From the NCBI GenBank assembly GCA_036170915.1, contig JAVHQC010000020.1, positions 1 to 64,000 on the forward strand: a stretch of 64,000 nt of DNA. The letters run 5' to 3'. Position numbers and translations under genes: made by a program. The stretch comes from Cyanobacteria bacterium auto_48_18 (lineage in GTDB: Bacteria; Cyanobacteriota; Vampirovibrionia; Obscuribacterales; Obscuribacteraceae). Positions within the stretch are counted from its first letter, which is position 1. Each line of letters opens with the position of its first letter. Positions 1 to 64,000 of the stretch are shown piece after piece. The notes under the pieces are model-generated. The model was given only the letters and a program-made list of their open reading frames with translations. It did no database searches and was not told where the DNA came from.

Positions 1-24
1 AGCGGAGACGACAAGGCGTCTTAA
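1..24 (+). CDS. Probable 3' end of a CDS entering from the left edge (…SGDDKAS*)
   Basis: Frame 1 reads AGC GGA GAC GAC AAG GCG TCT TAA and is followed by an intrinsic terminator at 79-108; too short to identify. Confidence 0.3.
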   Translation, partial: SGDDKAS

Positions 25-78
25 CTTAAGGCTATTCAGTTATCAGGGCTCAACCTGAGTTAATTACCTGAATTTATT

Positions 79-108
79 AAAGGAAGCAGAAATGCTTCCT
101 TTTTTCTT
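79..108 (+). terminator. Rho-independent terminator
   Basis: AAAGGAAGCA-GAAA-TGCTTCCTTT stem-loop followed by a T tract. Confidence 0.8.
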
Positions 109-250
109 GGCGATTTTTGCCACCTCAGGTGGTGCCAGCGGTTTGATTGATTTCAAGATTACACTTCCCAAGGAGAGACGGCTATATGTATTAGGCTGTA
201 CTCTTTACCTCTCTAATCGTAGAGCTAAGCCAGGTTGTAAGGAGTGAGCT

Positions 251-1762
251 ATGAGTGGTGCTAAATTCAGTTTCGGTCAAACAGGAATCTCTCTTGCTTT
301 AAGTCTTGTCTCGTTGAGCATGGGCTGCTCCGCTAGTTTTGCTCAGAACGCCGGCGTCTATACTCCAATCAATATTGAAGAAATCCGCAACGCCGCAAAA
401 TTTGAATTGAAGAATGCTAAGGCTGCTGGTCGACTCACCGCCGAAGAAAGTTCGACTATGGAAACCAGTCTCAATAACGCCAACAACTTGGAATCGATCG
501 AAAGCACCTGGGCTCAGATGGAAGCCAGAGCGCAGGTGGTCAAATCTAATCACCTGAGCATCGATCATTTGCTCAAGCAGTTCTCAAATCGCATCGATAA
601 TTTATTGAAAAGCAAAGTGATCACTCAGGCCGACGCCAAGTTCTATCGCGATCGCATTGACGGCATCAAGCGTGTGCAAAAACAATTTACTGCCAACGGC
701 CGCAAATTAGATTTTTGGCAATTCAATGTACTGGCTCTCGATCTTTCCAGTGTACAAGAGCGTCTTACCCGCTCCCTGGCTCGACTTGGTCATGACGACG
801 AAACCATGGATGACCTGATTTTGCGCAGTGATTTGTACATGGCCAGAAATGCTGTGTGTGCTCGTCAACTCAATACATTTAAGAGCTATATCGTTGAACC
901 AGAACTATTGCTTAAAGCAAAAAACGAACTCTACTCGGTGCTAAAAGATCGTGCTCATAGCAGGTTGGCCACCCCTGAAGTAAAAGCTCAGCTCGCCAAA
1001 AGGCTCAGGCAGACACAGTATGAAGCCGGAAAAATTCAGCCCAGTCAGGAAGAACTCAATTACGCCATCTCTGAAGTGCAGCGTTTAATTGATGGTGGCA
1101 TTAAGAACGGCAATCTCGGTCACGCTGATGCTACTCGCATACAGCAAGAGCTAGAGCTAGTTAAAGCAATCAACACAAGTTATCCTGGACCAAATCCTGG
1201 TGTTGATCCCTTCGAGCGCGAATTGCGCAATGAAGAAGTGCGCTTTATGGCAAGCGACATCAGATTCCTCCAAGATTGGCTTGCCAGGCTATTGCGTAAA
1301 GACGGTGATACAGATCAAAGCCGCGAGCAAATTCTAACTATTGTTCGTCGCGCTGATCTTGCTTATTTCACACATCGCATCACTGCAGCTGATGTGGTTT
1401 CAATTCTCGATCTTGTCTCCACAGCGCTGCGCACTGAAGATTCTGTAGCACGCATGAATATCTTGCGTGAAGGCCAGGGCAAGCTCGACATGATGATCGC
1501 CGATTATTCTTGGAAGCCGGTAGACGTAGCTGTTCGCGTGCAAGAATTGAATAAGATGATCGGAAAGCTCAAGCGGTCACAGAGCGAAGTTACTGCTGAA
1601 AAGGATCGCATCGAAGCAATTTTGCGCACGCTGCCTACTAATACAAGCACTGAAAAAGTAGGCGCAAATATCGTTGCTGGTTCAGAGCTTGAGCTGCTGA
1701 GAAATAAAGTTGCCGGTCTGCTCAAGGAAGAGCAGAAGAGCACCTACGAAGTTAACCAATAG
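251..1762 (+). CDS. Exported all-alpha hypothetical protein with helical-hairpin repeats
   Basis: 503-aa ORF; AAGGAG RBS; signal-peptide-like N-terminus (…SASFA-Q); recurring G/x-x-[LI]-T-x-x-[ED]-A-like motif. Confidence 0.8.
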   Translation: MSGAKFSFGQTGISLALSLVSLSMGCSASFAQNAGVYTPINIEEIRNAAKFELKNAKAAGRLTAEESSTMETSLNNANNLESIESTWAQMEARAQVVKSNHLSIDHLLKQFSNRIDNLLKSKVITQADAKFYRDRIDGIKRVQKQFTANGRKLDFWQFNVLALDLSSVQERLTRSLARLGHDDETMDDLILRSDLYMARNAVCARQLNTFKSYIVEPELLLKAKNELYSVLKDRAHSRLATPEVKAQLAKRLRQTQYEAGKIQPSQEELNYAISEVQRLIDGGIKNGNLGHADATRIQQELELVKAINTSYPGPNPGVDPFERELRNEEVRFMASDIRFLQDWLARLLRKDGDTDQSREQILTIVRRADLAYFTHRITAADVVSILDLVSTALRTEDSVARMNILREGQGKLDMMIADYSWKPVDVAVRVQELNKMIGKLKRSQSEVTAEKDRIEAILRTLPTNTSTEKVGANIVAGSELELLRNKVAGLLKEEQKSTYEVNQ

Positions 1763-1787
1763 AAATTAGCTAGCCGTCACCAAGATT

Positions 1788-1823
1788 GAAATGCCTCCGG
1801 AAAGGGGGGCATTTCTTTTTTTT
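1788..1823 (+). terminator. Rho-independent terminator
   Basis: GAAATGCCTCC…GGGGGCATTTC hairpin followed by a run of 8 T, just after the stop at 1762. Confidence 0.85.
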
Positions 1824-1911
1824 GTGCTTAACGACTGATTAACAACTAAAGACTAAAGTCGATCCACTTAGAAGCAGCGAACCAGGACGACATAGCCCAA
1901 GGAGTATTACC

Positions 1912-2373
1912 ATGACCCAATCTTTCGGTCCACAAACTGCAGCTGTAGCTACTTTTGTTACCGGCAGCGGCGTGATGCCAGGGGATGCACTGCTGGACGC
2001 CGTATTGTCTTGTGAGCTGGTGCAAATGGAAAAGGTAATTCAGCAGTATCAGGAAAATCTTCCGGGCTTGATGGCGCAAATGGAAGTATTGGGCCCTAAG
2101 ATCAATAGAGCCGAACTATTGGTCTCTGCCCGAAAATTCAGCTTCAAACGAGGCAGTACTCTTAAGTGGGCTGCATGGTGCGAATTCAGATTGGTGCGCG
2201 CTCATCGCCTGCTTTTAATTCCCAGCGCACCAGAATTTTCGAGCCTGGTGATAAAAATCGACCCGGGCACTTCCGGCGCCGTGTGTTGTGATTCGCCAGA
2301 GTTATTGATGCGCCAGATTGGCAAAATAGCCGCTTTGCCAGTGGTTCTTGCAGCGCCACCCATGGCCGGCTAA
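1912..2373 (+). CDS. Hypothetical protein
   Basis: 153-aa ORF with AAGGAG RBS; fills the gap between neighbours; no family recognised. Confidence 0.65.
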   Translation: MTQSFGPQTAAVATFVTGSGVMPGDALLDAVLSCELVQMEKVIQQYQENLPGLMAQMEVLGPKINRAELLVSARKFSFKRGSTLKWAAWCEFRLVRAHRLLLIPSAPEFSSLVIKIDPGTSGAVCCDSPELLMRQIGKIAALPVVLAAPPMAG

Positions 2374-2391
2374 AAAAAATCTTTCGACTGA

Positions 2392-3192
2392 TCAGCGTGA
2401 TGGTGCCACTCGGTCATAAACATTGTTTTGCACTTTGATTGCATTGCCCGCGACATCGAATGTGGTGACTTCCACCGAACACTGATGATCGAGACGTCCG
2501 CAAGTTTTTACTTCTTTGCGCACCATTACCTGCGAAAGCGGATCGTAAATGTGCGTTTCTTCTAAATGCCTGTCGGTCGAAGGGTGGAAGAGCCGCTTGA
2601 AATATTTTAGTAGTGCGCCGTCGTCGGAGAAATGGAAGTGTTCAGTCACGCCACGTTCGCCGTCGGCTAACCACTGAATTTGTTCGCGATGGTTCATCTT
2701 GCCGTTTTTAGGATTGAACCAGTGATTAACTGAAAACTTAGCGCGTCCTTCAGGAGTAAATTCAGTCTGACCTTGAAAAAGATTGTTCAGACCTTGAGTT
2801 TCGCGAATTACTGTGCGTACTAAAATGCCGCGAGGATCCATGACCAGCACAGATTCAATGCCTTTTTCATCGTTTAAATAGCGTTTTTCTTTGGTAAGAA
2901 TATTGCCGTCGGGCAACGAGTACGACTCAAAAATTCTATCGATATCGCCGGTATCTGGATCGAAGCGCGTCTCAGAGCGACCATCGGCAGAACGCTTCAC
3001 CATTTTCACGAGTTTGTCCTCGTTGGTATAAACTTTCTCCAGGTAGTATCCGATTTGCCTTTCGTTTTTATACACGTGAAAAGTAGTGCGTAGCTCGCCT
3101 TCTACTTTCGAACCCAGATCGACTTCCTGGAAACTCAATTCGAGCCCAGGGTCATCACAATATTGGTTATATGGTAAGTCGTTCTGATTCAT
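2392..3192 (-). CDS. Hypothetical beta-hairpin repeat protein (MORN/YwqK/YD-like)
   Basis: 266-aa ORF with repeated turn motifs (FDPDTG, MDPRG, FTPEG, FNPKNG, FSDDG, YDPLS, FDVAG). Confidence 0.65.
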   Translation of the reverse strand: MNQNDLPYNQYCDDPGLELSFQEVDLGSKVEGELRTTFHVYKNERQIGYYLEKVYTNEDKLVKMVKRSADGRSETRFDPDTGDIDRIFESYSLPDGNILTKEKRYLNDEKGIESVLVMDPRGILVRTVIRETQGLNNLFQGQTEFTPEGRAKFSVNHWFNPKNGKMNHREQIQWLADGERGVTEHFHFSDDGALLKYFKRLFHPSTDRHLEETHIYDPLSQVMVRKEVKTCGRLDHQCSVEVTTFDVAGNAIKVQNNVYDRVAPSR

Positions 3193-3415
3193 AGGGGGAT
3201 TCCATAAAGAAAGGCATGCTGGGCATGGGGGCCTTGAACTCTAAATAGAGCGAACTAGTCAATTGTGCTGATAAATTTGGCAAAATGAGCATAATTCTGG
3301 GCTATGCCAGACTATTCCTAATTCTTGGGAATGTCAAGGGGATTTTAATCTTCAAAGTAGAGTTAATCTTGGGCGTGAATTTAGTAGCTGATTTCGCACA
3401 TTGGTGCCCAGCCCA

Positions 3416-4837
3416 CTAACCCAGAGCCAACCCGCCGGTGGCCGTTTCTTTGTATTTTTGATTCATGTCGAGGCCGGTTTGTTTCATAACTTCCAGCGCG
3501 CGGTCCAGGCTAATCAAATGCTGCCCGTCACAGGCAAGAGCTAATTCGGCAGCATTGAGAGCTTTTACCGCGCCCATGGCATTGCGTTCAATGCACGGCA
3601 CCTGGACCAGGCCTTTGATTGGATCGCAGGTCATACCAAGGTGATGCTCGATGCCAATTTCGGCGGCTTGCTCACTCTGGTCGGCGCTTCCTCCGAGCAT
3701 GGTTACGGCTCCGGCCGCGGCCATGGCACACGACGTGCCTACTTCGCCCTGGCAGCCTACCTCGGCACCAGATATGGAGGCATGTACTTTTACCAGCGCA
3801 CCAATTACTGAGGCAACAATTAAACCATTCTGCAAAGTTTCATCGCTCAAATTATGCAACTCTTTAAGAGTGCGAAAAACAGCTGGAATCAAGCCTGACG
3901 AGCCATTTGTGGGAGCTGTTACCACCCGCCCACCAGCGGCGTTTTCTTCATTGACGGCAATGGCATAAACTGAAGGCTTCAGACCTTCTGGCGATGCATA
4001 AACGCTAATCTTTGTGCCGGCCAGCATTTGTTCATGCAGCGATTTAGCTCTGCGTTTTACGTTTAGACCGCCGGGCAATATGCCTTCGGTTTTTAGTCCG
4101 CGTTCAATGCAAGCGTCGAAAACTTTTAAAATTTCGCCCAGGCGTGCTCTTAAATCAACTTCGTTTAGACCTCGCACCGCTTCGTTGGCAATGACTATTT
4201 GCCAGGGTTTAAGCTTGTTTCGATTGCACTGTTCCACAAATTCAGCAGCTGAATTATATGGGTACGGCAAGTCAAAAATGGTAGTGCTTGAGCCTGCCGG
4301 TTGCCTTTCCCAGGTGGTTGAATCAACGGGTTCAACGAAGCCGCCGCCTACCGAGAGAATAATCTGTTCGCTAATTACATTGTCGCCGTCCTTGAGTAAA
4401 AAGCGCATGGTGTTTGGATGAGGCAAAGGTTTGCCATCCATCGTCCAGGAAAGCCAGGCGAGATCTTTATCCGGATGAAAGTGCACTTTTACCTTGGCGC
4501 CCAATTTCTCGAATGACAAAAATGGGTTGGCGCGCAGTTTGTCTGTGGCCGACCAGATTTCATCAGGCAAAGTTTCTTTCGGGCTGTAGCCGTACAGACC
4601 ACCACATACGGCGCCGTCAGTCTGGTGACCGGATCCTGTGGCCGAGAGGCTGCCGTAGAGTTCAACTTTGACTGTGTACTGGCGATTTTTGTCAGCTTGT
4701 TTCTCTAAAAGCTCACCAATTATTTGGCGAAATTGCAGTGCTGCCACCATAGGCCCCACAGTGTGAGAGCTGGATGGACCAACACCTATTTTAAACATAT
4801 CAAGAGGGCTAATGTGATCGGCGCGTACTGGGTTCAT
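3416..4837 (-). CDS. sdaA: L-serine ammonia-lyase, Fe-S dependent, single chain
   Basis: GVGPSSSHTVGPM, LYGSLSATG, VTAPTNG, GCQGEVG, HHLGMTCDP and PCIERN motifs. Confidence 0.95.
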   Translation of the reverse strand: MNPVRADHISPLDMFKIGVGPSSSHTVGPMVAALQFRQIIGELLEKQADKNRQYTVKVELYGSLSATGSGHQTDGAVCGGLYGYSPKETLPDEIWSATDKLRANPFLSFEKLGAKVKVHFHPDKDLAWLSWTMDGKPLPHPNTMRFLLKDGDNVISEQIILSVGGGFVEPVDSTTWERQPAGSSTTIFDLPYPYNSAAEFVEQCNRNKLKPWQIVIANEAVRGLNEVDLRARLGEILKVFDACIERGLKTEGILPGGLNVKRRAKSLHEQMLAGTKISVYASPEGLKPSVYAIAVNEENAAGGRVVTAPTNGSSGLIPAVFRTLKELHNLSDETLQNGLIVASVIGALVKVHASISGAEVGCQGEVGTSCAMAAAGAVTMLGGSADQSEQAAEIGIEHHLGMTCDPIKGLVQVPCIERNAMGAVKALNAAELALACDGQHLISLDRALEVMKQTGLDMNQKYKETATGGLALG

Positions 4838-4963
4838 CGCTGTTTTACACTTGATTTTTCTTAGTATTAAACGCCGATTTTACTACTTTAGCGGCATGAA
4901 CAGCCACGAAGTCGTCGAATCTGATATATATCAAAGGCTGATAGCAAAAAGAGAGAACCGCTA

Positions 4964-5605
4964 ATGTTGACTTTGACTAAACCGGGTATCGACGATTACG
5001 CCGAATCTAAAACTGAGCCCACCAGTGCACTTTTAACCAGCCTGGTGCGCGAGACCCACGAAAAGATGTCAATGCCGCAAATGCTCACGGGCAGATTAGA
5101 GGGGCGTTTTCTCAAAATGATGGTGCAGATTTCAGGAGCGAAATCGGTGCTTGAAATCGGCATGTTCACTGGTTATTCAGCCCTTTCCATGGCTGAAGGC
5201 CTCCCGGAAGGCGGCAAGGTGACCACGCTGGATATTGATGATGAGTGTGTGCAGTTTGCCAAGAGATATTTTGAGCGCAGCGAGCATGGTCATAAAATTA
5301 CAGTGATTCAAGGGACAGCCTTGAAGAGCTTGCAGTCGCTGACAGGACCGTTCGACTTTGTTTTCATTGATGCTGACAAACCAAATTACGCTAACTATTA
5401 CGAGGCAGTTTTGCCAAAATTGAAACAAGGTGGCGTAATTCTTGTCGACAACGTTCTCTGGAGCGGCACTGTGTTAGATCCGCACCAGGCCGACGAAAGC
5501 GGCCAAGCAATTATCAAATTTAACGACATGATCGCTAGCGATGACAGAGTAGATCGGGTGTTACTCACAATTCGCGATGGCATTTTCATGCTGCGCAAAC
5601 GCTAA
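4964..5605 (+). CDS. Class I SAM-dependent O-methyltransferase (Methyltransf_3, CCoAOMT-like)
   Basis: LEIGMFTGYS, FDFVFIDADK, DNVLWSG and IRDG motifs. Confidence 0.9.
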   Translation: MLTLTKPGIDDYAESKTEPTSALLTSLVRETHEKMSMPQMLTGRLEGRFLKMMVQISGAKSVLEIGMFTGYSALSMAEGLPEGGKVTTLDIDDECVQFAKRYFERSEHGHKITVIQGTALKSLQSLTGPFDFVFIDADKPNYANYYEAVLPKLKQGGVILVDNVLWSGTVLDPHQADESGQAIIKFNDMIASDDRVDRVLLTIRDGIFMLRKR

Positions 5606-5647
5606 TCAAGAAATCCGAACAGAAAAGAGAACTTTAAGGAGAAGACA

Positions 5648-7063
5648 ATGACGGCTCAAGTGGATACTTTCACACGCACCACGGTGCTCGATACACTGAA
5701 GAAAGAAAACATCGGCAAGCGCGTCAGGCTCTGCGGCTGGGTTCGCACCAGGCGAGACTCAAAAGGTGGATTTTCTTTTCTGGCCATTAACGACGGCTCT
5801 ACGTTCGACAATGTGCAGGTGATTGCCGAAAGCAAACTGGCCAATTATGAGAGCGATGTACTCAAGCTAGGCATAGGCAGTTCAGTAGAAATTATCGGTG
5901 AGATCGTCGAGTCGCTGGGCAAAGAGCAGAGCACCGAAATTAAAGCCGAGTCTGTGAAAGTATTTGGTTTTGCTGATCCGGCTACTTATCCTTTACAGAA
6001 GAAAGGCACATCGTACGAATACCTGCGCACCATTGCTCACTTGCGTCCGCGCACTAATACTTTTGGTGCTGTGGCTCGCGTGCGTAATCAAATTTGCTCA
6101 TCTATTCACGGATTCTTTCAAAAACGTGGGTTTATCTATGTGCACACCCCAATCATCACCGGCAGCGACTGCGAAGGTGCTGGGCAAATGTTTAAGGTCA
6201 CCACTCTAGACTTCGATAACATTCCGCGCAAAGATGACGGCACCGTAGATTTTGAGCAAGACTTTTTCGGTAAGCAAACCAATCTTACTGTCAGTGGGCA
6301 ATTAGAAGGCGAAATTTACGCCACAGCCCTGAGCAATGTTTATACTTTTGGGCCTACTTTTAGAGCTGAAAATTCCAATACTTCCAGGCACCTCTCTGAG
6401 TTCTGGATGATTGAGCCTGAGATGGCTTTCTGTGATCTTGAAGGCAACATGCAATGTGCAGAAGAATTCCTCAAAACTATTTTTGAAGATGTACTTACTC
6501 ATTGCGGCACTGATATGAAATTCTTCAATGAGCGCATCGACAAAACCGCCATCGAAACTTTGACCAATATCGTCAATAGTGATTTTGTGCGCATTTCCTA
6601 CACAGAAGCAGTGGATATTTTGCTCAAATGCGGCGAAAGTTTCGAATTTCCAGTGAGCTGGGGTATCGACTTGCAGTCAGAGCACGAGCGCTATTTGACT
6701 GAGAAGAAATTCAAGAAACCGGTGATTGTCTCTGATTATCCTAAAGGCATCAAAGCGTTTTATATGCGCATGAATGAAGATGATAAAACGGTACGGGCTA
6801 TGGATGTGCTCGTACCAAAGGTGGGCGAAATTATTGGTGGCAGCCAGCGTGAAGAGCGGCTTGAAGTTCTTGAGCAGAGAATGCTCGACAGTGGATTGCA
6901 CCCGGCCGATTATTGGTGGTATCTCGATTTGCGTAAGTATGGCACTGTGCCCCACGCCGGATTCGGCCTTGGTCTTGAGCGCACAGTACAATTCGTCACT
7001 GGCATGGCAAACATAAGAGACGTGATTCCATTTCCACGCGCACCGAAGACTGCTGAGTTTTAA
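5648..7063 (+). CDS. asnS: Asparagine--tRNA ligase
   Basis: OB-fold [58 protein letters not shown]. Confidence 0.97.
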
Positions 7064-7064
7064 G

Positions 7065-7898
7065 ATGCGGATTTCTCGAACCTCTAGAATTGCTCGCAAC
7101 TGTGCAGCCGCCATTGCTGCCGTTATTCTGGCTGTGCAGCCTGCCACCGCTCAAAGTCAGTCTGCTGGCGGTAAACCGATAATCGGCATTAACCTTGATG
7201 TCTCCGGTGAGAAAAATAAGCGTTACATGATTGGTGCGCGTTATGTCGATGCGATCACTAAATCTGGTGGCATTCCAGTTTTGCTGCCGCCGGTCAATCC
7301 TGCTGAATTTGCTCAGCTGCTGCCAACCCTAGATGGAATGCTGATGATTGGTGGAGATGACTACCCGCCGCAGTCTTATGGTCGTGAGGTTGAGCCTAAA
7401 ACTTCAGTGATGCAGGCGGAGCGTTCTGATTTTGACTTGTTGGTTGTGCGATCGGTATTGGCGCAAAAGCAAATGCCTTATCTCGGAATTTGCGCCGGTG
7501 AGCAGGCATTGAATATTGCTTCTGGTGGTGAGTTGATTCAAGATATTCCCAGCCATGACCCTAGTGCCAAAGTCATTCATGCTGCCAGAAAAGGCAGTGG
7601 AGACGCCCCTAAAAGTCATATTGTCACTTTCAAAAAAGGCAGCAAGTTAGCTGGGCTTCTAGGTGATGCACCACTGGCAGTGCCGACCTCTCACCACCAG
7701 TGTGTTTCGAAGCTGGGAAAAGACTTAGCTGTGGCCGCCACCACTGACGATGGCCTGACTGAAGCGATCGAAGGACTCGGCGAGCGTTTTGTCGTCGGTG
7801 TGCAATGGCATCCTGAGCGCGATTATGAGCACAACGCGCCGCTTTTTGCCGAGTTTGTCAAACAAGCGTCAAGTTATCGAGCGACCAAACTTAAATAG
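7065..7898 (+). CDS. Peptidase C26 / gamma-glutamyl-gamma-aminobutyrate hydrolase family protein with a predicted signal peptide
   Basis: GGIPVLLP, GGDD, LGICAGEQ (catalytic Cys), SHHQ and VQWHPE (His/Glu); N-terminal basic then hydrophobic stretch ending ATA-Q. Confidence 0.88.
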   Translation: MRISRTSRIARNCAAAIAAVILAVQPATAQSQSAGGKPIIGINLDVSGEKNKRYMIGARYVDAITKSGGIPVLLPPVNPAEFAQLLPTLDGMLMIGGDDYPPQSYGREVEPKTSVMQAERSDFDLLVVRSVLAQKQMPYLGICAGEQALNIASGGELIQDIPSHDPSAKVIHAARKGSGDAPKSHIVTFKKGSKLAGLLGDAPLAVPTSHHQCVSKLGKDLAVAATTDDGLTEAIEGLGERFVVGVQWHPERDYEHNAPLFAEFVKQASSYRATKLK

Positions 7899-7899
7899 T

Positions 7900-8994
7900 T
7901 CACTCAGGCACCGCTGTGAGCGCCCACATTCCATTTTGGTTGTAAAACCAACTGTCTTCTTCGTAGCCCGACTGATAGCAGGTGGCATCGTAGGTTTCTT
8001 TTCTTGATGGCGAGTGGTACTTGAAAGCTTGATCGCTTGGGGGCAGCTCATTGAGCAAACTGTATTCTAAAAATTCAGCTAATAGAGTGGCACCTTCGTC
8101 GTCGCTTAGATCAAGTTCGATGGAGACATCGGGCAATCCGAGGCCGTGCATGCCGCAAGAAAAAATTTGTCCTTCGCCACCTATGCGTTGCACATAAGCT
8201 TCAATAAAAGCTAAGAGACCCTGCTCTTCACTTAGCTCTGCCCAGGCTGCTTTTGTGTGCGTAAGGCCGGCTGTAGCAACGTAGACGCAAGTGCCCTCCA
8301 GTTCGTCCAGCAAATGGCTTACTGTTTTTAGCATGTCTGCGGCCAGCTCAATTTGATCTTCAACCTGACTAGCAGCTTCTGCATTCGGCCCGGACAAGTA
8401 GAGCAAGTGTGTGTGGTTCTTAATTACACCCATGTCGCTAGCAGAAAGACGCCCCACGCCGCATGAGAGCAATGTTTCCACCAGGTCGCCATCACGCTCT
8501 TTAATTTCAATGTCATAAATTACTGCTCCACTGTCTTTATTAATAAGAGTGGTGCCATCAGTAGAAGTAAGTGAATCTGTCTCAACAAATTTTGCCTCAA
8601 TCAATTTTGCAATAATTTCTGCTTTGCTCTCTGCATGCAGAGGAATGATCACCAGTAACTCTTGCGAAATTTCTAATTCGCCCTCGCTATCAGTGGCCTC
8701 AAGAGTAATTTTAAATTGCTCCAGGCGCTGTGCCACTTGTTCCCCACCATCCAAATTGGGCAGCTCAGATTCAATTACTTCTATTTGCGCCAGAGCCAGA
8801 TCAAACTGGCCCAGAGCCACGAGCACTTCCACTTTGGCAAAATATGCATCGGCAGTGGCATGTTCGGCTATGGAGCGATCAAAGTCAGTGATGGCATCTT
8901 TCAACTCGCCTTTATGAGCAGCAAGCAAACCTTGCTCAAGTAGGGCTTGCGCTTTTTCTTTCTGGCTAGTGGCCGATTGTGCTGACTTAGACAT
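7900..8994 (-). CDS. TPR plus DUF4261-like domain protein
   Basis: N-terminal TPR-like helices (AITDFDRSI…[18 protein letters not shown]); C-terminal [11 protein letters not shown] and FYNQNGMW motifs. Confidence 0.6.
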
Positions 8995-9033
8995 GTTAGT
9001 TTCTCCGTGGTGATAAATATGAACGGTCCTGGT

Positions 9034-10383
9034 TTAAGCAAAACGTTTCATATCTTTGTCCGGGTGCTGGAAGAAGAGTACCGCCATTGATCCTGTGAGA
9101 GAGAAAAAGATCAAGATGAAAAAGGCGGCGTTGAAATTGTGAGTGCGATCAGAAATCATGCCAGTAAGAATCGGCGCTAAAATTCCTGCCAGACCTAAGT
9201 AGCAATCCATTAAACCAAGACTGGTAGCTGCTTTGTCTTTAGCCAGGTCGGTGTTGATGGCGTAAAACGCTGCATTGGGCATGAGGCCCAAACCAAGGCC
9301 CAGAGAAAATAAAATTAGAGCAGCGTTCAAGCTCGGATTGAACATTAATGGAATGAAGCAGAGCCCAGAGAGCAGCTGGCAAATCCACATCATATGACTG
9401 CGGGCCACGCGCATGCTCCCGGTTTTTTTCCATAGATAATCTGACAGAAAGCCGGCCAAAAAGAGCAGAACTGCGGCAGTCAACCAGGGGGCAACCAATA
9501 ATCGCCCTGAAAGTTCCAGAGGCAAATCATAAGTCTGCTTTAAATAGCCAGGCAGCCAGGTGACAGAAAAGAAGAGTAAATAGCCGAAGCCGAAGAAGGC
9601 AAAATTGTTGGCCACAAGCGATTTATTGGTGAACAGAAATTTCCAGGTAGTTTTTCCCAGCGAGATTTCATGCGCTTTCATATCAGCCATTTTGCGCTCG
9701 CGGTTGAGAGTCTGGCCTTCGCGAATCAGCGAAAGTTCAGCGTCATTAACAAATTTGGAATGCTCCGGATAATCGCGATAAATGAACCACCAGATAACCG
9801 CCCAGATGATGCCTACTGAGCCGAGAATGACAAACATTGCTTTCCAACCGTAAGCGACAATCAAATTTGTAATCAGCGGAGCTCCGATCACCCCTGCCAT
9901 TGGCACTGCACAGAGTCCCATGGCCGTAGATTTAGCTCGTTCGGTAGAAGGCAGCCAGTCAGCAACCACCCTGGTTAAAGCTGGGAAGTGAGGCCCCTCA
10001 GTAATACCGAGCATTACTCGCACGGTAAAAAATATGGGATAGCTGCTGCAGATTCCCATTAGAGCCGTACACAAAGACCAGCAGAGCGCCGCTCCTGACC
10101 AGATGCTGCGAGCTCCCCATTTGTCTACGAGCAAGCCGCCGCCCAGCGTCATTAAGGTGTAGCCCACGGCAAAGGCAGCGGCAATCTGACCAAACTGAGT
10201 ATCAGTAAAGCCAAATTCGAGCTTAATTGGGTCTCGGGCGTAAGCCATGGCCGAGCGATCTAAGTAATTAATCAGTGTAATTATGAAAGCAAAACCAATC
10301 ACCACCCACCGATAGTTCGAGGCTCCCGCTGGTGTCTGCACCGAAGCCGGGGGAGGGGTATTGGTTTCAGAAGCTAATGACAT
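9034..10383 (-). CDS. MFS transporter, anion:cation symporter (sugar-acid/GudP-like) family
   Basis: INYLDRS, GGLLVDKWGAR and WLPSTERA motifs; about 12 hydrophobic segments. Confidence 0.9.
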   Translation of the reverse strand: MSLASETNTPPPASVQTPAGASNYRWVVIGFAFIITLINYLDRSAMAYARDPIKLEFGFTDTQFGQIAAAFAVGYTLMTLGGGLLVDKWGARSIWSGAALCWSLCTALMGICSSYPIFFTVRVMLGITEGPHFPALTRVVADWLPSTERAKSTAMGLCAVPMAGVIGAPLITNLIVAYGWKAMFVILGSVGIIWAVIWWFIYRDYPEHSKFVNDAELSLIREGQTLNRERKMADMKAHEISLGKTTWKFLFTNKSLVANNFAFFGFGYLLFFSVTWLPGYLKQTYDLPLELSGRLLVAPWLTAAVLLFLAGFLSDYLWKKTGSMRVARSHMMWICQLLSGLCFIPLMFNPSLNAALILFSLGLGLGLMPNAAFYAINTDLAKDKAATSLGLMDCYLGLAGILAPILTGMISDRTHNFNAAFFILIFFSLTGSMAVLFFQHPDKDMKRFA

Positions 10384-10523
10384 GGAAATTCCGTATAGTG
10401 GAAACTGGGTATTACTCTCTAAGACGGCCTAGCTTAATCTAAAATTCGAAAAAAATTCATGTATATCTTTGAACTTTTTCGCTTCTGCCGACGTTTATAT
10501 AGATAGAGCGCTTTTTAAATAGT

Positions 10524-11411
10524 TTGTGGAGTTTGATCATGACCTTAAATAAACAGACCCCTGGTAATTCTTCCAATGTGAGAAAGCTTTTCAGTGTGGC
10601 CATTGCATTTGTGGCGCCTCTGGCACTGAGCATTCCCGTGCAGGCCCAAGAAGCTGCTGACAAGCCGCCGGCCGGCTTTAACCGCCCTATGCCTCCGGCG
10701 GGCAGTGTAGAAACTGCAGATTCTGATGAGATGTTTTCTGCGCGGGGCCCCAATTTTGCAATGGCCTTACCACCAGGGGGCCCGAAGATGGATGGCATGA
10801 TGGATGCTGCCGGAATTGATATGGGCGCGCGGTTTCTAAAAGGTGATGTGGCAGTCAGCGACGCTCAATACGAAAAATTGCACAGCTTGCGCAGCGAGTT
10901 TATGGATAAATTTGGTCCAAAACTGGTGGAGTTGATGGGCCTCAGGCGCCGTCTTAAAGATGCTCTGGTGAGCGAAACAATCGACAGCTCTCAAGTTAGT
11001 GATTTGAGGAGCAAAATGATGCAAGCCGGCAAAGAAATGGCCGATTTGAAAATCGACAACGAAATTGCGGTGATGAATGTCTATACCCCAGAACAACGTA
11101 AGCATCTGCATATGGCTATGCTCAAATGCCCAGCATTAAATGGCGAAATGGGCGGCATGGGCGGTTTTGGTAAAATGCGAGGCATGTATGGCCCTGGTGG
11201 ACCAGGCATGCGAGGCCATCATCGTCATGGTGGGCAAGGCATGCATCGCGGCATGGGTGGAAAGACTGGGCAAAGTATGGCCCAATGCCCCATGGGCAAA
11301 GAATGTGGGGACGGGCCCAAGCATGGTGGTTGGCAGCCGAAAGACGGTGACCGTCAGGCTGGCACAGATAGACCTAAGCGTGGCGGCTGGCAACCCAAAG
11401 CAGAGAAGTAA
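10524..11411 (+). CDS. Spy/CpxP/ZraP-like periplasmic protein (start probably the ATG at 10539 or later)
   Basis: Signal peptide (…PVQA-Q); LTxxQ-like motifs VSDAQ and YTPEQR flanking a helical hairpin; G/M/H-rich tail. Confidence 0.75.
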   Translation: MWSLIMTLNKQTPGNSSNVRKLFSVAIAFVAPLALSIPVQAQEAADKPPAGFNRPMPPAGSVETADSDEMFSARGPNFAMALPPGGPKMDGMMDAAGIDMGARFLKGDVAVSDAQYEKLHSLRSEFMDKFGPKLVELMGLRRRLKDALVSETIDSSQVSDLRSKMMQAGKEMADLKIDNEIAVMNVYTPEQRKHLHMAMLKCPALNGEMGGMGGFGKMRGMYGPGGPGMRGHHRHGGQGMHRGMGGKTGQSMAQCPMGKECGDGPKHGGWQPKDGDRQAGTDRPKRGGWQPKAEK

Positions 11412-11423
11412 CCTTGAAAATCG

Positions 11424-12443
11424 ATGAAGTCGAGCACCATTAAAGCTTTGTCTCTGGCCGTGGCCGCTATTGTTTTTTCTGCCGACGCAGCATTTGCTGA
11501 CGCCGAGTCAGAAAAAGTTGAAGCTGCTGTGCGCAAGGCCCGCGTGGTAAGTTCGCACTATCCGCTGCATGCTGTAATTTCTGGCCAGGAGGCGACGATT
11601 TTAACTCGTCGCCATCCTAAGGCCACCGATGATGATCTTCGCATCGATTCTGTTTTGATCACCAAGGCCGTTGTCGATTCGTTCACCCCAGCCATCAGCA
11701 GGGTGAAAGTGCTTTTTCGTGACGAAGATGCGAGCAGTGGTAAGGCGGTGGAACTCACTGCCGATGACATTAAAGAGTATGGCAGCGGTTCCATGGATGC
11801 CAAAAAGTTTCTCGCCACTATAGCCGTCACCGAGGTTGGTGGCGACGAAGAACTGAAGCAAAGTAAATTGGCCGCTGCCGAGCGCAAATTGATGGTGTCA
11901 GCCGGGCCTTATGATGAAGAACGTTTGCTTCTGATGGATCGCATCAATACTTTACGCCGCAAAGGCACAGGAGTAACACCTTTTGAAGTGATGTTCGCAC
12001 AGATTGAAACGCTGGCCAAAGCGGGCGCACCAGCGCCGGTAAAAGAAGCCATGCGGGTTCTGGCCGACAAATTGGCACAGCAAGAAGATCTGGTGCGCCA
12101 AGCAAGTCGCACAGGCTCGGGCCGTGGTATCAGTGTTGTGAAATCTTCCAGAGTGGCCGACAGCCAGGGCCAAAACGTTGACTTCAACGGTGCACGTGGT
12201 AATAGCGATAATGAGCTTCGGAGCCTGCTTTTGCAGTACGAAAAGAGTCACTTTCGCTTTCGCAACGACCAAAGTAGTTGCGCATATTACCAGAGAAAAA
12301 TGAACGATATTCTCAGCGAGAAAAATAGTGGTGCTTCCACTGAAAGGTTAAAGACTTTACTCACCGGTTTAATTGATGAAATGAACCACGCTGGTAGTGG
12401 GCAAATGGCTGGTCGCTGGGGCAATAAAAAAGGGTCACAGTAA
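11424..12443 (+). CDS. Exported hypothetical protein
   Basis: 339-aa ORF with signal peptide (…AAFA-D); stop overlaps the kinase start (TAATG). Confidence 0.75.
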   Translation: MKSSTIKALSLAVAAIVFSADAAFADAESEKVEAAVRKARVVSSHYPLHAVISGQEATILTRRHPKATDDDLRIDSVLITKAVVDSFTPAISRVKVLFRDEDASSGKAVELTADDIKEYGSGSMDAKKFLATIAVTEVGGDEELKQSKLAAAERKLMVSAGPYDEERLLLMDRINTLRRKGTGVTPFEVMFAQIETLAKAGAPAPVKEAMRVLADKLAQQEDLVRQASRTGSGRGISVVKSSRVADSQGQNVDFNGARGNSDNELRSLLLQYEKSHFRFRNDQSSCAYYQRKMNDILSEKNSGASTERLKTLLTGLIDEMNHAGSGQMAGRWGNKKGSQ

Positions 12444-13981
12444 TGAGCCAAGACCAGGCTTCTAGCAGTATTGAACCTGAGTGTGAGCCTGGATCGCCAA
12501 CTATAAAAGATGTTGGTGTCGACTATAGTCATTCGTCAAATTTAGACCAAGATTTTGAAGCTGCCTTAGATGCAGCTGAACTAAAATTTCGAGAAAATCT
12601 GCATCAAGATCCGCTTATAGGCACCATACTTGATGGCAAATATCATGTGTTGGAAGTGCTTGGCTTTGGCGGCATGTCGGTAGTCTATAAAGCACGACAA
12701 GAGCCTGTAGATAGGCTTGTGGCCATTAAGACCGTCAAGTTCCGTGCTGATGAAAGACCAGATATATGGCGTCGGTTTGAACGCGAAGTACGCACCTTAA
12801 GTAAACTGTCGCATCCTAATGTGGTGACGGTATACGATTGTGTTATTGGCGACAATGGCCAGCCTTATGTGGTAATGGATTACCTCAAGGGAATGGGACT
12901 GGATCAGGCGCTTTTGAATGGCGGCCGCATGTCTTTAGCTCGTGTCTATAGCGTTGCTTCGCAAGTCTGCCTTGGTGTAGCTCATGCCCACAGGCATCAG
13001 GTTATTCATCGCGATATTAAACCAGCCAATATTATGCTTCTAGACTCAAGTATTAGTGGCTCTTGTTCAGTTGAAGGAGAGGTTTATGAACAGGTCAAAG
13101 TAGTTGATTTTGGCCTGGCTAAACTGGGCGAAGATTCTCGCCGGCTGACTCACTCGGGTGAGCTCTGGGGCTCGCCGCCTTATATGAGTCCTGAGCAAAT
13201 TTGCGGACGCGAGTGTGATGGCCGCGCTGATATTTACTCACTGGCCTGCGTCATTTATGAAATGCTCACCGGCCAAGACCCTTTCTGGGGCGCTAATGTT
13301 TATGAGCTTCTGCACTGTCATATGCACGACCGGCCAAAGCCTTTGAGTCAGGCCTGCCCTGAAGGCGATTTTCCATTGCAGCTGGAAAACGTTATTGCCA
13401 GAGCCATGGCTAAAGATCCAGCGGACCGCTACGAGACCATGATTGATTTTAAAGATGCTCTGGAAGAAGCATGTTTGCGGCCTTCGGGTGCTCGGGCCAT
13501 CACGGCTTTTGAACTCCCCCCAGAGCCAGCTGCAGTAAGCAGAAATCAGCCACCAGGAAAAGTAGCCAATAGTGCTTCGCACGTGCTTGCTATCGGTCTT
13601 AGCCTGCTACTGGTGGCTGCTTGCATATTATTTACTGTTAATATGGCGCATAAGATGGATGGTACAAAAGTCACCCGAGTTGTTCCGCCGAAGTACCTTG
13701 AGCCGCTGCCCACCGTTAGTTCAGCGCGGCCGTCTAAGTCGGCAGTTAGTTTGAGCAACAGCGCAAAAAGTCCGCTAAAGTTAAATCAGACAATAGTAAA
13801 GCGCCGAGTAACTGGCGCTGGACGGGATTCACGGAAATTCCAGGTTCGTAGTTTAAGTTCAGGCAAAACAATGAAAAATTCTGCTCCTAATTCAAGCACT
13901 CTGACCGTAGATCAGTCAAAATTCGACATGTTAAGGCGGCTGAAAAGTCCGCTTCTCAGAAATGAGGCCGAAGTCGACTAA
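12443..13981 (+). CDS. Membrane-anchored Hanks-type Ser/Thr protein kinase
   Basis: GFGGMSVVY, VAIK, HRDIKPAN, DFG, YMSPEQ and DIYSL motifs; one TM helix (VLAIGLSLLLVAACILFTV); basic low-complexity tail. Confidence 0.95.
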   Translation: MSQDQASSSIEPECEPGSPTIKDVGVDYSHSSNLDQDFEAALDAAELKFRENLHQDPLIGTILDGKYHVLEVLGFGGMSVVYKARQEPVDRLVAIKTVKFRADERPDIWRRFEREVRTLSKLSHPNVVTVYDCVIGDNGQPYVVMDYLKGMGLDQALLNGGRMSLARVYSVASQVCLGVAHAHRHQVIHRDIKPANIMLLDSSISGSCSVEGEVYEQVKVVDFGLAKLGEDSRRLTHSGELWGSPPYMSPEQICGRECDGRADIYSLACVIYEMLTGQDPFWGANVYELLHCHMHDRPKPLSQACPEGDFPLQLENVIARAMAKDPADRYETMIDFKDALEEACLRPSGARAITAFELPPEPAAVSRNQPPGKVANSASHVLAIGLSLLLVAACILFTVNMAHKMDGTKVTRVVPPKYLEPLPTVSSARPSKSAVSLSNSAKSPLKLNQTIVKRRVTGAGRDSRKFQVRSLSSGKTMKNSAPNSSTLTVDQSKFDMLRRLKSPLLRNEAEVD

Positions 13982-14008
13982 AAAATAGCTGAAGCAAGTA
14001 GTTGAATT

Positions 14009-15925
14009 ATGAAAAGACAAAAACACATCGCTTTATCTCTCCTCTTGTCGCTGACGCCTTTGATTCTGCCTGCAATTGCACCGGCAAATTACGGCTATTG
14101 CCAGTCAGTCAGTGCTGCTTGGTATGACACTGACAATACTTTCCTCGACAGGGGCAAGCAATCCTACAACCAGGGCCAGTTTGACCAGGCCATTACTGAG
14201 CTGACTCAGTCGATCAACATTAACAAAGACCGGGCCGATTCTTATTACTGGCGTGCTCTGGCGTTGCTCGCCATCAAGCAGAACGACCGTGCTCTGGCCG
14301 ACTTAAACGACGCCATACGAAGGGACCCAAACAGCACCAGTTGTTTCCTCAGTCGCGGTTTGTTGTATTCCAACCTTGGCCAGCTTGATAAAGCGATCAA
14401 AGATTTTGACCAGGCTCTGGCCATTGACCCCAATTTAATTGATGCTAAAACCAACCGCGATTTTGCCACTAAAGAATTAGCGAAGCAACAAATTGCTAAG
14501 GTCAATATGGTGCCGCCCACCAGCGAAACTCTCGAAATTGCCAGCTCTACCGTACCCGGCATCGGTCCAAACGTGTTTAGTTCGTCTGGTGTGCCGGCTC
14601 ATGTGGCCCGCACCACCAGTGGTTACGTTAATGGTAAGCCAACTTATGGTGTCTCGACCTCGGGCAGTGGCTCGTCGAAGCCGACTAAAGTTGCCACTGC
14701 TGCTACCAAAACTAACACCGTCACTGTAAGTTCTAATTCTGCTCCTGCTGTCACTTATGTCAGCCCTGTTGCTACCAATAGACCAACTGTTACCACACAA
14801 GACGTGGTTGCCACTGCTGCTGGTATCAATGATCCTAAATGGCTTGCTTTGCAAAAAGAGCTCGATGCTAAGGTGGCTCGTGAGAAAAAAGAAGCTGAGT
14901 TGGCTGCTGTAGAGCGTTCGCGCAATGAGCTCAAAGCACGAGAACTGGCTTTGAAAGAAAAGCAAATGGAAGAGCGTATTGCGCGTCAGCGCAGCAAGCA
15001 TGAAGTGGAAGACGCCAGACGCATGGCCATGGCCAATGTTGCTAAGAACAAACCGGTTACCCAAACAGCCGATGGGCCTGAGGTTAAGGTTGCCGCCGCC
15101 GCTGAAGAAGAATCTGCTCTTGAAGTGACTAATCGCCCAGTGCGCGACAAATGGGCTCTTATTGTTGGTATCAGTAATTTCCAAGATTCCAAACTCAATT
15201 TAAAATATCCGGCTAAAGATGCCAAAGATTTCCACGATTATCTTCTTAAAGAAGGTAACTTTGCTCCAGATCACGTGAAGCTGCTAACCAATGAGCAAGC
15301 TACTCGCGCCAACATTCTTTCTGAGTTGGGGGATAAGTGGCTACCTCGTGTAGCTAACCCGGATGACCTGGTTGTGATTTATATTTCCAGCCACGGTAGT
15401 GCTTCTGATATGGATATCGGCGGCGTAAATTATCTGCTTGCTTATGACAGCCAGGTTGATAGCCTCTACGCTTCTGGTCTGCCTATGCAAGATTTGACTA
15501 GAATTATCAAAGGCCGCGTTCACTCTGACAGGGTTGTGCTGGTTCTGGATGCATGTCATAGCGGCGCTGCTGAAGCTGGTGCAAAGGGATTGTTCCGTCA
15601 GGGAAATGTGGATATCACTGAGATGGCGCAAGGGACTGGACAGTTGGTGATCTCGTCGAGCCAGCCTTCGCAAGTATCATGGGAATCGAAACACTACCAG
15701 AACTCGGTATTTACAAGATGCTTGATCGAGTCATTGAAGAGCAAGGGTAATGCCACCACTCTTGGTGAAGCATTCACTAATATGAAAGATAAAGTTCAAC
15801 AAGAAGTCTTGACCGAACGTGGCGTTTTACAAACACCCGTCTTGAAATCTCGCTGGAAAGGCAATGAGCTGCGCCTGGCCGCACCCCCTATCAGTCCCCG
15901 CCCAGGCTTGAGCGAAACTCCATAG
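14009..15925 (+). CDS. Exported TPR-repeat plus caspase-like (peptidase C14) protein
   Basis: Signal peptide; about 3 TPRs; Ser/Thr-rich linker; coiled coil; KWALIVGIS, SSHG (His) and LDACHSG (Cys). Confidence 0.9.
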   Translation: MKRQKHIALSLLLSLTPLILPAIAPANYGYCQSVSAAWYDTDNTFLDRGKQSYNQGQFDQAITELTQSININKDRADSYYWRALALLAIKQNDRALADLNDAIRRDPNSTSCFLSRGLLYSNLGQLDKAIKDFDQALAIDPNLIDAKTNRDFATKELAKQQIAKVNMVPPTSETLEIASSTVPGIGPNVFSSSGVPAHVARTTSGYVNGKPTYGVSTSGSGSSKPTKVATAATKTNTVTVSSNSAPAVTYVSPVATNRPTVTTQDVVATAAGINDPKWLALQKELDAKVAREKKEAELAAVERSRNELKARELALKEKQMEERIARQRSKHEVEDARRMAMANVAKNKPVTQTADGPEVKVAAAAEEESALEVTNRPVRDKWALIVGISNFQDSKLNLKYPAKDAKDFHDYLLKEGNFAPDHVKLLTNEQATRANILSELGDKWLPRVANPDDLVVIYISSHGSASDMDIGGVNYLLAYDSQVDSLYASGLPMQDLTRIIKGRVHSDRVVLVLDACHSGAAEAGAKGLFRQGNVDITEMAQGTGQLVISSSQPSQVSWESKHYQNSVFTRCLIESLKSKGNATTLGEAFTNMKDKVQQEVLTERGVLQTPVLKSRWKGNELRLAAPPISPRPGLSETP

Positions 15926-16024
15926 CTAGCTTATGTGAGCTTCGCTTGTCAATAATTGGCCGAAACGGCAATGCTAGTACAATAGGATAGTTAGCCATCT
16001 TATTGAAAAAGTAGTTGTGTTGCC

Positions 16025-19000
16025 GTGAGCATGCTCCTTAGCGTTCCTTCAAAACAAGAGATTCTTGCTGCTTGCAAACAAGCGGAAGCAGATCAAAGTC
16101 GCACTGATTTAGGTGAAGGAAAGCTCAGCGAATTGTTGCAGGCGCTTTTAACCGCGCTTGAAACCAGTGCCACAGAAAAGCAGGCGGTGAAAGTTCTGCA
16201 TGAGCTTGCTGCCGAGCTGGCCAAAAATGAGTCGCATGAAAATCAGGCGCTTGTCATTAAAAGTGTTGGCTTACCCTCGCTGCCTGACCCAATCAGGTTA
16301 TTTTTGACCCCTGCTGTTTTTTCACCTGAGTTATGGGGACGCACTTTCGCTGAAGGATTACTAAAAAGCAAAGAACAGTTTCACGGCAAGAAAATTGTTG
16401 AAGTGGGCACAGGCTCAGGCTGGATAAGCTTGTTGCTGCTTTTCGTCACCAATGTCAAAGAAGTGTTGGGTCTGGATTTAAATCCTGTAGCTATAGTGAT
16501 GGCCAAACTCAACACATGGCTCAATGGCACCACCATGGACGGTGCTTATGTTTTGAGCATGGCCGGCGACCCGATCATCAAAGCTTTTCAGATGGAAGTG
16601 TCAGATTTGCTTGCAGCACCCCTTGCTGCCGGCCAAACTTTTGACCATGTGATTGGTTGCATACCGCAGGTGTTGCATCCCAATCCGGTGAAGCACGATG
16701 GCGATTCTGATTCAGAAAGTGCGGAAGGGCTATCTGAAAAAGATCTGTACGACCTGAGTAATTATTGTTTTGAGCAGGGCATTCTCGAAGACAGATTTGG
16801 CTTGCCTCTTATCGCTCGTGCCCTTGAGCAAGCACAGTTGTGCCTTAATGCCGGTGGCCGAGTAACTTTGGTTTTAGGTGGAAGGCCAGGGCGCCAAGCC
16901 ATTGAAAGTATGTTCGACCGTCGCGGTTATGAAAGTAAACTTGTCTGGATGCGCCGCATTCAACAAGCAGACGACACCGATCTCGCTTCTCTGGTGGAGC
17001 TTGAAGGTGAACACGGCATTCGTTTTCACTTCTTCATGTCTCGAGATTCAGAACTATCTATTTCTGCCGCAACAGCAGTCAAGCTTCTTGCTGCAGGTAG
17101 ACAGGTATTTCATGACCTGCTGGTTTACCAGGCAGACACCCGCTTCGAGCCTGAAATATTTGCATTTGTGCGTAACTTAAATCAGATGAAGCTGGAAAGC
17201 TTGCGCAAGGAGCTCGACTTTTCACGCTTGGGCCACGAGAAAATAAGCTTTTTAAGTCGCCTTTCACGCTCGCTTCTTGATGTTAAAACTATTCCATACC
17301 CTCATGAGCGCGGCGACATCAGTTTGCGGGTTGTCCTGGCTCGGTATCTTAAGGGCTTTTGCTACTATCCCGTTAGCGCCGATCAACTTTTTGTGGCACC
17401 GTCGCGCGCTGAACTGATTGATATCATTTTGCGCATGGCCACCACCAAAGGCGATCGAATTTTACTCTCGTCGTCTGTGCAAGATGTATATGCTCAAGTG
17501 GCAGCTGATAACGGTCTTGATCTGACTGTCGGTAACGATGACCTGACTGAGTTAAATGATCTCGACGATTTGACAGCACCAAGGGTGGTGCTAATTTCAC
17601 CCAGGCAATTGCTCAGCGCCTCACCGATTAACTTTAAAGCGATTTGTCAGCAGGCGCGCCTGCATCCTGATCGCTGGTATATCATCGATGATTCTGAAAG
17701 CTTCAGTATCAGCTCAGAGCTAGGTTCTAATATGACCTTGCGTTTCGCAGGGCAAGAGCCGCTGCCCGAAAATCTAGTGCTTTTGTATGGACTGATCAAA
17801 AACACAATCAGCCGCGATCTAGAATTGACTTTCCTGATAAACGCGCCGTCAGCCTGGCTCGAAGGGCTCGATATTGGTTGCGAACTTTCTTACTCGCGTA
17901 TTGCCTATCCCACCCAGTTGCTTTATCAGTGGCTGTTTGAAGATCTTATGACATTCCCTTTTCCTGATCAGGTTATAGAGAACGAATTTAGTCACTCGCA
18001 GGTTAATTCCGCTCTCAGCCCCCTTTTGCAGAAGCTAGCCGCTGACCCAGTTTTTGCACCAAAACCTGTTGATCTAGAAGAGCCAGGTTTGATTCGACTT
18101 GACTATGGCGAATTTGAAGCGGCAGTGCCGGATATTCTGGTAAAAGGTTTATTCAAGGGCTTTCTTGATGAAGAAACCGCTATACTGCCTCAGATTGTTA
18201 GCGAGCGTGTAGCCGCGTACATGAAGTGGACGAGGAAAATTTCGCTGCCAGGCAAACGCATTGTGCTTGCCCAAGGAGTATTTCCACTATTCGGTGCCTT
18301 GATAAAAAGTCTCTCGAAGCGCCTCGGGCGGCCTTGCCTGGTAGCCGTTCCTGATGGCAGTTACGGTCCGCTTTACCCTATGCTTGAGTATTACGGCGCT
18401 AGAGTTGTTGAAATTAAAACCAGCAGCGAACGAGCATATTTGATTTCACCCAAAGACCTGGCGGCGCTGAGCGAAAAACCAGATTTGCTCTGGTTGACTC
18501 AGCCAAATAATCCCAGCGGCATTTTCCTTGACCCTGAGCGATTACGCACAATCATTGAAAGTTGTCACAAACAAGACATCTATGTTTTCTCTGACGAGAT
18601 ATTTTTCTTGTTATCTGACCATCGCCTGGGTAAATGGACACCATCGTCGCTGTCGGCCGGATCGTATGCCACAGGACCTTGCGCCAGTCATATCTTTATG
18701 GCTGACGGCATCGCTAAGAGTTTTGCCGCTGGTGGCATGCGCTGTGGCTTTATGGTGGCGCCGGACGAAGAATGGGCTCAAGAAATTGCTGCATATGTAC
18801 AGCCGCCACCTGCAGCAATTTTGCGTGCCTGGGACGCCCTTTATTCAGCCTTTTTAGAAAAATCGCCGCACCAGATGATGGATGTCGCTCAAGCGTTTTC
18901 TGAAGTGGAGACCTATCTGAATGCTCAGCGCAAAATATTGTCGAATCGCCGTGAAGAGCTTTTACAGTTATTGAAAGCCAAAGGGCTTGATGATGGCTAC

Positions 19001-19237
19001 GATACGCCTTATCGTGGTGGGCTCTTCTTGCTCGCCAAACTAGATAGCCAACATGAGGCCCTGGCCAAGCAAGCTAAACTTTTGACTAACCCCGCGGTCT
19101 GGGCACGTACACCAGATATGGTGCGCATGTGCTTCTGCATTGATGAGGCCGCTTTCCGCGAAACAATGATCAGATTGCAGAAATTTTTAGAGCCGTCAGG
19201 TTCTTTAGGTGAGGAAGGAAACAATGGAAGACATTAA
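16025..19237 (+). CDS. Plant-type methionine S-methyltransferase (MMT-like): SAM-methyltransferase fused to PLP aminotransferase-fold domains
   Basis: EVGTGSGWIS, GCIPQVLHPNP, LSNYC…EDRFGLPLIARA, GGRPG and QADDTDLASLVELE match plant MMT motifs as I recall them; C-terminal PNNPSG, SDEIF and GIAKSFAAGGMRCG. Confidence 0.85.
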   Translation: MSMLLSVPSKQEILAACKQAEADQSRTDLGEGKLSELLQALLTALETSATEKQAVKVLHELAAELAKNESHENQALVIKSVGLPSLPDPIRLFLTPAVFSPELWGRTFAEGLLKSKEQFHGKKIVEVGTGSGWISLLLLFVTNVKEVLGLDLNPVAIVMAKLNTWLNGTTMDGAYVLSMAGDPIIKAFQMEVSDLLAAPLAAGQTFDHVIGCIPQVLHPNPVKHDGDSDSESAEGLSEKDLYDLSNYCFEQGILEDRFGLPLIARALEQAQLCLNAGGRVTLVLGGRPGRQAIESMFDRRGYESKLVWMRRIQQADDTDLASLVELEGEHGIRFHFFMSRDSELSISAATAVKLLAAGRQVFHDLLVYQADTRFEPEIFAFVRNLNQMKLESLRKELDFSRLGHEKISFLSRLSRSLLDVKTIPYPHERGDISLRVVLARYLKGFCYYPVSADQLFVAPSRAELIDIILRMATTKGDRILLSSSVQDVYAQVAADNGLDLTVGNDDLTELNDLDDLTAPRVVLISPRQLLSASPINFKAICQQARLHPDRWYIIDDSESFSISSELGSNMTLRFAGQEPLPENLVLLYGLIKNTISRDLELTFLINAPSAWLEGLDIGCELSYSRIAYPTQLLYQWLFEDLMTFPFPDQVIENEFSHSQVNSALSPLLQKLAADPVFAPKPVDLEEPGLIRLDYGEFEAAVPDILVKGLFKGFLDEETAILPQIVSERVAAYMKWTRKISLPGKRIVLAQGVFPLFGALIKSLSKRLGRPCLVAVPDGSYGPLYPMLEYYGARVVEIKTSSERAYLISPKDLAALSEKPDLLWLTQPNNPSGIFLDPERLRTIIESCHKQDIYVFSDEIFFLLSDHRLGKWTPSSLSAGSYATGPCASHIFMADGIAKSFAAGGMRCGFMVAPDEEWAQEIAAYVQPPPAAILRAWDALYSAFLEKSPHQMMDVAQAFSEVETYLNAQRKILSNRREELLQLLKAKGLDDGYDTPYRGGLFLLAKLDSQHEALAKQAKLLTNPAVWARTPDMVRMCFCIDEAAFRETMIRLQKFLEPSGSLGEEGNNGRH

Positions 19238-20129
19238 CGCTTTACCTGATTTATCAATGCGTGGCAAAAATTGCCTCATTACCGGGGCAACCTCAGGCAT
19301 TGGTAAGGTTACGGCAATGGAGCTGGCAGCTAAAGGCGCCAACATCATTATTGTCGGACGCAGCGTAGAAAAATGTGAGTCGACATTAGCGGAGATTGAA
19401 GCGAAGACAAGCAACGTCAATCTAGATTATTTAATTGCCGATCTTTCAGACTTTAATTCTGTAAAAAACCTGGCTAAAACTTTCACAAATAAATATTCAA
19501 AATTGAGTGTGTTGGTCAATAATGCTGGTGGCATTTTTATGCGCCGCGCTGATACGGCGGACGGCATCGAAATGACCTGGGCTCTCAATCACTTCGGCTA
19601 TTTCTGGCTTACCGGTTACCTGATTGATGTTCTGAAGAATACGACTCCATCTCGAATCATCAACGTGTCGTCAGATGCTCATAAACGCGCCACATTGAAC
19701 GGGCCACCCAATATGCACGATAAAATGCCGATTGGTTATTTGACTTACGCCAACACTAAACTGGCTAATTTGCTTTTTTCTTATCACCTGGCTTACAACA
19801 TCAAGTCAACCGGTGTTACAGTCAATGCCATGCATCCTGGTATTGTTGCCACCGATTTTGGCTCTAGCAATGGCATCATAGGTAAGGCCATTCAGCTGAA
19901 TGCGAAGGTGTTTGGTGTGAAGCCTGAGGTAGGTGCTCGCACTATTATTCAATTAGCTAGTGCTCCCGAACTCTACCAAGTTACCGGAAAATATTTCGTC
20001 AACGGTCGCGAAGTGCTGTCTTCTAAAGCTTCTTATGACACGAAGCTGGGAACGAAGTTCTGGCAGTGGAGTGTTGACGTTTCGCGCAGACATGGCATGG
20101 ATACAAAGCGAATTGAGTTTTTGCGGTAA
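19224..20129 (+). CDS. Short-chain dehydrogenase/reductase (retinol dehydrogenase/WWOX-like)
   Basis: TGATSGIG, NNAG, YANTK and HPG motifs; the ATG at 19224 follows GAGGAAGG and overlaps the MMT-like gene end by 14 nt (ORF track start 19209). Confidence 0.92.
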   Translation: MEDINALPDLSMRGKNCLITGATSGIGKVTAMELAAKGANIIIVGRSVEKCESTLAEIEAKTSNVNLDYLIADLSDFNSVKNLAKTFTNKYSKLSVLVNNAGGIFMRRADTADGIEMTWALNHFGYFWLTGYLIDVLKNTTPSRIINVSSDAHKRATLNGPPNMHDKMPIGYLTYANTKLANLLFSYHLAYNIKSTGVTVNAMHPGIVATDFGSSNGIIGKAIQLNAKVFGVKPEVGARTIIQLASAPELYQVTGKYFVNGREVLSSKASYDTKLGTKFWQWSVDVSRRHGMDTKRIEFLR

Positions 20130-20148
20130 TGCAATTACGAGAGTAAAT

Positions 20149-20439
20149 CTAAAAGGATTTTTTTCGCAATTCGAAGTTTTTAACCGATTCGAGTACAAAG
20201 TTTTCGAACGTGGGTGCAATTACTTCTTTAACCCAAATTTTTTCTTTAAGATAAATTGACACTTTTCTGTCGACATAGTGTGCCGGCGGTAGCGCTGTTA
20301 CATAGCCTGGAGTGTTGTAGTCTCCAGATTCTATTCCATCGTCAAATTCAAAGGTGCTGACGAACTTTTGGAGAATTTGGTTTTTTTCACTAGTCATAAG
20401 TAATTCGCGGTGAGTGATTTTTACGCCTATGTTATTCAA
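20149..20439 (-). CDS. Small hypothetical protein downstream of the Fic gene
   Basis: AT-rich 96-aa ORF; its TTG start overlaps the Fic stop; alternative ATG at 20397. Confidence 0.4.
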   Translation of the reverse strand: MNNIGVKITHRELLMTSEKNQILQKFVSTFEFDDGIESGDYNTPGYVTALPPAHYVDRKVSIYLKEKIWVKEVIAPTFENFVLESVKNFELRKKSF

Positions 20440-21547
20440 CTAGAGAATAGCTTGTGCTTCTTCCCCCAGCAGCATCCTTTTTTAGAATGCCGCGTTCTAC
20501 AAGCTCGGATATATCACGATGAGCAGTATCTTGAGAGCATTTAGCTAGCTTTGCCCATTTTGATGACGTTAGCTTGCCTTCAAATTTATCAAGCAGAATG
20601 TTTAGCACTTTGCTCTGGCGTTCGTTTAGTGCTACCTGTGCAAAAGAGCTCCAGAAGTGCGCTCTTTTTAGTACCGCTGTTTGAATGGAGTGTGCACCTT
20701 CTATGGCTCGTCCCAAGCAGGCGATATACCATTCCAACCATCTTGTAATATCGCTTGACCCTTTTTGGGTTTGTTCGAGAATTTCGTAATATGCTTTTCG
20801 CTCGGTTCTAATTTGCGCTGACATACTATAGAACCGCTGGTTTGTTTTTTCAGAGCGAGCAAGGGCAAGATCTGCTATGGCTCTTGCAATTCTGCCATTT
20901 CCGTCGTCAAATGGATGTATGGTGACAAACCAGAGGTGTGCAATTCCTGATTTAAGGACCGGATCTATTTCGCGGCTATTCTCAAACCATTCCAGAAATG
21001 AAATCATTTCTTTTTCTAGTGACTCCGCCGGCGGTGCCTGAAAATGAACTCGCTCCTTGCCGATTGCACCTGATACAACCTGAATTGGCTGATTGCCTTT
21101 GCGCCACCGTCCAACATCGATTTGAAACATCCCGCTCCAGCCTGTGGGGAAAAGCGATGCGTGCCAGCCAAAGAGCCTGGGGGCAGTCAGGGGTTTATCA
21201 AAATTTTGCGTAGCATCAAGTAGCATTTCCACGACTCCATCAATCTGACGATCAGCTGGTTTGAGTGCAGCAATTTCTACACCTAAGCGCCTGGCTAAAG
21301 AAGACCGAACCAATTCGGCATTTAGAATTTCGCCTTCTATTTCGCTAGTTGTTAAAACGTCTTGGGTAAGTGTGTCGAGGTTGACCTCCTGCCTTAAAGG
21401 AAAGCCAAGTGATTCCATGCGACCTATGAGGCGTCCTTGTTCGTGTCGAACTGCTGCCAGCGGCTCTGTAACTGAGTCGGCCCAGGTAAAGTTGGTCCAA
21501 TTTTTTCGTTGGTAGATGTACAAAATAGCTAAATCTCCGCAGATCAT
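20432..21547 (-). CDS. Fic family protein (DUF4172 + Fic + C-terminal wHTH); true start probably the TTG at 21523
   Basis: YIYQRKNWTNFTW N-terminus; TSEIEG inhibitory motif; canonical HPFDDGNGRIAR; C-terminal CSQDTAHRDISELVERGIL HTH. Confidence 0.93.
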   Translation of the reverse strand: MICGDLAILYIYQRKNWTNFTWADSVTEPLAAVRHEQGRLIGRMESLGFPLRQEVNLDTLTQDVLTTSEIEGEILNAELVRSSLARRLGVEIAALKPADRQIDGVVEMLLDATQNFDKPLTAPRLFGWHASLFPTGWSGMFQIDVGRWRKGNQPIQVVSGAIGKERVHFQAPPAESLEKEMISFLEWFENSREIDPVLKSGIAHLWFVTIHPFDDGNGRIARAIADLALARSEKTNQRFYSMSAQIRTERKAYYEILEQTQKGSSDITRWLEWYIACLGRAIEGAHSIQTAVLKRAHFWSSFAQVALNERQSKVLNILLDKFEGKLTSSKWAKLAKCSQDTAHRDISELVERGILKKDAAGGRSTSYSLVE

Positions 21548-21575
21548 GCGGAGATTAGACCTTTTATTCTCCGCA
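21532..21575. promoter_or_regulatory. Perfect 10-bp inverted repeat plus an extra half-site upstream of the Fic gene (candidate operator)
   Basis: AATCTCCGCA-gatca-TGCGGAGATT at 21532-21556; ATTCTCCGCA at 21566-21575. Confidence 0.55.
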
Positions 21576-21592
21576 AACTGATAACCTAGTTG

Positions 21593-22390
21593 TTAGCTAG
21601 GTATGACCTGATCGCCGACGGTCAGTTCGCCAAAAGTTTGTGGAATAGCATTCTGGCCAAACATAATTTTTCCGCCTTCTTTGCGGAAGAAAGACAATGT
21701 GCGCAGAGGTTCAAGAGAAGACTCGGCGGTGTCTTGATCAATTGTAGTAATCAGACAACGTGCGCAAGGCTTAACAACGCTCAATTTAACGTCGCCGATA
21801 GCAATTTCGGTCCATGAATCTTCAGCAAAAGCTTCGGCACCGCCTATGGTGATATTGGGGCGAAAGCGATTCATGGGTACTGGATATTCAAGTTTTCGAT
21901 TTAACTCATTCAAAGACTCGTCGGCAATAATCAGTACAGGGAAGTCGTCAGCAAATCGGACAATGTTGTCAGGTTTTGCGTAACGCTGGTCTACCAAGCG
22001 TTTGAAGCCATTGGCCATGCGCACCAGGCGCACCTTTTTCTCTAAAAACTGCGAAAGCAGTTTGGCCGCTTCTTCGCCTTGATCGATAGCCTGACAATAA
22101 TCTTTCCAGACTTTCACTGTCACTTCTTCTCTGTCTGAGCCTGAGTCTAGAGGTACTTGAACACTATCACCCAGCGGCATGGTTAAGCGCAAATGATCGT
22201 CTTCCAGGGCTGTTTGAATTAATGCCAGAGGTGCCAGTTCTCTTTGTGTGAGGAAGTTACCATTGCTGTCTACTACCATCCATTCACGATCAAACTTAAA
22301 ACCTCTTGGTTCAAGCTTGGCACTGTGTAACGAGATACCAGCAAGGCTTTTGACCGGATAGATATGAATTGAAGTAATGGAAAAATTCAT
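21593..22390 (-). CDS. MOSC domain protein (YcbX/mARC-like)
   Basis: IYPVKSLAG, DREWMVVD, FADDFP, RFRPNI, KPCARC and FGQN motifs. Confidence 0.93.
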   Translation of the reverse strand: MNFSITSIHIYPVKSLAGISLHSAKLEPRGFKFDREWMVVDSNGNFLTQRELAPLALIQTALEDDHLRLTMPLGDSVQVPLDSGSDREEVTVKVWKDYCQAIDQGEEAAKLLSQFLEKKVRLVRMANGFKRLVDQRYAKPDNIVRFADDFPVLIIADESLNELNRKLEYPVPMNRFRPNITIGGAEAFAEDSWTEIAIGDVKLSVVKPCARCLITTIDQDTAESSLEPLRTLSFFRKEGGKIMFGQNAIPQTFGELTVGDQVIPS

Positions 22391-23649
22391 TATTCTGCTT
22401 CTCTTGTCTGCTGCTTGTTATCGCTAGATTCAGGCTCTTGAAATTCTTGTTCCAGTGCATCTTTGTCAGTGCTGTAAATAATTGATTGAGCAATAACTGA
22501 ATGTTCAGTCAATTTATTTGCTTCTGCCAACTGTTTTCGATCAGCCAATTTTATTTGAAGAGCCGCATCTGGTGCTGCAATTGCCTGTGACAGCATTAGT
22601 CTTGTCTGATTGCGATCGCTAATAGCTGCATTGACGCGCAATAAATATGCCCAGCGCAGCATGGGAATGATAACAAATAAAAGACCATACGATAACAGTA
22701 TGTCTACTTGAAATTGATAAATACGCACCAGTCGATGCACAGTAAAGGCCAGCCAGAGCGTGCCAAGAAAATTAAAGCAAGCGAGGCCAATCACGGGGTT
22801 CATTTCATCTTTAGTCAGTGTCGAAAATGGCTGCGCGGCCTCTTGCAGATATTCGGGGAAAGCAGTTTCCGATTCGGTTTGATTTTCAGCGCTAACTTGA
22901 AGTGCAGGAAAAACGTAGACAATAGATCCGCGCTCGCTGACTTCCGGTTTGCCATCAAAGCGAATTAATACAGGGAAGACCGAGTCTTCATCAACAGAAA
23001 AAATACCTTTAAAGGTATTTTTTTTACAAGCGAACAGGTAAGGTGCTAACTGTTCGCTTGTCACCACACCGTCGTTGTTGCGAATCAAGCGGGCAATCAG
23101 CTGCCATTGCTTTTCTTCGATGCCAGCATTGGCATCACCGTCACCGAATAAAACTGAGAAGCAATTGAGAAAGAAATTTTTTCTTGTGGATGATTTACCG
23201 GTGCCCCAGAAGAGCAGATCATGAAACACTTTCAGGTCGATAGCTAGGTCTCTTCTGTTGCTCGATTTGTTTGACGTAATTGACGTCATAAACATAAACG
23301 ACATGATTACGCAGACCACAACGGTGAGCGAAATCAGCAAGAGCAAACCGAATGATATTTTGAAGACAAAAAATAGAACAGTGGCCAGGCGGTTTAGAAT
23401 GTATTGAAGCCAGGCTTTGACACCAGTAGCAAGATAGACATTTTGAAAACCGCTGCTGAATCTATAGGCAATGTCGCCCAGGTTAGAGACTTCTAGATGA
23501 CCACCTACTTCTGAAGCAATCAAATTTAGATACTTGTTGCTGTCAGAAAGAGACAATCCGGTTTTAGCCGCAACGTCGGCCGCCGTCACCCTGCAGCCAA
23601 GGTCGTTAATGGCACGAATGGTCTTCTGTTTTTCTTCTTTTCCCTTCAC
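22390..23649 (-). CDS. Conserved membrane protein of the cyanobacterial/plastid At5g03900-like family
   Basis: RVTAADVAAKTGL…LIASEVGGHLEVSNLGDIAYRF, FSVLFGDGDAN, GVVTSEQLAPYL and RFDGKPEVSERGSIVYVFPALQ; TM segments; TAATG-coupled to the MOSC gene. Confidence 0.75.
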   Translation of the reverse strand: MKGKEEKQKTIRAINDLGCRVTAADVAAKTGLSLSDSNKYLNLIASEVGGHLEVSNLGDIAYRFSSGFQNVYLATGVKAWLQYILNRLATVLFFVFKISFGLLLLISLTVVVCVIMSFMFMTSITSNKSSNRRDLAIDLKVFHDLLFWGTGKSSTRKNFFLNCFSVLFGDGDANAGIEEKQWQLIARLIRNNDGVVTSEQLAPYLFACKKNTFKGIFSVDEDSVFPVLIRFDGKPEVSERGSIVYVFPALQVSAENQTESETAFPEYLQEAAQPFSTLTKDEMNPVIGLACFNFLGTLWLAFTVHRLVRIYQFQVDILLSYGLLFVIIPMLRWAYLLRVNAAISDRNQTRLMLSQAIAAPDAALQIKLADRKQLAEANKLTEHSVIAQSIIYSTDKDALEQEFQEPESSDNKQQTREAE

Positions 23650-23658
23650 TGCACTGCT

Positions 23659-25542
23659 CTAATGTCTGCTCAGTGCTTGGGCCGCTTGAATGATGGCGAG
23701 AATGGCGCAAATAAGCGACTCGCCTGCTACGGCGCCGGAGGCCATTGGCACCACATATAGTTCGGCGCTTTTCTTTTCAATCAGTCTCCAAACACTTCCT
23801 AGCAGTGCACCGCAGAAGAAGCCAAACGCATTGCTAAAAGGCATTACCCACGATAAACCCAGACCCATAGCCGAGGGCACATAGGGCTTATATTTTTTGC
23901 TGGCGAATTTATCAAGTAATGCCAGAGCAATTCCTAAGAACCCCGCGATCAGCATACCCCAGCGCGCTGATTCGGGAATGGTATCAATTCCCTGGCTAAG
24001 TGCAATGGCTACCGATTTCCAGACGTTCACCGTGGGCGGTTCAAACTTTTCCAGGGCTGCTTTATTTGGAACCATGAGATACCAGGCTGGTACTACCGCC
24101 GCCAGGCCAAAGAACACTCCAGAAAGCTGCGCTAAAAATTGTTTGCGAGCGTTGGCTCCGAGCAAATAGCCGCTTTTCAGATCTGTAAGTAAATCGGCAG
24201 AGCTGGACGCAATGTTAGCTGTCACTGAAGCCGCCATCAAATTGGTGACAATATTTTTTGGTGCCATCACTGCTACTGTTATTTGCGTAATTTTGCACAT
24301 GGCACTCATCGGTGTCACATCTGTTTCACCGGTGGCGCGACATGCAATTAAACCGAGAATGAAACTCAGGCAGACTGTGGTAAAGCCTACGAGAGGCGAA
24401 ATCGAGAAGGCAAGATATTGCAAAGTTACGCTGGCAATTGCTAATGGCACAACGCCTATCACCAGCCATTTAAGCGGTACTTCAATTTCAGCCAGCGGGT
24501 CGACTTCCACTATGTCGCTACCTGGTTTTTTTACTTTGACGATGTTCAGAGATCGCAAAATGGTTTTCCATTCAAGCGCAAAAGCGGTCAGGCCGCTTGT
24601 CACCATAATGGCTGAGCCACTCCAGAGGGCCCATCCCTTTATCACGGCGCTAGGTTGATCAATGATGTGGGCGTTCAAAACTTGCGGACCGAAATAGAAA
24701 TAGAGAGCTAGTGAACCTATCAGCATTGATAAACAAACACGCATGCCAATTAACATACCGGCGCCAATGTAAAGTAAACTTGGCGCCCAGCCGAAGCCTG
24801 GCAGTTCCTTTAGGCTGACACCGAAACTCGTTGTATCAAACTTAAATAGATCAGGAACCTTCAAATTGTTGCGAATTAGCCAGGGAAATTCTCCGTTGAC
24901 GAAAAAACCAACTACAGCTCCTGCCACCAGGGCTGCCACCAGTGAATAGGCCTGCTTTATGGCTTCTTTTGAGTGTGCGTGCAGACTTCGTAAAGTTTCA
25001 GCCGCAGCTATGCCACTAGGAAAAGGCAGTTGTTCCACATTGATCATTTGTCTTTTCATTGGCACTGCTAGAAACACACCTAGTAATGCTGAGACTGCCG
25101 TCCAGGGTAAAACCGTGGTCCAGGGCGTATGTTCGCCGGTAATGAGTAACAGCGCGCCAAATGCCAGGCCCACAGTGGCTCCGGTAGAGTAGCCCGCTGC
25201 TGATGCTGTGGACTGCATGCAATTATTTTCTAAAATGGACATGTCTGAAACTTTTGGTGCCACCACTCGCACCAGTCGCCAGATCACAAAAGAAAGCACG
25301 CAAGCTGTAATTGCTACACCAAATGCCCAACCTACTTTTAGCATTGTGTAGAGGTTGGAGATGGAAAGCAGCATGCCCAGAATGCCGCCCATCAAGACTG
25401 CTCGCCAGGTTAGCTGGGGCACGTGGTCACCTTGATAGACCGTACGCAGCCAAACTTGATCGGTGGTCTCGCCGGGCAGCTCTTCTACAACAGTGCTGCC
25501 TGAGGCAAGTGGGCCAATATTGTCATCTGCTTCTTCTGGCAT
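23659..25542 (-). CDS. OPT family oligopeptide / metal-chelate transporter
   Basis: QLTWRA, LENNCMQSTASA, LPFPSGIAAA, GETDVTP, DLKSGYLLG and ASGAVAGES motifs; many TM helices. Confidence 0.93.
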   Translation of the reverse strand: MPEEADDNIGPLASGSTVVEELPGETTDQVWLRTVYQGDHVPQLTWRAVLMGGILGMLLSISNLYTMLKVGWAFGVAITACVLSFVIWRLVRVVAPKVSDMSILENNCMQSTASAAGYSTGATVGLAFGALLLITGEHTPWTTVLPWTAVSALLGVFLAVPMKRQMINVEQLPFPSGIAAAETLRSLHAHSKEAIKQAYSLVAALVAGAVVGFFVNGEFPWLIRNNLKVPDLFKFDTTSFGVSLKELPGFGWAPSLLYIGAGMLIGMRVCLSMLIGSLALYFYFGPQVLNAHIIDQPSAVIKGWALWSGSAIMVTSGLTAFALEWKTILRSLNIVKVKKPGSDIVEVDPLAEIEVPLKWLVIGVVPLAIASVTLQYLAFSISPLVGFTTVCLSFILGLIACRATGETDVTPMSAMCKITQITVAVMAPKNIVTNLMAASVTANIASSSADLLTDLKSGYLLGANARKQFLAQLSGVFFGLAAVVPAWYLMVPNKAALEKFEPPTVNVWKSVAIALSQGIDTIPESARWGMLIAGFLGIALALLDKFASKKYKPYVPSAMGLGLSWVMPFSNAFGFFCGALLGSVWRLIEKKSAELYVVPMASGAVAGESLICAILAIIQAAQALSRH

Positions 25543-25569
25543 ATTCTCCCAGCAATTTTGGCTTTTGGT

Positions 25570-26838
<1,269 letters not shown>

Positions 26839-26886
26839 TTATGCCCCCTATTGGATCTTAATTCGATCCTACATAGGTTAGCACCT

Positions 26887-27501
26887 TTAATAGGTGAAGC
26901 TGCCCACGGCCATAGGCTGGTGTGCTTGTCCGCGGAACAGGTAAGAAGCCTGGTGAGCGGCTTGCTCGATGGTTGTGGCTTTGCCCTGTTTCATTGTTTC
27001 TACTTGCAAGCGTACAAACTCAATTCGAGCTGCCGCTGGCATGGCCGGTACTCTAATTACCCGTACTTTGCGCGATGAATAGCAATGTTCGAGAATGACG
27101 CTAATTTCTTTGGTGAATTTGAGACTTTCGTTCTGTCTGATTTCATTAGATTCAAAGAAATCTAGAGGCTCAATCAAAAAGGCCACGTCATACTGAGAAG
27201 CGTCTAGATTGCCGAAGGCTGAGGGCACTGGCAATTTGTCGTGCAGATAATAGGCTTCGCCATCGAATAGTCCGCGATCGAGAATCACGGTCTGATCAAA
27301 ATCTAGAATGGACGCTTCGGCTGATAGCTGTCTTTTTAAAACTTCGGCTTGAAACTTTTGGCGGTCTACCCAGGGCAAAAATTTGCCTTCTTTGATAATT
27401 TGGGTAGCCTTCTCTTCGACTATTCGATACCCTAACTGACCCAGGCCATTGACGATTGTGGTTTTACCAACTGACGGTCCACCTGTGATCACTACTTTCA
27501 T
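26887..27501 (-). CDS. NadR/Ttd14-type AAA_28 P-loop NTPase or kinase
   Basis: VVITGGPSVGKTT Walker A and LDRG motif. Confidence 0.8.
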   Translation of the reverse strand: MKVVITGGPSVGKTTIVNGLGQLGYRIVEEKATQIIKEGKFLPWVDRQKFQAEVLKRQLSAEASILDFDQTVILDRGLFDGEAYYLHDKLPVPSAFGNLDASQYDVAFLIEPLDFFESNEIRQNESLKFTKEISVILEHCYSSRKVRVIRVPAMPAAARIEFVRLQVETMKQGKATTIEQAAHQASYLFRGQAHQPMAVGSFTY

Positions 27502-27637
27502 GATGAGCGCTCGCTGTTAGGGATTTCCAGGTTATTGAACCTCTATAGATTGGACTGTATGTTTTTTTTCAGCACTATACAAGGTGGGAAATCTCATTTT
27601 GGTGGGAGGATTCCCCCTGATTGCCTTTAAGCATTTC

Positions 27638-28828
27638 TCAATCAGTGCTTGTGCCTAGCAGCGCCTGAATTTCAGGCATCGCGGCTTTTGCGCTTTTAGC
27701 GCCGGCTTCTACCGCTTTGCGGGCGTCGGCAAAGTTGGTAGATAGAATGGATATCTCTTTGGTCTGAGGCTGAATAACGAGATTTGCTTTGGCAATTGCG
27801 CCTTTGTCCACTTCTGTGAGAAAAATGTTGAGTGCCCTTTTGCTCACACTGCCGATGCGCCTGAAAGTTTTGGCATTGGTGCGTTCAAAGACCGGGTTTA
27901 CGTTGACGGCAATCACTACAGTGTCTTCGCCTAGTTCTCGCGCCACTATCCGGGCTTCTTCCACTGGTAAATTGGCTTGCAATCCGCCATCGACCAGTAG
28001 CGCCATTGAGTCGCTGCCATCTTTTATTTTGGTATTGCCAGGGCAGTCTTTGTCAAAAGGCACCGGTCGCCGCAATGCTGGTATGGCTGAGCTGGCCTGA
28101 ATCGCGCGGCCGATGTCGCCTGTGCGTACAGTATATGGTTGAGCATTGAGCAAATCGCAGCAGACTGCGCCAAATTTTATGGGCAAATTTTCTATATCTT
28201 TGTTTTCTAGTGGCACGTGCGCATCTATATACTTTCTGAAGCGATTGCCGCGATAGAGGCCATCATAAGGATGGTAGCCCACAAGATGCGGTAAGAAGAA
28301 TATTGGAACGGCAATGATGCGCACGGCAATGGGCACAGTCAGGTAAGAGCGCAGAAACGATTTATTGAGGAGAATAGACTCAAGCTGATCAGCTGCTACC
28401 CCAGAACAGTAAAGGCCACCGACGATGGCACCGACGCTGGTGCCGACGATGGCATCAATTTTGATGTTATTTTCGGCCAGCACCTTTAGTACGCCAATAT
28501 GTGCAGCACCGCGGGTGCCACCACCTCCTAGTGCAAGCACCAGTTTCTTGCGTTTGGGCTGTTGAGCTTGCTGCACATTTGTGGTGGGTTCAGATGCATT
28601 CTGCGCTAGAGCGGCGAGATTCGCAGGTGCCCACAAGGCAGCGGCCACAGCCACTGCTGCAGAAATGCCGATTTTGATTTTTTTGCCCTTGCCTAGAAGG
28701 GTAATTGGAGCCTGTGTCATAGCTTCTATAATTGACAGAATTTGCGAAGGCAAAGCCAAAAAATTGACTTTTGTAACCGGTATTAAGGTCATATATTCGG
28801 CTGATCGAATATTAACGAAGTCAAACAA
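27638..28828 (-). CDS. Patatin-like phospholipase with N-terminal export or anchor sequence (start probably the ATG at 28720)
   Basis: GGGGTRG, GTSVG (catalytic Ser), ASSAIP and DGG motifs. Confidence 0.9.
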   Translation of the reverse strand: MFDFVNIRSAEYMTLIPVTKVNFLALPSQILSIIEAMTQAPITLLGKGKKIKIGISAAVAVAAALWAPANLAALAQNASEPTTNVQQAQQPKRKKLVLALGGGGTRGAAHIGVLKVLAENNIKIDAIVGTSVGAIVGGLYCSGVAADQLESILLNKSFLRSYLTVPIAVRIIAVPIFFLPHLVGYHPYDGLYRGNRFRKYIDAHVPLENKDIENLPIKFGAVCCDLLNAQPYTVRTGDIGRAIQASSAIPALRRPVPFDKDCPGNTKIKDGSDSMALLVDGGLQANLPVEEARIVARELGEDTVVIAVNVNPVFERTNAKTFRRIGSVSKRALNIFLTEVDKGAIAKANLVIQPQTKEISILSTNFADARKAVEAGAKSAKAAMPEIQALLGTSTD

Positions 28829-28989
28829 TCACCGCTGTGGCGGCAAGGGCCTGCATTTCCAGCAACAATCAGCCTTTAGTATGAGAGGTTGCCAACGTGC
28901 GATCATGCTATAAATAAAGGACTTTGCAAGGTGCACAGGGGTGCATTCAGCTCGACTGAAAAAATTCTCCTGGCTGGCGGGCATTTATT

Positions 28990-29922
28990 ATGGGGGCTCT
29001 CAACTTGGATTTTTCTGCCTGGAACACTCCAACAACTTGGTTGACTTTCGCTGCGTGGTTTACAGTCAGTTATTGCTATCTGTCAATGGGCATCACCGGC
29101 GGCTATCACCGTTTGTTGACGCACAAATCGTACAGAGTACCTAACTGGCTCAAGTATTTCATCGTCTCCGGTGGCTATCTAGCACTGATGGGCGCTCCGG
29201 TTTCGTGGGTAGCGGTTCACCGTCTTCACCACCAGAAATCTGATCAACCTGGAGATCCTCACTCGCCTCGCGACGGTTTCGAACATGCTCTTTATAAGTG
29301 GATGTTCGACATGGAGGAGCGTCAACCGATTGAAGAAATTAGAAAGCAAGTACCAGACCTTCTGGAAGACAAATGGCTCTGTATGCTGGGTGTCGACCAT
29401 TCCGCCAAACAAGCGCAACTATGTCTGTGGGTCAACATTGCTGTTCGAGTTCTGATTTTGATAGCTTTTGGACCTGTGGCATTCACAGCTAACTTGATCG
29501 CTTCGATCATGGTTTTCTGGAGTCCGCAATTCGTCAATACTTTCTGCCATCTTGAAAATTGGGGTTACCGCACTTACGAAGTGCGTGATGGTAGCCGCAA
29601 TGTGCCTTGGGTTGGCATCATGGCTATGGGCGAAGGCTGGCACAATAATCACCATGCTTTCCCTAAATCAGCCAGACACGGAATCAAATGGTATGAGCTT
29701 GACTGTACCTGGATGATGATTTCTTTCCTTGAAAAAGTCGGCCTGGCCACAGAAGTAATTCGACCGACAGTTGTTTCAGCTGAAGTGATCGCTAAAGCAA
29801 AAGAAGCTCAGGCAGCTAAGGCTGCGGCTGCTTCTAATGCTGGGGTTCAGACCACTTCTGACAGTGCAGAGCTGGTGAATTCGGCGGTGGAAGCTCCGGA
29901 ACCTGAGCTAGTAAAAAGCTAA
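28990..29922 (+). CDS. Delta-9-type acyl-CoA/acyl-lipid desaturase
   Basis: Three His boxes HRLLTH, HRLHH and HNNHH; DPHSP and GEGW motifs. Confidence 0.93.
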   Translation: MGALNLDFSAWNTPTTWLTFAAWFTVSYCYLSMGITGGYHRLLTHKSYRVPNWLKYFIVSGGYLALMGAPVSWVAVHRLHHQKSDQPGDPHSPRDGFEHALYKWMFDMEERQPIEEIRKQVPDLLEDKWLCMLGVDHSAKQAQLCLWVNIAVRVLILIAFGPVAFTANLIASIMVFWSPQFVNTFCHLENWGYRTYEVRDGSRNVPWVGIMAMGEGWHNNHHAFPKSARHGIKWYELDCTWMMISFLEKVGLATEVIRPTVVSAEVIAKAKEAQAAKAAAASNAGVQTTSDSAELVNSAVEAPEPELVKS

Positions 29923-29969
29923 GCTAATGCTTTAAGCAGCAGTAGTCTAAGTTCTTAATCGTAATTTGC

Positions 29970-30008
29970 AAGCGCGTCTCTATTACTTGAGGCGCGCTTC
30001 GAATTTTA
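29970..30008 (+). terminator. Probable terminator hairpin after the desaturase
   Basis: AAGCGCGTCTC…GAGGCGCGCTT 11-bp stem with a weak T tail. Confidence 0.55.
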
Positions 30009-30055
30009 ATAATATACTAGCGGTTGAGTTACCAATTTGAACAGGTGTCAAACCC

Positions 30056-30403
30056 ATGAGACTTTTATCGGCTTTATCTATTTTGGCTGCTGCTGTGATC
30101 TGCTTGGGCGCGTCTGCCAACCTCACTGTGCTGGCGAAAACCTGGACAATTATGGAACGTCAGGAAGCGCTGATGCAAGAGGTTAACGAGGGTCAAAAAG
30201 GCAAAGAGCTGACAGTTAAAGAAGCGAAGAAGTTGCGCAAAGATCTGGCCAACTTGGCCAAGAAGAAAGCGAAAATGAAAGCCAAGTCAGAAGAAACTTT
30301 GACTAAAGAAAATAAGTTAGAGTTAGAAGGCGACCTCAATAGCATAAGTGTTGAAATTAAAAAGCTGAAACTGGAAAAACGTGCTGAGGCTCCTGCCAAA
30401 TAG
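30056..30403 (+). CDS. Small exported Lys/Glu-rich helical protein
   Basis: Signal peptide; KELTVKEAKKLRKDL and LTKENKLELEGDL helical-hairpin motifs. Confidence 0.75.
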   Translation: MRLLSALSILAAAVICLGASANLTVLAKTWTIMERQEALMQEVNEGQKGKELTVKEAKKLRKDLANLAKKKAKMKAKSEETLTKENKLELEGDLNSISVEIKKLKLEKRAEAPAK

Positions 30404-30423
30404 GCACTATATATAGTGCCTGC

Positions 30424-31086
30424 CTACCATAAGCCCGGCAGCAATCGATATCGCACTTTTTCAGCATACTCAGGGTAACCCGGCAGTTTAAGCCTCAAGG
30501 TGCGCTCTTCTAGAACGATGCGTACTGCCAGAAGTGCAATCAGTGCTGGCAAAAAGCAAAGACCAACTTGTGAGCCTAATATCAGCGGCGCCGCAACGAA
30601 AAAGCAAAGTGTACCAACATACATTGGATGGCGTACATAGCTATAAGGACCTGAGCTGATCACTTTGTGTTCGCGCTCTAACTGCAGCCGCACGATGGGA
30701 GCGGCAAAAGTGTTTTCGCGGAAGACGCGATAGACAATATAACCGCACGTGGCCAGCAGCAGCACACCCACAACCTGTAACCACAATGGCAATTGATGAT
30801 GCCGCCAGCGCCCGGCGTCAAGCGCCATCATGGTGAACCAGGCTGTGGTTAAAGCCGTGCCCAGAGCCATAAGAATTTTGTCCCAGCCCTCCTGTTGAGC
30901 TTGCACCACTGGCAGTAGTCTTTCTACTAATAGATTGCGATCGTATCTGTCGAGCCAGATACCTAAAAGCATGCAGATGACATAAAATTCGCCCAGGAAG
31001 ACCCAAGCTGCCGGCCAGAAAACCCGCCCGGCAAGGCCCAACATAAAGGCCGTAAGAATGGCGAAGAAAACGGTGGTGACCAGCAC
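30424..31086 (-). CDS. Isoprenylcysteine carboxyl methyltransferase (ICMT/PEMT) family membrane protein
   Basis: RENTF, GPYSYVRHPMY, EERTL and YRLLPGLW motifs; start uncertain. Confidence 0.88.
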   Translation of the reverse strand: MLVTTVFFAILTAFMLGLAGRVFWPAAWVFLGEFYVICMLLGIWLDRYDRNLLVERLLPVVQAQQEGWDKILMALGTALTTAWFTMMALDAGRWRHHQLPLWLQVVGVLLLATCGYIVYRVFRENTFAAPIVRLQLEREHKVISSGPYSYVRHPMYVGTLCFFVAAPLILGSQVGLCFLPALIALLAVRIVLEERTLRLKLPGYPEYAEKVRYRLLPGLW

Positions 31087-31114
31087 CAGGCGTAAAATCA
31101 GAGAATTAGTTTTC

Positions 31115-31501
31115 TTAATTGTATTGATGGCTTTTCGGACTGGTGATCACGCCGATAAAGAGCATTATCAAACCGCCCCAGAGAGCAGGCACCCAGCCGT
31201 GAATGGTGAGGTAGCTCGGCATGAAATCAGCCAAAAGCTTCAGTGTCACCGCCGGTATCACCCAAAATCCTAGAATCCAGGCTGGTATCAGTACCAGTAG
31301 AGCTAGACCGAAAGTCGTAATGGTCAGTACTGTTGTAAGCAAAATTGCCAGTGCTTCTACTACCCATCCGATTAAGGCGAAGACCACGCCGGCCATAATT
31401 GCAGTAACGAAACTGCCGTGAGTGTCTATTCCCTTAATCATAGGGAAGATCCACTCGAAAGAGGCGGCAATCAAAAGTACTCGAATTAGATAGGCTTTCA
31501 T
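31115..31501 (-). CDS. 4-TM YvlD / phage_holin_4_2 family membrane protein
   Basis: Four hydrophobic segments; LTITTFGL and IHGWVPALWGGLI motifs. Confidence 0.65.
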   Translation of the reverse strand: MKAYLIRVLLIAASFEWIFPMIKGIDTHGSFVTAIMAGVVFALIGWVVEALAILLTTVLTITTFGLALLVLIPAWILGFWVIPAVTLKLLADFMPSYLTIHGWVPALWGGLIMLFIGVITSPKSHQYN

Positions 31502-31535
31502 GAACCTATCATAACCCTATTTTTGATATTTGGTT

Positions 31536-33062
31536 TTAGTTTTTGGGTTTCCAAATTGGATCTTGGAAATTGCTGGATTTGCTTGGTTCGAACCAGCGGG
31601 TCATGGTCATTTTTTGCTGGGTGTAAAACTGAATGCCTTCGGATCCTTGAATATGCAGATCGCCATAGAAGGAAGCATTCCAACCGGTGAATGGGAACCA
31701 GGCCATGGGAGCGGGCACACCCACGTTGATGCCGATCATGCCGGCGTTAAAGTGGTGTTTGAATTCTCTAGCAGATCGGCCTGAATTTGTGTAAATTACT
31801 GCACCGTTGCCGTAAGGACAATCGCGTCCAATGGCGAGTGCGTCTTCTAAGCTATCGACGCGCACCACTGACAATACTGGCCCAAAAATTTCTTCTTTGA
31901 CCACAGACATCTCAGGCTTGGCGTGGTCGAGGATGGTTGGTCCGAGATAGAATCCATTAGATTTGCTGGATATATCTAGTTTTCTGCCGTCTAGAGCGAC
32001 CTTGGCGCCTTCTTTCTCACCCTTATCGATCATGCCTCTAACTTTGTCGAGATGTTCTCTTGATACTAGTGGTCCCATGTCTGGATGAGTCTGACCATCA
32101 GTTGGGCCGACTTTCATTTGGGCCGCTGCTTCCACCAGATGTGGTACCAGTGCTTCGGCGGCATCACCAACAGGCAGAGCTAAGCTACCGGCCATACACC
32201 TTTCACCGGCGCAGCCAAAAGCTGATGCTTGCAAGGCCTGCACAGTCTGTTGCATGTCTGCGTCAGGCATAATGATGATGTGGTTCTTGGCACCACCAGC
32301 CGCTTGAACGCGCTTACCGTTAGCTGTGCCGGTTGTATAAATATACTTGGCGATGTGTGTGGAGCCGACAAACGAAATCGCTTTAATTAGCGGATGAGTG
32401 AGCAGTGCATCGACGCAATCTTTGCCACCATGAACAATGTTGAAAACTCCGTTAGGCAGACCGGCTTCAGAGAGCAAATCTGCAATCATCATGCTGGTTA
32501 GAGGCACTTTTTCAGATGGTTTGAGCAAGAATGTATTGCCGCAAGTGATTGCGATGGGATACATCCACAATGGCACCATGGCAGGGAAATTAAAGGGGGC
32601 AATACCAGCGCAAACACCAATGGGGTGGCGAATGGTTTCGCAGTCGACATTGCGAGCGATGTTTTCCATGCTCTCGCCCATCATCAAGCTTGGTATGCCG
32701 CAAGCAAATTCAACTACTTCCATGGCGCGTTGCACTGATGCACGAGATTCAGGAAGAGTTTTGCCGTGTTCGCGTGTGACGCACTGAGCAATTTCTTCGT
32801 AGTGTTGCTCCATCAAATTTTTAAAGCGGAACATGACGCGAGCGCGTTCTACAATCGGCACTTCTTTCCATTCAAGAAAAGCCTTCTGTGCTACTTGTGC
32901 AGCTCTATCAACATCAGCCATGCCACCAAGTGGGGTGCGGCCGATGATTTCACCAGTGGAAGGATTGTAGATGTCTTGAAACTCTGTCGCGGTTGAATCT
33001 ACCCACTCGCCATCGACGAGCAATTTGCAGACCGTAGCTTTGCTAGTTTTAGTCGCGACCAT
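31536..33062 (-). CDS. mmsA: CoA-acylating (methyl)malonate-semialdehyde dehydrogenase
   Basis: PFNFPAMVPLW, KPSEKVP, FVGST, GGAKNH, FGCAGERCMA, EEIFGPV and GINVGVPAPMAWFPFTGW motifs. Confidence 0.95.
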   Translation of the reverse strand: MVATKTSKATVCKLLVDGEWVDSTATEFQDIYNPSTGEIIGRTPLGGMADVDRAAQVAQKAFLEWKEVPIVERARVMFRFKNLMEQHYEEIAQCVTREHGKTLPESRASVQRAMEVVEFACGIPSLMMGESMENIARNVDCETIRHPIGVCAGIAPFNFPAMVPLWMYPIAITCGNTFLLKPSEKVPLTSMMIADLLSEAGLPNGVFNIVHGGKDCVDALLTHPLIKAISFVGSTHIAKYIYTTGTANGKRVQAAGGAKNHIIIMPDADMQQTVQALQASAFGCAGERCMAGSLALPVGDAAEALVPHLVEAAAQMKVGPTDGQTHPDMGPLVSREHLDKVRGMIDKGEKEGAKVALDGRKLDISSKSNGFYLGPTILDHAKPEMSVVKEEIFGPVLSVVRVDSLEDALAIGRDCPYGNGAVIYTNSGRSAREFKHHFNAGMIGINVGVPAPMAWFPFTGWNASFYGDLHIQGSEGIQFYTQQKMTMTRWFEPSKSSNFQDPIWKPKN

Positions 33063-33257
33063 CTAACCCTCCAGTTTTACACACACATACACACATGTCC
33101 CAAACGGTATATAAGGATATCGCCTTGATATTTGTTGCGCAATATTAAAACGCTAAATAAGCCGAAAGCAGCCCTTTTTGAGAACTTTCTAATGCTCTGG
33201 AGGGAATTGTTGTCGGCCAGCACGGTTCGCCTAAATTTTCTTGGGAATTTCCTTAAC

Positions 33258-34154
33258 TTAAGCGATACCTTCACCGCCGGTAACACCATAAATTTCACCG
33301 GTTATGTAGCTCGCTTCCTGCGAGGCAAGCAAAACATATACGGCAGCAAGTTCTACGGGTTGACCAGGTCTTCCCATGGGCACATCTTTACCGAAGTCTT
33401 TTAGCTTATCATCGGTTTGTCCACCACTTGGTTGCAGCGGTGTCCAAAACGGCCCTGGTGCAACGGCGTTTACGCGCACACCTTTTTTGATCATTTGCTT
33501 TGATATTGATTTTGTGAAATCAACAATTCCAGCTTTAGTCACGGCGTAATCCACCAGGCCCAGTGACGGTTTGTAAGCTTGACGCGATGCCGTGTTGATA
33601 ATTGCTGAGCCGGGAGCTAAATGTGGTATCGCCGCTTTCGTTATCCAAAATAACGCGTACAAGTTTGTTTTCATGGTGATATCAAACTGCTCGGTTGTGA
33701 GCTCAAGAATATCTGGAGTGTTTGTCTGCGCAGCGGCATTGTTGACCAAAATGTCGAGGCCGCCCATTTCAGCAACGGCTTTTTCCACCATAGCGAAGCA
33801 GAATGATTCGTCTTTTATATCACCAGGAAGTGCGACACCTTTGCGTCCGGCTTTTTTAATCAGGGCGATAACGTCCTCAGCATCTCGTTCTTCTTCAGGC
33901 AAGTAACCAATGGCTACGTCAGCGCCTTCGCGAGCAAAGGCTATTGCCACCGCCCGTCCAATGCCCGAGTCACCACCTGTTATGAGCGCCTTGCGCCCTT
34001 TGAGACGACCGTGACCTTGATAAGAATCCTCACCGTGATCTGGCCTCGGTGACATCTCTTCAGCCAGGCCTGGAGCAGGTTGTGGCTGCTTCTCAAATGG
34101 TGGTTGCGGATATTGAGTGCGCGGATCTTGTTTTTTTAGCCGGTCCGAAGACAT
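33258..34154 (-). CDS. SDR oxidoreductase, YghA/YhxD-like
   Basis: DPRTQYPQPPF…PDHGEDSYQG N-terminus; TGGDSGIG, YAVTK and PGPFWTPLQPSGGQ motifs. Confidence 0.92.
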   Translation of the reverse strand: MSSDRLKKQDPRTQYPQPPFEKQPQPAPGLAEEMSPRPDHGEDSYQGHGRLKGRKALITGGDSGIGRAVAIAFAREGADVAIGYLPEEERDAEDVIALIKKAGRKGVALPGDIKDESFCFAMVEKAVAEMGGLDILVNNAAAQTNTPDILELTTEQFDITMKTNLYALFWITKAAIPHLAPGSAIINTASRQAYKPSLGLVDYAVTKAGIVDFTKSISKQMIKKGVRVNAVAPGPFWTPLQPSGGQTDDKLKDFGKDVPMGRPGQPVELAAVYVLLASQEASYITGEIYGVTGGEGIA

Positions 34155-35479
34155 CAGTTACCTTCAGCTCTTGCTGTGGCTTGATCAGCAAATTGTTGGG
34201 CCTGCAATGCTTGTTGTTGCGCCTGCATGGCCAGATTTTTTGCTGCGGTGGAAGTGGTAGTACTTGCCAGACTGCTTGCACTGTCGGCCGAAGCCCTGGC
34301 ACTGTTTGCAAACGAACGCGCTTCACTGGCGGCCGCTGCACGGGCACTAGGGTCGGTTGCGCTGAGCGCGCTGTTCAGCGAATTGCGCGCAGAGGCTGAA
34401 TAATTTTGTACCTGGGTCAATTGTGTTTGCACTTGTGTGTTGATGCCTGAGAAATTAGCCTGCGCCGCAGCTGGCGACGAGACGGGATTTTGTGAACCCA
34501 TCTGATTGCTCTGATTGCTCTGATTGTCGGCATCACCATTGTTACCGCTGTTATTGGCGCCAGCACTGCCACTGCTGTTCGTGCTGTTCATGTTCATGCT
34601 GTTGGCGCGACCAGCGGTGTTCAATATGGAAGACTGATTGCCACTACCAAATTGATTTTGACCTGAGCCGTTGCCGCCGGCGTTCATGTCAGATGCGCCG
34701 CCTGGATTCGTGAATCCGGTGGTAGCCCCATTTCTACTGGTTGCATAATAACGACCGCCACCTTGAGCGCCGCTTGCTGAAACTGGGCGCACATTGCCCC
34801 ACTCTTGCTGCCGAACCTGACCGCCGCTCTGCACGCCGCCGCCTTCCCGAACTCCGCCCCCTTCTCGACTGGCGCCGCCTTGAGACCCTTGTGAGCCACC
34901 TGGTGTAGTGCGATTCTGATTTTGCGAATTAATCAAGCTTTGTCTATTACTTTGATCATTGCCGGCTTGCTGTTGATTGCCTTGCCTTGTGCCACCGTCC
35001 TGATTTTGTCCTGACGCTCCCATATTTAATGGTTGGTTTTTGGGGAAGATGACGAACTCACCTGGGCTTTTATTATGGCGAAAGAGTCTGTCAAAAATGG
35101 AGCCGCCACCCTGATTTTGCCCACCACCGCCTGTATTGCCATAACCGCCGCCTGTGTTGCCATAGCCGCCGGTGTTATAGCCGCCAGTATTGCCGCCAAA
35201 ATCTTGTACGCCGCCCTGGCCATAAGTGCCGAAGTCACCGTTAGGATTGACGTCCATTCCCTGACCGGTACCGTAATTGTAATTGCCCTGATAGCCGCCC
35301 TGGTTTCCAGTCTGATAGCCTTGATAGCCACCCTGATTACTTGTGCCGGGCTGGAAAATGGCATTGAAATTTTGCGCGCCTGCGGCACTGTACAATGCCG
35401 GTGCCGCATTGACGACCACTAGAGCCAGCAGCGCTCTTGCCGAACTGCGAACAAATTTGTGCTGACTTTTCTGACTCAT
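34154..35479 (-). CDS. Exported Gly/Asn/Gln-rich low-complexity protein with an Ala-rich helical C-terminus
   Basis: Signal peptide (…AAGA-Q); GGYQG, GNTGG and REGGG repeats; stop overlaps the SDR start (TGATG). Confidence 0.75.
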   Translation of the reverse strand: MSQKSQHKFVRSSARALLALVVVNAAPALYSAAGAQNFNAIFQPGTSNQGGYQGYQTGNQGGYQGNYNYGTGQGMDVNPNGDFGTYGQGGVQDFGGNTGGYNTGGYGNTGGGYGNTGGGGQNQGGGSIFDRLFRHNKSPGEFVIFPKNQPLNMGASGQNQDGGTRQGNQQQAGNDQSNRQSLINSQNQNRTTPGGSQGSQGGASREGGGVREGGGVQSGGQVRQQEWGNVRPVSASGAQGGGRYYATSRNGATTGFTNPGGASDMNAGGNGSGQNQFGSGNQSSILNTAGRANSMNMNSTNSSGSAGANNSGNNGDADNQSNQSNQMGSQNPVSSPAAAQANFSGINTQVQTQLTQVQNYSASARNSLNSALSATDPSARAAAASEARSFANSARASADSASSLASTTTSTAAKNLAMQAQQQALQAQQFADQATARAEGN

Positions 35480-35512
35480 TTTAGGACCTGTTACTGGTGA
35501 GTCACAACTGGG

Positions 35513-36247
35513 TCAAGCCTTTGATTGCCTGAGCTTCCGCAATTGATCGTCATGGGTGAGAGCTGGTACTTCTCCACCTTTCAGTGTAACACCGACTTTG
35601 TCAGCAACAAATCCCAGTTTTCGTAGGAACCACATATCTACGCGCTTTTTTTGCAAAGTATCACGTAAATGTTTGATATTTGAGAGGAAAGTGCCGTCCT
35701 CAAAGGTGCGCATACGCTCAAAACCACCGGTCAGGCGTTTTGACCCATGATTGCAATGCAGCACTTCAACAATATTATTGACCTGCACAGGTCCCAGGAC
35801 TGCTGCTGAAAAACCTTGTGGCTGTCCCTCGCGCAAATCCCCTTCGTTTTGAAGGAAATCAACTTGCAGCCAGGTTCTGGCTGTGAACCTGACGCGCAAT
35901 ACAACCGGTTCGCAAATCAGCGAATTAAGCGTGTCTGGCTTAATGTCACGCAGGCAGGCGGCGCGAGCATAGGCGTAAGCATCTTGAGCGCGAGTGGTAA
36001 AAAAGCTGTAGCTATTGCGGCCAGGCTCTAAGAAGCCGGTTTTGTTGATTTCCCATCGCCGGTAGCAGTTAGTGCCATGATAGAGAAAAATTTCGTTCTC
36101 GGGCTGATTGTAGTCCAGATTGCCATGACTCGCGGCAAAATCCGCAAGGGGTGGTGGAACTTGATGGTAAGGTAGGCTATCCAAGCGTCCTCTCAAATCA
36201 AACAACAAATCAGCCCTGGATTTCCCCGCAGGGAAACCACCTTTCAT
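35513..36247 (-). CDS. Hypothetical protein with an ADP-ribosyltransferase/Tpt1-like NAD-binding fold
   Basis: FLYHGT…I…GFLEPG…SFFT…AYAYA…VVLRV…GPVQVNNI follows the HGT-type ART strand pattern. Confidence 0.55.
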   Translation of the reverse strand: MKGGFPAGKSRADLLFDLRGRLDSLPYHQVPPPLADFAASHGNLDYNQPENEIFLYHGTNCYRRWEINKTGFLEPGRNSYSFFTTRAQDAYAYARAACLRDIKPDTLNSLICEPVVLRVRFTARTWLQVDFLQNEGDLREGQPQGFSAAVLGPVQVNNIVEVLHCNHGSKRLTGGFERMRTFEDGTFLSNIKHLRDTLQKKRVDMWFLRKLGFVADKVGVTLKGGEVPALTHDDQLRKLRQSKA

Positions 36248-36356
36248 ACGTTATGCCCTCGCAGTGGGGGTGTCTAACCAAAGCATGAATTTTCGTATGC
36301 AAAGCAGCAGCACTGGCGCTTGAGCCAAATGCAGTTCTCGGTTGAAAGTTTCCAGG

Positions 36357-39300
36357 CTATTCCATATGCTTTTCGCGAGCAGATTGAATAGCGGCAGTGG
36401 CCGCAGCCAGTGCCTGACGCACTCTGTCTAGATTCCACTCAGCGCTATCTCTGACTGTGGAAGTAAACTCAGCGCGTTTATTGGTCAATTCAGCAAACAA
36501 TTTTTCGCTTTCAGTTTCCATTGTCTCAATGCTGCTTTCGATTGCCTTAGCAAGATCTTTGTTTGCTTGCTGCTTAAGGCTACCCAGCTTAGAAAGGGCA
36601 TGATTACGTTCTTCAGTCAACTCTGGTTCACTGTCGACGGTTGATGCCTCAGCAAGATTTTTAAGCGTTAGATCGCTCTCGAGCATGCGTCTTTCAGTTT
36701 CTTTGATATGGCCGGCCACTTCCTGCGTGCGTTGCACCAGATCTTGGCTGGCGCGCTTGAAGGTCTCTTCAAGCCCACTCTTGAGGCCGCGGCCTGAACT
36801 CTCAAGATCAGTCAGACACTCGTCTACAGAGCGTTTAAGACCGTCTGAGGCGCGATTGATGCTGCCGTCAAGGCGCGCCAGTTCGCTAATCAGGCCAGCA
36901 TTTGATTCACTAGCCACCTGACGGCTCATGTCGTGGATCATCGTGCGCAGAATTTCTTTTTGCTCATTCAATCGGGGCAATAAAGTTTCAGCCAGAAGTT
37001 GTTTGGTTTTTTGAGCCACTGCCATTTCGGAGACGGCCATGGTGTGCGAAATCGTTTGCTCAAGATCAAGCTTTGTAGAGCGCAATTTTTCGCAAGCGCG
37101 ATCGAGTGAGCTGTCAATTTCTTCAACCATTGAGCGCATGTTGCGTTCAAGCGATTGGGTGATGGAAGAATTTTCTTCAAGCATGCGTTCGCGGAAACGA
37201 TCAAAGCGTTGTGTGACTTTCTCGCCATAGGCATCATGGCTTTCTTTGAGCTGCTCAAGAATTGACTCGCTCAAGCGTGCCAGTTCATCGTTGCGGCTGG
37301 CAATGAGATTATTTAGTCTGGTTTGCACACTGAGTGTGAGTTTTTCTAATTCGCTTTTGAACTCGGCACAATCACGGATGATTTTGCCCGACAGTTGTCT
37401 TTGCTCTGCTTCAAGGGTCTCAAGGCCCGAGGCATCAAGGTCGCTCAGCAAGCTGCGGCCACTTTCAGATTCTTTTGAGAGCCCGGTTTGTACATCTACA
37501 GCCAGATTATCTAAACGACCTCTGAGTTCACTAGACAGATTGGTGAGATTAACCTCAGCATGTTTTTCTAGATCTTGAGCTTCACGCAAGAGTGACTCAA
37601 CCTGGCGGTTTAGGCGCACTTTGAGCTCTTCTGCGCGGCTGCTCAATTTGTTGGCAGCTTTAGCGACCTGTTGCTCGAGCTTGCTCATTAATGTAGCCAT
37701 CTCGTTCATCATCAAACGAGTGTCTTGAGCTGGTGGAGCCTTTCTTACTCCAGAGTCAAACTCGCCCATAGCTGGTGCGCTGGCTGCAGTAGACCAGTTG
37801 CTTGCTGGCGCTGGAGCCGGTGCAGGCTCAGGTGCTGGTGTCGCCGTGAATGCTGGCGCTGGGTCAGCAGCAGGTGCAGGAGCCGGAGCTGGTGTAGGAG
37901 TAGGTGCAGGTTCTGGTTCTGGTGCTGCTTGCGGCGGCAGAGACAATTCTAAATCAGGGGCAAGCGAAATTGACTGACCAAGAGCCTCTCCAAATTCTGA
38001 AGGCAGCGGATCCGAAGCTAAAGCTGACAAACTGGACGAGCTTGTAGTAGCAAAATCAACTGAGGCCGATGCGATTGATTCAGGTGTGGCAATTGGCTCA
38101 GCATCTGAAATTGATGCTTTAGTTTCACTGGGTGATACGGCTGATACCGTTTTTGGTACCGCCACATCAAGCAATGGCTCTTGCTGAGATGCTGGTGTCA
38201 AACCGGCATCGGGGGTAGCTATCATAGGCTCTTGAATGTTGTTTGCTTGATGTGGAGCGACAACAGAAAGATCAGAATAGCTTGAAGTAGAAGGTTCATA
38301 AGCCGGAGTCACAGCCGGATTAGCAGCTGGAATAATTTCAGACACTTGTGCTTCAGGGGCTACGGTCAGCGGTATTTCTTCAGGCCATAGTGCTGATGTG
38401 TCGGTCTGTGGTATGCGATTGGCGTCTTCTGGCCAGAGGGCAGCTATATCTGCTGGTGTGCCTGCCTCTACTGGCAGCTCAGCAGCAGGTGCTTCAGCTT
38501 GTGGGCCAGGTGTTGAAGGCTCCGAAATTGAGCTAGGGGTCGGGCTGGAGCCACCAAGTTCTGAACTTCTGCGCAACGGGCTGGAGTAATCGCGGGGGCG
38601 CACTCGAGTTTGCATTACTTGCGAATCGCTCATTTCAGGAGCCGCGGGCGTGCTTTCAGGAGCCACTTGCGAGGTTCTTGATGTCGGTGGCGTATCGATT
38701 GGTGTAGCGTCGATAACCGGTTCCACCGCTGGTGGTGCCACATCCAAAACCGGTAATTTTGCCAATTCAGGCTCTACAACCGGTTCTACGATTTGCTCAA
38801 CTGGCACTTCGGCAGCTGCAGCCGGAGCTTGTGCTTCTACTACTTCTACTACTTCTACTTTCTCTTTCTCTTCTTCCGGTGCATTGAAGAGAGATGTGTT
38901 GGGGTCCATATTTGACCAGAAGCCGCCACCACTACTAGTCATTGGTGCGTTGTTTAAATTGTCGGCTACAGGTGTGCCTTGTTGCCAGACTTCTTCAGCC
39001 GCAGCTTCTTCTTCATGGCTTGTGACCGGCGGTGCGGCATCAAGACCGCTATCTTTAGAGAGCTGTTGTGTCAGTCTCTCAAAGAGAGAGCCGTCTAGAG
39101 GTTCAGTGGAGTTAAATGACGATTCAACGGCGGTAGACCATTCAGCTTCACTGCTTGGATGACCAGGGGCGGAGAGCACTTCTTCTGTTGGCGAAGCAGC
39201 ATCAGTAGCAGAAGTATCAGTGTCACCAGGAGGCTGATAGTCCATCCAGGCATCAGGATCAGCTGGGGCTGGCTCTTCCGGAACCGGCTCAGGCAGCTTA

Positions 39301-40958
39301 GCTTCAGGATTGGTTTCGATGGTGCCACGAGCGGCATTCTCGAAAATTGGCGAATCAAAACTAGCGTTTTTCACTTCTTCCACAGGAGTGGAGTATGTAG
39401 ATGGATTGAGATCCCAACTGTCAATTTTTGCCTTGGCTGGAGGAGCAGTGGTGTCCCCTTTGACATATTGATCATAATGGTTGTCGCCGAAGTAATCTTT
39501 CAGGCGGCTCTGCTTGCCACGCTCAGATTCTTCCTTAATGCGCCTTTCTTTTTCAAATTCACTTTCGGCATGTTTAATTGCGGCTTCACCAGCAAAGCCT
39601 TGCTGGTAATCATTGAAGAATTGTGCCGAGAAATCTTCTTTAGGAAGGCTGCTTTCAATAACAGCAGTGGCCGTCTTCGGTTGCGCGTCATAGACATCGT
39701 GCGACATGGCATACCATGGTGGTGCCATTTTGACGGTAGTTAACTGTTGATCAATGCGATTGTCGCCGGCTATCAGAACCGCGGTTAAAGCGTCGGCAGA
39801 AGCTGTCGCCCATGGTGGTGTATCGTCATAACGACTGGTAGTTTGAGTCGGTTCAGCAGGCAATTCTGGTGCCGGTGCCGGAGCAGACGGAACAAAGTCT
39901 GAGTTGGCCGGGCCAGGATTGAAAGAATAATCTTGCGGTTCTGGTGCCAGACTTGATTGCGCGAACATGGGCGCGTTGATCTCAGACTGTGGCGGCAACT
40001 GTAAGTTAGTGTACGAAACCTGTTGCAAAGCCGGAGAAATTTCAAACACCGGTTGCGCTGCTGGTGTCACCTGTGGTGGCGGGAAGGCTGGTCCGGCAGT
40101 GGAAGCCGGTGGGGCCACGGGCTCGTAAACAGGCTCATAAATAATAGGCTCGGCTTGCTGCGATTGGCTGGCAAGCGGTGTGGTGAAGCCTTGCTCAAAA
40201 GCACTGGCTGTAGGAGTAATCGCTTGCTCGGCGCGAATGGCCTGCTCGGTCATCAGACCGTGCTGGACTGCTAACTCGCCCAGGGCTAGTTCTTCTTCCT
40301 TAATAGGTACGAAGCAGGCCTTCAGTAGGCTTTTGTTTTTGTCGTCCTGACGGCCTTCAGGCGTGAAGATCATATGGCAGACCGCGCCTATATCAAGCAA
40401 TGGTTTGCCAACTTGGGCGGTGACTTTAGCGCCAAGCTCACCAAGTAATGCCAATAAAGGTTCTTCCATAGCAGAACCTTCTACGGTCAAACTGCGTCTG
40501 GAACCCCCTTGAGCATAGTTTGAGCCTACTTTGTAGAGTGACTTAATTTGAGTAGCTACCAAACGATTAACTGGGCGGCAAGCCAAATAATTAAAGTCCT
40601 TACCATCAAGAATCGCACGGGTAGCCTTTTCTTGCAAAAGTGTATCGAGCACTCTAAATTCGTAGGCAGAAGCGCTGATATTGACGACAACGCATTGGCC
40701 CTCGTCTTTGCTCACTACCACGCAAAGATCTTTAACTCGGAAAGTCTCACCTTGATCTTCAGCTTTTTTGGAAAAAGTAGAAAGACCTGATGGTGCCGCC
40801 ACTTGTTCAAGACAGAAAATCAAATAGCCGGGCTCATAGAGCTGGCTTTCTTGAGCAGCCCAGTCGTTAGGCGACGTCGGTTTGGCCTTGTCAAAAACCC
40901 GCAAATAGGCTTTAACGTCAGGTATTCTCAGGTGGTGTTGGCGAAGCATTGAGTTCAT
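36357..40958 (-). CDS. 1533-aa protein: globular head (~240 aa), acidic Pro-rich disordered linker (~840 aa) and ~450-aa hendecad coiled-coil rod
   Basis: Composition shifts along the ORF; 11-residue hydrophobic periodicity from MMNEM (37712) towards the C-terminus; no TM or signal peptide. Confidence 0.85.
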   Translation of the reverse strand: MNSMLRQHHLRIPDVKAYLRVFDKAKPTSPNDWAAQESQLYEPGYLIFCLEQVAAPSGLSTFSKKAEDQGETFRVKDLCVVVSKDEGQCVVVNISASAYEFRVLDTLLQEKATRAILDGKDFNYLACRPVNRLVATQIKSLYKVGSNYAQGGSRRSLTVEGSAMEEPLLALLGELGAKVTAQVGKPLLDIGAVCHMIFTPEGRQDDKNKSLLKACFVPIKEEELALGELAVQHGLMTEQAIRAEQAITPTASAFEQGFTTPLASQSQQAEPIIYEPVYEPVAPPASTAGPAFPPPQVTPAAQPVFEISPALQQVSYTNLQLPPQSEINAPMFAQSSLAPEPQDYSFNPGPANSDFVPSAPAPAPELPAEPTQTTSRYDDTPPWATASADALTAVLIAGDNRIDQQLTTVKMAPPWYAMSHDVYDAQPKTATAVIESSLPKEDFSAQFFNDYQQGFAGEAAIKHAESEFEKERRIKEESERGKQSRLKDYFGDNHYDQYVKGDTTAPPAKAKIDSWDLNPSTYSTPVEEVKNASFDSPIFENAARGTIETNPEAKLPEPVPEEPAPADPDAWMDYQPPGDTDTSATDAASPTEEVLSAPGHPSSEAEWSTAVESSFNSTEPLDGSLFERLTQQLSKDSGLDAAPPVTSHEEEAAAEEVWQQGTPVADNLNNAPMTSSGGGFWSNMDPNTSLFNAPEEEKEKVEVVEVVEAQAPAAAAEVPVEQIVEPVVEPELAKLPVLDVAPPAVEPVIDATPIDTPPTSRTSQVAPESTPAAPEMSDSQVMQTRVRPRDYSSPLRRSSELGGSSPTPSSISEPSTPGPQAEAPAAELPVEAGTPADIAALWPEDANRIPQTDTSALWPEEIPLTVAPEAQVSEIIPAANPAVTPAYEPSTSSYSDLSVVAPHQANNIQEPMIATPDAGLTPASQQEPLLDVAVPKTVSAVSPSETKASISDAEPIATPESIASASVDFATTSSSSLSALASDPLPSEFGEALGQSISLAPDLELSLPPQAAPEPEPAPTPTPAPAPAPAADPAPAFTATPAPEPAPAPAPASNWSTAASAPAMGEFDSGVRKAPPAQDTRLMMNEMATLMSKLEQQVAKAANKLSSRAEELKVRLNRQVESLLREAQDLEKHAEVNLTNLSSELRGRLDNLAVDVQTGLSKESESGRSLLSDLDASGLETLEAEQRQLSGKIIRDCAEFKSELEKLTLSVQTRLNNLIASRNDELARLSESILEQLKESHDAYGEKVTQRFDRFRERMLEENSSITQSLERNMRSMVEEIDSSLDRACEKLRSTKLDLEQTISHTMAVSEMAVAQKTKQLLAETLLPRLNEQKEILRTMIHDMSRQVASESNAGLISELARLDGSINRASDGLKRSVDECLTDLESSGRGLKSGLEETFKRASQDLVQRTQEVAGHIKETERRMLESDLTLKNLAEASTVDSEPELTEERNHALSKLGSLKQQANKDLAKAIESSIETMETESEKLFAELTNKRAEFTSTVRDSAEWNLDRVRQALAAATAAIQSAREKHME
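37805..37930 (-). repeat. Coding (Pro-X)n low-complexity tract
   Basis: Encodes PEPEPAPTPTPAPAPAPAADPAPAFTATPAPEPAPAPAPA; imperfect 6-nt periodicity. Confidence 0.7.
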
Positions 40959-40999
40959 GGCTTTGTCTTACGAAGAATCCTAATAAGGAGAGGGCTAAT

Positions 41000-42334
41000 T
41001 TATGTTTCTCCCGCAGCGCGGGCGATCTCTTTAAGTGCGGCGTTTTTTTGCTCGTTGATCAGGGCTACCAGTTTTGTGGTCGAATCTTCAATTTCGTATT
41101 TAGCGCTTTGAGTATCAGCGCTAATTTTAGAAAGAGAGCGCTCATATGCGCTTTTCATTTCAGTGTCTACTTCAGAACCAACGTTTGTTAAAGCTGCAGC
41201 GGCGTCTTTCATCAAATCGCCCAGATTGGCTTCAAAACCGTTCCGAATGGCTATGAGCTCAGAGCGTATTTCGTTAATGACACGCGATTTTGCATCTTCT
41301 AGTTGTGCTCTGACCAATTCAGTTTCACTGACTTTGCCGTTCATGCGAGCGACAAAGGCCTGCATGTCCATTTGTACTCGCTCTTTAACGTCTTCGCATT
41401 TTTTCTTTAAGGCACGGTTGCTAGCCACTGAAGCTTGAGACAACCTGGCAGTGGCGGCATTTGTTTCTTCACGAAGCTGAGTGGAAGTATCGCGAGCAAG
41501 TTCTTCAACCTGCTCACAAACACCACTAAATTTGTCTTTCAAAGCTGATTTATTGGCATCACTGGAGGTGCTGAAAATTTCATTGATGTCTTTTTCAATT
41601 TCTCTGAGAATGTCATCAATTTTCTGACTGAACAAGTCAGAGTCACTTTCTAGATCACTTTCAGATGTTTTTGAATGCGATTCTAGGCGGTCGAATTCGG
41701 CTTGGAAGTCAGCGTTGAACCTTTGCATCAAAGTCGAAAAGTGACTTTCGATGCTGTTTGCCTTTTGCATATAGTTTCGAAATAGCGCGCTGTTAGATTG
41801 CTTTTCACTACCGCGCGATTCCCACAAACTGTGGTCTAACTTTTGCTGCAGCGAATTAGCAAAGAAGCTGGCCTGCGAACGCAGTCTTTGGCCGCTGACA
41901 TAATGCTGAGTTTCCAGATCTACGGCTGCGCCTTCAACAACGCTTGAGTAATGATCGGCCGCCCGCATGAAGCTGTCATCTAAAGTGCTTTCGTGTCCGA
42001 TCTTTAGATCTTCGATTGCTCGTTTAAGATCATCATTGAACAAAGCCAGGCGCTCGGTCAATTGCTTAAGATGATTTTCTGTCGCCACTCGCTCTTTTTC
42101 AGCGCTGGCTCGCAATCTCTCCGCTGCTTCCTTTGACTGTCTTTTGATTTCTTCTTCACCGGCGGCTGCTTTAGCAGCCACTTCCATTTTTGATTGTTGC
42201 TCAGATTCCTGACGTTCGTTAACGTGTGCTGCAGCTTTATTGGCCAGCTTCGAAGTTGATGATTCTTCCAGCTCATTTAGACGAGCGGAGCCCGAGTCAT
42301 AAATGTCTTGAAGCTTTTTACCTGCGAAAGTCAT
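41000..42334 (-). CDS. Hendecad coiled-coil protein (444 aa)
   Basis: All-helical composition, no Pro; 11-mer register AGKKLQDIYDS/GSARLNELEES/STSKLANKAAA…. Confidence 0.85.
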   Translation of the reverse strand: MTFAGKKLQDIYDSGSARLNELEESSTSKLANKAAAHVNERQESEQQSKMEVAAKAAAGEEEIKRQSKEAAERLRASAEKERVATENHLKQLTERLALFNDDLKRAIEDLKIGHESTLDDSFMRAADHYSSVVEGAAVDLETQHYVSGQRLRSQASFFANSLQQKLDHSLWESRGSEKQSNSALFRNYMQKANSIESHFSTLMQRFNADFQAEFDRLESHSKTSESDLESDSDLFSQKIDDILREIEKDINEIFSTSSDANKSALKDKFSGVCEQVEELARDTSTQLREETNAATARLSQASVASNRALKKKCEDVKERVQMDMQAFVARMNGKVSETELVRAQLEDAKSRVINEIRSELIAIRNGFEANLGDLMKDAAAALTNVGSEVDTEMKSAYERSLSKISADTQSAKYEIEDSTTKLVALINEQKNAALKEIARAAGET

Positions 42335-42365
42335 TAACCTTATCTTCCTCTGTTATTGATCTTTT

Positions 42366-43787
42366 TTATTCATTATCGAGAGACAACATGGCACTCTTGT
42401 ATGCCATCACCGCCAGTGCTGCTGCCCTGCCCGATTCTTCTATTATAGGCAATTTCAAGTTTAGCTCAGACAACTCATTGTGGAAGTTTCTGGTGATGCG
42501 CTCAAGGTCTGAGCGCATGATACGCACCTGCTTTTCCAGCGACTCAACAGATGAGAGTCTGATGCTTTCAATTCTCTCGTTACTGCCCGCTGATGAGCGA
42601 GAAAATTCACTTTCAGTTTGTTCCACTTGCCTGCGGAAAGTTTTGATCACTTCAGCACCATGAGCCCGCAAGCGGCTGTTGAGCTTATCGATAACCTCGG
42701 GATTGGCTGGTAGACGATTGCCCGAAACCATCAAATTAATTTTCGACTCTTGAGCCATTCCGGCTTCAAATTTGATGAAGAGGCGATCAATCTCATCGGA
42801 TAATTTGCTTTCAACTCGCCGCAAGGAGTTGTGCACAAGTTTCTGATTTACCAGCATACGTGCCTTCGCTGAAGCGGCGATGCGATTGATCTCGTCTTGC
42901 GAACTGAGCAATTTTTTCTCTACTTCATCACTATATTCTTTGAGAAAGCGTGATTGACTTTCGCGGCTGCCCTGCTGAAAACGAGTTTTCATTGCTGTGA
43001 GCTGTTCGCGCCAGTGAGCAATATGTTCGTCTAAAACTTGATTGTTGGTCTGGCGTGCCTCGTCAATATTCTTAGCTCCACGCTCAATCAAGGTGGTGAT
43101 ATCGCGGCTGGCGGTTTCGACGATGTCGCCCAATTGCTTTTGCACATCTTCAATTTTTTCATCAAACTGGCTGCTGTAGCGTGCCAGATGACCATCAACC
43201 TCAGCTTTGGAATTTTCAATTACCGATTGAGCTGAATCATCGATAGTTTTTGCTTTATCAGACATTCCATCTTCATAACTCTGCGAGATGGTTTCAATTC
43301 TTTCTTTGCCGGAACCTGCCAGCTCAGTAATGCGGGCAATTCGTTCGCGGCTACTTTCATAAAGATTGGCGTGGGGCAAATCGATCATGCCGGCCAGCTC
43401 TTCCAGCTGAGTTTCCATAATTTCGTTGAGGGCGTCTGTGGCCTCAAGTAATTTATCGGCAAATCGCCGCCTGATAATGGCAGCACCTTGCATCAAACGA
43501 TCTGACTCAGCAGTTTCGAGAGCGCTTATTGTGTCGAGAGTCTCGTCTCGTTTGGCTTCCAGGTCATTTCCGTGAGAGTCGACCAGGTGACCACTCTGCT
43601 GAATGACCTTCTCCAACTGCAGAGCCAGCCCTCGATCGATGCCTTCGCTGAAATCGTGAAGCTGGTCAAGGCATTGAGTGACGGTACGTTCGAGCTCGGC
43701 ACTGGCTTTTTCCAGGGCTTCGATCATAAGGTTTGCTGCTGATCCGAAACTTTCAGACCGATTCGCTTGAGAACTCTCCTCAGCCAT
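42366..43787 (-). CDS. Hendecad coiled-coil protein (473 aa)
   Basis: GAGG RBS; 11-mer register MIEALEKASAE/LERTVTQCLDQ/LHDFSEGIDRG/LALQLEKVIQQ…. Confidence 0.85.
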   Translation of the reverse strand: MAEESSQANRSESFGSAANLMIEALEKASAELERTVTQCLDQLHDFSEGIDRGLALQLEKVIQQSGHLVDSHGNDLEAKRDETLDTISALETAESDRLMQGAAIIRRRFADKLLEATDALNEIMETQLEELAGMIDLPHANLYESSRERIARITELAGSGKERIETISQSYEDGMSDKAKTIDDSAQSVIENSKAEVDGHLARYSSQFDEKIEDVQKQLGDIVETASRDITTLIERGAKNIDEARQTNNQVLDEHIAHWREQLTAMKTRFQQGSRESQSRFLKEYSDEVEKKLLSSQDEINRIAASAKARMLVNQKLVHNSLRRVESKLSDEIDRLFIKFEAGMAQESKINLMVSGNRLPANPEVIDKLNSRLRAHGAEVIKTFRRQVEQTESEFSRSSAGSNERIESIRLSSVESLEKQVRIMRSDLERITRNFHNELSELNLKLPIIEESGRAAALAVMAYKSAMLSLDNE

Positions 43788-43964
43788 CTATTCCTCAACC
43801 TTCCATTACTTTGTATCTGCACTTTTTGATCAAGACTAGCTTACAGCCGTAAAGGCCTGGAAGAAACCCTTGAATAGGTAAATGACTAACTAAAGCTATG
43901 CCATTGCCAAGGCAGTTATGCCCCCTTTTTTCCGCCCTTAATCTACACTGGCAAGAAACCGGCT

Positions 43965-45428
43965 TTATGTTGAGCTGATTTGTTTTTCGGCTTCTTTCGA
44001 ACGTTGGCGATCGAGCCTGGCCAGGCCCGAAAGTGCGGCTTCATTGATTGTTTCAGAAAGTGTCGGATGAGGGTGAATGGCGGTAACCAGGTCTTCCAGA
44101 ACAGCCCCCATTTCAATTGCAACCACAGCTTCTGAGATCAGATCGCCGGCGCGAGGCCCGACCATACCGACGCCTAAAACCAGTGAGGTGGCAGGGTCGA
44201 AAATTACCTTGGTGCTGCCGCCGGTGTCAGCAATGGTCATAGCTCTGCCGGAAGCAGACCAGGGGAATTTGGCGGCTGAAACGGTGATACCTTGAGCTTT
44301 CGCCTCGGTTTCTGTGAGACCACACCAGGCAATTTCGGGTTCAGTAAAGACCACTGCTGGAACGCAGCGATTGTCATAAGCGGATGGTTTACCCGCCAGC
44401 ACTTCGGCGGCTACGTAGCCCTGACGAATGGCTCGGTGAGCAAGCATTGGTTGACCTGAGATATCACCGATAGAGAGAATGCGTTTATCTCTGGTGCGAC
44501 AGAATTGGTCTGATAATACGAAGCCATGGGCATCCACCTCGACTTGTGTGTTCTCCAGGCCAATGCCATCTGAATTAGGGCGCCGGCCTACTGAAATTAA
44601 AACTTTGTCTGCGCTTAATTTCGCTGCACCATCTTTACTTTCTACGCTAATTTCGACACCACTTTTGGTGACTTCAATACTGTTTACTTTAGTGCTGAGA
44701 TGAATGGCTTTAAACATCTCAGTCAATTTGGTGGCAAGTGGTTTAACCAGGTCACGATCAGCGCCTGGTAGCAGTCCGTCGGTCATTTCCACAACTGTAA
44801 CTTCACTACCAAGGGCAGCGTAGACAGTGCCCAACTCAAGGCCAATGTAGCCGCCACCAATAACAATAAGGCTCTTCGGCACGTCGGCTAAATTTAAGGC
44901 CGTAGTGCTGTCTAATATGCGTTCGCTGCCTAAGTCTTCTTCTTTCTTGAAGAGCTTTGGCAGAGCCACAGGTCTTGATCCGGTGGCCAAAATGCAATGT
45001 TTAAATTTGATGCGCATGGCTGATTCGCCTGGGCAATCAACACGCACGCTGCGTGAATCTTGAAAAGTAGCCTTGCCGTGCAAAATTTCTACTCCGGCGC
45101 TTTTGCACATGCCGACGATGCCCTGAGCGAGCTTATCTATGACACCAGTTTTCCAGGTTTTGAGAGCGGGCAAGTCAATTTCAGGGGCACCAAATTTGAT
45201 GCCGATTTTTTCTGCGTGTTTGGAAGAGTAGATTACTTCAGCGGCATGCAATAAGGCTTTTGAGGGAATGCAGCCCATATGCAAGCAGACACCACCAGGT
45301 TTTGGTGCGGCATCTACAAGAAGAGTTTTGATGCCCAGCTCAGCTGCGCGCAACGCAGCGGTGTAGCCGCCCGGACCGCCGCCAATCACTACCAGGTCAA
45401 CTTCCTGCACCATCTCTCCAACGACCAT
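43965..45428 (-). CDS. lpdA: Dihydrolipoyl dehydrogenase (E3)
   Basis: GGGPGGY, GGVCLHMGCIPSK (redox disulfide), GGGYIGLE and HPHPTLSE motifs. Confidence 0.97.
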   Translation of the reverse strand: MVVGEMVQEVDLVVIGGGPGGYTAALRAAELGIKTLLVDAAPKPGGVCLHMGCIPSKALLHAAEVIYSSKHAEKIGIKFGAPEIDLPALKTWKTGVIDKLAQGIVGMCKSAGVEILHGKATFQDSRSVRVDCPGESAMRIKFKHCILATGSRPVALPKLFKKEEDLGSERILDSTTALNLADVPKSLIVIGGGYIGLELGTVYAALGSEVTVVEMTDGLLPGADRDLVKPLATKLTEMFKAIHLSTKVNSIEVTKSGVEISVESKDGAAKLSADKVLISVGRRPNSDGIGLENTQVEVDAHGFVLSDQFCRTRDKRILSIGDISGQPMLAHRAIRQGYVAAEVLAGKPSAYDNRCVPAVVFTEPEIAWCGLTETEAKAQGITVSAAKFPWSASGRAMTIADTGGSTKVIFDPATSLVLGVGMVGPRAGDLISEAVVAIEMGAVLEDLVTAIHPHPTLSETINEAALSGLARLDRQRSKEAEKQISST

Positions 45429-45437
45429 ATTTGCCTC

Positions 45438-46895
45438 CTAGGCTTCTAAAACAAATTTGAAAGGATCTTCCAGCAATTTGACCACGTGTTGGACAAAATA
45501 GGCTGCTTCCGCACCATCAGCTAGGCGGTGGTCAAAAGACATGGCCAGAGGCAAAATGGTGCCGATGACAATTTGACCATCTTTGACAATCGGTTTCTGA
45601 CTGGCTCTTGCCATACCCAGGATAGCCGCTTCTGGGAAGTTGACCATGGGCGACATGGACGTACCACCTATGGCGCCAATATTAGTCAAAGTAAAGGTAC
45701 CGCCCTGCAGGCGATCCAGTTCTACTTTACCGGCTCTAGTTTTGGCGGCAATGTCAGAAAGCTCCACGGCAATTTCATAGAAACTTTTTTGATCAACGTC
45801 ACGAATCACAGGCACAATTAAACCGCGTTCTGTAGCCACGGCCACGCCGACGTTATAGTAGTGCTTGACCACAATTTCGCCGGTATTTTCATCAAGGCTT
45901 GAGTTAAATTGGGGATACAACTTAAGTGCGCTAGCCAGTGCCTTGATGGTGAAGACGGTGAGAGTCGGTTTGACTTTAGTGTCACCTGAGCGGGCGGCAA
46001 ATTCTTTTTCGTATTTGCCGATTAGAGCCGTGAGTTCACTGACGTTAGCTTCATCAAAGTGAGTTACATGGGGAATATGAGTCCAGGCCTGGGTCATATT
46101 GATAGCAATTTTGCGGCGAATAGATTTAAGCGGCAGGCGCTCTACTTTGCCGAATTTAGCAAAGTCTGGATATTCCACCGGCTGACCGGCATTATTGTTG
46201 AGCGGAGCTAATGGGGCTGCAGCACCACCAGCGGTGCCATACTTTTCCTGCATTGATGCAGAGGAGGCTGGTGAATTAGAGTTAGAACTAGAACTAGATT
46301 TAGAAGTAGTGGTAGAACTTACCGTTGTGGAGGGGCTGGATTTTGACGCCCCATTGCTTTGAATTCTTGACTCAAGCGAGCCGGCGGCAAAAGCCATAAC
46401 ATCTTCTTTCAATACCCGACCGGCAGGGCCGGTGGCATTGACCTGATGCAGGTCAACTCCCAATTCACGCGCCAGGCGACGTGTAGCAGGTGTGGCTGGT
46501 ACCGGCCTGCTATTGTCTGGTGCACCATTAGCGGTGCGGCCGGCAGTTACCGCTTCTTTAGCCACAGCAACTTTAGCTTCTGCCGCTTTATCAGTTGTCT
46601 CAATACTGCCTACAGCTTTTTCATTTTCAGCGGCAGCATTTTTAACGGCTCCTTTGGCGGCAATATCATAAGCAATCATCACACTGCCCACGGTTACCGT
46701 CTGGCCGGTACTGACGTGAATCTTTGCCACGGCCCCAGCATAGGGGGAAGGAATTTCTACTACTGCCTTGTCGGTTTCAACTTCAAAGATAATCTGGTCT
46801 TCTTTGACCATCTCGCCTTCTTTAACCTTGACACCAATAATCTCAGCTTCATGAATGCCTTCACCCAGGTCAGGCAATTTAAATTCAACCGTCAT
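45438..46895 (-). CDS. pdhC: Dihydrolipoamide acyltransferase (E2) of a 2-oxoacid dehydrogenase
   Basis: Single lipoyl domain (ETDKAVVEIPSP); E3-binding ATPATRRLARELGVDL; catalytic DHRLADG. Confidence 0.93.
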   Translation of the reverse strand: MTVEFKLPDLGEGIHEAEIIGVKVKEGEMVKEDQIIFEVETDKAVVEIPSPYAGAVAKIHVSTGQTVTVGSVMIAYDIAAKGAVKNAAAENEKAVGSIETTDKAAEAKVAVAKEAVTAGRTANGAPDNSRPVPATPATRRLARELGVDLHQVNATGPAGRVLKEDVMAFAAGSLESRIQSNGASKSSPSTTVSSTTTSKSSSSSNSNSPASSASMQEKYGTAGGAAAPLAPLNNNAGQPVEYPDFAKFGKVERLPLKSIRRKIAINMTQAWTHIPHVTHFDEANVSELTALIGKYEKEFAARSGDTKVKPTLTVFTIKALASALKLYPQFNSSLDENTGEIVVKHYYNVGVAVATERGLIVPVIRDVDQKSFYEIAVELSDIAAKTRAGKVELDRLQGGTFTLTNIGAIGGTSMSPMVNFPEAAILGMARASQKPIVKDGQIVIGTILPLAMSFDHRLADGAEAAYFVQHVVKLLEDPFKFVLEA

Positions 46896-46932
46896 TGTCC
46901 ACCTTTATGAATTGATACTAGCTCGATAGATA

Positions 46933-47913
46933 TTAGAAAGAAAGGGTTTCGCGACTGGCAGCCAGAACCCGCTCTGGATCAGGCAAGAAGAAGCGTTCTT
47001 TGGAGAAGTATGGAATCGGCACATCGAATCCGGTCACGCGTTTAATTGGTGCTTCAAGATATAGAAGTGCTGCTTCATTTATGCGTGCCACCACTTCGGC
47101 ACCAAGACCACAAGTTCGAGGTCCTTCGTGCACCACAACAGCGCGGCCGGTTTTCTTCACCGATTCGATAATCAGTGTGGCGTCCATGGGGGCGATGGTG
47201 AGCAGGTCAATAACTTCAGCTTGCACACCGTCTTCTTCTTCGAGCATTTCGGCGGCTTCTAGAGTAGCGCGCAGACTGGCGCCGTAAGAAATTAAAGTGA
47301 TGTCTTTGCCTTTCCGTACAACTTGAGCCGCTCCAATGGGCAATGTTTCCATAGCTTCAGGCACTTCTTCTTTAAAGAGGCGATAAATTGCTTTGGGCTC
47401 GTAATAAATGACCGGATCAGGATCTTGAATGGCGCTGTGCAAGAGCGCTCTGGCATTGCGAGGTCCTGATGGAATAACGACTTTCAAACCAGGAGTGTGA
47501 GCATAAATCGCTTCACGGCTTTCAGAGTGATGCTCAAGTGCGCGGATGCCGCCGCCGTATGGAGCTCGCATTACTACGGGTACGGTGACCCTGCCTCTGG
47601 TGCGGTTGCGAAAGCGCGAAGCATGGCATTCCAATTGGTGGAAAGCGTAATAATCAAAACCAGAAAATTGCATTTCGCAAACCGGACGCAGACCATAGAT
47701 GGCCATGCCGATTGCAGTGCCCATGATGCCTGATTCGGCTAGAGGAGTATCAAGCACACGCTTATCGCCAAATTTATGAAAAAGACCTTCGGTAATGCGG
47801 AATACACCTTCATCAGGCCCTACGTCTTCGCCCATGACCACAACTTTGTCGTCTCTTTCCATTGCTTCGAAAAGGGCAAGGTTAATGGCCTTTGCCATAT
47901 TCATTTGTGCCAT
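46933..47913 (-). CDS. pdhB: 2-oxoacid (pyruvate or branched-chain) dehydrogenase E1 beta
   Basis: GEDVG, DTPLAESGI, EMQFSGF, EHHSES and VVVHEG motifs. Confidence 0.93.
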   Translation of the reverse strand: MAQMNMAKAINLALFEAMERDDKVVVMGEDVGPDEGVFRITEGLFHKFGDKRVLDTPLAESGIMGTAIGMAIYGLRPVCEMQFSGFDYYAFHQLECHASRFRNRTRGRVTVPVVMRAPYGGGIRALEHHSESREAIYAHTPGLKVVIPSGPRNARALLHSAIQDPDPVIYYEPKAIYRLFKEEVPEAMETLPIGAAQVVRKGKDITLISYGASLRATLEAAEMLEEEDGVQAEVIDLLTIAPMDATLIIESVKKTGRAVVVHEGPRTCGLGAEVVARINEAALLYLEAPIKRVTGFDVPIPYFSKERFFLPDPERVLAASRETLSF

Positions 47914-47965
47914 TGAAATTCTCCTGAAAATTTAAAAGTCGCAAATTCGTTCAAGCTAATTTGAC

Positions 47966-49105
47966 TCAGTGAGCGTTAGCTTTTTGCGGGCTGACACCAG
48001 AATTATTTTTTGCTTTTTCCACTTGAGCCAGATGGTTTTTCAACTCTTCTCTTTGCTCATTGAGATAAGGCGGAATATCGTTGTAGAGATAGTCGAACAT
48101 GGAGAGTGGATTGGCCAGCTCTTCGCTTTGAGCCATTTCTTCAACGCGCACAATTGACGCTTTGATTACAGCGTCTAGTTCGGCTTCTAATTCTTGCAAC
48201 TGTTTTTCGTTGTAGACGCCTTTGGCAATCAGATATTTGCTGAAGCGTGCCAGAGGTTCTCGTTTGGTCCAGAGCGCACATTCATCGTCGCTGCGATAAC
48301 GCTTTGGATCATCAGCGGTGGTGTGCGGAGTGAAGCGATAAGTCAAACCTTCAATCAAAGTTGGCCCCTCGCCTCGTTTAGCACGGGCCACGGCTTCTTG
48401 AGTGGCCACATAGACGGCCAGCACATCATTGCCATCAACTCTAATGCCAGGCATGCCATAAGCAATGGCGCGCTGGGCAATTGTTTCGTTGCGCATCTGT
48501 TTAGCGATTGGCACTGAAATGGCATATTGGTTGTTGAGACAAACAAAAACAACTGGTGCTTGATAGACAGAGGCAAAATTCATGGCTTCGTGAGTGTCGC
48601 CTTCAGATGAGGCACCATCTCCAAAATATGTCATTACCACACTGTTGTCGTTGCGCAGTTTCATGGCCATACCGAGGCCGGCGGCGTGAAGCAACTGGCT
48701 GGCAATAGGCACGCAAACCGGCAAATCATTGACACCTTCTGGTGGCATGGCGCCTTCTTCAAAACCATTCCAGTAAAGCAAAGTGGTCTCAATAGACCAG
48801 CCACGAAACAGCAAACCAGCCAATTCGCGATAAGCAGGAACATGCCAGTCGGTTTTACCCAGGTGGATAGCCGAGCCCATAGAGATGGCTTCGTGCCCTG
48901 AAGATTGTGGGAAAGTACCCATTCTGCCCTGTCTTTGCATCAAGAGCATGCGCTCATCGGTGCGCCGTGCAAGCAGCATGTACTTGTACATGGTCTTCAA
49001 AGTTTCAGGAGCGATTTTAGGCTCGAGAGTTTTGTCGAGTTTGGCATCCTCATCCAGAATGGAGAGATACTCGATATGAGGAAGCTCAATCTTTGTTCTT
49101 GGCAT
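47966..49105 (-). CDS. pdhA: 2-oxoacid (pyruvate or branched-chain) dehydrogenase E1 alpha
   Basis: QRQGRMG, TPP motif FGDGASSEGD…NNQYAIS, and HTTADDPKRYR. Confidence 0.93.
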   Translation of the reverse strand: MPRTKIELPHIEYLSILDEDAKLDKTLEPKIAPETLKTMYKYMLLARRTDERMLLMQRQGRMGTFPQSSGHEAISMGSAIHLGKTDWHVPAYRELAGLLFRGWSIETTLLYWNGFEEGAMPPEGVNDLPVCVPIASQLLHAAGLGMAMKLRNDNSVVMTYFGDGASSEGDTHEAMNFASVYQAPVVFVCLNNQYAISVPIAKQMRNETIAQRAIAYGMPGIRVDGNDVLAVYVATQEAVARAKRGEGPTLIEGLTYRFTPHTTADDPKRYRSDDECALWTKREPLARFSKYLIAKGVYNEKQLQELEAELDAVIKASIVRVEEMAQSEELANPLSMFDYLYNDIPPYLNEQREELKNHLAQVEKAKNNSGVSPQKANAH

Positions 49106-49374
49106 AGAGTCGACACCGTTTTTATGGGTTTGTATCTGCTTTACTTGGGCTCAGTCTGATTTTTCACTCTCTCGAAATTTTTCTCTTGAGCTAATGGCGT
49201 GGCCATTGGCTTTCGTGTTAACTTCTTCTACTTGACGATGAGTCTCAGACCAGGCAAAGTATGTCATATATAGGCCGCGGGGGACTATAAAGGTTTGTGG
49301 AAAATTCTCAGTGGATAATTCTCAATGGATGAGAAGCCAAAAGCGGCTGGCGATGCTGCAAAGCTTAATATTGC

Positions 49375-50259
49375 ATGAATGCCAAAGTGACAATTGAAAA
49401 GGCCGATAAGCTGCCGAAGCCACCCTGGCTGAAAGTCAAGCTCCCTACCGGAGAGCCTTACTGGCGCGTCAAAGAGCTTCTTGACGAGAACGATTTGCAT
49501 ACCGTTTGTGAATCGGCTGCTTGCCCCAACAGAGGTGAATGCTGGGCCCGAGGCACTGCCACTTTCATGATTCTCGGCAATATATGCACGCGAAGCTGTG
49601 GATTTTGTAATGTGATTACGGGCAAACCCACCGAGCTTGACCTTGATGAGCCGCGGCGCGTCGCTGAAGCGGTGCGCAAGCTATCGCTTAAGTATGCGGT
49701 GATTACGTCTGTCAATCGCGACGAGTTAAAAGACGGTGGCGCGCAAGTGTGGGCTGACACCATCGCCGCCATTCGCGCTTTAAATCCTGATACCGGCATC
49801 GAAGTTTTAATTCCTGATTTTTGTTCCAACTGGGACGCCTTGCAAACCGTGCTCGATGCTCGGCCTGATGTGCTCAATCACAACATTGAAACGGTTCCAA
49901 GACTTTATCTGGAAGTGCGACCTCAGGGGCGCTATGACCGTTCACTGGAAGTACTGGCAAGAAGCAAAGCTCAAGGTCTGACCACAAAGTCTGGTTTGAT
50001 GATGGGCCTTGGTGAAAGCGATGATGAAGTTCTTGAAGTGATGAAAGACTGGCGCAAAGCTGGCGTAGACCTGGTTACGCTTGGTCAGTACATGCAACCC
50101 ACTGATAATCATCTGCCGGTTCGACGCTACGTTGAGCCTGCCACTTTTGCATTTTTACAGCAACAAGGCATACTCATGGGTTTCACCAATGTCTTTGCCG
50201 GGCCGCTGGTGCGCAGCTCGTATCACGCTGACGAACAGGCCAGTCAGAATTTGCTTTAA
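49375..50259 (+). CDS. lipA: Lipoyl synthase
   Basis: CESAACPNRGEC, radical-SAM CTRSCGFC and RSSYHA motifs. Confidence 0.97.
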   Translation: MNAKVTIEKADKLPKPPWLKVKLPTGEPYWRVKELLDENDLHTVCESAACPNRGECWARGTATFMILGNICTRSCGFCNVITGKPTELDLDEPRRVAEAVRKLSLKYAVITSVNRDELKDGGAQVWADTIAAIRALNPDTGIEVLIPDFCSNWDALQTVLDARPDVLNHNIETVPRLYLEVRPQGRYDRSLEVLARSKAQGLTTKSGLMMGLGESDDEVLEVMKDWRKAGVDLVTLGQYMQPTDNHLPVRRYVEPATFAFLQQQGILMGFTNVFAGPLVRSSYHADEQASQNLL

Positions 50260-51440
50260 GAGTCTATTTTGAGCAGATTTTTGATGCCGTAAATAGCCAT
50301 GTTCGGATTTTCTTTCAAACGTCTGCGGCAGTAAGCTCCGGCAACTTTGCCTTCGCCGAAAGGCAGATACATGCGCACCAGTACACCCTCGGCGGCGAGC
50401 TTTTTGAAAACTGTTTCTGCCTTTTCCGCTGACTTCATTGCGGATTTATTGGTGGTGGCAATGGCCTCGAAAATTTCGCCTGAGATCAGGCTTTTCTGGA
50501 AGCGTTTACGGGGTACTCCGTGCAAATATTGAGTTTCGAATGCGCTTGTAGGCACTGCATCTGGTATCACAACATCGTTGAAGAAAGTTTCAATGCACTT
50601 GGTGTCGTGAGTAGCCACTTCCACATAAGTGCCGCGAGCGATAAGCTCACGGGCGTACTTGACCAGGCATTCTTTCATTGCCGGTTTGTTTGTGTGGGCA
50701 ATAGCAGCCGGCTCATTATAGATACCAATGACCAGGCGAGTGCGCATGCGATCGTCAAAGCGCTTAATGTCGGTTGCGGTGCGGAACAAGCGGCTTTGCA
50801 ACACTGTACCGACATTGCGGTAACCAGATTCTATTAGAGCGAAGTAGCTCTCTAACTGAAAATCGGTCCAGCGGTGATCTTCTGCTTCTAAAGTGACGGC
50901 CACATTTTTGGTGCTTGCATATTCAACCACTGATTCGATGCGGTTATAGGCACGATCTAAAACCGGCGAGCGGAACTCGCCAACGCTCGGGGTAACTGGA
51001 CAAAACATAGAAGGTTTGAACGAAACTCTTGGTTGCCTGCGCCATTCTTCTACCGGCAGAGGATCTTGAGCTATCAAATCAATCAAGTGTTTGTAGTGGG
51101 CTACAGATGCGTCACAGTCAGCGTCAATTGCGGCGTCTTCACCAAGAATATCGAGGGTGACGCTAAATTGATTTTCGTCATAAAGTTTTCGAGCTAGTGT
51201 GAGGGCCTCTTCGGCAGTCTCTCCGGCAAGATAAGGCTTGGCCAGAAACAACACCAGCCACACCGGAATCATGTCAAAAAGCGACCTGGTCACCGGCGGC
51301 TTGCCGCTCAAGCTATTGCTATTATTGCTGCCCTGTTCGCTTTGCGCCTGCATCGTATTTTTGACCGCAGCTTCCTGTGTTATCGGCATATTTATCCTAT
51401 CCACATAGTTTTCAAGGCGAATTATAGATCCGCCGTCCAC
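50256..51440 (-). CDS. Monofunctional proline dehydrogenase family protein (start probably the ATG at 51389 or later)
   Basis: YLAGET, DILGE, GTVLQSRLFRT, RLVIGIY, ATHD and RMYLPFG…YCRRRLKENP motifs. Confidence 0.85.
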   Translation of the reverse strand: MDGGSIIRLENYVDRINMPITQEAAVKNTMQAQSEQGSNNSNSLSGKPPVTRSLFDMIPVWLVLFLAKPYLAGETAEEALTLARKLYDENQFSVTLDILGEDAAIDADCDASVAHYKHLIDLIAQDPLPVEEWRRQPRVSFKPSMFCPVTPSVGEFRSPVLDRAYNRIESVVEYASTKNVAVTLEAEDHRWTDFQLESYFALIESGYRNVGTVLQSRLFRTATDIKRFDDRMRTRLVIGIYNEPAAIAHTNKPAMKECLVKYARELIARGTYVEVATHDTKCIETFFNDVVIPDAVPTSAFETQYLHGVPRKRFQKSLISGEIFEAIATTNKSAMKSAEKAETVFKKLAAEGVLVRMYLPFGEGKVAGAYCRRRLKENPNMAIYGIKNLLKIDS

Positions 51441-51513
51441 CTTCTTCCATCTATAGTGCCGGTGAGAATGGTAAATCAGAAAATGTTTATTTTAGCTGTT
51501 TAGCTTTTGCTTA

Positions 51514-53052
51514 TTATTCCTCGGCTTTTTCGCCTTCACCGAGACCTTTTAAGGTAAAGCGCAGCAAGTCAGACTTGTGTCCTTCTTCTTTTAATAGCTC
51601 GCTTACTGAGCCGGGCAGGCGACTGATGGCAATTACCGCCTGATTTTGTCCGCTGGCATCGGTGGTTTTGAAATAAACGGCGCGACAGCTCTGGGTGGTC
51701 AAATTGATCAGTTCAATTCGACCATCATCGGTATAGCGCACTGAATGCTCTGCTGCGGATGACTTCTCGTTTTTAAATTTTCCTGCCAGTGCTTTTGCCA
51801 GGCTGACAAATTGCACATCGTTCAACGTTGCACTGTTGTCCTGGTTAATAGCGCAGACCACCACATCAGCTTTGCCTGTGCGGCCTTTTGAGCCGGCTAC
51901 GATTTTGACGGCCGGATGTTTTTTATAGCTGGCCCAGATCCAGTTTTTGTCTTTAACATCGGTTTGTAGTGGCATACCCATGATTTTTTCAAATTGATAA
52001 AAGTCGTCTCCCAGACCGGGGAGATTGCTTTTGAGCACATACTGATTGCCTGAGCCGCTTGAATTACTTGGGATGCCTGAAGTAGTTGAAGTAGTTACAG
52101 TGCGCGAATTACTGCCAGGACCGTTGCTGCTAGTAGCACTATTATTGGCACCGAATCTGGTGCTGGGATTTTGCGACAGCGAATTTGCCACAGCAATAAG
52201 AGGCTTTTCTGCTACCGGTGGAGGTGTAGGTGGAGCAACAGGAGGGTTGTTAGCGTGATTGACATAGCGTGAGCTGGAATTGTAATTGCCAGATTTAGGC
52301 AGGCTGCCACGCTCAGTACGATCATTACGCTCAGTGCGCTCCGTAAGGGGGCGTGGGCGAGGGTGTTCGGCCTCAAACTTCTTTTTGCCCTGTTCCATTT
52401 TTGCTTTGGCCAGACGATTATTGCCCAGTTGACTATTGAGCTGAGTGCGCGCGTCTTCATCGGTCATGGCCACAGGCTGTATGCGGGCGACAATCAAATT
52501 TTGACTTTCTTCACTGGAGACATCGCCAATTTTGCAAATTACTTTGCACTCAATCATCGGCCATTCACCCGGATCGATTGGCAATTCAAAAGGCCTTTTG
52601 CCGTGAGCCTCAGTATTCACCTGTTGTTTACTGCCGATGGAATCAAGCCTGGTATGCCAGCGATAAACAGTCAATATTCCCTCTGAGAGCAGCCTGAAAT
52701 GCGCCTGCAACTGTATGGGCTCGCCAAGCAAACTGACGTCGCTGACATTCTCGATAGTCAACATAATAGATGGATGATAACCGAGGGCATCGTGTGTCCA
52801 ATAGGTTACGTAGGCAGGCACTGTAAGTTTTGGTGGAGTCTTGCGTTCTCGGCGCACAGGAGGCTCATCTTCTTCTTCGTCTATGGCGCGGCCGGGCGCC
52901 TGCGTCGGCTGCCTTGCTGATGCGGCATTGGCTGTTACTTCAGGCAGGCCACAGCAAGTGACACAACACGCCAGTAGAAGATTTAAAAGTAAAAACCTGC
53001 TTTTCATCAAATCGATTTTAAACCATTTTCTAAAGTTCAGTTTAAAGCTCAA
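51514..53052 (-). CDS. Hypothetical lipoprotein or exported two-domain protein (start probably the ATG at 53007)
   Basis: MKSRFLLLNLLLA-C lipobox-like signal; two folded-looking regions split by a Pro/Ser/Asn-rich linker. Confidence 0.7.
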   Translation of the reverse strand: MSFKLNFRKWFKIDLMKSRFLLLNLLLACCVTCCGLPEVTANAASARQPTQAPGRAIDEEEDEPPVRRERKTPPKLTVPAYVTYWTHDALGYHPSIMLTIENVSDVSLLGEPIQLQAHFRLLSEGILTVYRWHTRLDSIGSKQQVNTEAHGKRPFELPIDPGEWPMIECKVICKIGDVSSEESQNLIVARIQPVAMTDEDARTQLNSQLGNNRLAKAKMEQGKKKFEAEHPRPRPLTERTERNDRTERGSLPKSGNYNSSSRYVNHANNPPVAPPTPPPVAEKPLIAVANSLSQNPSTRFGANNSATSSNGPGSNSRTVTTSTTSGIPSNSSGSGNQYVLKSNLPGLGDDFYQFEKIMGMPLQTDVKDKNWIWASYKKHPAVKIVAGSKGRTGKADVVVCAINQDNSATLNDVQFVSLAKALAGKFKNEKSSAAEHSVRYTDDGRIELINLTTQSCRAVYFKTTDASGQNQAVIAISRLPGSVSELLKEEGHKSDLLRFTLKGLGEGEKAEE

Positions 53053-53725
53053 GGGCTCGCCACATGTACCAGCTTGCTGCGGTGCGAAATGGACGCCAGC
53101 ATTCAGCGTGTGCAGCTATTTCAGAAGGTTTGGGCAAATCATCTGACTGTGCCCGGGTCTTACCATAATAGGTGAGGGCAAAACCTTTGCGCACGCCATA
53201 GTCGGTGCTAGGCAGCACATCTTGCCTGCCAAGGCGAAACATCAAAAGCATTTGTACTGTCCATGGGCCTATACCCCTCACTGAAACCAGGCGAGCGAGT
53301 AAATCTTCGTCAGACAAGTTTTGCATTTCGTCTACTTTAGGCACTACACCTTCAAGACTTTTTAGGGGCAGGTCTTGCAGTGCCATTGCTTTCGCCCGAG
53401 ACAAACCGCAGGCCCTCAGGTCATCTTCGCTTGCCTTTAAGATCAATTTTTCGCCAGGAAATTTCTTTGTTTTGAAATTTGCCATTACTTTATTGCAAAT
53501 CGACTGAGCTGCTTTGCCGGTAATTTGTTGATAAACAATTGACTCGGCCAGGGCTTCATAACTCGATTGCATGCCATCAACGCGCAAAGTATAAGGGCCG
53601 ACTTGCTTAATAACTTTGGCCAGTTTTTTATCGGCTTTGCATAAATGCGTGCAAATTGCGTCAGCTTGCGCTTCTTCTGTGGCCTGGCCTGCAAGGCGCG
53701 AACTGCGTTTTGTGGTCTCAGGCAT
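53042..53725 (-). CDS. alkA: DNA-3-methyladenine glycosylase II family (HhH-GPD)
   Basis: SIVYQQIT, LRACGLS, HhH VRGIGPWT, LPSTDYGVR and WRPFRT; the ATG at 53725 overlaps the upstream stop (ORF track start 53770). Confidence 0.9.
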   Translation of the reverse strand: MPETTKRSSRLAGQATEEAQADAICTHLCKADKKLAKVIKQVGPYTLRVDGMQSSYEALAESIVYQQITGKAAQSICNKVMANFKTKKFPGEKLILKASEDDLRACGLSRAKAMALQDLPLKSLEGVVPKVDEMQNLSDEDLLARLVSVRGIGPWTVQMLLMFRLGRQDVLPSTDYGVRKGFALTYYGKTRAQSDDLPKPSEIAAHAECWRPFRTAASWYMWRALEL

Positions 53726-55088
53726 AAAGAGACGGCCAGCCCTTTTTATTGATGCATGAGGACAGTGCATATTTAGGGGAATAGTTGAAATGGTTGCCGG
53801 TTTTTTTTCGGTAGGCGCGCCCTGCCATACTGGTTAAAGCTGCAAAACCAAGATCTTTCGGCATGTTTTTTGCATCGGCAATGATGTCGTTGAAAAATAA
53901 TTGACCGTTTGCAACAGCACAGCAGCGCGCCGCTAAAAACCATTCTTTTGAAAATTGTTTTTCATTGCCGTTATAGGCATCGCGACCTATTTCTCGAGCA
54001 AACTTTTCGCCGTCAAGCTGCCAGAGCTTTTCGCTCAAAATTTCTTGAAAAGCAAAGATTTCTTCAGCTTGCAGTTCACTCAGTTGCTGCACCGCCGGTG
54101 CTATCACGGCATCATCATGGCCTTCTTCGTCCCAATTAAGCAAATCAATTAAGTCCCAGAAGTCATCCTGGCTCATGTATTTACTGGGGTCATCAAGGGT
54201 TGGCTGTGCCACAGCAGGCACTGGCATGGGCACTGCACTTGTGACTTTAGCTGTGCTGGGCGAATTTTTCCCCGGCTCAGGACCAGCCTTGATAGACAGG
54301 TCCACCAGATCGGCCAGGGTATATTCAGGCCTGGTGGGCGCAGCTCTTTTCCATTTGACTCTTAAGTGCGGCAGCTCGGCCCGAAGCTTAGCTATGCCGG
54401 CTTCAGTCACTTCAGTATTGAACAGATAAAGTCTGACCAGGTCTTTCAAACAACTCAACGCGGCTAAACCGCTGTCGGTAAATTTCGTGCCTGATAGACC
54501 AAGCAGTTTCAACTCAGTAAGTTGGGCCAAATGTTCCACAGCACTATCATCAACGCTGGTGCCGTTAAGCCATAACTCTTTTAAATGCGGCAGCGCAGAT
54601 AGATGTATCAAGCCATCGGTGGTGATGCTGGTGGCGGTAAGGCCAAGCGATTCTAAATTGTATAAACGAGCAATAAAGGCTAGTCCGGCGTCACCAACAG
54701 GGGTGTATGCCAGCTCAAGCACTCGCAAAGTTTCAAGGTGTGAAATATGGGTGAGGCTGAGATCGTTTATCTGTGTGCGGCTCATATCGAGCACATGCAA
54801 AGACTGCGATGGCAGGTTTTCTAGCGGTGAAAGCAAATTGGCGGCGCTGGCTGAAACTTTCAGCTGAATTTTGCACGATTCGGGGTTAGGAACAATTACA
54901 TCGCCGCGAGCTTCATCTAACCACTGCCAATTTATGGGCTGATTTTCAGGATTGACAATCAGTCCTAGGGGCCGCTCAAACAGATCCCAGGTCTCAGGTT
55001 GAGAAGTAGGAGCCGTGTAGAGCCCACCCATGGAGTAGCGCGGGGGGAATCGCAATAATCTTTCAGTCATGCCGTTCATAACCTTCAA
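53718..55088 (-). CDS. Leucine-rich repeat protein fused to a DUF4240-like C-terminal domain
   Basis: About six 24-aa LRRs (LxxLxLxxTxIxDxxL); C-terminal MSQDDFWDLID…EEIFAFQ…FLAARCCAVANG. Confidence 0.8.
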   Translation of the reverse strand: MKVMNGMTERLLRFPPRYSMGGLYTAPTSQPETWDLFERPLGLIVNPENQPINWQWLDEARGDVIVPNPESCKIQLKVSASAANLLSPLENLPSQSLHVLDMSRTQINDLSLTHISHLETLRVLELAYTPVGDAGLAFIARLYNLESLGLTATSITTDGLIHLSALPHLKELWLNGTSVDDSAVEHLAQLTELKLLGLSGTKFTDSGLAALSCLKDLVRLYLFNTEVTEAGIAKLRAELPHLRVKWKRAAPTRPEYTLADLVDLSIKAGPEPGKNSPSTAKVTSAVPMPVPAVAQPTLDDPSKYMSQDDFWDLIDLLNWDEEGHDDAVIAPAVQQLSELQAEEIFAFQEILSEKLWQLDGEKFAREIGRDAYNGNEKQFSKEWFLAARCCAVANGQLFFNDIIADAKNMPKDLGFAALTSMAGRAYRKKTGNHFNYSPKYALSSCINKKGWPSLYA

Positions 55089-55165
55089 ACATTATCCGAT
55101 CAGGGCCAATCTGTCTTCCTTCAGATGTTATTCTTTTCCTCTGTATTGAATGGAGAGTCAAATAA

Positions 55166-55630
55166 ATGGAAGAGATCGACGCCCAGGGGCGCCAACTCCT
55201 AATTGATCGGCCGCTACTGAGTAAGGGCAGGCTGTCTGTTTATAGGGAGTCGACCTGTAGCGATGACTGGTTCCCTCGCTTGAATGTGAGCTTGAAGAAA
55301 TCGGGCACTGACCATGTGCTCTGGCAATGGACCACCCATTCACTGCCTGTAGATTTTGATGAGCCGCCACCCTATGGCGAAGATGACGTGCTTTTGGAGA
55401 AATATTTTGAACTCAATGAAGCGGTGAGAACGCCGCGTGGTTTGGAAGTGGTTTTTGAGCTGGCACCAGGTGCAACCGTGCGCGGTTATGTAGAGCAGTT
55501 CTCGGTTTCGCTGTATCTCTATCCTGATACATTTGAAGACCGAGGGGTTCAAATTGGAGTGCTCGACTTCAGGCAAGGTCTTACTGCCGGAAGCGTTCCC
55601 ATGTTTGCTCGCTTTAATTTCCCCTGGTAA
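55166..55630 (+). CDS. Hypothetical protein
   Basis: 154-aa ORF with GGAG RBS, divergent from the LRR gene. Confidence 0.6.
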   Translation: MEEIDAQGRQLLIDRPLLSKGRLSVYRESTCSDDWFPRLNVSLKKSGTDHVLWQWTTHSLPVDFDEPPPYGEDDVLLEKYFELNEAVRTPRGLEVVFELAPGATVRGYVEQFSVSLYLYPDTFEDRGVQIGVLDFRQGLTAGSVPMFARFNFPW

Positions 55631-55723
55631 ATCGGCGTTAACCGCGCCTGTGGCCTTGTTTGTCTCTCGAGGCAGAGGTTTGCTCACCGCCAGGCAGCTA
55701 TTGGACATAACCAGGCACACTGC

Positions 55724-55766
55724 AAAAGAAAAAGCCCCGATATGAACCGGGGCTTTCTATTTTTTT
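55724..55766. terminator. Bidirectional intrinsic terminator between the + strand CDS and tRNA-Lys
   Basis: AAAGCCCCG-atatgaac-CGGGGCTTT with an A tract on the left and a T tract on the right. Confidence 0.85.
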
Positions 55767-55809
55767 GCTCTCGACAAATATTGAGATATTTTTTATCGGG
55801 ATTATAATT

Positions 55810-55882
55810 TGCGTCCGGTGCGACTCGAACGCACGACCAATCAGTTAAAAGCCGAGTGCTCTACCAGCTGAGCTACGGACGC
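55810..55882 (-). tRNA. tRNA-Lys(UUU); CCA end not encoded
   Basis: Reverse strand folds as GCGTCCG acceptor, GCTC/GAGC D-stem, anticodon loop CTTTTAA, GTGCG-TTCGAGT-CGCAC T-arm, CGGACGC-A. Confidence 0.95.
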
Positions 55883-56007
55883 ATAAGCGACAAAGACGGC
55901 TTATTTACAAAGCCACGTCTCAACCACAAGAGCCCATCCTATCAGCGCTCTTATCACTCCGTCAAGAACAAGTGACAATATTCTTGCGTTTATAAATTGA
56001 ATGATGC

Positions 56008-57471
56008 TTATAAACCAGTTTTCATCGCGTCGGCCACGGCGGCTTCTATGGTATCAGCCACATATACCTGCCCTTCATTATTGAGGTGCGCGGTGTAAAA
56101 GAGCCTTTCTATCTGCTCGCTGCTGTAATTTATGGCCGGTGCTTGAGCGTCTATATATGGAATTTGATTTTGGCGGCATTGTTTTTCAACTAAAGCCAGT
56201 TCGCCCTCGTAGTTCATTCCCAGTGTGCTCGCATCCATGCCGGCAATTGGCAGCAGAGTGGCTCTGGAAGGTAAACCGACTACCATCAGCTTGCAATTGT
56301 GCTTGGCGCTGTCCTTTTTAAATTCTTGCAACAGCGCGTTCATAGTATTGGCAATAACATCATGGAAAAGCTTGTCACTATCGCTGAGTGGAATGTTCTC
56401 AGGTGGCGCTTTGACGGGAGCCTTTACACTCGCTGGAACAGAGCTGACAACTGGTGTGGCAGCTGCAGTTGCAGGTTTAGTTACAGGTGCTGTGGTGGCA
56501 GCCAGAACCTTGGCGAAATCCCACTGGGCAATTTGTGCTTGCCAGGCTTGATCCAGTTCCTTTTTCAAGCCGCCCTCAAGCTTCTTGAAATAGTCTGGCT
56601 GTGCTATTTCTGCCTTAAATTGTTTGATGGTGTTAACTGGTGCAGTAAAGAAATTGACCACGGTTTTATAGATCGGATTATGCGTACTGGCATCAGTTTC
56701 AAATGCGGCGATTAGCCCCCAGATGCGAGAATGCGATCGCAAAAATTCGATGCTGTTCAAGAACTTGCCACGGGGTGATTTCATCCAACCACTAACTGCG
56801 CTACCATCAATCACTATTTCTTGTTTGGGCAGCTTCAAGGCAATGGGGCGCACGTTGGCAATTGCCGAATCAGGAATGGCCCAATTTTCAAACATATCTC
56901 GGGCGTTGTATCCCACCAGTATCAAATCTGGTGCGTAGGCAAAAACCTGCCTTCGCATTAGCAGCAATTCTTGCACTGTGGAATAGCCGGAGACGCCAAA
57001 ATTTAAAACTTCCACAGGGCGACCCAGTTTACGGCTGAGTTTAGCTTGCAAAATTTTGCCGAAAGACTTGTCGAGGGTCACTTGCATTGCTTCAGTTTGT
57101 GAATCGCCTAAAAGCACAATGCGATAGACGCCGGGAGCTTTAGCAAGGGCTACCGGTTCGCGCAAGCCTGAGGCATACAGGTATGATCGCGCATAACCTT
57201 CTTTGCGCCAGGTGACCGTCTTATCAACCATGTGTACTGTGCCGATTTGTTTATCCAGTTTGAAGATTTCTTCTTCGCCCAGGCCCGCCATTGACAGTAT
57301 TACTTCCACCATCAGTAGTGCCACTATCTGCCAGACTAGATATGGTGCCAAATTTCTTGCTCTTCTCAATAGGCCCAACCAGTTATAGTCGTGCGCGGGC
57401 AATAGATCAGCGCGGCCTTTGGCCCCGCTTTTCACCTCCATTGTTGATTGTGATTCTAAACTGATGACCAT
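56008..57471 (-). CDS. Membrane-anchored SGNH/GDSL family protein (AlgJ/AlgX/PatB-like O-acetyltransferase candidate)
   Basis: N-terminal TM; GDSQT, NFGVSGYS and C-terminal HLNNEG motifs; adjacent to the MBOAT gene. Confidence 0.8.
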   Translation of the reverse strand: MVISLESQSTMEVKSGAKGRADLLPAHDYNWLGLLRRARNLAPYLVWQIVALLMVEVILSMAGLGEEEIFKLDKQIGTVHMVDKTVTWRKEGYARSYLYASGLREPVALAKAPGVYRIVLLGDSQTEAMQVTLDKSFGKILQAKLSRKLGRPVEVLNFGVSGYSTVQELLLMRRQVFAYAPDLILVGYNARDMFENWAIPDSAIANVRPIALKLPKQEIVIDGSAVSGWMKSPRGKFLNSIEFLRSHSRIWGLIAAFETDASTHNPIYKTVVNFFTAPVNTIKQFKAEIAQPDYFKKLEGGLKKELDQAWQAQIAQWDFAKVLAATTAPVTKPATAAATPVVSSVPASVKAPVKAPPENIPLSDSDKLFHDVIANTMNALLQEFKKDSAKHNCKLMVVGLPSRATLLPIAGMDASTLGMNYEGELALVEKQCRQNQIPYIDAQAPAINYSSEQIERLFYTAHLNNEGQVYVADTIEAAVADAMKTGL

Positions 57472-57491
57472 GTTGTTCCTGAGTTAAGCGA

Positions 57492-58988
57492 TCAAAATTG
57501 GAAGTAGAGAAATGGCACTGCTTCAAGCGGCTTCGAAGCCACCATCAGAATCGCTGCCATAGTGTATGTAGCCAGGCGTACTTGCGGCAAAAAAGCCTGA
57601 TTTTTGTCTTTGAGCAAACCGTCAAGCAAAGTTCTGTGCTGGCGTAGATATTCGGTCAGCATCCAGAAGATCAAATAGCCACCGGCAATCACAAGCCAGC
57701 CTGATTTGAGCAATGGTTCCACAAGGGTGGCTTCGCCACCAAAGTTGAGCAGGCTTGCCCAGATGTTGAAAGCGTGCGGAATATCTGGTGCGCGGAATAG
57801 AGCAAAGGCCAGTGCCACAAATAGCTGTGTAAGAATGATGGCGGCCAAATTTCCTACCGCTCCCGTGGCTGCTTTTTTCATAAAAGGCACAGCCTCAAGA
57901 AAGCGGCACCACTGGTGGTGAATTATCATGGCTACGCCGTGCATAGCGCCCCAGAGCACAAAGTGCCAGCTGGCGCCGTGCCATAGCCCCGAGATCGCCA
58001 TGGTGATAAATAAATTGCGAGCTTGCAACCATTCGCCATTTCTCGACCCACCCAGTGAAATGTAGACGTAATCTTTTAACCAGGTGGAGAGTGAAATATG
58101 CCAGCGGCGCCAGAACACGGCGATATCTCCGCAAAGCAAAGGCAGATTGAAATTGACTGGCAGTCTGATGCCCAGCAGCAGTGCCGATCCGCGACCCATG
58201 TCGGTGTAACCAGAAAAATCGCAATAAATTTGAATGGTAAAGCCAATTACAGCAATCCAGGCATCAGGGCCAGAGACCATCTGGCTCATGCTATATGGTT
58301 TGAGAATTAAAGCGCCAATGGGATCAGCTATGGCTGCTTTTTTAAATAATCCCTGCATGAAAAGACTGGCACCTTCAGCCATCAGTGCTTTGTCTAAAGG
58401 CAAAGGCTTACGTAGTTGAGCAAGGAAGTCTTGATAACGTTTAATTGGTCCGGCAATTTGTGAGGGAAAGAAAACTGCGAAGGCGGCAAATTCGAACCAT
58501 GACTTGACGGCTTTGTCACCTTTGTAGACATCAGTGAGATAGTGCACGAATTCAAAAACAAAAAAGCTTATACCGAGAGGCAAGAAGACAGCCATTAAGG
58601 GCGGCTGGTAGCTTTGCAGTTGGGCGGTGAAAATAGGCACCACCGGCGCAACCGCATGAATCAGTAGACTGAGGTTTTCGAAAAAGAAGTTGGCGTATTT
58701 GTAATAGCAAAGTGCGCCCACATTGAGAAAGAGACCAGCCAGCAGTAGCAATCTGGCTGGCAAATTGCCCTGGCCATTCTTGCCATTCATGTGTTCCATC
58801 CACCGTGCCAGACCCCAGTTGATGGTGGAAAGCAGAGCAAGTAACACGCCGTATACAGGCATCCAGCTCATATAGAAGAAATAGCTGGCCGCCACAGTGA
58901 AAACCAGGCGCGACGTGCCTTTAAGTCGCCAGTAGATAAAGACCACTACAGGCAAGAAAATCAGATATTGAACACTGCTGAAAATCAT
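57492..58988 (-). CDS. MBOAT family O-acyltransferase (AlgI/PatA/DltB-like)
   Basis: LPLGISFF, AGPIKR, GLFKK, QIYCDFSGY, FWRRWHISLS, SGLWHGA and FLYFQF motifs. Confidence 0.95.
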   Translation of the reverse strand: MIFSSVQYLIFLPVVVFIYWRLKGTSRLVFTVAASYFFYMSWMPVYGVLLALLSTINWGLARWMEHMNGKNGQGNLPARLLLLAGLFLNVGALCYYKYANFFFENLSLLIHAVAPVVPIFTAQLQSYQPPLMAVFLPLGISFFVFEFVHYLTDVYKGDKAVKSWFEFAAFAVFFPSQIAGPIKRYQDFLAQLRKPLPLDKALMAEGASLFMQGLFKKAAIADPIGALILKPYSMSQMVSGPDAWIAVIGFTIQIYCDFSGYTDMGRGSALLLGIRLPVNFNLPLLCGDIAVFWRRWHISLSTWLKDYVYISLGGSRNGEWLQARNLFITMAISGLWHGASWHFVLWGAMHGVAMIIHHQWCRFLEAVPFMKKAATGAVGNLAAIILTQLFVALAFALFRAPDIPHAFNIWASLLNFGGEATLVEPLLKSGWLVIAGGYLIFWMLTEYLRQHRTLLDGLLKDKNQAFLPQVRLATYTMAAILMVASKPLEAVPFLYFQF

Positions 58989-59110
58989 ATTGGGGTTGGC
59001 AGCTCACGTGTTTTGCCATGTCAGTATATAAGAGGATGCGCCAGGCTTATAGAAGAGAGCTCTAATGATTCTTTTTCAACTCAGCATTAACAAGCATTAA
59101 TTACGAGATA

Positions 59111-59140
59111 TTGACTATACAAAAGATACATTAGTACCAT
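59111..59140 (+). promoter_or_regulatory. Candidate sigma70-type promoter of the pyrimidine catabolism operon
   Basis: TTGACT-18 nt-TACCAT in the AT-rich divergent intergenic region. Confidence 0.4.
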
Positions 59141-59281
59141 TTGATATATTCGGCGTTTACAGATGGCATCCCAGATTTTATGCGAGCTTCCGGCCAGGAA
59201 AGGCGTTAGCTTGAACTCTTTGCTGCGCCGAAAAATCTGTTTGAACAACTAACGGTCGCTTAGGCGTCTGAGGAGGAATAA

Positions 59282-60595
59282 GTGTCAGTTCCGTTGAACC
59301 GCGAAGAACTCAAAAAGAAGCGTGAGAAATTCATCATCCCAGGCGTCAAACAAATGTATGCCGATCCACCCCACTTTGTAAAAGGGAAAGGTCAATATCT
59401 CTTTGACGAGACCGGCAGACAGTATCTCGATATGTTCGCCGGTATTGTCACAGTCTCTGTGGGTCATTGCCATCCAAAAGTGGTTCAGGCCACTGTGGAG
59501 CAGGTCAATACTCTGCAACACACGTCCACCATTTTCATGACTCAGCCCATGGTTGACTTGGGTGAAAAATTGGCTGATATCGCCCCTGGTGACATGGGCA
59601 AGTCTTTCATCACTAATTCGGGCACCGAGGCTAACGAAGCGGCAATTCGCTTCGCCCGTCTGGCCACTGGTCGCCACGAAGTGATTGCCCTCGAGCATTC
59701 ATATCACGGTGAGTCACATCTGGCATCAACACTTACTGCCAATCACAACTGGCGTCCAGACACTATGCCTGCTGCTGGTGTGGCTTATGCCGCCAATGCT
59801 TATTGTTATCGCTGTCCTTTTAAAAAGTCTCCCGACAGTTGCGGTCTTGAATGTGCGCAAGACGTGGAACGCGTAATTCAATCGCAAACTAGCGGAAAAC
59901 CTGCGGTGATGATTGCCGAGCCCATCCAAGGTGTAGGCGGAGCAATCACTCCACCTGATGATTACTTTATTGAAGTGAAAAAGATTCTGGAAAAATACGG
60001 GGCACTCTTTATTGCTGATGAAGTGCAAACCGGCGTTGGCCGTACCGGCAAACACTGGTTTGGTATCAGCAGCTACGGAGTTCAACCAGATATCATCACT
60101 ATGGCCAAAGGCCTGGCCAATGGTTTACCCATTGGTGCAGTGATCACTACTGAGGCTGTGGCAAAGGCTCTGCAAAAACAGACAATCAATACATTTGGCG
60201 GCAATCCGGTTTCGGCTGCTACGGCTCTGGCAGTGCTTGAGACAATTGAAGAAGAAAGGCTGATGGAAAATGCCCGTGTGGTTGGCGAATATTTGATGGC
60301 TGGTTTAAAGGATTTGCAGAAACAGTTTCCGCAACTGGTGGGTGATGTGCGCGGTAAAGGCCTGATGGTGGGCATGGAGCTGGCAGACAAGAATAAGATG
60401 CCTCTGCCGAAAGAGACTATGCAAATTGTAGAAATGGCTAAAGACGAAGGTGTAGTTATTGGTAAGGGTGGAATGTTCGGCAATGTCATTCGCATCAAAC
60501 CACCGCTCAGTATCACTAAAGAGAATGTAGACACTATGCTCAAAGTAGTTAAAAAAAGCATGGAGAGCCTGGTCAAAGTAGGCGTCAGCGCGTAG
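59282..60595 (+). CDS. Class III PLP aminotransferase (beta-alanine aminotransferase, PydD/AGXT2-like)
   Basis: GAGGAGG RBS and GTG start; YLDMFAGI, NSGTEANE, SYHG, EPIQG, DEVQTG and MAKG (PLP Lys); operon context. Confidence 0.9.
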   Translation: MSVPLNREELKKKREKFIIPGVKQMYADPPHFVKGKGQYLFDETGRQYLDMFAGIVTVSVGHCHPKVVQATVEQVNTLQHTSTIFMTQPMVDLGEKLADIAPGDMGKSFITNSGTEANEAAIRFARLATGRHEVIALEHSYHGESHLASTLTANHNWRPDTMPAAGVAYAANAYCYRCPFKKSPDSCGLECAQDVERVIQSQTSGKPAVMIAEPIQGVGGAITPPDDYFIEVKKILEKYGALFIADEVQTGVGRTGKHWFGISSYGVQPDIITMAKGLANGLPIGAVITTEAVAKALQKQTINTFGGNPVSAATALAVLETIEEERLMENARVVGEYLMAGLKDLQKQFPQLVGDVRGKGLMVGMELADKNKMPLPKETMQIVEMAKDEGVVIGKGGMFGNVIRIKPPLSITKENVDTMLKVVKKSMESLVKVGVSA

Positions 60596-60638
60596 CTATT
60601 TTTTAGAATACTTTTTCGATTTAATCAGGAGTTGTAAG

Positions 60639-61550
60639 ATGGCCAAAAATGGCTCAGAGAACGGAAAAAATGTGGTTCGTTGCGGTTTGATTCAAACTAA
60701 AAATGACGTGGTCTCACCTTCCGGCGGCACCAATCAGAAATTGCTTGCTGAAATCAAAGACAGCATGTTGAAGAAACACATTGAGTACACCAAAGAAGCT
60801 CACGATAAAGGTGTGCAAATTCTTTGTTATCAAGAAATTTTCAATGGTCCTTATTTCTGCGCAGAACAAGAAACCTGCTGGTATGACTCTGCCGAAGAAA
60901 TTCCTGATGGCCCTACCATTAAGAAGATGCAAGAACTGGCCAAGAAATACAAAATGGTTTTGGTCGTACCTATTTATGAGAAAGAAAATACCGGTGTCTA
61001 TTACAACACTGCTGCTGTAATTGACGCTGATGGCCAGTATCTCGGCAAGTACCGCAAAAATCATATTCCTCATGTGGCTCCCGGATTCTGGGAGAAGTTC
61101 TATTTCAAACCAGGCAATCTGGGCTACCCAGTGTTCCAAACCGCTTATGCCACCATTGGCGTTTATATCTGCTACGACCGTCACTTCCCAGAGGGAGCTC
61201 GCGCTCTTGGGCTCAATGGTGCTGAAATTGTTTTCAACCCTTCTGCCACAGTGGCTGGTTTATCTGAGTATTTGTGGAAGCTGGAGCAACCAGCTCATGC
61301 CGCCGCCAACGGTTACTTTGTCGGTGCCATTAACCGCGTGGGCACTGAAGCTCCGTGGAATATTGGAGAATTTTACGGTTCAAGTTATTTCTGCGACCCT
61401 CGTGGCCAGATCATTGCTTGTGCCAGTAGAGACAAAGAAGAGCTTTTGGTGAGCGATCTTAACCTTGATCAAATTAGAGAAGTGCGAAATACCTGGCAGT
61501 TCTATCGCGACAGAAGACCTGAGACTTACGAAACTCTGGTTAAACTCTAA
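60639..61550 (+). CDS. Beta-ureidopropionase (nitrilase superfamily)
   Basis: Glu-Lys-Cys triad in QEIF, KYRKNHIP and ICYDRHFPE; WQFYRDRRPE C-terminus. Confidence 0.92.
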   Translation: MAKNGSENGKNVVRCGLIQTKNDVVSPSGGTNQKLLAEIKDSMLKKHIEYTKEAHDKGVQILCYQEIFNGPYFCAEQETCWYDSAEEIPDGPTIKKMQELAKKYKMVLVVPIYEKENTGVYYNTAAVIDADGQYLGKYRKNHIPHVAPGFWEKFYFKPGNLGYPVFQTAYATIGVYICYDRHFPEGARALGLNGAEIVFNPSATVAGLSEYLWKLEQPAHAAANGYFVGAINRVGTEAPWNIGEFYGSSYFCDPRGQIIACASRDKEELLVSDLNLDQIREVRNTWQFYRDRRPETYETLVKL

Positions 61551-61570
61551 ATTTTAAAGCTGAGGACGCA

Positions 61571-62968
61571 ATGGCAGAGCACTACAAGCCGACTAAATAC
61601 AAGGCCTGGGAACTTACGCTGGAAGAACGCTTTCAGGAGGTTTATCCGCCTTTTTCCCAGCGAGACGCGGTGCTTGAAGCAAACCGCTGTCTCTATTGCC
61701 ACGATGCACCATGTATGGTGGCATGCCCCACTGGCATCGATATCCCTACCTTTATCAGAAAGATTGCCACAGGAAATGTTAAAGGCTCTGCCAAAACTAT
61801 TCTTGAGTCTAATTTGATGGGTGCAACTTGCGCGCGGGTTTGCCCTGTGCAAGTGTTGTGCGAGGGCGATTGTGTACTGCACGCCGACGAGAAACCAATT
61901 GCCATTGGTCGCCTGCAGCGTTATGCCACTGACTACGCCAACGAGAAAGGCATTCGCTTTTTTAAAGCTGGTCAGCCTAATGGAAAAAAAGTTGCAGTGG
62001 TCGGCGGTGGTCCGGCCGGATTATCTTGCGCCGGTGAGTTGGCGAAGCTTGGTTTTGCTGTCACTGTTTATGAAAAGAAAGTCTGGGCCGGCGGTTTATC
62101 AACTTATGGCATTGTAGTTTTTCGCGAACCAGTAGAAGTCAGCTTGGCTGAAGTGAAGATGATTGAAGAACTTGGTGTCACCATCCGCAATGGCATCGAA
62201 ATTGGCAAAGACCTTACTTTTGAAGAGTTGCTCGCTGAAAATGACGCCATTTTTGTCTCTATTGGTCTTGGTAATGTTCCTGAAATGGAGATACCAGGGG
62301 AGAATCTAGAGGGTGTGCATGATGGTCTCGATTTTGTGGAAGAGACTAAAACTGAAGCTCTGAACACCATAAAATTTGGCCACCGTGTTTGCGTAGTTGG
62401 TGCTGGTAACACTGCCATCGACTGTGCCACCATTGCCAGACGTCTTGGTGCCGAGCGCGTCACCATGATTTATCGCCGCTCTGAAGCAGAAATGCCGGCT
62501 TATCATTTTGAGTATGAGTTTGCCTTGAAAGAAGGCGTAAGCTTTATGTTTTTGACTCAACCAGTTGAGATATTGGGCAAAGACGGCAAGGTACACGGCG
62601 TTAAATGCGTGCGCATGGATCTCGGTCAACCTGACGCATCTGGTCGCAGACGCCCCGTGCACGTGCCCGATTCTGAATTTGTGGTGCCTTGCGACATGCT
62701 GATCAAGGCTATCGGCCAGGTCAAACCAGAGGGCATTATCGCCATGCTGGCACCATTTGGTATTGAGACAGAAAAGGGCTACATCAAAGTAGATCAGCAC
62801 AATCGCACCGCCCATGCGAAAATTTTTGCTGGTGGTGATTGCATTCGCAGCCATGGCGAAGCTTCTACAGTAATGGCGGTTCAAGACGGCAAAATCGCCG
62901 CTGCTTCCATCAGTGAGCAGCTTGTCGGCGCGGCTCGGCCCCTTGCAGCAGCTGTTTCAAAAAGGTAA
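61571..62968 (+). CDS. preT: Dihydropyrimidine dehydrogenase subunit A (GltD-like, Fe-S/FAD)
   Basis: RCLYCHDAPCMVACP, CARVCP…LCEGDC, GGGPAG, GAGNTAID and FAGGD motifs; directly upstream of preA. Confidence 0.9.
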   Translation: MAEHYKPTKYKAWELTLEERFQEVYPPFSQRDAVLEANRCLYCHDAPCMVACPTGIDIPTFIRKIATGNVKGSAKTILESNLMGATCARVCPVQVLCEGDCVLHADEKPIAIGRLQRYATDYANEKGIRFFKAGQPNGKKVAVVGGGPAGLSCAGELAKLGFAVTVYEKKVWAGGLSTYGIVVFREPVEVSLAEVKMIEELGVTIRNGIEIGKDLTFEELLAENDAIFVSIGLGNVPEMEIPGENLEGVHDGLDFVEETKTEALNTIKFGHRVCVVGAGNTAIDCATIARRLGAERVTMIYRRSEAEMPAYHFEYEFALKEGVSFMFLTQPVEILGKDGKVHGVKCVRMDLGQPDASGRRRPVHVPDSEFVVPCDMLIKAIGQVKPEGIIAMLAPFGIETEKGYIKVDQHNRTAHAKIFAGGDCIRSHGEASTVMAVQDGKIAAASISEQLVGAARPLAAAVSKR

Positions 62969-62979
62969 GGAAAAACAAA

Positions 62980-64000
62980 ATGCCCGATCTATCAATCGAC
63001 TTTTGCGGTATCAAATCTCCCAATCCTTTCTGGTTAGCCTCGGCTCCTCCAGCCAATTCGGGCTATCAGGTGCAAAAAGCATTTGAACAGGGTTGGGGTG
63101 GAGCCGTGTGGAAAACCATCGGCGCCCCGGTTCTAAATGTGTGCAACCGTTATGGCACCATGGACTATAAAGGCAGTAAAATCATCGGCCTGAATAACGT
63201 TGAATTGATTTCCGATCGGCCCATAGAGCTGAACCTCAAAGAGATGGCCGAAGCTAAACGTAATTTTCCGCAGCATGCCATTATCGCTTCCATCATGGTG
63301 GAATCAAAAAAAGAAGCCTGGCAAGAAATAGTTAAACGCACCGAACAAACAGGCATTGATGGTTTCGAGCTAAATTTTGGTTGCCCTCACGGAATGTCGG
63401 AACGCGGCATGGGCTCTGCCATGGGGCAGGTGCCTGAGTACACACGAATGGTGACCGAATGGGTAATGGAAGTTGCCACTAAACCGGTTATAGTCAAGCT
63501 CACTCCCAATGTCACAGATATTGTTCTGCCAGCACGAGCAGCTTTGCTTGGTGGTGCCTCGGCACTCTCATTGATTAACACCATCAACAGTGTCATGGGT
63601 GTCGACCTTGACACTTTCGAGTTACAGCCCAATGTGGGCGGCAAGGGTGGTCACGGCGGGTATGCCGGGCCGGCCGTAAAACCAATCGCACTTCACTTGC
63701 TCAGCGCCGTTGCCGCAGATCCTGATATTCTTAAATCGCGTTTACCAATTTCTGGTATGGGTGGCGTTGAAACCTGGCGCGATGCTGTTGAATTTATGCT
63801 GCTCGGCGCTACATCGGTTCAGGTTTGCACTGCGGTTATGCACTGGGGTTTCCGCATTGTGGAAGACATGATCGAAGGCATGAGCAACTGGATGGAAGAA
63901 AAAGGTTTTGAAACTTGCGATGATTTTATCGGCAAGTCACTGCCTCGCGTTTCCAATTTTGGCGATTTCGACCTGGGCTTCCAGTCCGTGGCCCGCATTA
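62980..64000 (+). CDS. preA: Dihydropyrimidine dehydrogenase subunit B, truncated by the window end and absent from the ORF track
   Basis: Manual translation from the ATG at 62980: MPDLSIDFCGIKSPNPFWLASAPP…GWGGAVWKT…GLNNVELI…ELNFGCPHGMSERGMG…KLTPNVTD; no stop seen. Confidence 0.95.
   Translation, partial: MPDLSIDFCGIKSPNPFWLASAPPANSGYQVQKAFEQGWGGAVWKTIGAPVLNVCNRYGTMDYKGSKIIGLNNVELISDRPIELNLKEMAEAKRNFPQHAIIASIMVESKKEAWQEIVKRTEQTGIDGFELNFGCPHGMSERGMGSAMGQVPEYTRMVTEWVMEVATKPVIVKLTPNVTDIVLPARAALLGGASALSLINTINSVMGVDLDTFELQPNVGGKGGHGGYAGPAVKPIALHLLSAVAADPDILKSRLPISGMGGVETWRDAVEFMLLGATSVQVCTAVMHWGFRIVEDMIEGMSNWMEEKGFETCDDFIGKSLPRVSNFGDFDLGFQSVARI

Follow-up and report, generated by a model that had tools for sequence, protein, structure and literature searches.

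An Obscuribacterales methionine S-methyltransferase of plant type keeps a predicted PLP site that sampled plants have lost

Introduction

Plant methionine S-methyltransferase (MMT; EC 2.1.1.12) is placed in Group III of its family in PMC9135737, and the available text of that paper also describes plant-like MMT of the same architecture in Deltaproteobacteria and Oligoflexia, for example in Pseudobacteriovorax antillogorgiicola. MmtN of Group I (Roseovarius indicus; PDB 7VVV/7VVW/7VVX) is a homologous methyltransferase, with the same SAM contacts and gate Tyr, that stands alone, its 305 aa comprising no PLP half. SAM is contacted in MmtN by Asp69, Ser101/Leu102 and Cys121, and Tyr160 acts as a gate (PMC9135737, available text). 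In the literature accessible to us, no role is assigned to the 700-residue tail of plant MMT, and neither MMT of Obscuribacterales or Melainabacteria nor the PLP residues of long MMTs are reported on; older plant papers may treat the C-terminal domain. The accessible part of PMC9135737 makes no mention of Melainabacteria and does not discuss PLP residues.

Here we describe a gene from a window of 64,000 nucleotides, the whole stretch of DNA that was analysed, whose host belongs to the Obscuribacterales, non-photosynthetic relatives of cyanobacteria. Sequence and layout put it with the Group III, plant-like MMTs, a kind already known from other bacteria; what differs is the host order, in which the gene is near-core (P. 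antillogorgiicola was compared by description only). An earlier note had read it as a full-length plant-type enzyme with an N-terminal SAM methyltransferase and two PLP-fold regions, and had mentioned that long forms are reported in a few bacteria. All of this stands. The note had missed that the vitamin-B6 (PLP) half is intact here, as judged from its residues, and decayed in the sampled plants.

Results

A full-length Group III gene in Obscuribacterales

16025..19237, + strand: Group III (plant-like) methionine S-methyltransferase gene; 1070 aa, GTG start
16025..16285, + strand: N-terminal helical extension, aa 1–87; helices in the AlphaFold model, poorly conserved
16286..17140, + strand: MmtN-like SAM methyltransferase domain, aa 88–372; MmtN match, conserved residues
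17141..18004, + strand: first PLP-fold unit, aa 373–660, large domain only; HHalign to second unit, structure search, conservation
18005..19198, + strand: second, complete fold-type I PLP unit, aa 661–1058; PF00155 E 4.4e-27, structure search
18716..18718, + strand: codon of Lys898, predicted Schiff-base lysine; aligned to the PLP lysine of solved aminotransferases

Translation of 16025..19237 gives an open frame without internal stop, encoding a chain of about 115 kDa in which an MmtN-like methyltransferase is followed by an aminotransferase-fold region. Its start is shared with close relatives (MSKLLSVP/VSKLLSIP in the N-terminus comparison), and the AlphaFold model of the 1070-aa protein has a pLDDT of 91.3 and a pTM of 0.88. 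GC3 of the gene (0.47) is similar to that of its neighbours, a scan for promoters and terminators stayed at chance level, and no NCBIfam family among the best 25 matches listed exceeded its cut-off. Long MMT is found in 73 of 107 Obscuribacterales genomes; of 400 further genomes sampled from the phylum, only 4 gave a match.

Likeness to plant MMT extends far beyond generic SAM-binding motifs. Residues 37–1049 align end to end with Selaginella MMT (XP_024516277.1; P0293) at 26% identity (E 2e-87), and the methyltransferase part is 35–42% identical to 120 land-plant proteins. The plant enzyme (Group III in PMC9135737, as far as its text was available) is alike in length, in its three-part layout and in invariant methyltransferase residues. 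The protein resembles plant MMT far more closely than it resembles MmtN (the trees held long forms only, without Group I/II sequences), and identity to other bacterial long forms is 27–36%. The top ESM Atlas clusters are streptophyte MMT at 0.99, which we take as a lead only. Four plant motifs that the earlier note regarded as matched are indeed all there and in order, but their letters are not identical: GCIPQVLHPNP here versus GCIPQILNPNP, the commonest plant form; EDRFGLPLIARA versus EDQFGLGLIARA; GGRPGR versus GGRPGQ; and QADDTDLASLVELE versus QAADTDISALVEIE.

The methyltransferase domain

The domain matches MmtN 7VVV with E 2.5e-7 as a single sequence and E 2.1e-23 as a profile. Its characteristic residues are E126-x-G128-x-G130-x-G132, D151, S193/L195, C212-IPQ, S245-N-Y247, E255-D256, R287-P288, Q314, D317-T318 and E327, and invariant methyltransferase residues are common to the Obscuribacterales protein and 122 streptophyte proteins. 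The GxGxG motif is present (G128/G130/G132), and MmtN D69, S101/L102, C121 and Y160 align to D151, S193/L195, C212 and Y247, with positions counted by hand. The methionine contacts of MmtN, E127, R132 and E250, are replaced by H218, K223 and R333 or H335. These contacts are not defining for Group III, since plants too have Asn at the position of E127; at 335, plants and other bacteria have Glu. MmtN trimer residues P169/R183 correspond to L254 and E268. Identity with Group I MmtN was rejected on these two trimer-pocket positions, on the 1070-aa length and on the lack of a DMSP-gene cluster. The extension preceding the domain (aa 1–87) shows a mean of 17–23% identity to each group outside the order.

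Among the 78 methyltransferase columns common to plants and other bacteria, 68 are kept in Obscuribacterales. The remaining ten differ, including G261P, N283V and E335H, and several of these changes are fixed across the order. Together with the replaced MmtN methionine contacts, they count against synthesis of S-methylmethionine (SMM).

A predicted PLP site kept in bacteria and lost in sampled plants

Folded alone, the first unit gives a fold-type I match (Z 19.5, r.m.s.d. 3.0 Å over 208 residues), and HHalign relates it to the second unit (probability 97.3, E 1.9e-11); direct HHalign of the first unit to E. coli AspC found no match. The second unit is matched with Z 41.2 (r.m.s.d. 3.0 Å over 369 residues). 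Its nearest folds are aspartate/prephenate aminotransferases (5WMK, 1GD9; Z 40–41), and ACC synthases (7DLW, 3PIU) rank behind them (Z 37–38), an order that counts against an SMM lyase. With fold-type I enzymes such as these the second unit has in common the fold, the Lys, the Asp, the Asn-Pro and two Arg, at 16–21% identity, so no function transfers.

The site residues of the second unit are R691-x-D-Y-G-E696, G751, Y780, N829, D857, F860, K898, R906 and R1034. K898, D857, N829-P830, R906 and R1034 align to counterparts in 1DJU/1GD9/1J32, and we take them to be, respectively, the Schiff-base lysine, the pyridine-N aspartate, the Asn-Pro pair and the phosphate and carboxylate arginines. F860 lies at the position of Tyr225, which is Tyr in the solved enzymes and Phe in 265 of 266 bacterial proteins. 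The exchange may alter the chemistry or weaken the site, again counting against an SMM lyase.

Loss in plants is concentrated in the PLP half. When positions kept at ≥90% in all three bacterial groups were compared, plants had lost 10 of 46 such columns in the PLP half and 1 of 65 in the methyltransferase domain. In the PLP half these are S624, R625, R691, G695, E696, G751, Y780, K898, R906 and F1001. K898 is kept in 264/266 bacterial versus 0/122 streptophyte proteins; R906 and R625 are each found in 265/266 versus 8/122, and Y780 in 263/266 versus 2/122. Plant MMT thus differs from the Obscuribacterales protein in a decayed site that has no Lys in any of the 122 streptophyte proteins examined, and its tail was probably, on this pattern, ancestrally a PLP enzyme with one live site. 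Two bacterial exceptions were seen: the site of P0295 decayed independently of plants, and P0125 (Pleurocapsa-type) has Gln in place of Lys898.

Two of the ten residues, S624 and R625, lie in the first unit, in a stretch that chained alignments match to E. coli AspC RANYSNPP, a segment contributed by the other subunit; this fits a pseudo-dimer. A live site is very probably formed by both units as a one-chain pseudo-dimer; by prediction, the residues that would otherwise come from another subunit, Y425 and E620-x-x-Y623-S624-R625, are contributed to it by the first unit. This predicted arrangement with a truncated partner, and Phe for Tyr225, set long MMT apart from fold-type I enzymes. Loss of Y425 in plants was rejected, as 101/122 streptophyte proteins keep it. 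Lys592 of the first unit was rejected as a second live site, being kept in 186/266 bacterial proteins in a unit without small domain.

Two acidic residues bear on the possible substrate. E620, which is E or D in 262/266 bacterial proteins, is presumably at the position of AspAT Arg292 (placed through the motif and two chained alignments); an acid at this position would be suited to a cationic side chain. It is kept in 118/122 streptophyte proteins too, which counts against an SMM lyase. E696, invariant in bacteria, is at what we take to be the position of ACC synthase Glu47, where many aminotransferases have Glu as well. Glu47 of ACC synthase contacts the sulfonium (PMC1282579, available part).

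A candidate SMM synthase/lyase and its rivals

In the mechanism that we propose, the methyltransferase domain would convert methionine and SAM to SMM, SMM would be passed to the protein's own single PLP site, and this site would most likely cleave it at the gamma carbon, releasing dimethyl sulfide. The steps are not equally secure. Methylation of methionine to SMM is likely, and SMM is slightly favoured as the substrate of the PLP site. Roughly half to two thirds of the probability given to SMM as substrate goes to gamma-elimination or cyclisation (to vinylglycine/2-oxobutyrate, to ACC, or with aminocarboxypropyl transfer) and not to transamination; taken whole, the sequence of steps has a somewhat less than even chance. 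An SMM lyase is supported by what befalls SAM, itself a sulfonium, in the fold-type I enzymes that bind it (ACC synthase, GnmY, Mur24, SbzP, CqsA): they expel the sulfide (PMC10491745, available part). No ACC deaminase was found above cut-off in the five of five genomes tried.

19224..20129, + strand: short-chain dehydrogenase (SDR; PRK06197-like, below cut-off); likely ATG overlaps the MMT stop, ORF list gives GTG 19209

The neighbourhood names no partner. MMT is flanked by Ser/Thr kinase, TPR-caspase, SDR, Fic and MOSC genes. Among 48 genomes examined, SDR is the next gene downstream in 28 (27 of the 30 nearest, 1 of the 18 farther), with repeated loci counted once (L065/L066 repeat L042/L043; L071–L074 repeat L040, L041, L044 and L046). 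As an obligatory partner it was rejected, not adjoining MMT in 20/48 (one at a contig end). The sharing of Spy-like, MFS, TPR-caspase and MOSC genes near MMT is equally patchy, which looks like old synteny. No SMM decarboxylase, aminotransferase, aldehyde dehydrogenase or NRPS gene is clustered with MMT at the locus. The earlier note had named mmuM and DMSP-pathway genes as possible companions; no DMSP gene is linked to MMT, and no stand-alone MmuM was found in the host's own genome (86% complete), whose two PF02574 matches are one MetH-sized and one YitJ-type HMT/MTHFR above its cut-off. Bacterial Group III genes are likewise unlinked to DMSP, NRPS and Met-cycle genes (PMC9135737, available text).

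The YitJ-type homocysteine methyltransferase might recycle SMM, an observation against an SMM lyase. It is the basis of an alternative that we regard as unlikely, in which SMM is made and recycled by this enzyme as in the plant SMM cycle, with the PLP site acting on another amino acid (for example, forming Met from its 2-oxo acid). The closest folds, which are ordinary aminotransferases, the MetH and YitJ-type pair and the presence of PF02574 in 102 of 107 genomes of the order agree with this. However, these 102 include genomes without MMT, stand-alone MmuM is missing from the genome as sampled, and use of SMM by YitJ is putative. Moreover, three f44-family genomes (76–94% complete) have MMT and no PF02574 homocysteine methyltransferase, so the SMM cycle cannot explain every MMT carrier.

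Less likely again is that SMM is transaminated and decarboxylated at the PLP site to give DMSP-aldehyde; the protein would then begin DMSP synthesis in two steps. The aminotransferase-like fold would suit it, and a transamination route from SMM was reportedly described in plants by Rhodes in 1997. Against it, Tyr225 is Phe, and the next gene downstream encodes no aldehyde dehydrogenase but an SDR, which is missing there in 20 of the 48 genomes. The unassigned group IV decarboxylase L083 of the genome, rejected as a partner, does not co-vary with MMT (51 genomes with both, 22 with MMT only, 21 with the decarboxylase only, 13 with neither; p 0.51). In addition, three of four strains made no DMSP (PMC9135737, available text).

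About equally doubtful is a changed methyl acceptor in the Obscuribacterales clade, whether another thioether, selenomethionine by preference or the product of the PLP site, but not methionine. The ten altered columns and the long stem branch of the clade would be accounted for in this way, and we know of no assayed member in the Obscuribacterales half of the long-MMT tree. Yet the 68 other shared columns are conserved, as are all signature motifs of the family, and methionine was the acceptor for every one of a set of MmtN proteins that are only about 30% alike (PMC9135737, available text).

It is improbable that the PLP half has already lost catalysis and serves as a regulatory module that binds PLP or SMM, as it appears to do in plants: F860, the missing small domain of the first unit and the changes in P0295 and P0125 point that way, but each of K898, R906, G751, Y780 and R625 is present in 263–265 of 266 bacterial proteins, over a range that reaches down to an overall identity of 27%, and plants have lost them together.

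Were the PLP site of this candidate synthase/lyase to cleave SMM, several hundred bacterial proteins that currently carry a generic aminotransferase annotation would yield dimethyl sulfide or ACC independently of DMSP, and loss of a catalytic half would have given rise to the plant SMM cycle.

Phylogeny and the origin of plant MMT

Obscuribacterales MMT forms a long-branched clade, with a stem of 0.7–1.1 changes per column, and plant MMT forms a separate, distant one. In three trees (unrooted, of long forms only, with two algae from the streptophytes and none from the chlorophytes or red algae) the two stand on opposite sides of a branch with a support of 100. AU tests rejected a grouping of Obscuribacterales with streptophytes (p-AU 2e-5), of Pleurocapsa-type cyanobacteria with streptophytes and of Obscuribacterales with the Pleurocapsa type; these rejections hold for the whole protein, the methyltransferase alone and the PLP half alone. 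Some constrained trees looked under-optimised, and the AU test was repeated with prune-and-regraft trees.

The earlier note had suggested that the gene bears on the origin of plant MMT, a clue that these results contradict. Descent of plant MMT from a Cyanobacteriota line, through the plastid or an Obscuribacterales-like donor, is a matter of ancestry separate from mechanism and is highly improbable: the near-core gene of Obscuribacterales and its presence in an oxygenic cyanobacterium favour it, but the trees and AU tests reject either source, and matches elsewhere in the phylum are as few as given above. The widest reading, which we offer tentatively from sequence comparison and think unlikely in full, is that bacterial long MMTs are one-chain SMM synthase/lyases. 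They would be a so far unrecognised way of turning methionine into dimethyl sulfide, with ACC or dimethyl selenide as alternative products, in Obscuribacterales, in cyanobacteria of the Pleurocapsa type and in many further bacteria. The streptophyte gene would have come from a donor outside the cyanobacteria, and its PLP half would have been switched off before Mesostigma diverged, SMM thus passing from an intermediate to a stable transport metabolite. The long MMT of the oxygenic cyanobacterium (G288) lies in a clearly cyanobacterial context, and an identical protein is named Pleurocapsa sp.

A plant-type MMT with a predicted second active site

The window protein, a long methionine S-methyltransferase (MMT), is of a kind already known: in the passages of PMC9135737 that define it, Group III unites plant MMT with plant-like bacterial MMT of the same dual domain structure. 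The present protein extends Group III to a further bacterial order and carries a predicted additional active site, lost in plants.

16025–19237, + strand: MMT ORF, 1070 aa, GTG start, without internal stop

The full-length plant-type enzyme claimed in the earlier note is confirmed by alignment with Selaginella MMT (P0293) across residues 37–1049 (26% identity, E 2e-87). The four plant-MMT motifs it named are all present in the claimed order, each with a few substitutions. Pfam places a methyltransferase stretch at 120–200 and Aminotran_1_2 at 727–1046, and the short bacterial enzyme MmtN (7VVV) is alignable to residues 99–367. An AlphaFold model from an alignment of 70 sequences is confident (pLDDT 91.3, pTM 0.88). 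Residues 661–1058 form a complete fold-type I PLP unit in this model (Z 41.2 to prephenate aminotransferase, 37–38 to ACC synthases), and residues 375–660, modelled separately, form the large domain of fold-type I (Z 19.5). The two units are homologous (HHalign 97.3%, E 1.9e-11; control of methyltransferase versus second unit, 1.1%).

The predicted PLP site is conserved in bacteria and lost in plants

Residues were compared (METHYLTRANSFERASE) between 266 full-length proteins of the bacterial set (grouped by identity into 108 Obscuribacterales-like, 23 Pleurocapsa-like and 135 others, with bacterial origin mostly assumed) and 122 streptophyte proteins (120 from land plants, the best 120 of 597 matches, and two algae). 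Most partial proteins of <1000 aa, P0089 and the divergent P0296–P0375, save the two algae, were excluded from these counts. Methyltransferase signature residues are invariant across all groups. Of 131 plant-invariant columns the window protein keeps 86, and of the 78 methyltransferase columns common to plants and other bacteria it keeps 68; at the other ten it differs, for example by G261P, N283V and E335H, mostly in ways typical of Obscuribacterales.

Among columns at least 90% conserved in all three bacterial groups, plants lost 1 of the 65 that lie in the methyltransferase but 10 of the 46 that belong to the PLP half. The bacterial proteins, which as kin are not independent, though the set spans about 27% identity, differ from streptophytes at K898 (264/266 versus 0/122), R906 (265/266 versus 8/122), G751 (265/266 versus 2/122), Y780 (263/266 versus 2/122) and R625 (265/266 versus 8/122). 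Because D857 (121 of 122), N829 (96), R1034 (117), Y425 (101) and E620 (118) are largely kept in plants too, the plant PLP half would remain an amino-acid-binding cleft without cofactor. P0295, a 1091-aa long MMT from the opposite tree half to plants, has a decayed PLP Lys motif, probably a second, independent loss of the site.

In fold-type I enzymes each active site is made from two subunits. Conserved first-unit residues (Y425; E620-x-x-Y623-S624-R625) occupy segments normally lent by the partner subunit; this unit has no small domain and its Lys is only partly kept. We infer a putative one-chain pseudo-dimer with one live PLP site. Phe860 replaces Tyr225 in 265/266 bacterial proteins, which would count against a plain aminotransferase, and Glu620, assigned to the AspAT Arg292 place by motif only, would count for a cationic substrate.

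Proposed reaction and alternatives

Synthesis of S-methylmethionine (SMM) by the window protein is likely, judging from its sequence. The protein would methylate Met to SMM, which its own PLP site would then use, the simplest reading of a conserved PLP site fused to the maker of a sulfonium amino acid. Same-fold PLP enzymes that bind SAM expel sulfide from the gamma carbon, according to passages of PMC10491745; from SMM as substrate, dimethyl sulfide would be expelled. Our tentative proposal is cleavage of SMM with release of this product.

The host genome offers no better sink: its MetH and YitJ-type enzyme occur also without MMT, and no ACC deaminase scored above cut-off in any of five genomes searched. 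That the PLP site acts on another substrate while SMM goes through an SMM cycle is unlikely, given the occurrence of these two enzymes without MMT and three small genomes of family f44 of the order (L060–L062, G401–G403; about 2.8 Mb) in which MMT is kept but no methionine synthase of the PF02574 family, whatever its type, turned up. Transamination of SMM towards DMSP at the PLP site is improbable; the unassigned decarboxylase listed next and MMT do not co-vary across 107 genomes of the order.

L083:835–2367, host contig C33: unassigned 510-aa PLP decarboxylase of group IV, LysA-like but scoring under every cut-off

This gene adjoins one for a MinD/CooC-like ATPase and is present in 72 of the 107 genomes. 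In PMC9135737, DMSP was made by one of four strains tested among those with plant-like bacterial MMT, whose gene was not linked to DMSP or Met-cycle genes and whose role was hard to predict; parts of PMC11464771, PMC10491745, PMC1282579, PMC9667741 and PMC11317521 are further related literature.

D151, S193/L195 and C212 of the window protein correspond to the SAM contacts of MmtN, and Y247 corresponds to its gate Tyr; the MmtN Met contacts and trimer pocket do not align with like residues. A changed methyl acceptor is as improbable as transamination towards DMSP. A dead PLP site, set beside the near-constant K898 of bacteria, is very improbable.

Distribution and gene neighbourhood

The closest named loci (64–97% identity) are labelled Ca. 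Obscuribacter, Obscuribacterales, Melainabacteria or uncultured Cyanobacteria. MMT is found in 73/107 Obscuribacterales genomes, 30/39 high-quality genomes and 24/38 genera; this spread, the single copy in the host and a GC3 resembling that of neighbouring genes make it an old resident of the order. The host genome (86% complete) has no PsaA/PsaB match, and together with the named relatives this is the ground for reading the host as Obscuribacterales.

10524–15925, + strand: genes preceding MMT, for a Spy/CpxP-like protein, a 339-aa protein of no assigned family, a Ser/Thr kinase and a TPR-caspase (Peptidase_C14)
20432–21547, − strand: Fic/DUF4172 gene, between SDR and MOSC genes

The upstream run is syntenic in related genera. 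The short-chain dehydrogenase (SDR) gene overlaps MMT and adjoins it in 28 of 48 genomes examined, and is not an obligatory partner. The Fic/DUF4172 gene (lower GC3, 0.40) looks like a recent insertion: at locus L018 a gap of only about 1 kb separates MMT from the MOSC gene that follows it.

In an even sample of 400 other genomes of the phylum, only 4 had MMT matches. One, G288, has photosystem I (PsaA/PsaB, two sets), and a protein identical to its MMT carries the name Pleurocapsa sp.

L069:8437–11643: Group III MMT of G288, immediately following phoH and itself followed by another methyltransferase gene, in a cyanobacterial housekeeping gene context

About 25 proteins are related to it, some named Pleurocapsa or Xenococcus. 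The matches listed for it (120 of 200) include some from Xenococcus, Aliikangiella, Silvanigrellaceae, Bacteroidota, Acidobacteriota and Betaproteobacteria. With the Obscuribacterales and cyanobacterial copies, long MMTs thus extend far beyond Deltaproteobacteria and Oligoflexia, the hosts given by Peng et al. 2022 (PMC9135737). A Pleurocapsa-type oxygenic cyanobacterium is a culturable host in which SMM, DMS or DMSP production could be probed.

Long MMTs of two different clades also occur in three non-photosynthetic genomes of the phylum that lie in other classes than the host (L014, L015, L017; G070, G052, G079), which suggests that Cyanobacteriota acquired the gene on several separate occasions. 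A divergent clade (P0299, P0304, P0313, P0320, P0329, P0330; 1250–2446 aa) has the same methyltransferase and PLP core, 240–900 additional N-terminal residues without Pfam match and, in most, the PLP Lys motif.

Ancestry of plant MMT

Three trees (FastTree, 112 rows; IQ-TREE LG+G4, 47 rows; LG+C20 PMSF, 32 rows), all unrooted and with letter make-up differing among rows, agree in splitting the family into two halves, with Obscuribacterales as a clade on a long stem in one of them. Streptophytes fall in the opposite half among bacterial sequences, separate from the Pleurocapsa-type clade, and branch as expected (Mesostigma, Closterium, land plants). AU tests reject grouping streptophytes with Obscuribacterales (p 2e-5) or with the Pleurocapsa type (p 4e-10), and on regrafted trees do so whether the full-length protein, only the methyltransferase or only the PLP half is used. 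Grouping Obscuribacterales with the Pleurocapsa type was also rejected on regrafted trees, with the largest p there (0.01). The earlier reading of a full-length plant-type MMT in a bacterium stands, but its link to the origin of the plant gene is not supported, since tests and trees separate the two. Acquisition from a different bacterial donor at the streptophyte base would be the simplest reading. The Closterium gene model (P0302) has an apparent transit peptide and another small domain ahead of MMT, and is probably a fused prediction.
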